From positions 248,001-312,000 of the forward strand of contig JALDZX010000005.1 in the NCBI GenBank assembly GCA_022813865.1: a stretch of DNA of 64,000 nt, given 5' to 3'. This DNA is from Xylographa opegraphella (lineage: Eukaryota). The notes below the pieces were generated by a model that saw only the letters and a list, made by a program, of their open reading frames with translations, did not search any database and was not told the origin of the DNA. The position numbers and the translations under genes are program-made. Of this stretch, positions 1 to 64,000 are shown piece by piece. Positions within the stretch are counted from its first letter, which is position 1, and every line of letters starts with the position of its first letter.

Positions 1-1770
1 CCCGCCGCCTCGCTGATCTTACTCATCACGCCCTCGGCCGTTTCGCTCGCCTTCCCGGCCGCTTCCTTGGCAACCTCTGTCGCCGCCGGCGCCGCATGCG
101 GCATGTTGTCTGCCTCGCCCATGACGACCTCATCACCCGCGCTCGCGCTCGCCTTGTCGGCGTAGACGTCGATGTGGAACGAGCCGTGCTCCTTGACGAA
201 CTTGGCGAGGTCCTCGATGGTACGGTCGCCGCTGTACTCGACAGGGGCGGCCTTGGCGCCCGCAGCGAAGAGCTTGATGGTCGGGAAGCCTTGGATCTCG
301 TCCGGGACGTCGTTGGCCGTGGCGTCGACCTTGGCGATCGTGACTGGGTGGTTGGCGTACAGGGAGGCAAGTTCTTCGTATTTGGGAGCGAGGCTAGGGG
401 TGGGGGTTAGTATGCGTGGAGGCGTGTAAAGAGGAAGGGGAATGAAGGGTGTGGAGGTTAGAAAACGGAGAGCGCTTACGCTTTGCAGTGGCCGCACCAT
501 GGGGCGTAGAACTCGACGAGGACGTCCTTGGTCTCGTCCATGACGATATCGTTGTAGTTGTGCGCGACGACAACGGTGACCGGGCCGTCCTGTTTCTCCG
601 GAATGGGCTCGCTCTTGACGCTGGGCTGGATCTTACCGTCGACGAAGTCCTGGACGAACTTGGAAATGGCTTTCTCGGTAAGTTTCTGGTCTTGAGGAAG
701 GAAAGGGAATTTCTGATTCTTGGCGATCTCCTGAATGGCGAAGGCGGGGAATCTGTCGGCCGCGAGGTTGAGATTGCCGGCATGAGCGCCGAAGGCTTTA
801 GCGTCGATGGTGGCGAAGTTGACCTTCCCCTTGTGTTTCTCGGCGACGGGCTTGAGCTCGAGAGCAAGGGCATCACTCTCCTCTGTGGTCTCGGCGAAGA
901 TGTAGGCTAACGGGATACCAGCCTGAGACGTGTGTCAGTCGGGCGTTCGCGTAGACCATGGAGAATGATAGAGAATGACTTACAGCCATGTAGTTGGCAT
1001 ATGTGTCGGGGCCAACTTCGCCAATAAGTGGTGTAGCGGCGCTCTTGGTGAAGGCAATGATGGCTTCCTTGTCAAACTTTTCTTCGAATTTGTTCTCACC
1101 CTCGTCGAAGGTCTTGTACAGAACGATAGCGGGTTGCTTGACGCCAGCGGCTTTCGCCAGGGTGGCGTCATTGATGGCCCCAAATAGGTAATCATCTCGA
1201 AGAGAGTCGGCAACTTCTGTGAATGTAGTATTTGAAGCTTTATCATCGGCGGCAAAGTAAGCCACGATGACAACCTTGTCAGCGGTCTTGAACTCTTCAA
1301 GCGTTTCAGTTGTCAAAGTTGATACGGCGGGAAGCGATTGCTTTGTCATGTATGAAATAATGCTGGCAACCTGGTCAGCTGAAGCCCCTTTTGGATTGAA
1401 AGTGCAAAGTGTCTACTAACGCAGGAGCTTTTCGGGGTCCGCTGTAGGGAGCAACATTGTCTGGCCCTCTGAATACCTTGACTGTTGGGTATCCCTCAAC
1501 GCCGTAGTCCTTGCAAAGATCGGCTTCTTCTGTGCAGTCGACCTTGACAAGGGGAATGTCTTTCTCCTTCAGTGTGGTAGCGGCCTCTTCATATTCCGGG
1601 GCAAGCGCTTTGCAGTGTCCGCACCACGGGGCGAAGAACTCTGCTAGGACCAGGTCATGCGACTTGATGAAGTCTCCGAACGTATCTTTCTTGAGGTCAT
1701 GTACATCCGAAGCTGAAGCCACGGCAGCAGCACCGATCAGCCCAAGGGCAGCGTTCCTGAAATTCCTCAT
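1..1770 (-). CDS. PDI1: Protein disulfide-isomerase, 4 exons, C-terminus truncated by the window edge
   Basis: Signal peptide MRNFRNAALGLIGAAAVASA; two APWCGHCK thioredoxin sites; three GT-AG introns join ORFs 1375-1770, 873-1349 and the downstream frames; the frame is still open at position 1. Confidence 0.96.
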
Positions 1771-2151
1771 TGTGGTTGTGGGGAAACGAGTGGAGAAAGT
1801 ACTGAGGACGAGTGAAGGATGAGTGGAATCCCCTCAATCAAATATGGAGAACTCCTATGTTCTGGACCGAAGAAGATGTAAGTGCCTGAGGAGCATGCGA
1901 CAAAGCAAGTAGCCGAAGGTATTCTAGTCTACCTGAAGTTGCCAGATATTCCTCAACTCCGCCCTCGAAAGTCTCGCCAAGCCGGACCCCTAATTTCTCA
2001 TCATCGGCGCTAGATTGAGCCGCTAGCCCGCCGATAGCGCGCCACTTTTCAATATTTCACACAGGAACAGTCTAGCCTGATTTAGTCGATCCAAATAAAG
2101 TTGGGTAAAGTATCTTTGACTACCTTAGATACTTGTATACAAAGTGGGGAA

Positions 2152-2229
2152 AAAGAACCAATATACCCTTACCCTGTATTTAAAACTTAAAGAGCCGAAT
2201 ACCCCCTACCCTACTTTTCAAAATGAACC
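2152..2229. repeat. Degenerate tandem repeat of about 36 bp in an AT-rich patch
   Basis: aaagaaccaatatacccttaccctgtattt versus aaagagccgaataccccctaccctactttt, followed by a partial third unit aaatgaacc. Confidence 0.35.
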
Positions 2230-2263
2230 ATCTACTTAATTGTTCTCTCTCCATGAAGGGTAT

Positions 2264-2556
2264 CACGTGTCTAATACTACGATCTGAAACGCCAGCCAAC
2301 ATACAACAATGTGATTAGAATAATCTGGCAAGGCCACGTGATGCGAACATGCAATGCCTCCGCCTCCTCCACCTCTAGCCCATTTCCGTCCACTGCGCCA
2401 ATCTGATAGATCGACCTCAGGGATAATAATGGTGACACAACGCCCGGTCCGTTGGAGTTCATGCTCTTGCCGCTCTTCCCGCTCTTCCAACGACTGAGCC
2501 ACTTTTGGGGCTGGTTCGATTCCAACGAAGCCACTAGTTCCGCCTCACAACACGTG
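2264..2556. promoter_or_regulatory. Three CACGTG cores upstream of PDI1 (candidate UPR/bZIP or bHLH elements)
   Basis: CACGTG at 2264-2269 (GACACGTG on the minus strand), 2335-2340 (GCCACGTG) and 2551-2556, about 500-790 bp 5' of the PDI1 ATG. Confidence 0.3.
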
Positions 2557-2671
2557 AGATGGAGAACTCGGGCATCATGGAGCATGTTGAGATGCTCCAC
2601 AAAGGACGACACCATATGAGAAGAATGGCATGTCATGAGTAAACTATGTGGGATCGACCCCAATGATGTGA

Positions 2672-4665
2672 TTACTCCGTCTCTTCATCAACGTTGATGG
2701 CCATATAAGTCCCGCCTCCTGTGTTGACATCACCCTCGTCCTCCTTCGCCTTGCCCTCGAATTCCTTCGCCAAGTCCAACCCTTCCTTCTTGCCCCTGTC
2801 GACATCTACCATAGCCATCAATGGCACAGGTAGCGCAATGAGGATTGCCAGGAACGCGAACGCCGGACGGATCTCGCCGTAACGGTCTGTGATGACGCCT
2901 ACGATGGTCGGTCCAAAGACACTTGATCCCTTGTCGGTGATGGCGTAGAGCGCATAGAAGGCAGCTTCCGAACCGGGTGGGATAAGTTCGCCGAACAGAC
3001 TCCGGCAGTAGGCACCGAAGCCACTGAGGACAAAGCCGTAGACAGCACCAAGCATATACATTTCCCATTCCTGCTGAAGTCCAAACATCCCCAGACGCTG
3101 GATGAAAGGAATGTAGCCGAGCAAACCGTAGAGAGGGATGAGTTCGAAAATGCAGATGCAAGTGAAGATCGTGTGGGTGGGGCGGAGGTGGAAGTAACGG
3201 GAGAGGCGACTCCAAGCGAACGCACCAAATACACCAGAGAGTGTAGCGATCACGTTGATAAATGCCAGGGCCGTCGGAGCCATTTGTAGCTCGATTTTAG
3301 CGAACAGAACAGCCGTACCCGAGACGGTGGCAATCCCATCGCTAAGGAGAAACCAGGCCATGAGGAAAAAAACGACATCCTTGAGATGGCGCGCACGAAG
3401 TACCGTCTTGCCAAGTGAGCGCCACGCATATAAAAAGTACGATATCCAACTGCGGTTCGTCGCGCCGGGGATCGGAGGGCCCGGCCGAGGCCGCAGATAC
3501 AATGCTGCAGGAATGCTGAATACGAACCACCAGAAGCCAATAAAAAAGAGGACGAGTCGCAGAGAAAAGGTTTTCTGACCGGTCAGGAGGAGGATGAATA
3601 TCGAGAGCACTTGCACAAGCACAGCGGCGGAATAGCCAATGCCGATGCCATAGGACGAGATCTTGGTAGAAAAACGTAAGGCCGGAGAGGATGACGCCGG
3701 TCGCGGCGCCAATGCCTGGGGTGGAAGGAGTGCAGAAGTGGAGTTTTCGGGAATCAGAACCTCATCGGTATAAGTTTCAGTATCCTCTTGAGGCGTATGA
3801 TCATCCGAATTTCTCGACGGTTCTTGTGTATGCTGCAGTGTGGGGTGATGGCGCACTAGCAGAGGAAGAAAGGAGTTCAGGAGAACAAATGAAGCACCAA
3901 AGCAGGTATTAGATATTATTGCTAGCACAGCAGCAAGCAGGTAGACTTGAGGAACGACGGGTAGAAAGAGCATGGTCGCAATTGACCCAACCAATGCAAA
4001 GCCAAGTAAGAGCTTCTTGCGATATCGCCCATGGTCTGCCGCACCGGACATGGAAATGATCAATATTGCTTGGAGAAACACGCTCAGGGAAAAGGTGTAC
4101 ATTGCGAAACTGGCGGTGTTTATTTCGGCGCCCCAGAGGTGGATGACACATTGTCCTTTGTCTGCATGCTTCGCAAGGTCCTCTGCAAAGAGCCCATAGC
4201 TACCTGTTGGGGAAGCGCGGAACGGCCGACTGGTGCTGGCACTGCAAGGTGTCGTGCCATCTGACAACAGGACGCCTCGTTCCCGTGCCAACTGCTCGAG
4301 AGTGATGGGGATGAAGGAGCCTGGCACGCGAAGCCATTAGCAATGACACTCGCGGAGCTTCAACGGACAGTCTCACCGACACCGCAGACGACAAAGACCT
4401 CCGCAGCCCAGGCATAGCTGTACCAGCCGAACAGCTCCTTCTTACTCGTCCAACGAGTATCCTCGCCCGGGTATCGTGGTGGGGGGCCCTCGTCTGGCTC
4501 AGCTTGGCGGGCAGGCTCCATCGTGGACCGGTCAGAGACCGAATCTTCATCGTCAGCCTCGAAAGATGGCGTCGGAGACTGAAAGGATGCCTTGGAGCTG
4601 GATGGGACGCGTAGAAGAGGCTGCTGCTCCGTGGGCGAATAGAAGTCCTCAACTCGAGGGACCAT
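2672..4665 (-). CDS. ATG22: Autophagy-related vacuolar effluxer Atg22 (MFS), 2 exons
   Basis: [63 protein letters not shown]; about 12 hydrophobic segments; intron about 4321-4376 (GTGAGA...GCTAAT...CAG). Confidence 0.93.
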
Positions 4666-5060
4666 GGAGCGAGGACGAGTCGCAGGTGTAGCCGACCGAC
4701 TCTCGGCTCGTTCCGGGGGCGACCGGGGGAGTGGTGGGGGGTTGGGGTAAAATTAACTGGATTGTTTAGTGGGGAAACCCCTGGCGTAGTTGGTTACGAT
4801 GGGGGGAACTCAGTGGGAGGCCGGCAAGGAATGACGCAAGGTCGTGATGCTGTCCATGTTCGCAGATGCTGGAGGTTGATTCTCCCACCCTCCACGCTCT
4901 ACACCAGAATTACTCGTTTACTCCCCACCATGGGTAGAGAAGAGGGAGAAAGAGAAGGAGGGGCAATGGCGGGCCGGAGGGGCAGCTGATAAGATCCGCT
5001 GCGTTCTTTGGGGGCGCCGACATATACTTCTAGCCCACAGGCGCCAGTTGTAGATAGTCG

Positions 5061-5610
5061 TACTCCGTACCGTGTCAATGCTCGTCCGAGGGTTGGCGCT
5101 TGGGACGAATGGTGAAAGCGGCCAGTCTCCCATACTACTACTGCTGCAAGCCATGCACACCACCGCGCTTTTACCACATGATACGTCGCGCTGGGAATCG
5201 GGATGGAAGAAGCCTTCGACGCCAATCCTTTCGACGATGGCTTTCCCATGTGCAGTAGCTACGGCTGCTCCCCACACGGAGCCGGTGCTGCTGCGGCATC
5301 GTGTCGGGAAGGCCGTCACGCTTACGGAGTGAAATCGTTGTTGGAGTTGCTGTACGGGGTAGTTTGGTCGTGATTGAGGGATTCAAGTGACCAAGACCTT
5401 TGCCTGCCACACAGTGAGACGAAGAGTAAACACGAATATCTACATGCGTAAAAACCCACGATGCGAGTCAGCGGCCACCCATTGTTGAGAATGACACTTG
5501 TGACCATAGAGTTTCATTGGCCACTCCACACCTGCTCCCTTCTCCCGCTTGTCGCTGGCAGGTCCTATTCCGTGGGTGTAACGATTGAATTTACTTCCAA
5601 GTACTCCGTA
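5061..5610. promoter_or_regulatory. Cluster of TAC(T/C)CCGTA motifs in the ATG22/MED14 divergent intergenic region
   Basis: TACTCCGTA at 5061 and 5602, TACGGAGTG at 5323, TACGGGGTA at 5353. Confidence 0.45.
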
Positions 5611-6241
5611 GAAGCATTCAAGATTGACTTATGACTGGCTGCACGATTAATATCAGTTGCATGCGGAACTGAACTTGTCACGCCCTTGGCCGCTAACGCC
5701 AAGTCATCCCTGCACCCGCGTCTCCTCCCAATTCCTGTCCGCTGCCATCAACTGTCGCATCTGCAACACCCACTCTCCTACTGCACGACCTCGAGCACGT
5801 CGCTTTCGACACAGCCATCCTCGTCGCTCGGAGGCGTCGGCCACAACTGCTCCAGCGAGAACGGCCTGTTGACCTCAGCTGGTGGACACCCTCCCCACGA
5901 TACGGCTTGTTTGACCGTCGCCGGAATCAGCGCCCGGTTCACATGGTGGAGAAACAAACGGGACTCTCCCATCACTTCTGACCTGGTCCTAATTCTTGCT
6001 CCGCTCATTCGAACCTTCACTTCCACGTCCAATGCGATTTGAGGATCGTCGCTAGCATTCAGGTGCTGTCCTGCGAATCTCCTCCAAGCCTAGCCATCAA
6101 ACCACTGTCTCGCATGTCGTTCGGATAGGCAAGATTGATTCGATACCAAGCTTGGGGGAGGGATTGGTGGAGGTTCGGAAGAGGGAGGTGAACGGGTCTT
6201 GCGTGGAAGGGGCGGTAGCGGGGAGGGACCATCCGGACGTC

Positions 6242-9200
6242 ATGCCAGGAGTCCTCAAGCGGACATCTCCTCGGGGCGAACTGATTCCGACCATGGCTGC
6301 TGGCGAGGAGAGCAGGGAGATGATGAACGGGCAGGGATCGAGGAAGCGCAAGGCGGATGAGCTCGTCAACGGAGATACGCATGTCAATGGAGGAGTCTAC
6401 ACGACAAATGGTGTCTATGCCAATGGTGCCGTAGCAGATCTCGGCGTGTCTCCAGAGATTCTGGCCACGGTGGTACACGATGTTTCCAGTCAGCTGCCTC
6501 CAGAGATCGAGCATATTACGCAAGGATACATGCCACTTTCCAAGCTCATTATCCGTCTTGCGCAGGATACCTTCAACGGTCTCACCGATACTATCAATGA
6601 AATGGCAGATATGCAACCGCCCACAAACAATGTTGTATCACATATTAACAGCCTTGGATCAACACAGGCTTCACAGATCAACATTCAAAAGAAAAGTCGG
6701 ATGTGGGACTTCGCTCACGATCGGCGTGCAAAATTCATCAAGATCCTGGTACTATCGCAGTGGAGCCGTCAGGCAGAGTTGGTAGGCAAGGTCATAGACC
6801 TGAATTTCTGGCTCAACAGTGAGCGACAACTTTACAAAGATGCTACGGCCTGGATTGGTGAGCTCAAACGGATTCTCGGCCCTATGAAGCTGCCTAGCCC
6901 ACATTTGAAGACTGCTTTGGAAGCTCTTTCGACTGGGAAGGCGGCATGGCTGCCCGACGTGAGCTTTTCCATAAGCTCGTCCGTGTCTGCAGAACGCTAA
7001 CGAAGTTGTAGTTGGGCTATCTGCCTCCTGAACCATTGTCACCACAACAAATGCTAACGGCACTTCGGACGATCAATACTCTACTTCATATCCGCTTGAA
7101 CCTCCATGAGATCATTCCGCCAGCTTTGAAGAACTTTTCTATCTCCTCAGGGAGAGTGACTTTCCACGTCAAGGATGAATTCGAACTTGACCTCTCGATT
7201 GCAGATGAAGATCCATCGTCACAACTGTATTTTATTGATTTCCGGTTTTCGTTCTCTCCGTGCATGACAGACATACCGGCCGGTTGGCTGCGAAATGAGA
7301 TCGAGGGTAAATCCAACGATGTGCTTCGTAGAGAAGGGTTAGCCGGTTGCTACAACTTTCTACACGACTTGGTCCTTACACATAAGCTCCGTATACTACG
7401 CTCTCAGGCTACCGATTTGGCTAGGGCTCGCTGGTCGGAGAACATTAAGATAGAACCTGTCCATCGATCATTGGTCGTGCAATACTGGCTGAACAGGCCC
7501 GGTGGTAAGAGTTGGGTGGAGATTGGTATTCGAAGTGGCAGGATGGAGAAGAACTTGGGTTCGAAAAACTCAGGAATGCCTTGCATTGCGATCAGATGGC
7601 ATCGTAACGGCAAAGAAGTGACCGAATTCGAAATCGACATGAGTTTAGGAGACTTATCTATGGAAGGAATCCTGAAACAGATCATCGCGCTGCATACAAA
7701 CTACATATTCCGGGAAACAAAGAGAAGGCTTCGAGAATGGCCCATCTATGCGAAAAAAAGTTTTGCACTGAAGCACAAGGCTTCTGCGACTGAGCCTACA
7801 AATTGCCATCTGAAGGTGCAGGTCACAAGTGCAAGCACTGTGAAAATAATCCAGGAACCCATTTCAGGAGCATTCGCTTTGATACCATCATCTGCTTTAC
7901 ACAGCCGCTTGGAGCGTGACCTCAATGCATTGCGAGACCCCGCTGCTGAGGCGCACTCAAGAATCGCTTTTTCACGATGCATCAAAGGGATAGAAGAAAT
8001 AGAACGTCGATCACGGATGCTTGGGTGGCAGAGCTGGAAGATGCAGAATCCTACCCAGGAGGTTGTGAAAAAGCACTTTGGTGCGGATGTCATGCGACTT
8101 TCCTTCTTCAGGCCTGCATCGTGGTCGAAAGAATGGTCACTGGCAATCTCCACAAGTATGGCAGGTGACTTCTGGTGGGTTGTCGAGATGCGAGAGGTAC
8201 CAAAAAATCCAAGCACGGCAGAGCTTGCGTCCGGTCAAGCTCAGCCAATCCGGTCGGCCTTCAGGATTCCCATCGCTCCAAAAGATACACTAGTAAGTGA
8301 TCCATCCTACTCGGTGCTCTCGAACGTCGAGAACACTGCCGCCGCAATAATCAGTCAATGCATCGACTGCCGCGAGCTAGCCAACGCCCACATCCACCAC
8401 ACCCAGCAGAAACCCCCGGAGCCTCTCGACAACGTCCATGTTCCAGATCTCCTCATATTTTACGAAAAGCAACAAGTAGGAGAGCGTGGGCCGCAAACAC
8501 TCACGAAGATCCCTCCCTGGTGCCACGACGTTGTCAAATCCTCCTTCCGTGGCCTTTCCCGCTCCCGCACCTCCGTCATCACCATCGTCTCGGTCCGCCT
8601 CAGGGGCACCATCAGCAACATCGCCACCCTCACATCGACCACTTCCTCCTCTCTCGCCTTCCACCCCACCTCCGGCACCGTCGCCTTCCGCCTATCCACC
8701 CCCATCGGCCAACCCAGCATCCCCGCCCTCCTCGAACGCCTCGCCCGCATCGGCCGCCTTATCCGCTTTCTCGACATCCTCAAACGCCGTGCCCTTCCCT
8801 GCTCACACATCTCCCTCTCCGCCCTCACCTTCACCTACGCCCCTTCCCTCACCGCCACCATCCGCTTCGAAACCGACGCCCCCATGGCCATCGCCTTCGC
8901 CCCACTCAACCCTCACCTCCGCATCCAGGACTTCCTCGCCTCCATGCTCGCCGCCAAGCCCGGCCTCGAATATGTCACCTACATCCTGCACCTCACGCTC
9001 CCCCTCCTGCGCGCCTTCGCCGCCATCGAAGCCGCTCCGCGTAATCCCGCCTCCGAGCTCTTTGTCCTGCCCCGCGCGGCGACTTGGTACCGCGTGCGCT
9101 ACGAGGGCCCACATCTCGCGTACGAGATCCGTCTCCGCCAGCGCGGCGACCACGTGCTGTGGTTCTCGCGCAAGGCGACAGAGCAGGAGGCGTCGAAAGC

Positions 9201-9468
9201 GCTGGTCGAGGCGTGGGACAAGCTGTGTCACGGCCGCGGCGAGGGTTGGATGGGTCTCCGGGATGGGATCAGTGCCGAGGTGCTGGGCGTCGAGGCGCTG
9301 GTGCAGAGGATCGACGAGGTGGTGCGGGAGGTGGGCCTTACGGCCAATGCTGATGGGAATGGGAAAGCGGCGGCCGCGGACGAAGGGCCGAAAGAGGAGC
9401 CGGAGGCTATCAAGTCGGAGGTGCACGTCAAAAAGGAGAAGGAGAAGGAGGTCTTCGTGATCGACTGA
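6242..9468 (+). CDS. MED14: Mediator complex subunit Med14 (Rgr1), 2 exons
   Basis: LPPEIEHITQGYMPLSKLIIRLAQ, RAKFIKILVLSQWSR, SGRVTFHVKDEFELDLSIADED; intron 6959-7011 joins ORFs 6152-7000 and 7012-9468. Confidence 0.93.
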
Positions 9469-11033
9469 GTGCTCGGATCCGTGCTCCGAGATCAAGGCTG
9501 TGAGGCTGTGCTGGCGCGTGGCGTGACGGTCGTCCGGTATGGGGGAGGGTGGTGGATAGCGCTCTTGGGAGGCTCTTTTGCACGCGTTGGATAAGTACCT
9601 CCTCTAGCGCTCTGCGCTTCTTTCGCGTCCTTTCTTCTTTTTTTTTGGGCCTGCGAGCGGCCCTAGTGCGTTGCGGATACCCGGTTGGAGAGGGCGCGCG
9701 CTTGGGGTGTATGATACCTGCTCTTACCTTACCTTTGGGTAACGGGCTAGCTAGCTAGCTGGTGTAGAGCCGAGGATGTGGTTGCGGACAACGTGCGAGG
9801 GGCTAGGTTAAGATTAGCACGCAGTTGTGGTGCTCGTGATGGAGAGCTATGCTATGCCTGATGGCAGCAGTGATAAGGATATGATACGTTGAAGCACCAG
9901 CTGGTTCTCCCATGATGGTTGTGTTTGCTTCGAGCAGTGAGATGTGGTGGTAGTTTTGGGGGTACTGCTGGTAAGATACATGAAGTAATACCGTCACTTC
10001 ACTCGTCTCGACTCTCGAGCCTGGCCTAGATATGTAGATAATCATTGATATAACCATTGATATAATCTACTGCTCATCCCTTCTTCCTTCTTTCTCTAAG
10101 CTCCTCCACCCCCGACCCCGACTGCAGTCTCCCACCTCCCGGCCCTACTTCCGCTTCACTACCTATACAACACCCGTTTCCGACCGCCCCCCTCGAGAAC
10201 TCCTCGAAACCCATCGCCATCGCGCCCCTATTCCCGTCTCTATCCCTATCCCCACGCACCTATTTGTGGTAGCTCCTGAGTATCGATCCACCGTTTTCAC
10301 GGGGGAAAATAGTCATAATACCCTCCTGTGAGCGCTGTCGTCCGAGCCAACCAGCCACTGTATCGCTGATCTCTTCCACGCGCTAGGGTATCCGGAAAGA
10401 CGGATTGCGTAGGCGAAACAATTATTTCTTTGACCTCTTCTTCTTGCAAAGGGGGTTCATAAAGCTCTGTTCAGTAAGTCCTAAAGATTCTGAGCGGCGG
10501 AGTTTGTTCAGCTTCGGCTGTTCATACTGAAAGAAGCGGTGTGATGCGCAAATCCTGTTGGAGACAAATTGTGTAGTAAAGGGTATTATAATGGTGAGGG
10601 TTAATTGAAATGCGATCAAGCTTGGGGATTTCAGCTGGGGGATTGTCTTGGGGTTTTTGGGATTGTGGAAATGCTAGTGCGTGGGGAAGGACAAGAGCTG
10701 GAATGATGGGAATGATTATTTGGGAGTATGGCGAACAGATATTGGAAGACGCATGAACGTGAAGATGGAGCCCCAAGTAGAAGTATGGACAAAGAAACGC
10801 ATATCCTAGTCAACAGAAATCTGTTATAGAGAAATTACAATTTTGAGTACCAGGAGCTCAGGCTATACTCTTTTGACTTGATACACATAGTCTGAACATG
10901 ATGTTGCCTGCCACGTGCTTGAAGCCCCTGGCGATGTCCGAGCTTACCCTGCCCTGACTCTCAAACTATGTAGGGCTGGTATTGATTTCCACCATGACTG
11001 AAATTTCTACGAGCAATATCTCAATGATAGGAC

Positions 11034-13451
11034 ATGTCAAAGACCTTGCAGCAGCCATGGACATGCCTACGATGTATTCACCGACAGCGATACTCACGTC
11101 GACATCTTGCGACTGCCGCAGCTGCGGCACCCGCCACCCATCCACCCGCCTCACATGTCAAGAGTCACGATCCTCCAGCAACAACTCATGATGATAGAGA
11201 CTTGCGGAAGATCTTTGACTCGAGATCATTCTGGCGTGAGTTCTCCAAGTCAAGGACTGGCTTTTATAAGCAAAATGTGGGACTATTTCAAAACCAGTAT
11301 CTTACAAGCGCCGATGGCTTCAAGGAATATGCAAGAGTCAGCCTGGTGAAATGTCGCCGAATTGTGGCGAAGGTGCTGGAGATATCTACGGTGGAAGGAT
11401 ATAAATCAATTGTTCAAGAGCTTGATCAGCTTAGTGACTTGTTGTGTCGGATCATCGATCTGGCAGATTTTGTCCGTTCGACACATCCCGATCCAGTGTT
11501 CCAAAATGCTGCCAACGAAGCGCATGCCCTCATGTTCCAGTACATGAATACGCTGAACACTGCTACTGGACTGAATGATCAGCTTGATAAGGCTTTGGCT
11601 AATTCGGAAGTCACTTCCTCATGGACAGAGGAGGAGAAAACCGTAGCGCGGCTACTGAAAAAAGACTTCTCACAATCGGCGATAGATCTACCACGAGCGA
11701 AGAGAGATAAGTTTGTGGAGCTTTCAAGTACAATTAGTGCTCTAGGGTCAAAGTTTGTGGATGAGATGCGACCAGCAAAGATGGCTCTCGCCATTGAGAG
11801 CGGTCGATTGAAGGGGATGAATCCGATGTTTCTCAAGCAATTGCAAAACAGACGCGGGCATGTCGTACTACCTATTATGGGTTTGCCCGCACAGAATGCT
11901 ATCAGACACGTTGAGGATGAGGCGACGAGGAAGGAAATATACATAGCAACTCGTACCGCCGCAGACAGCCAGGTTCAGGTTCTGGAAGCTTTGCTCTGTC
12001 ATCGGGCCGAGCTTGCCCAGTTGTCCGGCTTCTCCAGCTATTCGCGGATGGCCTTGACAGATAAGATGGCGCAATCCCCTGAGGCGGTGAACAAATTCCT
12101 TTCTGCTCTGTCCGCCGATAATGCTCCTCGAATGCAAGAGGAGCTCAAGCGCATGCTGGCCCTCAAGAATCGCTCAAGCTCTGGCGATTCAGGAGCAATG
12201 TCGGCGCCACCTACCATAAACGCCTGGGACCGCGAGCACTACCGCCAGCAGCTCTTCGCGAAACCTGTCCCTTCATCCAGAAAACCCGATTTCTTACCTG
12301 CCTACTTCTCCCTCGGCACTGTGATGCAAGGTCTTTCCCGGCTCTTCTCCCGGCTCTATGGCGTGCGTTTCGTTCCCCGCGAACCCGCTGCTGGCGAAAC
12401 ATGGAATCCTGACGTCCGACGCCTGGATGTGATTGACGAAACAGACGGCCACATCGCCGTCGTTTACTGCGATCTCTTTGCCCGTGACGGCAAGAACCCG
12501 AATCCCGCGCACTTCACTCTCCGCTGCTCGCGGTTAATTTCTGGTTCCGAGATCGCCGAAGATCCATCTCCTTCTTCTCACCTACACAATCTATCTCCTG
12601 CCCAGCTCGCCAATGACGGCATGGCTACCTCGCCTCCCGTCGACCCCTCAGGCTCTGTCTACCAACTCCCGACCATCGCCCTCATCTGCGACTTCCCCTC
12701 CCCCCCTCCTTCCCATACCAACTCCCAACCACCCACTCTCCTACCCCTTCCCTCCCTCCTCACCCTCTTCCACGAAATGGGCCACGCCATCCACTCCATC
12801 CTCGGCCGCACCCGTCTCCAGAACGTCTCCGGCACGCGCTGCGCCACCGACCTCGCTGAGCTCCCCTCCGTGCTGATGGAGCGCTTCGCGACCGACCCCT
12901 CCGTACTAGCACTCTTCGCGCGGCACTGGGAAACCGACGCCCCACTGCCGTACGAGATGGTGGCCGCCGCCCTGGAGAGCGAGCGCCGCGGCGAGGTGAG
13001 CGACACGGAGACACAGGTGCTGCTCGCCGCCGTGGACCAGGCCTACCACTCGGAAATGGTGCTCCGCGACGGCGGGCACTTCGACAGCACGGCCGTGTGG
13101 CACGCCATGAGCGCGCAGTGGGCCAGCGTGTCCGAGGCGCCGGGGACGACGTGGCAGGGCTTTTTTGGGCACTTGGTCGGCTACGGGGGAAGCTATTACG
13201 CGTATCTGTTCGATCGCGCGATCGCCGCGAAGGTGTGGGAGAGTGTGTTTCGGGGTGGGAGAGGGGGGCAGGCGGTCGAGAGGGGGAGTGGGGAGCGGTT
13301 TAAGAGGGAGCTGTTGAGGTGGGGGGGGAGTCGGAATGGGTGGCGGTGTGTGGGGGGCGTGTTGGGGGAGGAGGGAAGGCGGTTGGAGGACGGGGGGGAG
13401 AGGGCGATGGAGATGGTGGGGAGGTGGGGGGTTGGTGGGGTGGGGAGGTAG
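11034..13451 (+). CDS. OCT1: Mitochondrial intermediate peptidase (M3 metallopeptidase)
   Basis: 805-aa single-exon ORF; mitochondrial presequence; LDQLSDLLCRIIDLADFVR, TLFHEMGHAIHS zinc motif, FGHLVGYGGSYYAYLFDR. Confidence 0.95.
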   Translation: MSKTLQQPWTCLRCIHRQRYSRRHLATAAAAAPATHPPASHVKSHDPPATTHDDRDLRKIFDSRSFWREFSKSRTGFYKQNVGLFQNQYLTSADGFKEYARVSLVKCRRIVAKVLEISTVEGYKSIVQELDQLSDLLCRIIDLADFVRSTHPDPVFQNAANEAHALMFQYMNTLNTATGLNDQLDKALANSEVTSSWTEEEKTVARLLKKDFSQSAIDLPRAKRDKFVELSSTISALGSKFVDEMRPAKMALAIESGRLKGMNPMFLKQLQNRRGHVVLPIMGLPAQNAIRHVEDEATRKEIYIATRTAADSQVQVLEALLCHRAELAQLSGFSSYSRMALTDKMAQSPEAVNKFLSALSADNAPRMQEELKRMLALKNRSSSGDSGAMSAPPTINAWDREHYRQQLFAKPVPSSRKPDFLPAYFSLGTVMQGLSRLFSRLYGVRFVPREPAAGETWNPDVRRLDVIDETDGHIAVVYCDLFARDGKNPNPAHFTLRCSRLISGSEIAEDPSPSSHLHNLSPAQLANDGMATSPPVDPSGSVYQLPTIALICDFPSPPPSHTNSQPPTLLPLPSLLTLFHEMGHAIHSILGRTRLQNVSGTRCATDLAELPSVLMERFATDPSVLALFARHWETDAPLPYEMVAAALESERRGEVSDTETQVLLAAVDQAYHSEMVLRDGGHFDSTAVWHAMSAQWASVSEAPGTTWQGFFGHLVGYGGSYYAYLFDRAIAAKVWESVFRGGRGGQAVERGSGERFKRELLRWGGSRNGWRCVGGVLGEEGRRLEDGGERAMEMVGRWGVGGVGR

Positions 13452-14056
13452 ATGGTAAACTGTGGTGGCGTTGTGTATATCCTTCTCAGGTGGTAGTTCT
13501 GTATATATAGATATCATTCTGACTATAGATCTATATAGACCATTCAAGACAAATCACGCTCTAGCTCAAGCCCGATCCATCTTGCCGCAAAGGATTACTC
13601 CAATCCGCTCTGCTATAGCGCGTAACTCTCGATCCCAAACTCGAGGAGGCTTTCGGGCACCAGAATTATCCACTGCACGATGGATTTCCAGTGACCGGCT
13701 AAGCTTGTACCCACTCGAGACGCGTGCTCGACTTCGTCCTCTCCAAGCTGGTATTCAATGGCTATAATGCATCTTTTGAGGCACCACTCTCGACTCTTAT
13801 GCACCTTCTTTTGCGAGAGCCAGTTAGAGCCTTGCCTGTGTTCGTGGCGTCGCTAGACGTATCCACTATTCGGTATAGTCGGATTATTCAACAGACGCCT
13901 TGTCCGTACAATGTTGTCGAATGCTCGCTTTCAGTTGTCTGGCTTCCACGTGGATTCTCATTATAACACACGATGCTTCAAGACTCCGGACGGGTATGAA
14001 CACGGGCCGCTATTTCGAAGCATCTTCCGGCATGTCGTGATGCTTGGCTACATTTA

Positions 14057-15262
14057 TCAAGGAGTAGCACTCTCGTGCTCCAGCTCATCTTCGTCGTCCA
14101 GTTCCGGATCTGGACTCTTCGTCTGTCTCGGCTCACCCGCAGACGGTGGTGGCACTGGTAGATGTGTGGCTACTCCAAGCTTCGGTGGAGGCGGGGGCGG
14201 CGCCACTTTTGCTGTCGGCGCAAAGTCCTCCTCCTTACTTTTTTGCTCCCCTTCTTTGAAATATTCATCAAAAGCTCGGTTGGGTGGTGCAACATGGCGA
14301 ACTTTCCTACCGTGCCGTGATGGGGCTGGAGCAGTCGGTAAAGGAGGTGGGATTGCCATCGAGGCGGGTATTAACAGATCACTCGAATGCACCGGAGGAT
14401 ATGATGATGGGGGTGGATGGGGAGGTGAAGAGGTCAATGAACGTGCAGAATCGCCGCTCAACCGGGCTGTTTCGAAGAGTGTCTCGCCTGGTGCGGCTGG
14501 TGGTTCAGTTAGTGGTACAGGAAGCCGATGCAGAGCACCAAATCCAAGGACGCATCCCAAAGCGCCACTACCACCCCAGCTGCGAGATGGTGTGATTGTG
14601 ACCAGACGAGTGACTGCATATTCGTGGTTGTAAACATAAAGTCGAAGAGGCCTGGACAGATAGTCTTCCACTAATTCTCCCAGTCCCGATTCTCCATGGA
14701 CGATGCCTTCAGGAGTACCAATAATATAGTCGCCATAAGGAAGCAGACCTGCACTATCGGCAGGCGAGTCGGGTATAATGTCGAGAACGTGCCAGACGTC
14801 ATCTGTCGTGACTAGAGGTGTCCACTGAAGTGTAATTCCCAGAGTCGGAGATGGGGTTGGGACCGGGATACGCATGTCTCTCAAACGTTGGCCCTATGTT
14901 GAATGGAACAGTCAGCCTTTGCATCAGATATTGATGGTCCCTGTAGGTAACACTTTTACATTCCACAACGTTAAGGTCACCGTAGACCCAGCACAATTCC
15001 GTACTTCAGTGGCGAACAGATTCGGGTCTGGGTCATCCTAAACACACGTCAATAGATGAAACTGCAATCCCTCGAAGCTACTCACAATTTGACGGCCATT
15101 GATACCGATGACGAAGTCATACCATGGCTCGATTGGTATCTCATGGTTCTTGTTCCTTAGGACTTGAAAGCCAAATGCTCCGTGGCTTACTTTGGATTTT
15201 TGCACAGGATTGTCGGAATCTAAACGAGAGATGAGACGATTGAGAACCCCAAAATAACTCAT
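14057..15262 (-). CDS. GRH1: GRASP55/65 family Golgi reassembly stacking protein, 3 exons
   Basis: FGFQVLRN, IEPWYDFVIGINGRQI, WHVLDIIPDSPADSAGLLPYGDYIIG, WGGSGALGCVLGFGALHRLP; the middle exon DDPDPNLFATEVRNCAG...WNVK was read between canonical introns. Confidence 0.93.
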
Positions 15263-15577
15263 GGTGAATAGTGGTTAGATATGGTTATGGCCGAAGACGA
15301 TGATCAACAATACTGGCACATGATCAAGAGACTATATTGTGGAAATGAATCCCTAAACTCACGTACAGTTGTAAACTTCACCACGTCGCTTATCGCGGTA
15401 CTAGCCCTAAGAGTGCTGTACCCCGGTACCCGTTATTTTGTGGTAATCTACAAGTACCCGGACGACTGAAGCAAGCCTGCGTATATTTCGGTCCATAGAT
15501 ACTCTGGACTACGCAATCCACTGGTCACTTCTCGTAGACATGATCAGGAATCATCAGGACACTACACTCAATCTGTG

Positions 15578-16564
15578 ATGGCAAGAAAAAGACGCAGGGA
15601 GACTGCGTCGTGTGACGAACTGCCCGAGGGATGCTACCACTACGATGATCTAGGGGAAGTGCCTTGGGATATTCAAAAGTATGACGCAAGATTATTTGGT
15701 AACTCAGGCATAATGGTTAACTCTTCGAACATAGGTATTTCCATCAGAGGTATAGCATCTTCTCAAGGTATGATGAAGGAATATGGATGACTGATGATGC
15801 CTGGTATGGAGTGACACCGGAGCCTGTGGCTGAGTACGTCTTCTATAACCAAGCACTTATGAAACACTAAAGATGATGAAGCAAAATAGCACAGCATCTT
15901 GCGGATGGAACACCAAGTGAGAAGGCCATTCTCATTGATGTATTTGCCGGTGCCGGCGGGAATACCATTGCCTTTGCCAAATCGGATCGGTGGAAGAGAA
16001 TTTATGCGATTGAGAAGGACCCGCAGGTCCTGGCATGTGCGAAACAGAATGCCAAGGTCTATGGCGTACTTGAGCGGATCTCCTGGTACCAAGGAGATTG
16101 TTTCGAGATCATCAAGAACGAGTTAGCAGAAACGGGAGATTATGCTGTTGTCTTTGCGAGCCCACCTTGGGGAGGTATGAATACTCGACCAAATTCCTTG
16201 TCGGAAGCTGATACTGTCAGGCCCTGCCTACCGCACTAATACCATTTTCGACTTGTCCGAGATGCAGCCATATTCGCTGACCGATCTCCTATTGCCGTTT
16301 CGGCGATTGACAGGGAATGTAGCCCTCTACCTCCCAAGAACCTCTGACTTGAGGCAAGTCAGTAAGTTACATAACGAAGAGGGGAAATTGACTGTAATTC
16401 ATTATTGCATGGAAGGGGCAAGCAAGGTATGAATGAGCCACTGACTGGCGCAGGAATTTCTAACCGTATCTCAGGCTCTTTGTGTTTTCTATGGGAACTT
16501 TAATCTGTCCAGTCCTATCAGTGGCATACAGGATAGACCTGCAGTGACTGTGACTGAACGATAG
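15578..16564 (+). CDS. TGS1: Trimethylguanosine synthase, 5 exons
   Basis: Spliced translation gives YFHQRYSIFSRYDEGIWMTDDAWYGVTPEPVA, IDVFAGAGGNTIAFA, VFASPPWGGP, LYLPRTSDLRQ, KALCVFYG. Confidence 0.93.
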
Positions 16565-17069
16565 AACAAATACAGATATCATGAATGGATTTATATGCTG
16601 ATTCAATGTCTTAGATTGGATATGAGTTAGCACCAAATGTATGGTACACTATAGAACCTGTACGGTAGCATTGTGACTCATTCACTGTGAGATGAATGCC
16701 ACACCATAGCTGCCCATAGTCCACATGTTGCGTGATTCCATTCACATTATTTAGAGTTCGATAGGGCTTATAGTGATGACGCTAGTCCGGAGTTGTGCTG
16801 CCCGCATTTTGACCTCTCGAACCTCACACGAAGTGCCCCATTCCGTGGACATTAGCGAACGACAACATCATATCCATCATAGCACGACAACTTTACGGAC
16901 GAGATCCAGCAACTTTCGTGTTCATCGCATATTCATTGCGCTCACAGATGTTGGTAGTGAGTCCTAGCTAGAGCATGGGGGCTCTGTGCAGGAGAAGGCA
17001 ACGAGTGATGTGCAGATTATGCTGGGAGTGAACGGTAGCAAGCGCAAAAGTGAGAATACAACGGACAAA

Positions 17070-20000
17070 ATGCCGCACGCGGTACTTTCGACAGACGCTC
17101 AGGATGAGTTGGATGAGCTCCTGATACAAAAGGCCTTGGATCCGCAGAACGAATTTGACTTCAGCCGCGAACTCGAACCTGGTGAAAAGGCTGATGATGC
17201 GATCGACTTCGAGGACATCGATGATGACGACCTTGCCGAAGATGAAGATGAGAAAAAGACGGATTCGTTCTCGACACAAAGGGTGGAGGATTCGGGCGCA
17301 TCTTTCGAAGATGAGCGTGGTTTCACGCAGGAGGATGACCTCCCGGGTCTGACAAGTGGGAGCGCACCGGAGGCAGATGGATACGACGACTTGTTTGGCG
17401 ACACCCCCTCATCGCCGGTGGCCTTCGGTGATGACACTGGGGCTAAGGACGGAAATACCGTGGGCATGTCATTCGACTTCGAAGACGACCTATTCTCGGA
17501 TCCTCTAGGAACGTCTATGGTAGTCCCCAGTACGGAAACAGAGGAAAATGCTCGTCAAGGCGATTCGTTTTTTCGACCAGTGGACTTTGGTGCTAAGAAA
17601 GCTGCTCCATCGAGAGAAGAACTGTTGCAACAAGAGCTCTTTGCAATGTCCCGGCATGGCCTTGGGTCTGATGATTTTGTTCCTGCGCCACCCGAAAATC
17701 AGGAAGAACTGCTAGCATCTCTGTGGCCAAAATTCGAGCGTGATACTATTCCTCGCTTTACGGATCTACTACCTCCTAAAAAGGCTCGATTTGTCGGTAA
17801 AACTCCCTTGAAACCGCCAAAGCCGGTAAATCCTACCAAAGTCAACCTGGATCTAGCTCCGGACCAAGAAAAGGGCTTCAAGATTACAACGTCTACTAGT
17901 AAGAGAACACACGAAGATTATCAGAGGCAGAGATTAATCGAGATTGTCAATCTCAATCCAACTCAAAGTGTTAGCGAAGACGAAATAGATGCGGACTCAG
18001 ACTTTGAAAATGAGCCAGTTGGTGGCGTTACTTGGCAGGATTTCCAGATTTTGTGTGAGGACTGGGATATTCACAGCGTTGCAATGTCCTCAACCCCAGA
18101 AAGAGAAATACCCAATAACCCTGCCGGGACGGACCAGGACGATCTATTCCGTGACCTTGAGGAAGAGTGGGAAATTCAGATGAGCGGAACGTCCACTAAG
18201 GTAAACGATTATAAGCTTCATAGGCATTTTGGCTAATTACTTGGCAGAGGCGGAAACTAAATCATTTCGATAAAGATATACTGAATATTCCACACTTCGC
18301 CACCCCTTCGTTACGAGACCCGGAATATGTCACTGCTAAGATCGCTAAGACTATCACATTAGATCTAAACGATCCGCAATTAATTCTTGACGAGGATCGA
18401 TCATCATTCGAGCGTCCCAGCAATCATTTGAAGAAAGTCGATTTTTCTAGGGGTGGTCGTGCAGCTTTCTCGAAGGGCCTTAGCCAACGTTACAACATAT
18501 CAAACGATGAAGCTTATGACTTGTTGAAGGAGAATCACCAGAGTAAGGTCCGGAGTACCCTTGGGAATGTTGCTGTCAGTCACAGTATGCCAGCGTTGCG
18601 ACTTCAATGGCCATATGTAAGTATCTACATATCTATATCCCATCGACGCATGTTTTATTTACTTCCCATTAGTACAAAACAAAACTTGGAAAGCAGGAAG
18701 CAAGATCGTTCCATAGACCTATAGCGCAATTCGATCAAGGACAACCCATCATGTTTAGCAAACCTCGTATCGTCAAGCGAAAGCATATGAAAGGCAAGGA
18801 TACACAAGCAATCTTCAACAACACAAGGGACCTTTCACTAGGCGATAATTCAAGCAGTCTACTACTGGAGTATTCCGAAGAGCATCCAAGTGTCATGTCA
18901 AATTTCGGCATGGGTAGTCGACTCATCAACTACTATCGGCGAAAGAATATGGAAGATACTACCCGCCCAAAGCTTGATGTGGGAGAGACTGCTGTACTTT
19001 TACCTCAAGATAAGAGCCCTTTCTCCATATTTGGTCACATAGACCCTGGTCAAATTGTTCCTGCCCTGCACAATAGTATGTACAGAGCTCCTATTTTCGA
19101 ACAAGACCCTAGGCCGACAGACTTCTTAATGATTCGGAATGCAACTGGAGTTGATGGTCCCACCTGGTATCTGCGCAATGTTGAGAACGTGCGTGTTGTG
19201 GGACAGCAGTTTCCTTCTATAGACGTTCCAGGTCCTCATTCGCGAAAAGTAACCACAGCTTCTAAAAATCGGCTTAAAATGATATCATACCGAAAGATCC
19301 GTAGAAAGAAGCCTCATCGGATCGCTGTTGGTGAAGTCACTCAGCACTTTGTCGACACTACAGATATGCAAAACAGACAGAAATTGAAAGAGTTCATGCA
19401 ATTTTCTAAGGAGCACAAAGAGTGGGAAATGCGACCGGGCGAAGCGATACCCGACGAGGAAGTTGTTAGAACTATGGTCAAACCGGAGGATGTCTGTCTT
19501 TTGGAAGCCATGCAAGTTGGGCAGCAGCACTTACTGGATGCTGGTTTCACAAAGGAGAACGATGAATCTGAAGATGACGAGGGTAAGGAAGGTCAGAGTA
19601 TCGAACAGCAACTCGCTCCATGGTATACTTCGAGAAACTTCTTAAATGCCGCATCTGGCAAAGCAATGCTTCAACTACATGGGGAAGGCGACCCATCCGG
19701 AAGAGGTGAGGCTTTTAGCTTCCTCAAGACCTCGATGAAAGGCGGATTCAAAGCTATCGGCGAGAGTGTGGAAGATAAGCTTGACGCCAAGAAGCTGAAA
19801 GAGCTTGGAGGACACAGCTACAATGTGGCGAAGCAGCAGCGAGCTTATGAGGAGTCCATCCGACGCATTTGGGATGGACAGAAGCAAAGTCTCTCCTCAA
19901 CTATCGAACATTCAGACACAGACATAGATACCGAAGACCCGGAGGCTACCGACGATGCCTTTGGTCATGGTATGACTCCACGATCGGAAGTCCCAAATCC

Positions 20001-20762
20001 TGCTTTCAAGCGTCGAGACGACGAGACAACGAGCCAATTTAGCAAGTTCAGTACCGATAGTCAAAGCGGCAAGGTGTTGAGAATTATACGCAAAGTGGAA
20101 GATAAATATGGTAATATTGAGCAAGTGCAAGAAATAGTTCGTGATCCACGTGTCATTAGGCAGTATCTCAAGCGCCGACACGCCAAGGAAGATGCTCTCA
20201 GGGAGTAAGCTAAATCCTCTGCTGTCTTTTGACGATCTATCTAATCGGGGTGCAGTCCTGCGGATGGGCCTACAGGAGACTCAGAGAAAGACAAACGCGC
20301 CATGAAAAAGTCAATAAAACCTCGCCTCTTTATAGAACATATACTAATATTCCAGCAGTCTTGAGAAAGAGCTTGCACGTCTTGAGCGAAATAAGGACCG
20401 TCGTATAGCACGCGACAAGCAGAAAGGGATCCATGTTGAAGGTACTGCAGGCTCTCCTGGCTCACCTGCTTCTCCCAGTGGAGCTGTGCCAACCAAGGGA
20501 ACCGGTACACCGCGGAAATGTGCCAACTGTGGTCAAGTGGGGCATATCAAAACCAACAAGAAGTTTGCGTGCCCATTTCTTTAGTTCCGTTGTCGCACAT
20601 TCTGCTCAAGTGCATTCCCATATCTCATCTATTCCAGAAAGAGAGAGCGATAGCTAACAGAGGTGTCTGTGTGTCAGACTTTGTCCTATGCTCAATGGTA
20701 CCGCGAAGCAAGATGATGGGTTTGGAGAAGCCGCATTCGCCATGGGCTCTTCTACCATTTAG
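17070..20762 (+). CDS. TAF1: TFIID subunit Taf1, about 6 exons
   Basis: RELEPGEKADDAIDFEDI, RYNISNDEAYDLLKENH, LLEYSEEHPSVMSNFGM, LHGEGDPSGRGEAFSF; C-terminal zinc knuckle RKCANCGQVGHIKTNKKLCP. An alternative start at 17019 is possible. Confidence 0.94.
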
Positions 20763-21416
20763 GCACAACGATTGTTGCTCGTTTCTTCTTGCTTATTGAG
20801 TCTGAACTTTGGGTTTGTAGGAGCAGTATTCACACTAGTTTTACCTCCAAGTGCAGGAGAGTTGTGTGGAGGTTTTGGTATCGATTTAGTCTACGAGGCG
20901 TTTGAGTTGGGAGCGCCCAAGGGTAAATGAAAAGGGGAAAATAAAGGTGTCGCCAACAGATATAAATTGGGACAGCGCGTGCTTGCATCATCTTCTGGCG
21001 TCCAAGTCTCTATGTATATACAGTAGGGTGGACTGGCCTTGGAGTGGAGGATCCGGGAATTATCACGAAGAGGATAAAATCATCAGTTTGCCGTTGTGTC
21101 ATCACCCCATTTAACGGGGAACCAGTCCTTCAGAAACACCTCGAAGGAATTGTGAATGACAATCTTCAAGGCAAGTAGAAAGCCTCATGTATGGTTGAGA
21201 GTGTAGTGACCCGGAACTGAAATGAGGATACCATTATTCAACAATTACACAAAGAACACAAGGCTGTCACAATCTTTACCCCTGCATCTAGATTGCCCAA
21301 AATAGCCTTGCCAATAAACCATCCCTGCCATCCCGAGCACCCACGTCTCCTATGATTTTTCAGCTGAACCACGACCATCCTCCCATGACTTTCCATTACC
21401 GCGACCATCCACGGCC

Positions 21417-22231
21417 ATGGCGCCTCCATGGCATCGATACAACGGAGTACCCTCCATAATCAGCCTTTTCCTCCAGCTACTCATACTGTCCATCATCGGC
21501 CGGGTCGACGCACAATCAGCCTCTGGGACACCACCGCTCCCGGCGCCCACACGCGCTGGCCCGTCCGCTACAGTCGTGCCGAGTGCAGGTGACTACACGT
21601 ATGCTGGCTGCTACAACGAGACGACGAGTGACGATGCAGCGGGGAATGTGCGCGCGTTGGCGGGTGGGAATATGGTACGTTGGCATGGCCCTCCACTGGC
21701 ATTGCTTTGCACCTGATAGCCAATGCTCTCCCATGTGCACTCGCTTGTCTCTGCATATCGAGCGATCTACCGTCCAACTCGTACATATTACTCCGGTTGC
21801 TAACTAGGACTCTCCATGTGCAGACCGCCACCAGCTCCATGACGGTGAACTACTGCCTCTCCTACTGTGACGGCAGCACCTACGCTGGCATCGAGTACGG
21901 GCGCGAGTGCTGGTGCGCGACGTACATCAACGCCAATTCGCAGAAACTGCCAGACTCGAATTGCACGGATGCTTGTGAGGGGGATGGGGCGGAGATCTGT
22001 GGCGATGCTTTGAGGTGAGTTCTCTTTCCAATTGCATGCAGCATTCAACACGCAGAAGCCGCGATTATGCTTCTGGTGATTCTTTGGGAATGGACTTTGC
22101 TGATTGGGTTTGGTTTTAGGCTTACGGTCTATCAACGGAAGAGCACGTCTACGAACGGAGCAAATGCATTGACTCTCCAGGGCGCGGGATATGGGGTAGG
22201 TCTGGCTCTGCTGGGCGTTGTATTTGGATGA
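21417..22231 (+). CDS. Small secreted/GPI-type WSC-domain protein, 3 exons
   Basis: Signal peptide; YAGCYNE...MTVNYCLSYC...YAGIEYGRECWC...CTDACEGDGAEICG WSC cysteine pattern; hydrophobic C-terminus; introns about 21675-21823 and 22015-22119. Confidence 0.88.
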
Positions 22232-23236
22232 CTGGAGGGGGGATAGACTGGATATAAGAATTCTAATTTCAGGATAGACGGGTGGGACGGAGCAAGGGAA
22301 TGTCTTTTCGATACTCAGACGAACAACAAGATAGACACCATCTTTTAGCAGTGGCACTAATGGAATATTCAGCCACAGATACTCATCTCGCTTCTTTCTA
22401 GATCTCGTGCCTCCACTCTCATAACCAGTAAACGCCACTCCTAGTTCCTGCACTTCCTCAAAAGCCATCGGCGCCGACGTTTCGCATAAGTGGCCCGCGC
22501 CCCTTCTTCCCAAAAGCCAACAGCCCAGCACCGTCGTGCCTCCGGAAATAAAATTACCTACCTTGCTTCCACAATCCCTGTCACCTAAAACCAGAACTCC
22601 GCGAGTTTCCCCTGAGCCCGCTGTACGGCCTGTTGAGGCGCGGGGCGTAGCGGCAAATGGCGAGTGCGGTGATAATATAGGGTCGGGCCCGCCCGTAGCA
22701 TTGGTAAATCCGGAGGGAAAGCGCAAGAAACGACTACGCAAGCGTGGATGCCGGAAGCGGAGGCAATTGAGGTGGATAGGATGGGGGGAGAGCTTTTCCC
22801 GGCGCGGGAGATTGTATTGGAAGGCGGTAGTGGGTCTGGCGCTGGAGGCTTAAGTTGGAGTGAGGGTGAACAGCAGGGGACGAGGGGTGCTTTGGGCTGG
22901 AGATGGTCGTGAGAAGTAGATGAGGGTAGAACTGTTTATTATTACGGTACTTTGCGTAGAGTATTATTGCCTGCAGTTAGGTGAACTGATCACGGTTGTA
23001 ACAGTTCCAGGCTGTAAAATGCATTCATTGATATTGAGACAATGACAGTAGTGCTCTAATAGTACCGCTTTGCCTGCGTATCCACAAATTGCGGCCAAAT
23101 CGAATTCGATGTGAATGAGCGGGTGAGTGAGCAAGCATCAAGAGAGACCATTGTCTTGATGAATGGAGAAGCACTAAGAGGAGCAAAGAGAGTGACATGT
23201 AATATTCAAGCCTTCGAACATGAATGGTGGATTTCG

Positions 23237-26200
23237 TTAAACGATGATTGGGATTCTCCCCCGTCGAGAAGGAGCCTCGTCAGCAGACCTACCATTCTCG
23301 ATACTCGTCAGCACCGGTTTGGGCCTACGGTACGAATAGCCCAGAAAGGCTCCCTTTTTGCGGAGGTCCAGCACTTGCTTCGCGACCTTGGTATCGCGCA
23401 GTATGCGATCCCTCGGGCGCTTCTTCTCCTTGATCTTCGGGTCAATTTTTCCCACGAGCATGATTTCTCCAGCTACTGCTGCAGCATCTAGCTTAGGGGG
23501 CGCTGCACAGATAGCATCGTGGATGTTTTGCATATTGCCTATGTTACCTTGGTTCTCCAAAGTGGCGGCATAAGCAGCAGCAATACCCTCTTCGTAGGCC
23601 TCTTGCGCACGGAGCTCCTGTTCTTGCACACTTGATGTGCTCGAGGCATCATCGACATCGCTAATGGGCTCGTCTTCGTCAAAGTACTTAGTATCGTACC
23701 GGTTTTTCACGTCGGGGACGTCGGGAGCTTTTGTGAGATGTAATCGATCCCAGGGAATGCCTTGAAAAAAAGGATGAGTCTTGATGTCAGTAGCATCGTC
23801 AGGAAAGACGAAGTGGCCCTGGAAGTCCTTAACGTCTTGATTTGTCGTAGAGTCTCCCGATCTCACGATGGAGCGCTTGCTTTCTTCGTAGTCATTAACC
23901 ATATACTTACTGGAACATAGACGATGTTCTTTCTCTTGAAGCATTCTGTTGACAAGATCCTTTGCTTCATGGGAAACTTTATACTTCTTTTCTGTAGACG
24001 CCGTTGGTGGGAAACAGAATTCTCTGTTATGATTCTGCTCGGTGTTAGCATTATAACCTATGAAACGTCCTATGGTTTACCAACAAGAATCTTAGCCTTA
24101 GTTTCTTGTCTGTTTTCGCTGACAAAAGGTGTCCAACCATAAAGACACTGTTGGCACAAGACTTAGCATGGGAATTTTAGTACAGAACAGAAGATAAACC
24201 TCAAACATAATGATTCCAACGCTCCACCAATCGCAGCGACCGTCATACAATTCGCCACGTATGACTTCAGGAGCCATATATTGGCTGGTTCCTACAACAC
24301 TTCTTGCAAGCTTTCGCTTTCCATATCGATTACGCCATTGAAGTACACTTTCGTTCTCATCACGTTCCTCAGCAGGCGGTCGTTCATGACGATTATTGCC
24401 ACTTCGAAGCTCCCGTCCTCCCATTAGAATATTTGCTAACTTCTTGCTAGCAGCTGCTCGGGTATTCTCGGCACGATCGAGAGAGTCTCCTTCGATCTTG
24501 ATGCCCAGCGTCTCTAGTAGCGAATATCTGTGGTTATTGAAATAGCTTTGGTCATGAGCCCAGTGTCCATCAAAAGCGAGGCCGAAGTCCGAAATTTTGA
24601 GGTGTCCAGAGGCAGAGATGAGGAAATTGTCTGGCTTGACATCGCGGTGAATCCATCGTAATCTGTGAGCCTCTTCAATACAAAGTATCATTTCGGCAAT
24701 ATACCAGCGAGTTCTCTTTTCCTTCAATTGTCCACATCGGATCAACAAACCTAGAAAGTCTCCACCAATCATGTAATCCATGACGAGATAGAGGTTGGTG
24801 GTATCCTGAAAACTCGCTATCAAAGGTACCACCCACCTCGACTTCTCAGAAGAAACTAAAAAATCTCGTTCTGCCCGAAGATGACCTTCCTGGCTGTTTC
24901 GCAGCATGTCAGATTTGCGAATGACTTTCATGGCGTAGACACTCTTTTTGGCGTGGTTGATTCTGTCACGAGATCTTAACTTCATGGTAAGACCTCCGGC
25001 AGGCTCTCCGTCACCCTCTGCCCCTTTCTCTCGAACAAGCCTCACCACTCCGAAGCTACCCTTGCCTAATATTCTAATGACTTCGTACCCAGCAACCGAG
25101 ACACCTTTGCTACCTGTCATATGACGGCTTTTGCTCTTGAAAACGCGTGATTGCCGAAGATATTCACTTTCCTGATCCGCCCATAAACATCTTTCATGAT
25201 GACGTTCTTCCGATGAGATTTTATTGGAAAGCAATTTGACCTCAAGCTCATGACGTCTCAAATCGCGAGGTGTGGCTTGACCAGATAGAATAGAATTGAA
25301 ATGGGTTTCAAAGAATATTTTGGCATTAGCGGTAGTTTCCACGGTCACGATTGTGGGTTTCACTGTAGGTATTTCTTGTATTGGTGTTAGTGTTTTTTCT
25401 GGACTATCTCGATCTATCACATCTTGCAAGACAACACCGGTAGTACTCGCTGGAATTTCCCTTGACATCGAGAGAATAGAAGCAAAATTGGATTCCAAGG
25501 ATGTCTTGGCTGTGGATCTACCATCAGGAGAAACACTCCCGCTATAGTTCTGACTTGACGGACTGACATCGCCGAGCTGGTCTTCTTTATTAACGACTGT
25601 TGCTACCATAACGGCAGGGGCTTCATGTAATGAATTAAGGCTTGGCCGGCCTTTCAAGTTAGGCCGATGAACAACGGTCGGGTTTCCGAATGTGCTAGAG
25701 ATCTTGTGAGACAGTTGGTGTGCTAGACCAGGCATGGATCTACTATGTCGCAGACCTCCACCATCTTTTCTTTTTGGAAGAACGTCAAGTGAGATAACTC
25801 GGGTCTGTTTGGGCTCATCTGAAAGCTCTCTACTATCCTCAGCGAGTGGATATATCGTCTTGGGCGTGGCTGCGAACGGTAACTCGAATGAAGGGGCGGC
25901 TATCGTGATTGGAGTGACTACTCTTTGACAGGTCGGTATTCTTAGCGGAGCTAGTCGTTTCCGACCGACCATATGTCCATCATCGGTTGCCGTAGGGATT
26001 CTTGCATCTCGGACGATAGCCAAGGCTACATCCCGTTCGCTCGGTGTGGTCGAAGAGCTGTACTCAACTCTACTAGCTGTGATATATCAACATACAATAA
26101 GACTGAGTTCATCGAAAATGTAACCTTTGCTTTGTCCAATCCCAAACATTGAAAGTACCTTTGAACCACGTTGTCGGAAACGCCCAGTTGGCCTTGGTTT

Positions 26201-26353
26201 TGGACCGCTACCTCGACTGCTTGTTCGGGTAATGGAGTGTAGGCTTGCTGGGCCATCCAGCGGCTGACCAAGAACGATAACTTTGTTTGCAGCCCGTGAA
26301 GCAAAGAGGCTACTATAGCTCCAACGGCCTTTTCGTTTCTGACCTGGGTTCAT
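23237..26353 (-). CDS. NDR/Cbk1-like AGC Ser/Thr kinase of filamentous ascomycetes (not Cot-1 itself), 4 exons
   Basis: ESEYLRQSR, LGKGSFGVV, YAMKVIRKSDMLRNSQEGHLRAERDFL, HRDVKPDN, DFG, VGTSQYMAPE, CDWWSVG, hydrophobic motif FLGYSYRR; ORFs 26087-26353, 24098-26023 and 23237-23944 join through GT-AG introns. Confidence 0.92.
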
Positions 26354-27148
26354 ACTTACTATGATATACTGCCTGTTAGAGAAGACTGCAGACGTTGTGG
26401 GTACGTTTGAGGTAGAAATTTGATTGAATAAGACAATACAGTCAGGAAATATAGACTGTACGAATGCAATGTTATCACGAATAAGGAACTATACACCTGG
26501 AGTGTGATACTGCAAAGGTATGAGACACAAGTTAACGCTGTTACTCAACAATAATACTCAGACATCCTGAAGGGGCAGGCACGCAGCGAGGATGACTGTG
26601 CAGGCACATAATTGCACATGGTTTTTATTAGATACTGATACGGCAAGTGCTATACGCGACTCATATCAACAAGGTCCTGCTTCAGAGCAAACATGGACCA
26701 TGGATATGGAGTCAAGTGCAAGACTCTTTGGAGTACAGAGTATCTGGATTTCTGGTCTCCATCTCCCTGATACGCACATATATGATGCTAATATCGACGA
26801 GCGTGGAATCCTAGAGATCTCGACACAGATCCTGCAAATGGTTGGAGAGCTGCTCTCGCTTAGCTCAGACTCTAAACGCATGTGGCGCGAACCGAGAGAG
26901 GAGGAACTTTTCTCACACGGAATGTGGGCATAATTATTGTAAGACACAAGATATTGATTATGCAGCTATGTACTGCTAAGCTAACCACTGTCCCCCAATC
27001 TAAACCGTGATACCAACTTTTCCTGACTCCTGAGGGTATCCTTCATCCCTGCTATGCCGTAATTACAGATGCAAGTCGGATATCTCAAAGTCGCTGCAAT
27101 AGTGAAAACTATACAGATCACCATCATCTCCAACAAGCTTCAACAAGC

Positions 27149-28987
27149 TTAATTTATCTCCAGCAATTTCAGATCGAATATCAGGGTTGAGTTCGCGGGG
27201 ATGTCGGGCATGGCTTTACTACCGTATGCGAGGCTTGCGGGCACCGTGATTCGTCGTTCACCTCCAACCGACATGCCTGCGACACCGATGTCCCACCCCT
27301 TGATGACCTCCCCTCCTCCGAGCTTGAAACTGAATGGCTTGCCTTTCTTGTTGGCTATGATATGGTAAGCATGACCTGACACGCGACTTATGCAATAACA
27401 CAAGATTTGAGTAACTAACCATCAAAAACTTTACCATCTTGTAGCTTTCCAATATATCTCATGCCTACTCGGTTACCTTTCTTTGCTGCTGGTCCAGTGC
27501 CAAGTTTCTTGTCATCGATCTTCACGCCTTGAACGGTCTTGACACCTAGAGATGCCTTTCCCTTATCGCCGTCTTTCTTCTCCTCCTTGACCTGCTCTTT
27601 TACCGCCGTAGGCTTAGTCTTACTATTTGTGGTTGCACCTGAAGGGCCTTGCTCGAGGTTTTTCGCAAACTGGACTTTCTTGCTGTTAGGGCTCTCGACT
27701 GAGGGTGGCTCAACTTTCTTCGCGCTCTTATTTTCGGTAGCAGTTGCTACCGCCTCTCCAGAATTATTTTTCTGTTTCTTGAGCTGTTTCTTGCTGAGCT
27801 TAGCATCGCCGTTCATGATTGGTTCCGCTGGCTTCAGTGACTTAGCCATAATATCGTCCAGACCGGCAGGTTCGTCGTCCGAATCAGCAGCAGCACGTTT
27901 GTTCTTGCCTTTCTTGCTTGCTTTCTCCGCTTTGACCAGCTTTGGTGGTTCCGTATCTTCTTCCGAGTCAATCTCAATGAGTCGCGGATTTTCTAGACCA
28001 TCAAGCTCGTCGCTTTCTTCACCATCGTCAAGTTCGTCCTCATCGGGAGAGAGGTCGTAATCTTCTTCGTCGTAATCTCCGTCTTCGGAACCATGCCGAT
28101 GGCCATCATCAACTGGAATTACGTAATTGCCAGTCAAGAAGATCGCATGGGTGCCGGAAACCTTGAAGAACACTCTCTCATCCTCGCCGATAGTTATATC
28201 AAGTGGTTGCTGGTAGTTCTAAGGATTACGTTAGCGGGCTTGGGAGAAAAGCCACCAGGAAAGCACAAACCTTGGTGGGATCTAGAGTACAGATGACAAA
28301 TTCCTCTGTCTCAATGTCTTCAGAATCGCCCTCGTCGGAGTCCTCGTCCTCGCCATCGTCCGTAGCTTTCGCCTTTCCCTTGTTCAGCTTCGAAAGTGCA
28401 CCATTAATACCATTAATTCCTTCAAGATCCATCTCGTCATCACTACCATCTTCAGCCAGAGCGGCTTTCAGCTGTTCAACTGCAGCCTCTTTCCGGGCTT
28501 TCTTGCTTTTCGAGGGATCACTCGGACCCCCATTCGTCTCTTCCTCGTCGGACAATTCGTCCTCCTCATCAGATGCTTCGCCGTTCAACATAGCCTGTAG
28601 ATAGTCCTCGTCTTCTGATCCTTCCTCTAAATCCTCATCGTCTGGACCAATAGGCTGACGAATGAGTTTGAGAGTGGCGCGTATAGGAGTATCGCCATTG
28701 GCAGTGCCTGTATACTCCGGCTCTGCACTCGGATCGATGGCAGCCATTGTGATGCGGAACTGTAAATAGAACTATTAGGCAAATACATGTCTCTGATCAT
28801 CGGAGCTCGCCGATCATGCGATACATGGTGCAGGTCAAACATACGGAGGCTGGAAAATCAGGTACCTATTGATGTCAGTATATTCAGTGTATGCACTACA
28901 CCATTTGGACATGCGTACAGCTGGAATCATAACATCGCCAGCCGGGACTTCAAGTCCGAAAACTGCGGCAGGAAGTAGTCCAGACAT
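27149..28987 (-). CDS. FPR4: Nucleolar FK506-binding protein (nucleoplasmin-like + acidic + FKBP PPIase), 5 exons
   Basis: [19 protein letters not shown], 21-nt microexon [65 protein letters not shown]. Confidence 0.93.
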
Positions 28988-29393
28988 TGTGATTGCAATG
29001 GATAAATTGATATTCTCAAGAGAATAACGATATTAGTAAAGTCCTCAGCTTGGTGCCTAAGTTCCAAGGGGTCGTGATAATATTAGAATTAACAGACGCA
29101 ATTGTAGTTTGCAATTGACGGAACCATTGGAGTACCTGGAGCTAAAGCTCGAACTTTTTTTCCTGCGCTATCGTTGTGTATCGCGTGTCACGCTAGCCAG
29201 TTTCGGTGTCATATTAAACTCTCTTTGATCTTTCGCGAATGTGCACGCCACCGACAACGCGACTGAGCTTTCCCAACTTCATGGCACTTGGCGATACTGT
29301 ATTATCTTTGGGTTCTTGGAAAGTTCTTAGAATATGGTATTGTTGAAGCTTGCCACTGAACGTGTAATGCAGCCGTGGCCTGACTGAAGCAAT

Positions 29394-32300
29394 ATGGGCT
29401 CCCGACTGGAAGCCAACTCATCGGCCGTCCGGAAGAGGATCGAGAAGCACAAATTCGAGAATGAGGAAGGGGAAGAGTATGGAGGGTCCAAGTTTGGCGG
29501 CTTTACGGATTATTTTCGGAGGAAGAAAATCAAGCTTCAGAACCTGGATGCTGAGCGTCGAGCATCCTCCGCTTATTCTCATCCGCCAATCTTTCGTGGG
29601 GTAGTTGGCCATGTAAATGGATATACGCAGCCGTCTCTTAATGATCTGCACGCTTTGATTGTGGATTATGGTGGTGGATTTATGCAGTACCTGGATGGGA
29701 AGACCACTGTTACCCACATCATTGCTAGTAACCTGACCCCCAAGAAGAAAATCGAATTCTCTAAGTACCGAATTGTGAAGCCAGCTTGGGTTGTGGATAG
29801 TATTGAGGCTGGCAAGTTGCTGCCTTGGGAGAATTACAGAGTTGTAGACGAAGGGGTCAACCAACAAGTTCTCGGATTCAAGAATGGCGGAATCATCAGC
29901 CAAGCTAACAGCCAGTATGGGGGCTATCGAGATCAGATGGAAACAAGCTGGTACACCAGCCAAGTCAAGGCTGCTGCGAAAATCTTGGACGGGCAGAATG
30001 CCGACGACGACGACATCGATATACCTTTCCCGAGCACGCAGGTGGACCGTGTCCAAAATCTAGAAGCAGATCACGAGAGCGAGGAGATCCCGTCAATCCG
30101 AGAAATTGACAAAATAGCCGATTACAGATATCCACATGATGGCATCCCAATGAGAGAATACGAGAAGTCAAAGCTTGATCCAATTGTCGGGTTAGAGCAG
30201 GAATTTCACATCAACGAATCAAAAGAATGTGATGATACCATATCGCCTAATTCATACGCAGCAAGTGGTTCTGGGGACAATTTGTCAGGAGCTAAGAAAG
30301 AGGATGGTTCGATCAATCATGGTAGCACGGCCATTCAAGAGGTAGAGTTGAAAGCGGATGTGACCAGCTATTCTGGCAGATCGCCCCAAATGGCATGCAT
30401 GACTGCTGAGGAACACAATGCTCTTCTCTTGGCCGATCCGAAAGTGTGGAGGTCCACAGTTGTAAACCCGGGCTTTTTAAAGCAATACTATGAAGAGTCA
30501 CGCCTTCATCATCTCTCAGCATGGAAATCAGAGTTGAAGTCACAACTACAGGCGCTAGCATCAGAAAATTCAGCTTCGCAAAAATCACGTCGGAGACCAC
30601 CTGGAGCGAGAGGGTACATACTCCATGTTGACTTTGACAGCTTCTTTGCAGCAGTATCGTTGAAAAAGTGTCCTCAATATGCTGATAAACCTGCAGTAGT
30701 GGCACATGGTGGAGGTTCTGGCTCGGAGATAGCAAGTTGTAACTATCCAGCTCGGAAATATGGTATCAAGAATGGCATGTGGATGAAAACTGCTCAGCAG
30801 TTGTATCCGGATCTCAAGGTTCTTCCGTACGACTTCAAGGCATATGAAGAAGCTTCTCGAGATTTCTACGATGCATCCATGAACACTGGTGGAATTGTTC
30901 AATCTGTCAGTGTTGACGAGTGCCTGATAGATATAAGTCTCGCATGCCTCGAAACTGGCGGCCACGAAGGTCAGGCCGTTGCTGAGGGAAGTATATGGCG
31001 CGAGCAAGCCAAAGCAGACGACATTGCGCTCCACCTACGGAACCAGGTGAAAGCGAAAACTGGTTGCGCCGTTTCTGTTGGAATTGGTGGAAACATCTTG
31101 CTTGCGAAAGTCGCGACCCGTAGAGCTAAACCCGCTGGCCAATACCAGATAAAACCCGATGAGATTCTTGACTTCGTTGGAGCACTCAGCGTGCAAGACT
31201 TGCCCGGCGTCGCTTGGAGTATTGGTGGAAAGCTGGAAGAAATCGGAATCAAGCTAGTAAAGGACATCAGGGAGACTTCTAAAGAGAAGCTGGTCACCAC
31301 TCTTGGTCCGAAAACAGGACGAAAGCTCTGGGACTATTCCAGAGGCATCGACCGTGTCGAGGTAGGTGAGCAGCCTGTGCGCAAATCTGTTTCGGCTGAA
31401 GTGAATTGGGGTATTCGCTTCGTCACACAAGAACAGGCAGATGAATTTGTGCAGAGTCTCTGTGAAGAATTACACAAGCGGTTACTCAATGAAGGTGTCA
31501 GAGGACTTCAGCTCACAATGAAGATAATGAGAAAATCCCCAGACGCACCACTTGATCCACCGAAACATTTAGGTCATGGGAAATGTGACACTTTCAACAA
31601 AAGCGTCGTTTTAGGGATTGCTACGAATGCGAAGGAAGTTCTTGGGCGTGAAGCCATATCGATCATGCGCGGATGGGGTTTTCCTCCAGGGGAGTTGAGA
31701 GGCATTGGCGTACAGATGACCAAATTGGAACCTATCAAGAGACTTGGCGACCTCTACGCAGAGGGTAGCCAAAGGCGCTTACAGTTTGCCAAATCTACGC
31801 AAAGCCCTAGCTTAAAACACGTTCATGACCATATCGAAGATAGCGAAGACCCAGAGAAGGATCTAGCCATTCCAAAGCTCATCGAAGACCCAATTGACGA
31901 CATTGAAAGCCCTCAGAAGCCGAAAGTCCAACACATCCACCCAGCTGCCACTCTGACAGCTGCGCCAACAATGGACATTGAGTCTAGCAATCTGCTCAAT
32001 ACACTTGGAACTCAATTTGTGCTACCGTCCCAGGTCGACGCGGAGGTACTTGCTGAGCTTCCTGCGGATATAAGGTCAAAGTTTCTGCCTATTCCGAATA
32101 CCACAAAGGTCCAGAGCGATCATGATAAAGTTGAACAAACGAAATCGCGTTCTCAGTCCCCTGCAGTATCGCTGAACGGTCTTCCAACGCAATCTCAGCT
32201 CGATCAAGAAACACTTGATGCACTTCCCGCTGATGTTCGTGCGGAGATTCTGGCATTTTATCAGAAGTCGCCACAGAAAGCTCGTACCCAGAGTGTTCTC

Positions 32301-32990
32301 CCACAATCCCCTCGCAAAGCTCGCACTGTCAAAGTATCTAGCAAGAAACTTACCACCCCTACTAAGAAACGCATCGGTCTTCTTTCTCGTGGTCGGCCAG
32401 CTCGCAGACTTGACTCGAACTCTACCCTGACTCAGTCTAACTTTGTTGCTCTCCACAGCAACACCGGTAATCCAAGTGGATCGAAAAATGACTCTGCAAC
32501 AGAGGATATATCGGCTGAATTCCTTGAGGCACTACCGGAAGACATTCGTATTGAAGTTCTAGCACAGCAGCGACGCGATCGCCTGAAGAAGCGTGGTGGG
32601 ATTGATCTTCTAACCCGACGAAAGCGTCAACAACCCCAAGCACCACAAGGGCAACGACGAATACGTCTAGCACCACGGCCCCCAAGACCAACTTTTACTG
32701 GGCAGAATTTGAGCTCTTTAGCCGATCTTAGAGAAGCGGTCAGTGCTTGGGTCGAAGAATTCAGCGACGAAGAGCCATATAGAGACGACGTCGAAGCACT
32801 GGTAGCGTATCTTAGGAGGGTAATCATCGACGAGAATGACATGGCCAAGGCTGTCAGTGTAGCGAAATGGTTAGGGTGGATTATCGGCCAGAGTTCAGGA
32901 GCTGCGTATTGGGACAAGTCGCTGAAGACTGTTCAGGAGGGCATCCAGCTTGCTGTGAAAGAGCGAGGGTTGGGAATGGTGGACTTTTAA
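29394..32990 (+). CDS. REV1: Y-family translesion polymerase Rev1
   Basis: BRCT (VNGYTQPS...VKPAWVVDSI), SRLHHLS N-digit, HVDFDSFF, SCNYPAR, SVDE, RKSVSAEVNWGIRF, three UBM-like (L/E)ALPxDIR repeats and a C-terminal domain. Confidence 0.96.
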   Translation: MGSRLEANSSAVRKRIEKHKFENEEGEEYGGSKFGGFTDYFRRKKIKLQNLDAERRASSAYSHPPIFRGVVGHVNGYTQPSLNDLHALIVDYGGGFMQYLDGKTTVTHIIASNLTPKKKIEFSKYRIVKPAWVVDSIEAGKLLPWENYRVVDEGVNQQVLGFKNGGIISQANSQYGGYRDQMETSWYTSQVKAAAKILDGQNADDDDIDIPFPSTQVDRVQNLEADHESEEIPSIREIDKIADYRYPHDGIPMREYEKSKLDPIVGLEQEFHINESKECDDTISPNSYAASGSGDNLSGAKKEDGSINHGSTAIQEVELKADVTSYSGRSPQMACMTAEEHNALLLADPKVWRSTVVNPGFLKQYYEESRLHHLSAWKSELKSQLQALASENSASQKSRRRPPGARGYILHVDFDSFFAAVSLKKCPQYADKPAVVAHGGGSGSEIASCNYPARKYGIKNGMWMKTAQQLYPDLKVLPYDFKAYEEASRDFYDASMNTGGIVQSVSVDECLIDISLACLETGGHEGQAVAEGSIWREQAKADDIALHLRNQVKAKTGCAVSVGIGGNILLAKVATRRAKPAGQYQIKPDEILDFVGALSVQDLPGVAWSIGGKLEEIGIKLVKDIRETSKEKLVTTLGPKTGRKLWDYSRGIDRVEVGEQPVRKSVSAEVNWGIRFVTQEQADEFVQSLCEELHKRLLNEGVRGLQLTMKIMRKSPDAPLDPPKHLGHGKCDTFNKSVVLGIATNAKEVLGREAISIMRGWGFPPGELRGIGVQMTKLEPIKRLGDLYAEGSQRRLQFAKSTQSPSLKHVHDHIEDSEDPEKDLAIPKLIEDPIDDIESPQKPKVQHIHPAATLTAAPTMDIESSNLLNTLGTQFVLPSQVDAEVLAELPADIRSKFLPIPNTTKVQSDHDKVEQTKSRSQSPAVSLNGLPTQSQLDQETLDALPADVRAEILAFYQKSPQKARTQSVLPQSPRKARTVKVSSKKLTTPTKKRIGLLSRGRPARRLDSNSTLTQSNFVALHSNTGNPSGSKNDSATEDISAEFLEALPEDIRIEVLAQQRRDRLKKRGGIDLLTRRKRQQPQAPQGQRRIRLAPRPPRPTFTGQNLSSLADLREAVSAWVEEFSDEEPYRDDVEALVAYLRRVIIDENDMAKAVSVAKWLGWIIGQSSGAAYWDKSLKTVQEGIQLAVKERGLGMVDF

Positions 32991-33446
32991 TCATATTATG
33001 TTCATCGACATACAGAGTCCAAACTGTCGATATCATGAACACGACGAACTGTAGACACCATGAGCACGACCTTCTTTGATGATGATAACGTGGGTCATCT
33101 TGATGATTTCAGTCCAATTCGGTCGTTTGACTGCATCAGGCCCTTTGCTGTTCCACGTTACGATTGGGCACGTAAGCGAGCGACGGCATGTGGTTGGTTA
33201 GTACCTTACCTTAGGGAGACTCGGAGATCACGATCATCCACAACTTTAGCACAAACGTCAGCAAAGTTTTCTGAAACGAGATATCATGTATCTGTGAAGG
33301 AATACTCTCTATCAATAGTACTGTAGCCATGTTTTCAAGGTACTCCGTACTAATGCTGCCAATGCTCCAAATCTTGGTAAACTTAAGTGCGTCTCAGCCT
33401 TGTCGCTACAATTGATCCGGCGGTCAAACCTAAGGTACATTGTCAA

Positions 33447-34820
33447 ATGCCATACACGACAGTGCCATGGGGGCCCATCTTGGTAGGAGGCAGCCTCCAG
33501 AGCCTATACACTGTTTGTGTGCAATGCTTCAACGACTGTCAGCTTGACCAAGCTACGGGTGGAGATGAAGATATCTTTCCAACCAAACTCAATAACCAAA
33601 AGGCTCGTTTTATGAGCTGGGGCCATACCGTGGGGCTTTCTGAAGATGACCGCTACCAGTATATCTGCGGAAAACCAGATTTCCGGCTTGAGGTTGTTCG
33701 GGTAATGAAGCGTGTGATCAGTTGTCTGGAGGAGATCAAGGTGTCGCTCAGCAGGCACAGCCTACGGCAAGAAGAATCCCGGAGCAGCTTCATTCTGGCA
33801 CAGAGATTCGGAAGAGTAGGTGCTTTTCGAACGAACCTTGGGCTATTTTGCAATCGATTCACGTGCTTTTCCTTTCGTCGACGACGAAGTACTGAGGCTC
33901 ATCGTATGATAGTCGACCCGGAGACGATGACGGCCCTAGTCGAAGAGCTTCGAGGGCTGATTGACAGCTTGATATCAGTTACAGAATCCTCCGGACCGCT
34001 CGAGCTACAGCGCCCCTTCAAGGCGTGCTGGAGTATCAAACCAAGACCGAAATTCACATGTATCGATATAGATCAGCCAGAATCTCTGATAAACCACGCT
34101 GCCACATCGGCCTCCAAAGAAGTATTTGCTACAATTGTCAAGAAGGATGGCTTGACTCGTACTGCGCTCTTGCGTAGACTCAAAAAATCCAAAAGACTGC
34201 TCGGTGGCTACTCCGACTCCGCCAAACGCATCATAATCGACCTGTCCCAAGTGGCGGAATACGACACACTGCATGAGAACTTCAGCTTAGCGCCATTCGA
34301 CGACGACATTTTCAACTGTCTTGGTACTATATACGGACCACCAGGCACACCATACGATGGTGGAATTTTCTACCTCTGGATCAAGTTCCCCACCGACTAC
34401 CCATTCAACCCGCCGAAAATCCGAGTTCTTACTAAAATCTACCATCCGAACATCGGTCCAGACGGTCATATTTGGTTGGACGTGCTTCGCGAAATGTGGT
34501 CCCCGGCCTTGACGATATCACACGTGTTACTTTCGATTAGTTCTTTCCTAAATGACCCCAATCCCGATCGATCGCTGGTCCAGCAGGCTTCGGAGCAGTT
34601 CAAGAAGGACAGAGCTGCTTACGAAAACAACGTCCGTACATATGTAAAACGATACGCCACAGGCGAGCTTCCTTCTCTGATCGAGCTTAAAGCAGAACCA
34701 CAAGCCAGCCTTACCCGATCCGCAAGCACGACTACGAGCAATTATACCTATGTTGGAGACTTCAAGCCTCTGAAAAAGCGGTGTCTAGGAATATCCTTTG
34801 CAGAAAATCGTGCTGATTAG
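33447..34820 (+). CDS. HeLo (prion-inhibition/cell-death) domain fused to a UBC/E2-fold domain lacking the catalytic Cys
   Basis: N-terminal SLYTVCVQCF...KLNNQKARFMSWGHTVGL...IVDPETMTALVEELRGLIDSL resembles HeLo. C-terminal GPPGTPYDGGIF...FPTDYPFNPPKI...TKIYHPNIGPDGHIWLDVL...WSPALTI is Ubc4-like. A short final intron and exon to about 34898 is possible. Confidence 0.82.
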   Translation: MPYTTVPWGPILVGGSLQSLYTVCVQCFNDCQLDQATGGDEDIFPTKLNNQKARFMSWGHTVGLSEDDRYQYICGKPDFRLEVVRVMKRVISCLEEIKVSLSRHSLRQEESRSSFILAQRFGRVGAFRTNLGLFCNRFTCFSFRRRRSTEAHRMIVDPETMTALVEELRGLIDSLISVTESSGPLELQRPFKACWSIKPRPKFTCIDIDQPESLINHAATSASKEVFATIVKKDGLTRTALLRRLKKSKRLLGGYSDSAKRIIIDLSQVAEYDTLHENFSLAPFDDDIFNCLGTIYGPPGTPYDGGIFYLWIKFPTDYPFNPPKIRVLTKIYHPNIGPDGHIWLDVLREMWSPALTISHVLLSISSFLNDPNPDRSLVQQASEQFKKDRAAYENNVRTYVKRYATGELPSLIELKAEPQASLTRSASTTTSNYTYVGDFKPLKKRCLGISFAENRAD

Positions 34821-35021
34821 CCAATACGCCTGGATTTCGATGAGTCTCCAACAATTCATAATCACTTTGAACAACAGGTGCCGGCAAGGAATGTGTAACA
34901 ATCTAACAACAGCTCTGTCCGGAACTGCGCCTGGGGGCCACCCATTAAACAATAAAGCTCGTCATTCGTAAACCGATGACGCAAACAGCTAAGAAACGCC
35001 TAAATACTTGCAAGCAGATCT

Positions 35022-37040
35022 CTACCAGGATATCCCATAGGTCGCCGAAATCACTCCCACCAGTACGACAACTATCTGTGTCCGACCCATCTTACTTTCT
35101 TTCCACGAAAACGGATTCTGTACTACGATGCCTGCGCCCACTGATGTTGCAGACGCCGCTGCAGTCCCCGTCGTCGTCGTCGCTATCTCAATAGCCGGCA
35201 TATAAGTACTCTTGTGGGCATCGAACGCTAAACAAGCAGTTGGCATCGCAAACGTCGTTGCTAGAGGCGTGTACGCGGTCTGATGCACCCCACCGACGAG
35301 GCCATGCGGACCCAGGGTTGCCTGTGCCACGAATCCCACTGCAAGCTCCACATCCGGCACGATATGGGTAAGATTGCCAAAGAGGCGAAGAACGTCGTTC
35401 ACGAGCGAGACATTGGTGATGGGCTCGCACTTCTCGTTCGTGCCAGCTGCAGGAGCAATCTCCATCGCCAGCTGCGGCAGCTCTAGGAAGGCTCCGGCAC
35501 CAGCGTTACCACCCATGCCGTTCAGGAACGAGAAGCCGACGAGGATCTCCGGCTGGAGCGTCGCGCTGAGGTTGAGGGCGAGATTACCGACCGCCGCTTG
35601 GAAAGGCAGCATGGAGACGTTCGTGTTTTCGAAGCCGCTCACGGACGAGCCGGTGATGTTACCGATACTGGCGGTGGCGGTGGAATTTTCCGGTACGGTG
35701 ATCTCGAAGCCGTAGTTGAAGGATAAGTCGACGCCGGTATCTACCGCGATGAGAAGGCGTGGGTTGAAGAGAGGCCCGATCACCGCAATGTCTGGGATGG
35801 AGTAGGGCTGCAAGGGGATGGTGGCGAGGTTGATGGTAAAGGTATGGCCGACTTGGGCGGCGAGCCATGTGGTAGAGAGTTCAATGTGTGCGAAGAGGTT
35901 GGTGGCTGTGACGGATACGAAGCCATCTTCGATGAAGCGGATGATGTCGTCGGTGCCGTTGGAGGTTGCGTTATTGTTGCCGAGGACAAAGGAACCGGCC
36001 AGGACCTCGAGAGTCCCTGCAGTGGTGCAGTTGACGCAGCTGACGGAGATGCCTGGTGGGATCTCGAGGCCTTCGGCATCTGCGACGACAGAGTTGTTGG
36101 AAGGAAGTATTTGCGTGTTGAGGAGCTGGAAGCCTATATTCTGTATGATGCTTGTGGCGGTAGGCTGCTCGGTTACCACGGGCGTGGGAAAAGGGATCTC
36201 GGAAGTTGGAGTTAGAATGGTAGTCGAAGAGACTAGGATGCTGGAGAGAGAAACAGATTGTATGGTGGAAGTTGCTGCCCCAAGGTCTTGGATGACGGAA
36301 GAGAAGAAATCCCTCCTCTCGAGATGCTTATAGGGTCTAGGAGTGTATTGTTGTGTCCCATCCCGTCCAAAGTCCACTTTCAGTGAGTGGAAGCCGTCGT
36401 TCCATCCGACAAGCTCGATGGCAAGTGCAATCATGTTGTTCTCGTCATTATAAGAGGCTCCGCGAACACTGCATCATATTAGCGATAGTTCGTCCAGATA
36501 GAGCTGGATGGGAGATCATGCAGATATGGCAACCGGCTCCCAACATCGTTACAGCTCCAGTGCGAAGTGATGAGCGTAAAGGTGGAATGCGGCAAAAGCG
36601 TCTCCCACGCCATCTGCATGCGGTGTAGGGAGCTGAATGTCATCTGGATCGAATCCATTGTGCAGTCGACGGATTCAAGGAGATGGTCGATGTCTTCCAA
36701 AATGAAAACAGGTCTTGTTGATTGCAGATGCACATGAGCGCTGTATGGACTATTGCTGGCGCTGGATTCATCTAATTACTGTCAGATTTGCTGGAGACCC
36801 GAAGTTGGGATATCTGCCTTCGAGGTAATGCAAGCTGAAGTCATAGCGTAAAGGGAAATCCTGCTCTCGCTTTGCAACGTCGCTGATCAAGGAGGCGGCT
36901 CGAAGTTCACGAGGTTCTAGGCTGGAAGAAAACATGCCAGGAGCATTCCCATCTGCAGAACTAGGTGATAGTTGCTGGAAAATCATAAGGAGAAGGGAAA
37001 GGTAGCATTCTAGGAACGAGAACGAGGATTTGCGATACAT
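35022..37040 (-). CDS. Secreted, probably GPI-anchored or C-terminally anchored surface protein, 3 exons
   Basis: Signal-like N-terminus, dibasic sites (KR, RR), ISVSCVNCTTAG, Thr/Ser-rich linker, TACLAFD, hydrophobic C-terminus; ORFs 36768-37040, 36479-36733 and 35022-36434 join in frame through introns 36772-36817 and 36469-36521. Confidence 0.8.
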
Positions 37041-38188
37041 AATTCAGTGTAAAGGCTTTGCTTCTATGCAACTATAGAAGGCTTTGATATTATATCTAAA
37101 ACGATGGAGTCATCCCAGTACATCTATCAACCAAAAGGCCATTCTTCCCGGTCTTATATCAATCTCGAGTTCACTGCTACAGTCTCACGGCACAGGCAAG
37201 GCTGTGGAAACACAAGATATCTGTGACTGTGGCACGAAAAAGGTCGAAGCTGCATCCTCATCAAACATCCTTAGGCAAGCCCGACGAACAGTACAATGGT
37301 ACCGACCCGCCTTTCGGCACGGTGGTGCAGGCGGCACCTCCGAGCCGTCCCTCCAGGTACAGAAAAGCTTGACCTTTCGCAGTGAGAACGGCGGATGGCC
37401 CGCCGTGGAGCGTACCAACAATGCTAGGATTTTTGTAGACTGGGGGCGCAATTGTGAAAGGCTGCATGGATAGCTGCATATCTGCCCGTGGCGCAGCGTG
37501 CCGGAACGCGTTCCACAGCCGCGGCGTACCCCCAGGCTCGAAGCGACGGGGTTTTCCCAGCGTCAAGAATGCTGCAACTTTCCGCGTCACAAAGTGCAGG
37601 CAAGGACACTGACAAAAGCTCCGAGTCTTATGCCGGCTCGAATCTCGTATAGTCCTCGACAAAGACACATATGGGGAACAAAACTGAGGCTAGAGGATAT
37701 CGCTCCTGCACATTGATTGCGAAAGGACATCTTTGCTAATAAAGTGCATATCTTTCGATAGACGGACGATATTATAAGATCTTTTTGAAACACGAAACTG
37801 CGCCCTCAGTAAGAAATCCTTGCCATTGCATGAGGATCTGAGCGGGGAAGAAAGGCTTCCTGTCCGGCTCATGGTGTGAAACGACTGTGCACAATGCCGG
37901 AATGACGACAGCTAGGCGCAACTGTTTTAAAACAGCACCGCTTAGACGCAGCATCGGGGCGTGAAAATCTGCCGCCTCCTCATCACAACAGTGCGAGAGC
38001 ACTGTGAAATCATCGGGCTTTTTGCTTTGGCCGCTTTTACCGCATACTGGTTCGGGCCTACCCGGGGGTGATTTTGCTGCGGCAAGCTCGGAGCAATTCA
38101 CCAACAATTCAATCGTCCCAAAGTGTACTGACTGTCCATCTTCCTTCTAGGATATATATTTATTGACGAGAGTGTATCCCTGAGAATC

Positions 38189-39190
38189 ATGTGTCGGCTT
38201 TATCAGCGTGTAATGCGATTTCGCTTCATGGAGCTCCAAATTTTCAGCCTTGTCTCGCTGATACATTTTCCAGTGCAGTGGGAACGATACATATCCCTCT
38301 ATCGTTATCATCATTGTATACACATCATTTGTATCTTGTCTCCCTCATTATCGCCTCTTGGCTCTTGGGGCCGTCTCCGTGGTGGGAATCACGAGTTTGT
38401 TGATCATCATGTTTGTACGAGCCTTTCTTGCTGTCCATTCATGTCCTTTCACGCTCCCAAAGCAAATCCAATTCGCCAACGTTTTATATCCTGCTCGCGA
38501 TATCGCGTCCGTTGCTTATGTGTTCGCATCTTTTTCAAACATACAATCTACAACAACGATTCACACAGTTCCAAGGCCCTTCTGCTGACTATCCAGCACG
38601 AAGGGCCATACTATCGAACCAAAGCGCTTGCTGATACCCCCGTCTTTGCTGCCAACGAGTCGACTATGCAGGCAAACCTCCGTAAATACATACTTGTTAC
38701 GACCCTCTTCTATAATCGGAGAAGAAGACGTCCAGGAAGGATCTCCCGATGATCCTGGGCGCACTTACCAACCACGAAACTCACTTACAAATTGGGGACA
38801 ATACCAACTTCTTCGATCTTATTTGCGTCCGAGAACGTGGTGGATACGCACATCACAGCTGCCAAAGCTCCATTGTCAAACCCTTCCCGTGTTGCTGGAG
38901 TAGCGTCTTTCATTACCAACAACGCTCCTATGCCATTTTGGGCCTTTGTACGCAATACGTGGCCGGTAGCCGGGTTTGATTGATTGAAGGAGAGATTTAT
39001 TGCCATCCTCATCTGGATAGCGCTGGTTAGTGCACTAATCACTGCATGATTATATTGGGCTATGAGGCTAGGGAAAGGGACTGTTAAAAGGCCGCCCAGA
39101 AAACTGCCGGGATACTGTGAGCAGATAAAGACATCCGACATCAGAAAGTCGAAGGGGAGGCTAGGCTACGTACTGAAGGTAAGTACCTAA
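38189..39190 (+). pseudogene. Possible decayed membrane-protein gene
   Basis: Hydrophobic coding-like fragments (LALGAVSVVGITSLLIIMFVRAFLAV; FIAILIWIALVSALITA*LYWAMR) broken by stops and frameshifts; no family recognised. Confidence 0.25.
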
Positions 39191-39875
39191 GTATTCACAA
39201 AGGAATGAGGAGGAGAGTATAACAGACAATAAGGAACAAGAAAACAGGGATTGGCAAAGGAGAATCGATAAGTGACAGTATGATAAATAGACATAACGTC
39301 TTACGGAAGAAGCATCTCCGATGTGAACAATATATTTGTCTTGGTCTAGTAGGGAGTATTATAGTGTATATTGGATGAGTGTGGCTGCAACCGGATTGCA
39401 GCGCAACGAGCGGTAGGGACAAGTAATAGAACAGAATGTGAATTGGAAAACGAGGTGTGGTAGAAGGGTACGAAGAAGGAGTCAACTAGTGTTTAAAATG
39501 TACAGTAATAATGGGCGCGAAAGTGGCGGGGAGTGAGGCTGGTTGGAAGGCATGGGTGAGAATGCCGAACTAGTCTTAACAGGGCATAGGATAGGGCAGC
39601 AGCACAACTCTTGTTCCTAATCTCTTTGCTTCAGACTGTGAAGGTAGTCACTCAATTTACAATGGCAAGAGCAGGTTGCGTGAACGTGGGCTCTCGCGTA
39701 TGTATTCGTGCGCCAGGACAGAGTAGTGCTGATCGAGATATGAAAATCCTATACTTGTGAGACGAGTGCTTTTATTTCTTGTTGTCCCGGTGGGCTGTGC
39801 ATTGGCCAAATGCATTGCTCTAGGGCCTTCTAAAGTGAAGCAGGCTTTTTCCTGCTTGCTTTGTAGCAAAACATT

Positions 39876-41987
39876 ATGGATGTACATTTTGAAGGAGAGA
39901 TTCAATCGAGATATATGCTACAAGACGGAACACCCCTCCAGATAAATGTTACTGGTCTTGAGGATGATGCACAAACTAGAAGCTGCAGGGAACGGAATGA
40001 GAGGTTTTACAGTGCGGTCTTCTCATGGGCGAAAGACCAGGCTGGAATTAACGTCATCTTCGACAAGGACTCCTTGATAGTAGCCGCAGAGGCTTGGTCC
40101 AATGCTATTCATGCATTACTCCAATATCCAGCATTGCATCTAGGGTTAGATTCTGAAAGAAAGGCAAGAATCTTTACAAACTATTGGCACCACCCGCTCG
40201 TGAAGGAAACAGATATACGGCTTTTTCATATAACTGGCATGGCCGCAATTGATGGATCCAATTACCTCACTTGCGAGATTGTACATGCCGACCTCAACGA
40301 TAAGCCCAATTATCATGCTGTTTCTTATGCTTGGGGGTCCTTGGACGTCAATTATCCTATCATTATCGACGAGTCCCATTGTCTCTTGATCACCAAGTCG
40401 TTGCAGGATTTTTTAGAACAGGCATTCTTGTCTTCTGAGAAGATCGAAGGAGCTCTAATATGGGCAGACCAGCTATGCATCAATCAATACAACCCAGAAG
40501 AGAGGAGCCAGCAGGTCTTGCTTATGCGTCGAATCTTCCAGGAGTCATGCCTTACTTATCTTTGGCTGGGGAAAGAGGACGAGAGTACCGCACATCTGGC
40601 ATCACTGTTGGCGAGCATTGAGGCAAGCTCGCTCAGATACGATACGGCAGTAAAAGCATGTAATCAACCTTCAGTGGAAGAGGCTGTATCAATTCTGGCA
40701 TCTGACCCGGCCACAGCTCGTATACCACCAGGTCACGACCCTGGGTGGCTGGCGGCAGCACAAATTCTGTATCGACCCTGGTTCTCGCGGTTGTGGGTTT
40801 TCCAAGAAGCTGTAGCAGCTCCCGTATCCTTTTTTGTATGTGGAAAATACCCATTCAGCTTAGATACATTGGAGTTAGCACTGATACTGCTTCCTACGAT
40901 GTGGTCAAACGTACTATTTCAAAGCACCTACCCCTTTCACACTGTTGGCTTTATGAGAACACAGCATAGTATGTTTCACGGTCCGAAAGCCAGGTATGAT
41001 CGCTACCGCCAAGATCTACTACAACTCTTGTCTAATGCACGCACCCTCGAATGTTATGACCCTCGAGATCGAGTCTACGCGCTTTTGAGTCTCCAACCAG
41101 AGGAAAATCATATCATTGTACCTATAGATTATAGCCGCTCGGTCTTCGAAACGTATGCCGATACCGCGAAAGCGATAGCCCTCGACCAGCGGAATCTTCA
41201 CATTCTGGAACACATCACGGAAGAGAGGGATTTAAACTGTTTGGTGGCACCTTCCTGGGTCCCCAATTGGATGGACAAGGAGTACAGCAGCAGATGCCCG
41301 CTTGAAGCAGACCTAGTAAAGCAGCGCAAATTCAATGCCGGTGGTTGTCCTTCCTGCACACCAGAATTTGCGAACTCAGGACAGATTCTCGTCACTAAAG
41401 GGAAAATCATTGATATCATTGAGCTTTTGGTGTCGGACGTGCTCTACATTGGTGGCCGGCATGGTGCGAGTGCGGAGTTTCTTGCCAAGGAACTACGCTT
41501 TCAAATTTTGATGGATTTGGTTGGAAAGCGATTGCTCGAAGAAACGCCCGGTGTGCCACAACTCGAGCGAGCTCAACTTATAGTCGTCAGAACGCTCACT
41601 GCAGACGGCACGCGAATTCTAAGAACCCCAACAATCTCGCATTTCAATGAATACCATACCTTGGCACTGGCTGATATGCTTCGGGATCCACAATCGCGAT
41701 CCGAGCACGCTCTTGATGCCTTCCGAAAGCTGTCTCCCCTGCTATACATTTGCAGTGGAAGAGTGATTGCAGCGTTGCGTAATGGCTACATCTGCCTGGC
41801 TCCTATGATGGCACAGAAGAATGATGTGATTGGTCTCCTTCAAGGTAGCTCTCTGCCCTGGGTCTTGCGACCTCAAGCCAAAAATGGGCAGTACAAGGTT
41901 GTGGGAGCATGTTATGTTGACGGCATAATGTATAATGAACAGGGGGATACCGCCGAAATTCTTTCTAGTACTATAGAATTAATATAG
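39876..41987 (+). CDS. HET-domain (Het-6-like) heterokaryon incompatibility protein
   Basis: IRL...YHAVSYAWG, IWADQLCINQ...ERSQQVLLMRRIF, YLWLG, RPWFSRLWVFQE, DPRDRVYALL, PSWVPNW, C-terminal VGACYVDGIM. Confidence 0.92.
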   Translation: MDVHFEGEIQSRYMLQDGTPLQINVTGLEDDAQTRSCRERNERFYSAVFSWAKDQAGINVIFDKDSLIVAAEAWSNAIHALLQYPALHLGLDSERKARIFTNYWHHPLVKETDIRLFHITGMAAIDGSNYLTCEIVHADLNDKPNYHAVSYAWGSLDVNYPIIIDESHCLLITKSLQDFLEQAFLSSEKIEGALIWADQLCINQYNPEERSQQVLLMRRIFQESCLTYLWLGKEDESTAHLASLLASIEASSLRYDTAVKACNQPSVEEAVSILASDPATARIPPGHDPGWLAAAQILYRPWFSRLWVFQEAVAAPVSFFVCGKYPFSLDTLELALILLPTMWSNVLFQSTYPFHTVGFMRTQHSMFHGPKARYDRYRQDLLQLLSNARTLECYDPRDRVYALLSLQPEENHIIVPIDYSRSVFETYADTAKAIALDQRNLHILEHITEERDLNCLVAPSWVPNWMDKEYSSRCPLEADLVKQRKFNAGGCPSCTPEFANSGQILVTKGKIIDIIELLVSDVLYIGGRHGASAEFLAKELRFQILMDLVGKRLLEETPGVPQLERAQLIVVRTLTADGTRILRTPTISHFNEYHTLALADMLRDPQSRSEHALDAFRKLSPLLYICSGRVIAALRNGYICLAPMMAQKNDVIGLLQGSSLPWVLRPQAKNGQYKVVGACYVDGIMYNEQGDTAEILSSTIELI

Positions 41988-42964
41988 AAAACTTCTTAGC
42001 TTATGGATCTTCTTCTGTAGAATGACATTCCAACACGAATCATGTCTGTAAGTTGTAGAGAGTTGTGCTGAGTTTACTCCGGACCTAAGTCGAGGGCGGT
42101 AGTCCATTACTAGCACAAATGAGGTTAGCTTATCCTAGTCAACATCCAGCAAGAGATACCTTACTGCCGCAATAGGAATGAAGATCTTGTTGTATCAACG
42201 CTTCTCTGCTGTGCGGAATACCTTCACAGAGAATATACCTTCTTGTAATCGCGGCGGTAACCTCACTTCATTAAGATCTTAGACCGGGTTTGGAATGCGT
42301 GAAGTGCCGAGTCCTCAAAATCAAGTGTCACTCACTGCTAATTCTACGGGGTAATCAAATATAATAATTGGAGCAGCTCTTTTGCATCTCAACTAGAGCC
42401 GATGCTGTTTCTGCAAGGCTGTTCTTGTGAATCGGTTCTGTGTAGAGCAAGTAGCGCGACGACAATAGTAGTAGGAGACTTCAACTGTACTCCGTATATC
42501 CTAGCCATTCAACTTTTCCGAGCCACAGAACAACAATTTCGACTCGCCAATACTTGAAATAAAAAATGAATGAAGTCGAGGATAGTCTGTCTGGCTGTGT
42601 AGCATTTGGCCGGAAATGAAGCAGTATTGAACTCCGTACATGCTGATCTATTCGACTCAAAATTTCCACACTGTACAAAGATTTGCAGTAGCATCCTCGA
42701 AGCCGGCGTACTAGCTTGCTTTTCCGGCGACAAACATCTACACCCCCCCTCTCCGTCGTACCACAGCCCATTGGCTTTCACCCACCGCAACATATTACTC
42801 GCAGCTGTGGGCATGCCGTCACTTCATCTGGATGATTGATCGCGGTCCGCAATACCTACGGGCAACTCGTCCGCCTCATTTACGGTCCACACGCCGCCCG
42901 AATTAGAGCCCCGCGTCGCGCATCAACGCTTTCGCTCAGCGCATCTTGTCCGCACAGCGCCATC

Positions 42965-45900
42965 ATGGCATTCAATTCATTCAAACAAGATGGCAGAGTT
43001 GCTCCAGCCCGTTATCGTACTCCTTCGCCTCCCCGCCGCGATGTATCGCCTTGCTCTCCCCACGCCTCCGAGGGCCCGAGTCCGACAACCTTTCGCAGGC
43101 CAGAGGCGGGAACGGTCAACAGAAGAGCGGGATATAATACACATGCGATAAATGGGAGGTTGATGGGGCAAAAAGGGAATTCGAGAATGGACGCCTTCGC
43201 TTCGATAGTCCTGGGAGTACACCCAGAACGAGTACCGCTGGAGCCTTCGGACTCCAGACAGCAATATGAAGATATGCCGCACCCTCACGAGCGACCTTCG
43301 AAGAGGTCAAGGAGCGAAAAGTTATTATCCTCCAAAATGCACCGCGCAGTTCCGAGACCAGTCACAAGCTACGACCAATCGCTGGAAGATCGAAAGGCGG
43401 CGGCGGAGCTGCTCTTGAACTTTTCTCGCGAAGCTTGTTTTGCGGTACCACATACCCAGAACTCACATGTGGATCCGTCGTCACCATCTATAAGCCGCTT
43501 ACACCACAAAGTTTCCGCCGAGATAGTTGCAACTCCTGCACTAACACCGTATCGGACATCTATCACATTTGGAGCGAAGCATCCCCAAGATAATCCTCGG
43601 GATGCTAGCCCTCAGGAGGCAAAATATGAATCGTTATCAGCCGTGTCCCCTCAGATGGAGTCTCCTCACCGGAATCACACCTCATGCGCTGCTAAGAGCT
43701 CGACCGACACGAACCTCGATGACCCAGAAGTTGACAAGTCCGTATCCAACCGGATTGTTGACAGCTCAGCAATTCTAAGCGAAGAGCCACGAGGGCAAAG
43801 TCCCTCAGATCATCACTATCCGCATGATTTTCACGAATCAGATTATGGTCAAAGTCCGATCCAACATCCATGTAGCGCAGATACTCTTTACAATAATGGC
43901 ACGGCTGTGCAGGGTAACAACACTGCAATCGCTACTATTGGACCTGTGTTGAATTATGTCGATGGTGTTTACAACATAATATCGAACCACACGGAGCTTG
44001 ACCAACCAAAAACAAACGTCTTCTTAGCTGGCATTGAAGAGGCTGCTCGAGGTGAGCATTCGAAAGAATCCCACCTGGGTAACCTAATTTCTGGCACTCA
44101 TGAAAAGCCAAACACAATGGGTACCGACTCCTTGTCCGAGTCAACAACTAAGCAAGACGCACTTGACACTGCAGCACCATTTAAAATTCGAGCGCAACCA
44201 GCTCCCTCAGTTTGTGCTGCGTGCAATTTCTCGCGCAACTTGCTTACTCTTGAGACCGAAAATGATGCTTTATCTTGGATCAGCTGCGATGCCTGCAAGT
44301 CATGGTTTCATTTTGCTTGTGCTGGCTTCAAGAGCGAGCGTGAAGTACGTGGAGTCGACAAATATCGTTGTCGGAAATGTAAGCCTGTCCACGGAAGTAC
44401 TACTTATGTCAGGAAGTCGGCTAGAGCTCATAGTGCTATCGACTATGCTGGGCTCAACGAAGGTGTTCTTAAGACATCCGATGAGAATCCAGAGCATCAC
44501 TATATCAAGCCTATCAGGGACGGCATTATCAAATTCAACCCTGAAAACTTCGCACGAATGCGTCCTGAATTGGTCACCGCGGATTACTTCGAGAAAGGTG
44601 ATGGCATGAAGGAGCCAGTTTTGATACCTGCATCTCTCAACCCGCGGCCTCGCCCAATCGCTGTACCAGAACCAGAACAAGACGGGCAAACAGATGAATT
44701 TGGTACAGACGTGCAAACAGAGGTCTTTCAGGATCAGTCTGTTCTTGAGCAGTGGCTGTCAAACGAGTTCGAATATGAAACCGTTTCAGATCTAGGACAA
44801 GATGCTCTAGACATGGTTATACCACAGAACTTGACAGTCAGAAAGGTCTCCGAGCTCTACGGACCTGAAGAGAAAGTCGAAGTTATTGACGTGAAATCAC
44901 AGAACGGGGAAGATAAAAAGTGGAATATGAGGCGATGGGTAGACTACTATGAGAGCAAGGGTGACAAAGTGGTCCGCAATGTTATCAGTCTCGAGGTTTC
45001 CCAGAGTAAGCTTGGACGCCTTATCAAACGACCGAAAGTTGTGAGAGATCTGGATCTTCAAGACTCTGTGTGGCCGGCCGACCTCATAGCCAAGGGCGAC
45101 TATCCAAAAGTCCAGTTCTACTGCCTTATGTCTGTTGCCGACTGCTTCACCGATTTCCACATCGACTTCGGCGGATCGTCTGTCTTCTACCATATCCTGA
45201 AAGGCAAGAAAACCTTCTTTTTCATTCCGCCACATGAGAAGCATCTGAAGAAATACGAAGAATGGTGCATGTCGCCAGCGCAGAACTGGACGTTCCTAGG
45301 TGACCAGACCAAAGAATGCTACAGAGTAGATCTATCTGAGGGCGACACGATGCTGATACCGGCGGGTTGGATTCATGCAGTATGGACACCTGAAGATAGT
45401 CTTGTGATTGGTGGAAATTTCCTCACTAGAATGCACTACGGAATGCAAATACGAATTGCACAAATCGAAAAAGCGACAGGAGTTGCAAGGAAGTTCAGAT
45501 ATCCGCATTTTCAAAAGCTGCTCTGGTACACTGCGATGAAGTATCTCGACGAAGATCCACTTCCGGATAGTGTTGTGGATTCGCTTCTTGGTGGACAGAT
45601 CTTTCAGCGAGAAATACCTACATATCATGATTTTGATGCTTGGGGCGAGGCATCGAATGAAGGTCCCGAAAACTACCACGCTCGGTACTATTCAAAGGCA
45701 GAGCTTGATGGCCTCCCGGAGCTAGCCCGCTATTTGCAACGAACCGCGCTGATAGCAATGGGTAATATCAGCGACGGAATCAGCGTTGAAACACGAAATG
45801 CTGTCAAGCGATCGATTCCTAAAGGCAACGGGGAACCGCTGGAGATAGTGAAGAAGTTTGCAATCTGGTATACATGGAAGCGTGGAAACGAGCCTATTCC

Positions 45901-47732
45901 CCATTGGGCATATCCAGACCATATTCCTGAAGGTGGAGCCCCAGAGCTGACCGAAAAGAAGCTCAGCGCAGCGGCCTTGCGGCGCTTAGACCGTGAAGCT
46001 GCCCTTCAGGCCTGGCGGATTGCTCCGGATCGCCAGTCTACTCGTCGACGATCTCAGCCATTAAATATGTGCTCAGAGTTGGCGAGTGACTCGGGATTGG
46101 CGGACGAACGTACCCAGATGAAGCCTTCAAGAAGCTCTACAGGGCCATCAACTGCGAGCAGTACTACTATGAAGAGGAAACATGAATCCATGAGTTTAGC
46201 TGAGCCATCATCACAGTCGCCACTGACAGCTCTACGAAAACGGAGGACAATCTCGGGGATTGACCCATCGATAATTACGACGCCAAACAACAAGGGCCCT
46301 GCATGTGAAACCTGTAGGAAGAGGCGAAGAGCTTGCAAGCATCGAGGCGAGATGACTGCTCGCATACCAGCCTCGCTCGTGCATGGACCGGCCGAGGGAA
46401 TGATTGTCGTTGACTCTGAGAATAAGGATTCATTGAAGACACCAGACAAGATAACTCCACCGAGTGGAATCAACTTGATCGGCAGCAATTCCTGGACGCC
46501 TGATTATACTGATAAGACCTACAAAACTCCTCGCGACCTCGATCGAGGGCCTCTTCAAATGTCTCATGTTGAAGTCGTTAGAACAGGTCAGAAAGTGGAG
46601 CCTGATTACGTAACTGCGAATGAGCCTACACATGATTCAGATGCACAACATCGAATTCTTAGCAACGCAGGGATCTCAGTAGTCGTGGACATACATTCTT
46701 CGAGCCTGATGAGGACTCCTGGTAGGACGAAAGCCTGCAAGGACTGCCGGAAAAGCAAGGTACATCGTGTTTCTATCGTATTACTAATCGTTTACTGACA
46801 CTTATTGTTAGCGGCGCTGTGTTCATGATGAAAATGGCAACGAGGATCCAATCAAGGTTGCTGAAGCATCAGTACCGAGATCTTCTTCATCAAGGAAGCG
46901 AAAATCCGGCCCCGACGCTGTGGAAAACGTAACTCCAAAGAACCCAAAGAGACCCTCAACTTCTGGGACTATAATTAGCCCTGCCCAAAACCAGTCTCTA
47001 CCTTTAGAGGTCAACTCACCAGAATCGCAGCTGCCTGAAGTTGTGACAGCCGCGCAAATGTTAATTCTGCCATCTGTGTCCAAGAAAGACTACGCTGAAG
47101 TGGCTCAACAAACATCGGAGCAGGTGGTCGCCAACCTTGCAACGAATGTTCCAGGAATACCATCTATTGCACCCCGCAGCATTTCTCCAACGTTCCAGCC
47201 AACATCACCAGTGAACGTGACCATCGAAGACGAAGTCCACCTCATCGCCACCTCACCGCTTTCGGATGTCAAGTTCGAAACGGACGACGAACAACCAATC
47301 CTTTCATCGAATCCCTCCTTCCAACAGCCCCCCACTTCCTCTCTCGTTTCTCCTCCTGCATCAACTCATGATGCAGATGAAGACACACTTCCTGCTGGGG
47401 CGAAGGCGCAGAACATGACCCCTTCCGCCACGTCTTCATCCTCGCGACATTCTTCCCGGCCAGCGAACACGATGCAGCATTACACACCTGAGTCGGGATC
47501 TGTAAGAAGAGCAAGTAGTAGTTCTGCGGGTATCGCTACGGGGCAGTTGAGAGAGGTTGGGACGCCCATGGTAGGGACGAGTCGGAGGAGTGGCAGTGAG
47601 CTGGCTGGGGATATAAAGAAGGGGAGAAGGAGCAGAGTGGGGAGTGAAATCGAGGCGGACGAGGAGAGCATGCGCCTCATAAGGGAATTGCAGGCGCAGG
47701 ATATGGGGTTGAGGCGGAGAGGAAGGGTATAG
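42965..47732 (+). CDS. JHD1: PHD + JmjC histone H3K36 demethylase, 2 exons
   Basis: PHD CAAC...WISCDACKSWFHFAC...CRKC; JmjC YPKVQFYCLMSVADCFTDFHIDFGGSSVFYH...IPAGWIHAVWTP; intron 46760-46811. Confidence 0.93.
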
Positions 47733-48412
47733 GAATCGAACTTGGACCAGGCTGGAGAAACTTTATTCGGAACGAATTTCTGCACACAGACGACAAGGCA
47801 ACACATCTGAACGGGGAGGGAGCAAATCGGAGAGCATTTTTCCGCGACGGGTGCTTTTGCTCAGGCTTGTCGGCGCACATAAGGCATCTTTGGAGGAATA
47901 TTGTTATTTGATACCTTACGGGCATATCAGTGGGTGTGGCGGATATGTTGGCGTTTGGATTCACGTGGCAGCTGCGGGTTTCTAAACTGCAACGAAACGG
48001 CGGGCGCGAGGTACCACTTGTCAACAGATGGGAATCGATATCATGGAGCTATAGGCTTAATGTAATGTATTATGTACTGCATTGCACTGCGAATTTGCGT
48101 CTCAAGGAGTCCTTCGGCCGGACATGGTAGGAACGTCGGCTCGTCGGCTTCACAAGCGCACGGCTTTTCCCGTATCCATTCGTACCTACATAATTGTGGA
48201 CGCACTAAGCCTTATCGTCCGCTGAGAGGCGAATTATTCTCGCTCTAAATTCACGACTCCTCACGCAAATTAAACAACTCAGACCACTCAAAATCCTCCT
48301 ATTCCTCCAAGAATCTCTCGAATCGCAACACACAAAGGTTGCCAGCCTTGACGTTTGATCCGAGGCATCCCTCTCACCACACCACTATATCACAGTATCA
48401 CCGCTTCCCGGA

Positions 48413-49292
48413 ATGGCTTCTCGCGTTTTTACCCCTTCTTTGCGCGCCTTCTCTCGTACCGCAGCTCCTATATCACTTCGCGCTTCTCGCACATTTCAAA
48501 CATCGGTTCGAAGGATGGACACTGCTACTGCGGCTGCAATCCCTGTGCGGAAGCCGGTGGGCGCGTTTCGCGGCGGGTGAGTCTGGCTCGTCATGCCTTT
48601 CCTGGTCCAATTGCCAAACGTGCAGAGCAATTTTGAGCGCGACGCTGACTTCACTTGTGATCAGGCTTGTTGGGTTTCTCCTCGGAGCCGCAGGCGCCGG
48701 CACTCTCGTGTACACCTACATCTTAGACGAATACAAAGTGTCCAACGAATTGTTGACTGAGGACATCTACGTACGTCAATGCATCTAGAGTCTTCTGTTT
48801 TGGACTTTACATTCCGGCATGTACAAGTACGAGTCTGTTATTCAGCCGATTGCTACATACTGCATGGATGATTTGGATTTCTCTGCATTAGACTGCATCT
48901 AGACTTACAGAGCGCGGAAAAGAGGATGGTTTTTGGGTTTTGAGTGATGCTATAATGTCTAAAGATGCTATGAGAAGAATGTGGGGATAATGGCGCTTCT
49001 CGAATTTTACACGTTGGAGATTTCTTTGGCCCCCAAACAATATTTGTTGGCCGAGAGACTCGTTATAGATTGCCTTCAGGGTTTGCATGTTTTTTCTGCT
49101 TCTTCTGCGAAAGATTTTGTTATCTATCATTATAGAACGTGGATGTTTCTAAAGTTCATCTCATCGTCCGAGAAGTTAACTCCAGCTAACCAGCGTTCGT
49201 AATGGCAGGCGCTACAAGCGGCCGTCCAGCGAATACACTCCTACGTGACCACCCTCGAAGAGAAGATAGATGCACTGCAGAAGAAAAAGTGA
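48413..49292 (+). CDS. Small (117 aa) probable mitochondrial single-TM coiled-coil protein, 3 exons (48413-48576, 48665-48770, 49209-49292)
   Basis: Arg/Ser-rich presequence MASRVFTPSLRAFSRT..., RKPVGAFRGGLVGFLLG TM segment, DEYKVSNELLTEDIY|ALQAAVQRIHSYVTTLEEKI; exon phases checked by hand. Confidence 0.85.
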
Positions 49293-49539
49293 AACGGTTT
49301 GACAAAATCTGGCTGGCATTAATCATCCAACACGGAGTTATGGTGTTGTACATACCGCAATGGAGTCATCTGCAGCAATCGATCTTCAAAATGTACATGC
49401 AACGGAGTTCTGTTACCTGATATTACTACTGTATTTGTATCACTTCACTCACTGTAGCACATAATCCACACGCTCAATGCTGGATTGTCGCAGAAGCCCT
49501 GCCATTATTTCATATCATTCTATCCGCGTGTGCAACAGT

Positions 49540-50041
49540 CTAACGAACAGAGAATGACGTCTCGCCCTCCTTCACGTCCAGCTCTTCCTTCTCCACCTTG
49601 ACCACGTGGGCGGCTGGTGGACCGTTGTTCAGATTCTTCAACAGCTTCTTCACGGCCTCGCCGTCTCCTTGCGCCTCGCCTACAACCTTTTGTGCATCAG
49701 CAAGACCACGAGCGTGTGAAGCTACTGCAACAGCGACCTATACCTTATCATTGGTGGTATTGCTGACCCAGCCAGTGAGACCATATGAAGATGCTTTTTT
49801 CTGTGTGAAAGAGCTGGATGCAGTTCAGCGGCTACTGTTCTTCTATGTTGCAAAAGCATATGCAGCTGGAATACCGAAAGTTGACGCCTGCAAAAGTTCA
49901 ATTACTCGGTGGCTTTGATGACCGTGTACTACCTCAGCTCAAACCTTGTACTGTGCCGTGAACTTTGAAGGAGATCTAAGCTTGGTGGTCAGCTACCTGG
50001 TTCCTACATACTCAAGCCGCAATGCGCACTCTTTGAGACAT
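49540..50041 (-). CDS. Acylphosphatase (90 aa), 5 exons, missed by the ORF track
   Basis: Exons 50041-50030, 49975-49945, 49887-49875, 49813-49744 and 49686-49540 translate to MSQRISFKVHGTVQGVNFRSFT...GLTGWVSNT...VVGEAQG...GPPAAHVVKV; catalytic Arg and Asn present. Confidence 0.93.
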
Positions 50042-50660
50042 GGTATCGTCGCTGTGTTTGTTGCTGGATGGTGTTTTGAGGGTAGTCCTTTTAAACTGTT
50101 GCTAGGCTACTTTGTGGTTGATTCAGAGGCGCAAGTGGGGACAATGCCATATTTCACACAATCACTTTCACGCTCTTCGACTGTGACGCAATAACAAACC
50201 TAAAATTGGAACGATGCACTCCGCAATAATGCTTAACCAAAACAAAGTATTATTTTATTATACACGATCAAGAATCTTCACATTCACTGAACAGTCTCAG
50301 AGGTAATCGTCCAACTTCTTCTTCTGCTCAGTTCTGCCCAATCATGACTGTGACTCCGGAGTTGTCCCGTAGGACCAACCGGATCTTCCCCCCAAATGAG
50401 AAGGAAATGAACGCGACTCTTCCGGGATTAGCTGGATGCAAAGCCCCTAGACTACTCAGCCCTGCCACCAATGCGATCAAGGGGGCCCTCGGTATTTCCT
50501 CAACTTTAACAACGTGGTAGCATAAGCGACTGCAAGCGGTTTGTCGGCGTTCATACCCTCATTATTGCTTCATGCTCTTCGACCGATCGACTATCGTAAA
50601 GCTGGTGTTTGGAGTTCCTGGAATCACTGGGTGATAGTCTTGCACGAATCTCTCTTGAGG

Positions 50661-52193
50661 ATGGCTAAGGCCCTTAACCTCACCACATCGACAATGTGTG
50701 AAGACTCCCCTATGTCCTCGCCGCCATTCACTCGAGGGTCGTCTCCGTCGCCCTCAATCTCCCCCACGCCAGCTCTTTTGTCGTGTCCGCAGTTAGATCG
50801 CTGTTTCTCGACTTCTTCGACAATCTCTACCTTCTCGGGCCGTTCCTCCTCAAGTGGGTCAGCAGCTTCTCGTCGACGTGGATATGCACGACCCCAGGGC
50901 GTGGCCTTTGCCGAGTCGGCTAAGAACCGAGATAGCGTTATGAGTTTGGGAAGCATTGCACATCTACAGTACTACTTTGCTCGAACTGGTATCCTGGATG
51001 GAAAGGGAGGTCAGATGGCCAAGGATACGAGGAAAGGTAGCACCGCGTTAGCATTCACAGGCGTTGTTCAGCCACAACATACGCGCTTGCCGCAGTTTAT
51101 TGAGAACGAGAATGACTTTTCGATAACGCCATCTGAAGAGGATGACACCTTTGAGGACTGGGATTCCTCGCTCATGCTTCCGCCAACTGTTAGCACATAC
51201 AGCCACAGGACGCATTACATCGCCCCACCACCGGATGCAGCTACTATGAGGAAGAAATTGGAGGATGAGCTGGCTCGTGTCACCCAGACCATTGCGGAAG
51301 TTCGAGCCCACAAAGGCGGGGATCTGGTGCAACGCGGAGATGACGCTACTCACGAGCAGAGTTTGGCAGAGGATCATAAGACCAACGAGCAGGAATCAGA
51401 TACCTCTGAAGGGTGGCATCAGCTCGAGGGCATGAACATGCTGGATGTGGTTACACTTGCAATAAGATCGGCCAAGATCTACTATACCATGCACGAACAG
51501 CCGCAACGCCTTACCATCATCAAGTCGGAACGGCAGGTCCGGGAAGAGCTACTTGACGTTCTCGATGTTCTCAAGCGTATGGCCATTCGTAATTTTGCTG
51601 GCGGGATAAAAGAGGAAGAATTGCAGATTATCAGTGGGTGGGTGCAAGGTGTGGTAGAGTTCCTCGCAAAGGAGCAAGTTATTGCGGAGCGTGAAGCTGG
51701 AGACCGAGAGAGATGGCAATGGCTCGAGGGTACCTGGGAAGCAGGAGACAGGAGGAGGGAATGGCTCTTCATGAGTACATTTACTGAGAAGGATGACCTG
51801 CCCGAGTGGACAGCACCCTCAGATACTCAGACTCAGCCGACACCGTTTCTGGAAGCTCTCCGTAACGGCCTGACTTTGGTCAATCTGCACAATAGGATCT
51901 TGAAGAAATCGAAACGGCAATTCGGCGAAATCGCGACGTTTCACAATGACACGGCCAAGCCGTATCGAATCGCAGATAACCTTCGCTACTGGATCAAAGC
52001 CGCGGAGATTCGGTGGGAGACAAAGCTTCACCTTGATGTCATGGGAGTGGTCTATGGTAAAGGCGACGAGGTGTGGAAAGACTTTGATGCAGCGATCCTA
52101 ACATGGTGCCGTGCTGTCAGGGAAGAGATCACCAAAGAGTGGAAGCAGGGCTCCGTGCAAGTCGTTCCACTCGTCTCGAGCTCTCCGAGTTGA
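50661..52193 (+). CDS. Conserved fungal hypothetical protein with a C-terminal calponin-homology-like region
   Basis: Long ORF; SVMSLGSIAHLQYYFARTG, LPPTVSTY, FLEALRNGLTLVNLHN...PYRIADNLRYWIKAA. Confidence 0.75.
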   Translation: MAKALNLTTSTMCEDSPMSSPPFTRGSSPSPSISPTPALLSCPQLDRCFSTSSTISTFSGRSSSSGSAASRRRGYARPQGVAFAESAKNRDSVMSLGSIAHLQYYFARTGILDGKGGQMAKDTRKGSTALAFTGVVQPQHTRLPQFIENENDFSITPSEEDDTFEDWDSSLMLPPTVSTYSHRTHYIAPPPDAATMRKKLEDELARVTQTIAEVRAHKGGDLVQRGDDATHEQSLAEDHKTNEQESDTSEGWHQLEGMNMLDVVTLAIRSAKIYYTMHEQPQRLTIIKSERQVREELLDVLDVLKRMAIRNFAGGIKEEELQIISGWVQGVVEFLAKEQVIAEREAGDRERWQWLEGTWEAGDRRREWLFMSTFTEKDDLPEWTAPSDTQTQPTPFLEALRNGLTLVNLHNRILKKSKRQFGEIATFHNDTAKPYRIADNLRYWIKAAEIRWETKLHLDVMGVVYGKGDEVWKDFDAAILTWCRAVREEITKEWKQGSVQVVPLVSSSPS

Positions 52194-53194
52194 GAACTGG
52201 GTATGGAGCCACGTCGTTTTTGGAAGGTGTTTTGCAACCCAGTCTGCTGAGCACGTTTGCTGCACTTATATGCTTGTTGAGCTACGGCCGTTGCACAGTT
52301 GCGCTTTAGATACCCCCAGCATGTCCCTTTAGCAGCTACGCTCTACATCTCATTACATAGGATTCCCCTGGCTTCACAACTTGACATAAGTGGCCAATCG
52401 ACAATGATTACGCGAATGTCAACAAGCGTGTATATTGTGCTCGCCGGCTTCCACATTCAATGTATAGATTGACAAATGCGGTGCCAAAGCCGAGTACGGT
52501 ACATCTGGAAATTCAAGCGATGTGGCAGTAGATAACGCTTCAGCCATGAACACTCTGTTAGGCAGCACCCGTTGAGGTCGAAGGCACAATTGCCCCGTCA
52601 TAAGGCGCGTATCCCAGCATCCGCGTGTGGTCCTCGCCAAAAGCCAAAACAACTCCAGCCCCATTTCCGACCACCATCTCTATTTGTTGACCCCGCCAAC
52701 CCGTAGCCGTTTCCTGTCAATATTGTTGTCTTTGCTGAGCTTCCACAGTCTGGCGAGCATCGGTAGCTTTGTCCATATCCTGTCCTCCGGAGCAAATGTT
52801 CTTGGTGCCTTGAATTGCCTTAGGGTGTTTTGTGTAAATCAACTAACAACTAACGACCGACTACTCCTCCGTACAGCGATCCCCACAGTGCTGAAACACT
52901 TCGTCACCCTTTTGTTACCTGTTTCTCTTTTACGATATTAGACTTTCTCATAGTCCTCTACCACGGTTCAACATGTCAAAAGCGTAGCCGTGAATGAGCT
53001 ACCGAGGCTACTCAGCGGGCAATTTCCGGACGGTCGAAAACCAAGTGGATCCCAGGCGTCTGGAGTGGAACACACAACACATGCAGAAGTTTTAAAATCA
53101 ATTAGGTCGGTCCGGACTGCAGTAGTGGGCGGTTGTCGCTGACGGTCTCTTTCAAGACGGTAAGCCACGGTAGCGACCCTGCTTCAAAAGTGCC

Positions 53195-55657
53195 ATGGCA
53201 GCATTGCAACGCATGATGCCGTCTGCAAGTACGATTTTTGAGCTTGAGAGCCTGCCTCCAACATGTGATGGGAGCGAATCTTCCTCGCCTCCACGTAATG
53301 ACAGTCCAATACGGTCAGCCAACAGCACAGAATCCTACTTCAATCCCAGCGGCTTGTCTCGCACAAATTCGATCTATACGCTCTCCCGAGCATCATTCTC
53401 AAACCAGCTCGCTCAACTAACTTCGCTTCACCTACCCGATGCATCATCGTTATCCTCAAGTGTCGCAGCCATCCCTGCGGCAGCAACTGCCGCAACAGCA
53501 CTTGGTTATGCTGCGATTCAAATACAAAGATGGATACAAAAGGCAGCTGAGGTTCTCGGGGGACTTGATGCTGAGGACGATGTCGAGTGGGCTGCCGCTG
53601 GAGGTCGAGAAGGACTGATAGAGGTGGATGGTGCTATGGTCAAATTTGAGACTCTGGTCCAGGTTTACGTCGTGGCCATTGAAGAGTTGCAAAAGCGAGA
53701 GGACATCTCCAAAGTAGCAAGAGACGAGCTGAAGGCGGTCGTTGATACAATGGATGTAGTGTTAGAGGCATGGGAGAATGTCCGGAATCTGCAGAAATCC
53801 GTGAGAGAGCAAGTCGAGTTGGCGATGGAGTGGGAAGAATTGTGGAACGTTGTGCTAGGGGACATTGGACTGGAAATGGACAACCTCGGTCGATTGGTGT
53901 ACGAGATGGAAGAAAAGAGGCACCAAAGCATGGCTACGGAATCGGTATCTGATGCTGTTCTTGGACTGGATATGCAGGAATTGGAAACGATCGTTGAGGA
54001 GTCACCACTGGGCAACGCCTTTACCAGTAAAGCATCACATCGATTCAGCTTGCCACCAGCGTTTCCGCCAAGCTCGCCCATTGAATCACCAAGCTTACCC
54101 TCCCCACAGGATGATTCGAGCTTGCTGGCTTTGTTTGCGAGGATGCAACCTCTCAGGGCCTCTCTTGACTTTCTTCCGATGAGGCTATCTGGCTTTCAAA
54201 CAAGAGCGGAAGGGATACTTCCTACGGCATGTGACGAGCTCAAAACTCGAAGGCTCAATTTGGAAAAGAAGTGGAAGAAACTTGAGCGTGACGCAGAAGC
54301 ACTTAGACGAGAACTAGCTGAAGATCGATGGGTCATAGTCTTCCAACAGGCTGGCAAGCAGGTTCAGAAGATGTGCGAGTCTGTCGAACGGAGTATCTCG
54401 AAGCTACAAGAAGCTATCGATCTTGGTGCACAACACAATAATCCTCCGATGCTTGCGAAACGGATCGAGGCTTACGAAGCAAAAAAGACGCACTACGGTC
54501 CTGCTATCCCCAGAGTGCTCTCAATGATTGACAAAGGTGTCAACGATCGTGTTACTTTTAATGGCGAAGTCCTACGTCTTCATGCCGATAGTCGAGCTTT
54601 ATGGGCAGCACTAGAAGCGGAAATCCGCGACATGGACCTCTCGTTGGACGACCTGAATATGCGCAAAAGTCAGCAGCTACGAGACTCGATCTCGAGTATT
54701 GTATCGAACGATATTTCCACTGCCGGCAGCGTTCTGGATACGCCGAATAGTTCTCCAGCTTCATCGGTGGTTATGGGTCCTGCAAGTGGTAAAAAGAGCT
54801 TCGCAGCCACTCCAGAGTTGAACGCCGCAAGTCGACGAAGCAGCAGTATCACATCCGCCTCTTCTCGTCCCTCCACGGCTCGCCGCAACGTTGGTCTTCA
54901 GTGCAACTCCCCCATGTCCCTTTCGGCCAAAGGATCACCTTCTGATGTCCGAGGCCGATCTGCGTCTTCAAAAACTGCCTCATCCGCGACCCCGACCCCC
55001 AATTCTCGTTCGAAGCGCCCCAGCCCACTTGCCTCCGACAAGCCTCGCTGGAACTCGTCACCCAAAATCGACCATAGCAGTTTCGGTTATGGCCAGAAAT
55101 CACCCTCACTGACAGCACCGCCCCCTTACTCCAAAAGCAGGTCATTCTATCACTCCAGTTTGTCCAACCTACCTCTCCCTAGCCCCTTGGGTCGTGAACA
55201 CTCCGCCTCACCCGCTCCCTCATTACATAACCCTCGCTCGCGACTTGCCTCCGGAGCCACTAGCTCCCTCGCGGTACACACCCGACGCCATACTTCTCCA
55301 TCACCCGCGCGCCCTGTGCAAGAAAGCGCCGAAACCCCACGAGCCCGTCTACACAGCCAGACTTCCGCTCGAAGACTTCCTCCACCGAACTTTTCCCGTC
55401 GTGCAGGTATCGCTACCGAATCACGTTCGGGCATCTCTACCGAATCATCCGCCGAGTCGCTGCTGCAAGAAGTCGACGAAGGCCTCGCCGAAAACAACTC
55501 CACCACTCGACCGAAGCTTGCCAGACCGGCCACCGCGATGGCAGGCTCGAGCCGCCGGAGCAGCATGCTGCCTGTGCCGAAGGCGAGGGCGGTCAGCGGA
55601 CGAGAAAGCGCCGCGGGAGTGCGAGGTGCGGTGGGGGAGGATAAGGCGTGGCGATGA
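53195..55657 (+). CDS. KAR9: Kar9-family karyogamy/spindle-orientation protein
   Basis: LDAEDDVEWAAAGGREG, LLALFARMQPLRASLDFLPMRL, LAEDRWVIVFQQAG coiled coils; long basic Ser/Pro-rich tail with DKPRWN and an SMLP SxIP-like motif. Confidence 0.82.
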   Translation: MAALQRMMPSASTIFELESLPPTCDGSESSSPPRNDSPIRSANSTESYFNPSGLSRTNSIYTLSRASFSNQLAQLTSLHLPDASSLSSSVAAIPAAATAATALGYAAIQIQRWIQKAAEVLGGLDAEDDVEWAAAGGREGLIEVDGAMVKFETLVQVYVVAIEELQKREDISKVARDELKAVVDTMDVVLEAWENVRNLQKSVREQVELAMEWEELWNVVLGDIGLEMDNLGRLVYEMEEKRHQSMATESVSDAVLGLDMQELETIVEESPLGNAFTSKASHRFSLPPAFPPSSPIESPSLPSPQDDSSLLALFARMQPLRASLDFLPMRLSGFQTRAEGILPTACDELKTRRLNLEKKWKKLERDAEALRRELAEDRWVIVFQQAGKQVQKMCESVERSISKLQEAIDLGAQHNNPPMLAKRIEAYEAKKTHYGPAIPRVLSMIDKGVNDRVTFNGEVLRLHADSRALWAALEAEIRDMDLSLDDLNMRKSQQLRDSISSIVSNDISTAGSVLDTPNSSPASSVVMGPASGKKSFAATPELNAASRRSSSITSASSRPSTARRNVGLQCNSPMSLSAKGSPSDVRGRSASSKTASSATPTPNSRSKRPSPLASDKPRWNSSPKIDHSSFGYGQKSPSLTAPPPYSKSRSFYHSSLSNLPLPSPLGREHSASPAPSLHNPRSRLASGATSSLAVHTRRHTSPSPARPVQESAETPRARLHSQTSARRLPPPNFSRRAGIATESRSGISTESSAESLLQEVDEGLAENNSTTRPKLARPATAMAGSSRRSSMLPVPKARAVSGRESAAGVRGAVGEDKAWR

Positions 55658-56465
55658 AATCGATAGCGGGATTGTGACGGAATGAGCCTGACGGCTCGCT
55701 CTGCGGCTTTCACTGCCGAACCATGCTTTGCTTTTGTGCGAACAACGCGTCTGAGCGTCGGAGTCTGGGTGTTGACTATGGACATGAGGCGAGGTAGGCA
55801 ATATGTATGGCCGGTGGAAGGGATATGGAGGGAAATGCATGGGTGTGAGGGAGGGAGCTGGGGATTGTCAAACGTGCTTCATGTTATGGAGACTCCGGCT
55901 TCCGGGGCGGCTGGGGTTTTTTTGTATATATGTATGATATGATATGAGGTATGGTATGGTCTTCTCGATGAATATATCTGGTTGTGCAACCTTTCTTTGG
56001 CTCCTGGGGAAAGATTGGAGATGTTTGAAGTACATTCGTTGCCCGCGCAGGCTACTTCTTCTTGCAGAAGGGTGGTGGTAGTATAATACTGGCTAATGGT
56101 ACAGAAGCTTGTATATGCGAGATAGATACCGTATCCTCCTAAAAGCCGGACGTTGCGCGCTCCCGAACCACGCCGCGCGATACACTAGTAATTACAAAGC
56201 CCCGTCAACCCCTTTAGAGCCCCCCCCCCCCCGGATCTATCCCCGCGGCTCGCGTGCGGGAGCTATGTACATACACACACAGGTGCTTCCTCCATGAGAC
56301 GCTCGGACGTTTGCAATTGCGCACCGAGGACGAAGCTGTGCCGTCCAGATCTCTTCAGCTGCTAGGAGCGAGCGTTTCTTGGTAGGTAGTGGCGCCGTCC
56401 ATCGGCATCATGACTGATCCACCACGTTCGCTGCGTGCTCTTTACTAGTCGTGATCTCCTCTCTT

Positions 56466-57938
56466 TTATGTCTCCACCCGGCCATCCCGCCGCTCATTCA
56501 CATTCCTCGCCATCTTCTTCCCGATCTCGTAACTGCTGATCATGATCGCACACGCCGGCGCGACCTTTAAGCAGCGCGCCGCCCAACCGCGGAACAAGCC
56601 AGGCAGGCCTTCTGTCCGAAAGATGTGGTACAGGAACCGCGGCATGGAGCGGTCCTCTGGCCGCGAGGTCGTCGCGCTGCTTTTCCCAGCCGAAGCGACG
56701 GCATCGTCCGCGTGCTTGAGCACTTGCTGCCGCGTCTTTCCGACATCGAACGGAGTAGTGACGACGGCGGCGACCGCGCCGCTAAGAGCCCCGGCCGTGA
56801 ATGAGTCGATGAGGGTGATGGTGTGGTTCTCCTTGCTGCGAGACTGACTTCGCAGGCGGGTGCTCTTGCGCTGGGGATCGAGTACGCGGCCGCGCTGCTT
56901 GTCTCGCATGTCGGTCAGGGCGTTGCGGGTGGCTTCGTAGCCCCACCAATAGATGCCACTGAAGGGGACGTCACGCCACATTGTAAGGGTGAGGCCGCGC
57001 CATAGGGATGTGTAACCTTGCGCGGCCACCATATCTTGTAGCCCAGAAAGGGTGGCGCGAAAGACGCCTGTGCCGGATGTGGCTTGCATGCGAGTGCGGA
57101 ACATCTCGACGGGGGAGATGACTGCTGCAGCAGCAATACGGGCGAGAGAGCCGGCGAGGAGCGGAGCGTATGCGTCGGACACATATGATTTTATGGGAGA
57201 GTGCGGGGATGTGCGGAGGGAGTCGTAGCCGGTGAAGTATATAACGTTGGCAGGGATAGCCATTACCAGTGTGGGGGAGAGGCCGCGCCAGAGGGATGAG
57301 AGGCCTTCATTGCGGGCGATCTTGCGGAGACCGTCGAATGTGGAGGTGAAGTTCTTGCGGCGAGTCTCATCAATTGCGCAGTCAGTGAGAGAGGTGGTGG
57401 TTGTGTGGGAGAGACTGTTGATGGAGGGAGTAGAGGTTGTGGGAGTTGCAAGGCAGTATTGGGTGTTGTTGTTGACCCAGAAAACTTCTTTGCAGCAGGC
57501 GGTGACACCAAGGTTAGGCGGTAAATTGGTGAAGGGTTGGGGGATATGGGCGGAAACGGAAGGGGGGCGAGTAGGGGATGTGCTGGAGATTGCGGGTTGA
57601 GACTGAAGACGAACACGGACGACATCGAGAGGGGTGACTGTCATTGATCTCTATCAGTATGCAGAAAGGTTTAATGGTGAAAAATGTATCCTGGACAGAC
57701 CTAGTAAGGAGGTAAGCAGACTACCAGAGACGGCGGAGAGCATTTTCTGGCTGGCAGATATCTCCGTCTCCATTTCTGGCTCTAGCTCATCCATCCTACC
57801 CATTGTCACCGGATTTCCTCCATCGCTACCACTCGGTATTCTATCGTGTCTCTGCCCTTGTGGAGAACTTCGCTCCCCATCTCTCGAGGCAAGATCGCGC
57901 ACGTCAGGCCTGACAGATTCCGAGTGAGATCTAGACAT
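56466..57938 (-). CDS. MTM1: Mitochondrial carrier, Mtm1/SLC25A39-40 type, 2 exons
   Basis: SGSLLTSLL|VTPLDVVRVRLQ, Cys-rich loop TACCKEVFW, LWRGLSPTLVMAIPANVIYFTGYD, RDVPFSGIYW, TTPFDVGKTR, KVAPACAIMISSYE. Start codon uncertain. Confidence 0.9.
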
Positions 57939-58268
57939 ACAACTCAAACAGTGGTACGGTGAAAACTTCGAGCTTCTCGAAAGGGAAGAATGCTCGCTTT
58001 CCTGATAAGAGGGTACGACGTCAATTTCTATTTAGATGATGCTACCTTGATGATGTTATGAAAACGCATTTACGCCGGCCCGGAGCTCGGTCGAACTTTG
58101 TTTTTTTCGAAGACCGACTTTGACCTTTCCATTTACACGCTAGCGTGAAGCTGATCGATAAACGGCCGATGACGCCGTTGAAGATATCAGCCAAAACAAC
58201 TTACCTTGCGCGCTGAAGATTTGTTTAATCCCTTGCGCGTCTTTATCTCTAATCATTCACTAGTCAGC

Positions 58269-59964
58269 ATGACGGACGAAACAAATGAAGAACTCGAGAG
58301 GTTCAGAAGACAATGGCGAGAGGAAGTCACGGCACGAACAAAAGCCGGCTCGGCGACGCAACATATCGGTCTGAAGCCAGAAGTACGTCGAAGATCAAGC
58401 GTGACATTGGATGAGTCTATCCGAGTGCCCCCTGCTCCTTCGATAGTCTACGACCCCAAGCCGGATGCGGAAGACCAGTCGTTCGAAGGGCATGATCCCG
58501 CCGCCTATCATGATTTCGAAGACAAGGACGAGAGACGGCGCCTGGGCGAACACGGCGCAGGAATACATCCAAGCAACGATCGTTCGATTGAGCCTCAGTC
58601 GGCCTTGGAACACTACGAGAAAGCCGTGGAGAGGGAGAATCAGGGTAGCTTGGGAGACAGCTTGACCCACTATCGTAAAGCTTATAGGGTGGGTAGTCCC
58701 AATTGATTTCTATTATTGAGCGCCATAGACTCATACGGTACAGCTCGATGCCAAAGTCGACCAGACATACAAGAACAAGCATTTCCCTCCCTCATACTTC
58801 GCTCCGAAACCTACCAATCCCAACCCCTCAAATGCAGCTGTCACGGTTCCCAATCCCGCCCACCACTCCCTCCACGGGCCCCCCGCCGCAAATGCTTCTC
58901 AACTTATAGCAACCTTTGCCTCGGACGTCTTGACTGGCGTAGTACCTCCCACCGAAGGTTCCCCTCCTCCGCCTTGCCCCATTGCTTCCGTCCCCTTCGA
59001 AGTCCTAATCGAGATCCTTCTCCGCACCGCTACCCTCGACGTAGCAGCCTACGCACGCCTCTCTCTGGTCTGCAAACGTCTTGCCTACCTCGTTTCCACA
59101 GAAGACCGCATATGGAAGCGTGTTTGCTCCGGCCCCGAATTCGGCTTCGCAGCCATGCACTACGCTTTCGCCTGCCACCTCGATGGCACACCTTACCCAC
59201 CACCGTTTACAACTCCTACCGACCCTTCCACTCTCCTCTCTCACCTCAGTCTCTCCCCCAATCTTTCTCCGCTTATCCCGTCCCTTCCCCTCGTCCCTTC
59301 GCATCCCACCTACGCACACTTCTTCCAACACCACCCCCGTTTGCGCTTCAACGGCTGCTACATCAGCACCGTCAACTACGTCCGCCCGGGCGCTTCCTCG
59401 CCCACCCAAGTCTCATGGAACACCCCCGTCCATATCGTGACCTACTATCGCTACCTGCGCTTCCTCCGTAACGGCAGCTGCATCTCACTGCTCACGACCG
59501 CCGAACCGGTCGACGTTGTGCCCTACCTCCTCCCAGAGCACCTACACACCACCCACAGCGGTAACCTACCCAGCAGCGTGATGCGTCATGCTCTGCGCGG
59601 CCGCTGGCGTCTCTCCGGCTCGCCGTTCGAGCTGGCGTCGGACGATAGCCCCGAAGCAGAACCCGATACGCTACCGCTATCACCGGCCTCAAAAACGCAC
59701 GCTGCTGCAGAGGGAAGAGGAGAGAAGGAGCCCCTGGGCAACCTGTACGTCGAGACCGAGGGCCCGGACGCCAAGTACACGTACAGCATGCAGCTGGCGC
59801 TGCGGTCGGCGAGCCACCGGGCGGGGGCGACGCGGAACAACAAGCTGGTCTGGAGGGGCTTTTGGAGCTACAACCGGCTGACGGACGATTGGGCCGAGTT
59901 CGGGCTGCGGAACGACCGGGCCTTTTTCTGGAGTCGGGTGAGGAGCTGGGGTTTGGGGGTTTGA
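58269..59964 (+). CDS. HRT3: F-box protein, Hrt3/Pof7/FBXO9 type, 2 exons
   Basis: ELERFRRQWREEV, ALEHYEKAVERENQGSLGDSLTHYRKAYR|LD, F-box VPFEVLIEIL, PRLRFNGCYISTVNYVRPG, VHIVTYYRYLRF; intron 58689-58743. Confidence 0.9.
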
Positions 59965-60799
59965 GGAGCGGAGGCTGGGTGTGAGGATGGTAGGACGGGT
60001 GCGTGAGAGGGGCTGGGGGGTATGTTGGAGCAGGTTTCACGGTCACGCTTTTGGATGCGGGACGGGTGGGGGAATAGGTGATGTGTTCGTTGGACATTTC
60101 GATATATATATCAGTCTATATATATGTGTGTATAAGCAACTCGACCAAGGCACTTCGGTAGTAACACTCTACACAATTCCCCAACCTGTTCCCTCAACAG
60201 ACAAAGTCCAGCAAACCGCCACCGTCACACACCCTCCAACCCCCCCCCCCCCCTCGCCTCCCTCCCTCGACATCAACCACGCATCAATTGATAAAAGAAC
60301 CAGCTGTTCGAGTATACAGTCACCTGTTTCAGTCCTCCCATCGCGGGCCGTATCGGAATGAGGTACACTGTAGCACCATGATACATACGCATCAGCCGAA
60401 GTTTCGGTAAAAGATGGGGATTAGCCGCAAGTGTCGCACCTGGTTGGCATGCATAGATATGCGGACGTGCATAGAACGGTATACGCGATGGAAACCCGCC
60501 CGGGCTTTCGAAAAGATATCTGACGTGTCACCGAGGTTTTTAGCAGTCGTGGAGGGCAATGGGAGCGACAGGCCGCCGAGCTTCATCAAAGATTCTTTGT
60601 TTTGCGTACTTCGTTACCAAGGGGAGGAACATCGAGGTACGAGTCATCGTCGCTTTTCGCGCAGGGCGCACAATACAGTAGACAATGATAAATGGGGTGG
60701 AGAAAACCCGCCTGGACTTCACCAACCCTCAAACCAGCGTTTACCATTCTCCACCCTACTATATTCCCCCCTTGCCGCCCACACCACCCACCCCCTTAC

Positions 60800-61894
60800 T
60801 CATTCCGCAGACGACGACCCAGCCGCACCGTCCTTCACCCCGACGCCGACATAGAACCAGATATCCTCCCTCACCATCGCGCTGCGGCCCATGCGCTTGA
60901 TATACTCTTCGACATAGATCCCATCCGCGCGGCCCCGCACCCCGACGTCCCCCTTCCAGGGCGAGCCCGGCGCGTCGAGCGCCTGGTGCAGCTTGTCCAG
61001 GCCGTTTGTGAGATCGTACTCGACGGTGCGGTAGACGCGCGACGGGAAGATGTGCAGCGGGCGAAGGCCGGCGCTGGTGAAGAGGTCGCGCAGGTAGTCG
61101 GCCAGCTGGGCGGGGGTGGAGCCGTAGAAGACGTCGAGGCCCGTCTCGCGCGCGAGCCGGACCAGCACCTGGCCCGTGAGGCGCGTGGAGTCGGTGGGGA
61201 TGTCGAAGACGATGCGGCCGCCGGGTTTGAGGTAGGTGCTCCATTGGCGCAGGGTGGGGATCTCGTTGCCCAGCAGCGAGAAGGCGGCGGCGCAGGTGAT
61301 GACGTGGGCGGACCAGGGGGTGGACGACGCTTGCGGGGCGGTGACGTCGGCTTGGAGGAAGGTGATGTCTGCTTGGGCCGCGACGGCTTTGCGCTGCGCT
61401 TCGGCGAGCATGCCGCGCGAGATATCGATGCCCGTCACGTGCCCTGAGGGGCCGACGAGGCGCTTTGCCGGTATGGAGATGAGGCCGGTGCCGCAGGCCA
61501 TATCGATGAGCGTTTGGCCGGGCTCGAGATCGATCCAGCCGAGATAGTCGTCGGCCATCTGGCGGTGGAAGGGATTGTCGTAGAAGCGCGCACGGGAGCC
61601 GAAAATACGCTCCATCGCCGCTTCGTTGTTGAGACGCTCTTGCGGGCTCGGGGGCGAGTCATCGTCCTGGCAGCTGAGACAGATCAGACCGTTCCTGCCC
61701 GAGACTGCCAACGGACTGTTGTTCGATGCGAAAGGAAGTCTGGGACGGCCGCTGAAGGGTGGTCTGGGTCGAATGACTGGAGGAAGAGGTCGCTGTACCT
61801 GAAGCGGCACGCTCGGTGCTCGAAGAGCGGCTTGAGAGAGAGAAGAGTGAAATGAGAAAATTAGTAGACTTGAGATTACCCAAAACAGAGCCAT
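60800..61894 (-). CDS. Class I SAM-dependent methyltransferase (UbiE-like) with an N-terminal signal peptide
   Basis: LIDMACGTGL motif I, VTGIDISRGML, FLQADVT, LKPGGRIVFD; N-terminus MALFWVISSLLIFSFHSSLSQA. Confidence 0.85.
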   Translation of the reverse strand: MALFWVISSLLIFSFHSSLSQAALRAPSVPLQVQRPLPPVIRPRPPFSGRPRLPFASNNSPLAVSGRNGLICLSCQDDDSPPSPQERLNNEAAMERIFGSRARFYDNPFHRQMADDYLGWIDLEPGQTLIDMACGTGLISIPAKRLVGPSGHVTGIDISRGMLAEAQRKAVAAQADITFLQADVTAPQASSTPWSAHVITCAAAFSLLGNEIPTLRQWSTYLKPGGRIVFDIPTDSTRLTGQVLVRLARETGLDVFYGSTPAQLADYLRDLFTSAGLRPLHIFPSRVYRTVEYDLTNGLDKLHQALDAPGSPWKGDVGVRGRADGIYVEEYIKRMGRSAMVREDIWFYVGVGVKDGAAGSSSAE

Positions 61895-62584
61895 TCCTTA
61901 ACAACGATTTATACTCTTGTGTAATGTATAGCTGACGTATATAACAGAAGCAGCGCGAAAAAAAATCGGCGAAAAAGCAACATCTTCAGGACATAGATCT
62001 TGAAGAGGGAACATATTAGCCACCATATCGTGCTCTGACAATCTCTCGATCTGACCTCGATACGTGGAGTGAACTCAGTTGAGCGTTTTGCAATCCCACC
62101 TGAGATCGGAAAATATTCGCGGGCAGACGACTGGTCGTCGCATGTATGTTCACCGTTGCGCCAGTTTGAGGCAGAGCCAACATAATAGCTACATCCTCAT
62201 CAGATGTGCAATGTACATTCTGTACATCGCTGGATCGCGATGCATAAGTGGGCTGAGCTTGTTTTGAGAGAGCAACTGGAAGTCGTTCGAATGTTTGTAG
62301 TCAAGGCTTTTCGCCAAGCCTTCCGCCCCAAAAATCCTGGGAAGGCACTAACTAGGGTTATAGACAACATTAAAATTGCTCTCCATGCTCTCCCCGATGT
62401 TCAAGTAACTGGTTCTCGCTAGATACCATTCATCTAACATGTTACGAAGTCAAGCCCAAAAAACAAGTATTCCCATCTCCCCCTGCGAAGCCGTCACACC
62501 TACCCAAAAGACCTAATCAAAGAATGAAACCCCATCCCAGATCCCCTACATTCCCACCCCCAATCCGCTCCCTCCACCAAAAAT

Positions 62585-64000
62585 TTACTTCCTGCGAAAA
62601 ACCTCCTCGCCCCTAACCACCACAAAGAACCCGCCCGCAATCATCACGGCCGTGAAACTCATCACCGCGGCGAAAACCCAGCTGTTCCACGCCGCGGCTA
62701 CGATCTGCTCCTCAGTGGCCCAGAGGATGATCCAGGCTTTAGTGCCAAGACCGAGCACGCTGCTCTCGCACCAGCAGTTGTTGTAGACGTTGGTGAACTG
62801 CAAGATGGAGATCAGGAGGAGCCAGATGGCGTTGAGGGAGCCGAGGAGGACGCCGAGGAAGCGGGTGAGTGGGATGAGGGGGAGGAGGAAGGAGGGCGGC
62901 AGAGGTGGGATGGACAAGGGGGGGGAGGGAGGCAGGGTGAGGGAGGAGTGGGCTGTTGTTTGTTGGGAGAGGAGGGAGCCTAGTTCGATGTCTGAGGCTG
63001 CGGCTGTGGTAGATGGTTGTGGCGGATTGCTAGACTCAGTGCATAGGGTGTACTGGTGAGAGAAGTGGGCAGATAACGCGAGGAGTGCCCAGGAGAGGGT
63101 GGCCATACTGCCGTAGAGGAGGTAGGCCCCTGACTCACAGCCGAGACCGACTACTGGAGTGCTATGAATGCTGTCAGTGCCATAAGGGGGTATTGGGAGG
63201 ATCTCACCTACTTATATGCTGTCAAGATCGCGGCCCCGGTAGTACCCCATTGCAGAACGACGCCAATGAACGTAGAGAGTAGGTAGTGCCAATTCATGTA
63301 ATGGCTGTCTCTTGAAGGCAGACGATAATTTGGCGGGTATATATAGGCTTCCATCTCCTCCGGACTACCATGTAAATTATCTTTCCACTGTCTGACATCG
63401 TAGTTCCAGCCGATCTCTTTCCTATGAACTGGGTGTCTGGCCTCGAGGCGCGCGTTCAGCGTCTCGAACGCGTCAATGACGAGTCTCGAAGTGTAAAAAT
63501 GCGACGAAGCTCTTGCGTAGTTGAATATGGGGCCAGGCTCCATCTCGAAACCGGCGATGGAGATTCCGTACAACGTACGAGGCGGCGGCTTCTCATGAAG
63601 CAGACGTCTGCAACGCTCAAGATCTGACCCGGTTGATGAAAATTCATCGCTGCTTCGATCTCGGAATCCTATCATCCTATTTGTCACTCGTCGCAGCGGT
63701 TCGTAGACCCCTGAAGCGCTCTCTTCTGACACTAATGCTTCCGCTGTCATTAATGCATCGCGAATAGTGCTTGACGATCTCTGGGTCCCCACCCAAACGA
63801 AACCGAGCGTGACCGGAATCATCCAGATCCAGAGGCTATTGATGGCAACACCTATGCCCATTGTACTATTATCCACGGTTGCATTGAAGAAGTCAGAGAT
63901 CGCACTGATCACGGCGAGGATAACCCATATTACCTGCGCAAGCAGTGAATATGTCCTGAATCCCGTCAGCAACACGGCCCATCAAGGAAGAAAGCACCTC
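62585..64000 (-). CDS. Multi-pass fungal membrane protein of unknown function, 5' end outside the window
   Basis: INSLWIWMIPVTLG, EPGPIFNYAR, LQWGTTGAAILTAY|NTPVVGLGCESGAYLLYG, QFTNVYNNCWC; one intron near 63162-63210. Confidence 0.8.

Follow-up and report, generated by a model that had tools for sequence, protein, structure and literature searches.

HeLo-type executioners are known to come under the control of amyloid templating or NLRs or, in the case of HELL domains, of kinase or pseudokinase modules. UBC folds lacking the catalytic cysteine of an E2 also exist; the UEV-type proteins Mms2/UBE2V and TSG101 belong to old, stable lineages. In HET-S the HeLo domain's N-terminal helix inserts into the membrane, and nearly all HeLo proteins carry the domain first (PMC3531502). 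In the accessible text of two accounts every experimentally studied HeLo domain is a cell-death executioner (PMC3531502; PMC12881547). Fungal proteins in which a HELL domain is fused to a kinase or pseudokinase are on record (PMC12881547), and in mammals ubiquitylation of the HeLo-like domain of MLKL redirects this executioner (PMC8816944).

We describe a gene, located in a 64-kb stretch of DNA (the window), that joins an N-terminal HeLo domain to an E2-like fold. A literature search, supplements excluded, found no published pairing of HeLo with an E2; among the matches listed for papers naming both Pfam domains, none pairs them by title or abstract. The accessible text of the fungal cell-death review PMC12881547 has no occurrence of 'ubiquitin', and in that of PMC9815663 ubiquitin comes up solely in connection with the Crinkler/Ubiquitin clan. 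In the accessible text of a paper on fungal PARP-Ubc fusions no HeLo fusion is mentioned, the sole match to 'helo' being Helotiales (bioRxiv 10.64898/2026.07.25.740670). The HeLo-E2 family is apparently undescribed so far.

Results

The gene consists of one open reading frame of 457 codons plus stop in a single exon (Table 1). The stop-to-stop frame starts at 33387, there is no in-frame ATG upstream of the first one at 33447, and the frame is colinear with the orthologue models P0002-P0008. A Pfam scan of the protein returned exactly two families at E ≤ 10, HeLo and UQ_con. A search of the 64-kb window with tblastn located no paralogue (best other match E 0.5). RIP or an odd base composition was considered and rejected, as GC (0.496, against 0.512 for the window), GC3 (0.533) and TpA/ApT (0.75) are all unremarkable.

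Table 1. Positions of the gene and its parts within the window, with the evidence for each
Feature	Position	Strand	Remarks and evidence
Whole gene	33447..34820	+	HeLo, spacer, helix, UBC, tail; intact frame, orthologue colinearity
N-terminal segment, aa 7-33	33465..33545	+	Counterpart of the HET-S membrane-inserting helix; HET-s alignment
HeLo domain, aa 16-186	33492..34004	+	Pfam PF14479, E 5e-20
Long predicted helix, aa 215-252	34089..34202	+	HeLo-UBC connector; AlphaFold2 model
UBC (E2) core, aa 257-405	34215..34661	+	UBE2D/Ubc4-like; Pfam UQ_con, Ubc4 match, Foldseek
HPN motif, aa 333-335	34443..34451	+	Kept; read in sequence, family alignment
TGG, Trp343	34473..34475	+	At catalytic Cys85 position; sequence, HMMER alignment
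CGA TCG, Arg375-Ser376	34569..34574	+	At UBE2D D117-P118 (active-site gate loop); alignment
C-terminal tail, aa 406-457	34662..34817	+	Mostly disordered; model, relatives

The HeLo match scores 72.6 bits against a cut-off of 23.2. The first 200 residues alone match crystal-structure chains of HET-s/HET-S HeLo (2wvn with E 8.5e-6, as well as 2wvq and 2wvo), in agreement with the initial annotation, which had assigned about 180 N-terminal residues to HeLo. Residue 7 of the query aligns onto residue 6 of HET-s and the domain sits at the extreme N-terminus of the protein. In the AlphaFold2 model its helices span residues 17-33, 43-61, 77-102 and 158-181. The domain keeps 13 of the 23 positions conserved in the family of HeLo-UBC proteins described below, against a median of 20 in 89 other members. 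The best 19-mer of the N-terminal segment has a Kyte-Doolittle value of 1.23; the family median is 1.92 and the 5th percentile 1.39 (79 other members). By analogy with the HeLo domains that have been studied, this one may kill cells.

The second half matches UQ_con (PF00179) over aa 275-399 with E 2.6e-40 and 137.7 bits, the cut-off being 27, so that both families are matched above their cut-offs; the Ubc4 chain 9b55_A matches the core with E 9.1e-45. AlphaFold2, run with an alignment of 68 sequences, gives pLDDT >90 over most of aa 257-405, and Foldseek superposes the UBC model on UBE2D2 (7bol) with a TM score of 0.96 normalised to the target, an rmsd of 1.1 Å and 50% identity. The matches listed when the whole model was compared with the PDB are E2 chains, a result that covers the fold of the UBC half. 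This model and the presence of the GTPY, FPTDYPFNPP, HPN and WSPALTI motifs bear out the earlier statement that the fold is otherwise intact. HMMER alignments to Ubc4/UbcH5 chains set GHIWLD of the query on GSICLD, therefore W343 (TGG, in the codon context att tgg ttg gac) sits at Cys85. Trp at this position leaves the protein unable to bear a ubiquitin thioester at the canonical site. On its sequence, the protein is a UBC fold without the catalytic Cys of an active E2. The gate loop also differs (Table 1); Asp117 of the UBE2D class (UBE2D numbering), here Arg375, is the residue required for ubiquitin transfer to lysine (bioRxiv 10.1101/2025.09.05.674436). The reading frame, the two domains and the TGG codon noted in the initial annotation, together with its conclusions that the active-site Cys is replaced by Trp and that no thioester can form there, are thus all confirmed in the assembled sequence.

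Between the halves, the model is confident over aa 221-260 (pLDDT 90-96 in blocks of ten residues) and falls to 55 for aa 211-220. The long helix in this connector is a possible brace between HeLo and UBC, a role suggested by the model. A complex prediction of HeLo (aa 1-190) against helix plus UBC (aa 212-410) scored 0.00, a value that, obtained without controls, says nothing either way. The tail shares 21-54% identity among the eight closest relatives.

As judged from 111 sequence clusters that contain HeLo and UBC (among 351 proteins), the fusion is not a one-off and belongs to a large family of filamentous ascomycete proteins. Named members come from Lecanoromycetes, Dothideomycetes and Sordariomycetes. 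Both Pfam domains were found in 28/28 long members scanned and in 100% of an Atlas cluster of 51 members; HeLo precedes UBC in one chain, as it does in this copy. A profile search with the family alignment retrieved mostly plain E2s and gained one named member, from Zopfia rhizophila. The active-site Cys is present in 99 of the 108 members with a residue at that position (92%) and HPN is kept by nearly all (H, P and N each 0.97-0.99 outside the subclade discussed below); the family norm is therefore an E2 that has what catalysis requires, and no decoy. The E2 of most members is most likely, from these residues, a working enzyme that regulates HeLo or is delivered by it. The initial interpretation had treated a dead E2 as the design of the architecture. 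Members without Cys do exist (9/108), and the fusion, the missing thioester and the lack of an amyloid motif all stand; the dead E2 as a design is not supported in that form, Cys being the norm in the family and in 6 of the 8 closest relatives of the window copy.

The nine Cys-less members occupy nine separate tips of the family tree (nine changes for nine rows), at least eight of the losses being forced by well-supported branches. No pair of sister sequences has the absence in common. It extends over no clade as a whole, as it would in a stable, UEV-like lineage of pseudo-E2s. The window copy falls in a derived subclade of nine sequences from Xylographa lichen fungi, here termed Xylographa-type. 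Within it Cys was lost three separate times, giving Trp in the window copy, Ser in P0006 and Tyr in P0009. Cys is thus kept in 6/9 subclade sequences against 93/99 elsewhere (Fisher p 0.026). D117 and P118 are each kept in 0/9 (0.82 and 0.93, respectively, among the 102 members outside the subclade), and H, P and N of HPN are each kept in 9/9. Among the 147 UBC columns of the subclade, Cys is one of 45 with the majority residue in at most 6 of 9 sequences, and 54 are invariant; about two thirds of the columns are better conserved than that of Cys.

We also compared the 90 positions that are near-invariant in plain E2s. The subclade retains the plain-E2 residue at 18 of these where the other members have changed, among them S22, F62, P95, A96, L97, T98 and L104; at nine (35, 109, 117, 118, 121, 123, 124, 130 and 142) it is the subclade that has changed and the other members that retain it. 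In this comparison of sequences Ubc4-like partner-contact residues are kept while catalytic-cleft residues are changed. Outside the subclade C85, HPN, D117 and P118 are conserved at 0.82-0.99 and the canonical RING-contact residues are not (F62 0.40, A96 0.19). The UBC of the window copy has a median identity of 0.50 to 20 plain E2s and of 0.39 to 93 other HeLo-UBC members. The HeLo domains of the subclade differ as well, the six full-length members keeping 10-14 of the 23 conserved positions against the median of 20, with an N-terminal helix of lower hydrophobicity than that of the other family members, where a hydrophobic helix is conserved as in HET-S.

We note that the subclade UBC looks more Ubc4-like than that of the rest of the family, and replacement of the domain by a recent copy of Ubc4 was considered. 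It is not supported by the UBC-only tree (122 rows, with UBE2D-like E2s only as outgroup), in which the 20 plain E2s lie on one side of a branch with SH-aLRT 96 and the fusions on the other.

The window copy shows no visible decay. Of 29 UBC positions conserved in the family it departs at 6, its relatives at 5-8, and C85W is the one departure that it alone has. Its terminal branch is 0.36 overall, under the median of 0.43; measured by domain, the branch is 0.205 (UBC), 0.603 (linker) and 0.320 (HeLo), the UBC rate being 0.34 of that of the linker. Had the whole terminal branch been neutral, the probability of an open frame would be about 0.002; neutral decay to about 5% nucleotide divergence still leaves the frame open with P 0.07, so that a recent inactivation is possible. 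The copy may still be functional.

The window has 89 ORFs of at least 130 aa, and a scan of the 41 largest detected no NLR gene (NACHT or NB-ARC). Pfam at E ≤ 10 detected no C-terminal amyloid or prion-motif family in the protein, as the initial annotation had proposed. A HET-domain gene lies 5 kb from the HeLo-UBC gene.

Discussion

The reading we favour, with a probability of roughly 0.4, is that the E2 module of the Xylographa-type subclade has drifted to a mainly non-catalytic binding and regulatory module for HeLo. The protein consists of an N-terminal HeLo domain, a bundle of the HET-S/MLKL type whose N-terminal helix attacks membranes, joined through a spacer and the long helix to a UBE2D/Ubc4-like core. 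The subclade E2 appears to have departed from catalysis, with D117 and P118 replaced in all members and Cys lost three times, and it has retained the fold, HPN and, for contact with E1, E3 and ubiquitin, surfaces like those of Ubc4. The module bearing Trp343 may then be a non-catalytic domain that holds or releases HeLo, in much the way that MLKL's pseudokinase governs the four-helix bundle of that protein; regulation of HeLo by the E2-like module is drawn from this analogy, for which the HELL fusions offer a precedent (PMC12881547). The same data contain points to the contrary. Nine Cys losses at single tips are the pattern expected from short-lived null alleles, which counts against a binding module, and the eroded subclade HeLo with its less hydrophobic helix could mean an overall loss of function.

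The main rival, unlikely although to be taken seriously, is accordingly a recent catalytic-null allele. The thioester would be needed in the subclade as well, and the change from Cys to Trp would be a young loss, fixed or segregating, in a fast-evolving accessory gene, too young for further damage to have built up. The scatter of the losses over single tips, the Cys of the closest relatives and the 5% neutral divergence that an intact frame allows are all consistent with such an allele. Three Cys-less members outside the subclade (P0190, P0210 and P0217) also have long branches (0.96-1.16, the median being 0.35), which is what decaying copies would show. The three Cys-less copies of the subclade, however, have short ones (0.17-0.29). 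A null allele also leaves aside the replacement of D117 and P118 in 9/9 of the subclade, the three losses in nine sequences as against six in 99 elsewhere, and the low conservation of the Cys column there.

The initial annotation had gone further, proposing an integrated-decoy role for the Cys-less E2; in full, the domain would be a decoy of the housekeeping E2 Ubc4, and binding of an antagonist's effector or a disturbance of the ubiquitin system would release HeLo and kill the cell. We regard this as improbable. The UBC is closer to plain Ubc4/UBE2D than to HeLo-UBC members, a similarity that is by itself no proof; the retained partner contacts beside a changed catalytic cleft point in the same direction, as does the nearby HET-domain gene. 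Against it, neither an effector nor a trigger or sensor partner is on record, the scanned ORFs include no NLR, the catalytic Cys is present in the majority of the family and of the close relatives, and the subclade has a weakened N-terminal helix in HeLo. There is a correspondingly small chance that the Xylographa-type HeLo-E2 is a self-contained guard, a mimic of the housekeeping E2 Ubc4 that retains the surfaces by which Ubc4 touches E1, E3 and ubiquitin, has no need of catalysis and is wired to a HeLo killer. HeLo would then be set free, with neither an NLR nor an amyloid relay in between, by molecules aimed at Ubc4 or when ubiquitin charging collapses. If true, HeLo-E2 proteins as a whole would connect ubiquitin conjugation in fungi with a necroptosis-like executioner.

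It is also rather improbable that HeLo is a membrane anchor and not a killer, the family being membrane-recruited E2 enzymes of which this copy is an inactive one. Conservation of the catalytic residues without the RING contacts outside the subclade suggests an enzyme with its own targets, as this would require; the executioner role of all HeLo domains studied by experiment (PMC3531502; PMC12881547, in their accessible text) and the conserved hydrophobic N-terminal helix of the family (median 1.92) argue against it. A sequencing or assembly error is very improbable: TGG is one base from either Cys codon, TGT or TGC, but P0006 and P0009, from other assemblies, also lack Cys and have different residues, and the frame has no other anomaly.

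A single change from Cys to Trp is by itself a modest finding. Within the subclade Cys, Ser, Tyr and Trp all occur naturally at the active site, a set of variants on which the need for catalysis could be examined.

Comparison with known systems

Like HET-S/HET-s of Podospora anserina, the protein begins with an N-terminal HeLo domain. Its C-terminal partner is a UBC fold where HET-S/HET-s has a prion-forming domain, a scan of 41 ORFs of the window turned up no NLR, and the helix equivalent to that of HET-S is less hydrophobic here than in the rest of the HeLo-UBC family. The amyloid motif and adjacent matching NLR that mark an amyloid-controlled executioner of the HET-S type were not found for this protein in the Pfam scan (E ≤ 10) and among those 41 ORFs.

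UBE2D/Ubc4-5 E2s resemble the second half in sequence and fold (50% identity, rmsd 1.1 Å), and HPN, S22, F62, S94-P95-A96, L104 and D87 are kept here. They lack the 256-residue N-terminal extension with HeLo, and the present protein departs from them by C85W, D117R and P118S and by changes at 121, 123, 124 and 142. With UEV-type proteins it shares a UBC fold without the catalytic Cys that could act as a binder. Here, however, the loss is confined to a single tip of a family in which 92% carry Cys, and the E2 sequence otherwise remains canonical.

The arrangement of MLKL, plant MLKLs and the fungal HELL-kinase and HELL-pseudokinase proteins, as given in the accessible text of PMC12881547, is similar: an N-terminal helical bundle, a helical connector and a C-terminal, possibly dead enzyme fold. 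The C-terminal fold here is an E2 and not a kinase, and the likeness is one of sequence and predicted structure. The fungal PARP-Ubc fusion is widespread and likewise carries a C-terminal E2 on an unrelated N-terminal effector; that study places the E2 in the UBE2Q subfamily, and the domain it is joined to is a PARP6-like catalytic domain (bioRxiv 10.64898/2026.07.25.740670, accessible text). An E2 as the partner of HeLo would add a further control logic to fungal regulated cell death, one tied to the ubiquitin system.

Gene, protein and neighbourhood

The HeLo-E2 gene begins with the first ATG of an open stop-to-stop frame running from 33387. The composition of the gene is ordinary and a search of it for an RIP signature found none. 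At E ≤ 10 its protein (P0001) matches only two Pfam families: HeLo, the cell-death domain of the HET-S/MLKL type, and UQ_con, the ubiquitin-conjugating (E2 or UBC) domain. Residues 1–200 alone match HET-s/HET-S HeLo crystal chains (2wvn, E 8.5e-6; also 2wvq and 2wvo), with the alignment beginning at residue 7. The best matches of the C-terminal half are Ubc4/UBE2D chains (9b55_A, E 9.1e-45), whose catalytic Cys85 aligns with Trp343. An AlphaFold2 model built on a 68-sequence alignment has a mean pLDDT of 76, with the UBC core above 90 and four confident HeLo helices; a long helix is predicted at residues 215–252, and residues 1–13, 108–153, 188–214 and 422–451 are disordered. The modelled UBC part superposes on UBE2D2 with TM 0.96 and an rmsd of 1.1 Å. 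The initial annotation, a fusion of HeLo and UBC with tryptophan at the cysteine position, was right in all details checked (Pfam, HET-s chains, TGG codon and AlphaFold2).

Features of the HeLo-E2 gene, its protein and adjacent genes (window positions unless marked aa)
Feature	Position	Strand	Description
HeLo-E2 gene	33447–34820	+	one uninterrupted ORF, 457 codons
HeLo domain, PF14479	aa 16–186		Pfam E 5e-20; 72.6 bits vs cut-off 23.2
UQ_con domain, PF00179	aa 275–399		Pfam E 2.6e-40
Codon 343	34473–34475	+	TGG = Trp, catalytic Cys85 position
REV1-type Y-family polymerase	29394–32990	+	BRCT, IMS, ubiquitin-binding UBM motif, REV1_C; upstream neighbour
DUF7223 protein	35022–36473	-	470–483 aa, Ser/Thr-rich; DUF7223 E 3.8e-10; convergent, immediately downstream
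HET-domain ORF	39867–41987	+	706 aa; PF06985 E 5.9e-23; 5 kb downstream

The models of P0002, P0004, P0005 and P0008 begin around 10 residues after the window protein (compare window 33447–33490), so that the opening stretch of the N-terminal helix is missing from them. The later starts of these Xylographa orthologues may reflect the choice of annotated start codon or a true shortening of the membrane helix.

The HeLo-E2 gene lies among housekeeping genes, which encode PDI-like, ATG22, MED14, M3 peptidase, GRASP and TAF1-like DUF3591 proteins, a kinase, REV1, a JmjC/PHD protein, KAR9, a mitochondrial carrier and an F-box protein. Amid these the HET-domain ORF is a second gene of cell-death or incompatibility type. 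The ubiquitin link of the adjoining REV1-type gene is probably coincidence. Among the 41 ORFs scanned, of 89 with at least 130 aa in the window, none is a NACHT or NB-ARC gene, and the HeLo-E2 gene has no paralogue elsewhere in the window.

A family of HeLo-E2 fusions

The nearest relatives of the protein (48–63% identity) are HeLo+UBC proteins, including those of seven Xylographa species, and such fusions rank top in a search of 1.84 billion representatives with a profile of ten HeLo+UBC proteins. Purpose-built HMMs of the two halves, run on 351 collected proteins (P-numbers), found both domains in 111 sequences of 314–1055 aa. Pfam located HeLo and UQ_con in 28 of 28 long members scanned, one of which has ankyrin repeats too. 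A 51-member ESM Atlas cluster has both domains in 100%, the phylum being Ascomycota wherever known. The members with a named source belong to Xylographa and Lambiella (Lecanoromycetes), Zopfia rhizophila (Dothideomycetes) and Thozetella sp. (Sordariomycetes). We found no literature pairing HeLo with E2, and the word "ubiquitin" is absent from the available text of a review from 2025 on regulated cell death in fungi (PMC12881547). This widespread fusion family has apparently gone undiscussed in print.

A subgroup of 637–1055 aa (P0152, P0162, P0183, P0185, P0192, P0206, P0224, P0227 and relatives; 20 rows in the tree) carries an insertion of some 25 residues past UBC position ~97 and long C-terminal tails free of any Pfam domain; P0245 ends in ankyrin repeats. 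In most of these members the active-site motif ends CADY, not CLD. Among the HeLo proteins nearest to the family are some of ~310–330 aa with HeLo alone (P0184 of Varicellaria rhodocarpa, 306 aa; P0346; P0350) and the HeLo+ankyrin proteins P0347 and P0348, thus the same HeLo type occurs alone or with other C-terminal partners; some of these may be truncated models. Many Pezizomycotina models have a Ubc4-type UQ_con domain attached to glutaryl-CoA/acyl-CoA dehydrogenase domains (P0018, P0023, P0027, P0028, P0045 and many more). These are probably adjacent genes fused by annotation rather than true fusions.

The active site across the family

The Cys85 column (UBE2D numbering throughout) is occupied in 108 of the 111 sequences. 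Cysteine is present in 99; the other nine have W (the window gene), S, Y, Y, G, G, L, L and A. In a phylogeny of those 108 computed without the active-site column, these nine states require nine changes, at least eight of them forced by starred branches, and all are single tips. Each residue of the HPN motif is retained at 0.97–0.99 in the family. Taken together, these observations indicate that the typical HeLo-E2 is equipped for catalysis, and with its catalytic residues conserved the module is probably an active enzyme in most members. Canonical RING-contact residues are poorly kept outside the Xylographa-type subclade (F62 0.40, A96 0.19), which, with the conserved catalytic residues, hints at E3-independent or self-directed ubiquitylation.

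The dead E2 of the initial annotation therefore holds for the window copy, where a thioester at the Trp343 position is excluded, and fails as a design, this copy being an exception to the 99 of 108 that keep the cysteine. Among its close relatives, P0006 (Xylographa vitiligo) has serine at the active site and P0009 tyrosine. The available text of bioRxiv 10.1101/2025.09.05.674436 describes UBE2D3 C85S as still loadable, as a stable oxyester; P0006 may thus be an orthologue with ubiquitin trapped on it instead of a dead one.

The Xylographa-type subclade

P0001–P0009 form a well-supported clade on a long stem (0.77). All nine have R, Q, H or E in place of D117 and S, W or C in place of P118; retention of these two residues is 0.82 and 0.93 in the other 102 members and 0.97 and 0.98 in plain E2s. 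Cysteine is absent from three of the nine, each with a different residue, and from 6/99 elsewhere (Fisher p 0.026, the samples being unequally dense). Of the subclade's 147 UBC columns, 45 have their majority residue in no more than six sequences, the Cys column (6/9) among them; 54 are invariant.

At 90 positions near-invariant in 151 plain E2s, subclade and rest of family are reciprocal. The subclade keeps the plain-E2 residue where the rest has lost it at 18 (4, 22, 31, 36, 37, 56, 60, 62, 66, 86, 95–98, 100, 104, 115 and 128), several of which are UBE2D residues that contact an E3, the E1 or ubiquitin. It has diverged where the rest is conserved at nine (35, 109, 117, 118, 121, 123, 124, 130 and 142), clustered in the gate loop and the helix after it. 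The evidence points to an E2 module that retains Ubc4-like surfaces while losing its chemistry. The HeLo half is also derived: six full-length members match 10–14 of 23 family-conserved positions against a median of 20, and the N-terminal helix has a lower hydropathy, 0.22–1.51 (1.23 in P0001), where 79 others have a median of 1.92 and a 5th percentile of 1.39.

Possible decay or regulation in the window copy

Little speaks for decay of the window copy. Its ORF is intact, and it departs at 6 of 29 family-conserved UBC positions (Cys-bearing relatives, 5–8), C85W being the sole departure unique to it. The length of its terminal branch, 0.36, is unremarkable (median 0.43), and the UBC/linker rate ratio on that branch (0.34) is the lowest in the subclade. 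In simulations of neutral substitution the ORF stays open with P ~0.002 at 12% divergence, so the branch was not neutral throughout. The best reading, to which we give a probability of about 0.4, is that the E2 module of the window copy regulates a somewhat weakened HeLo domain by binding, without catalysis. A recent null allele, the chief alternative, is somewhat less likely; up to ~5% neutral divergence since loss of the cysteine would leave the ORF open (P 0.07), so a young null allele would fit. The initially proposed decoy or sensor fits the Ubc4-like surfaces and appears improbable.

Comparison with known systems

The more interesting result is the HeLo-E2 family itself, one subclade of which offers natural active-site variants. 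By analogy with HET-S and with HELL fusions, the C-terminal E2 module would be the regulatory partner of HeLo across the family. In the available text of PMC3531502, HeLo proteins are a proposed class of pore-forming toxins, and the HeLo domain of HET-S kills via release of a buried N-terminal transmembrane segment of ~34 residues upon refolding of the C-terminal domain. The available text of PMC12881547 relates HeLo and HELL domains to the four-helix bundle of MLKL, and describes some fungal HELL domains as fused to kinase or pseudokinase domains. HeLo-E2 would belong to a known type, that of a HeLo executioner joined to a regulatory domain.
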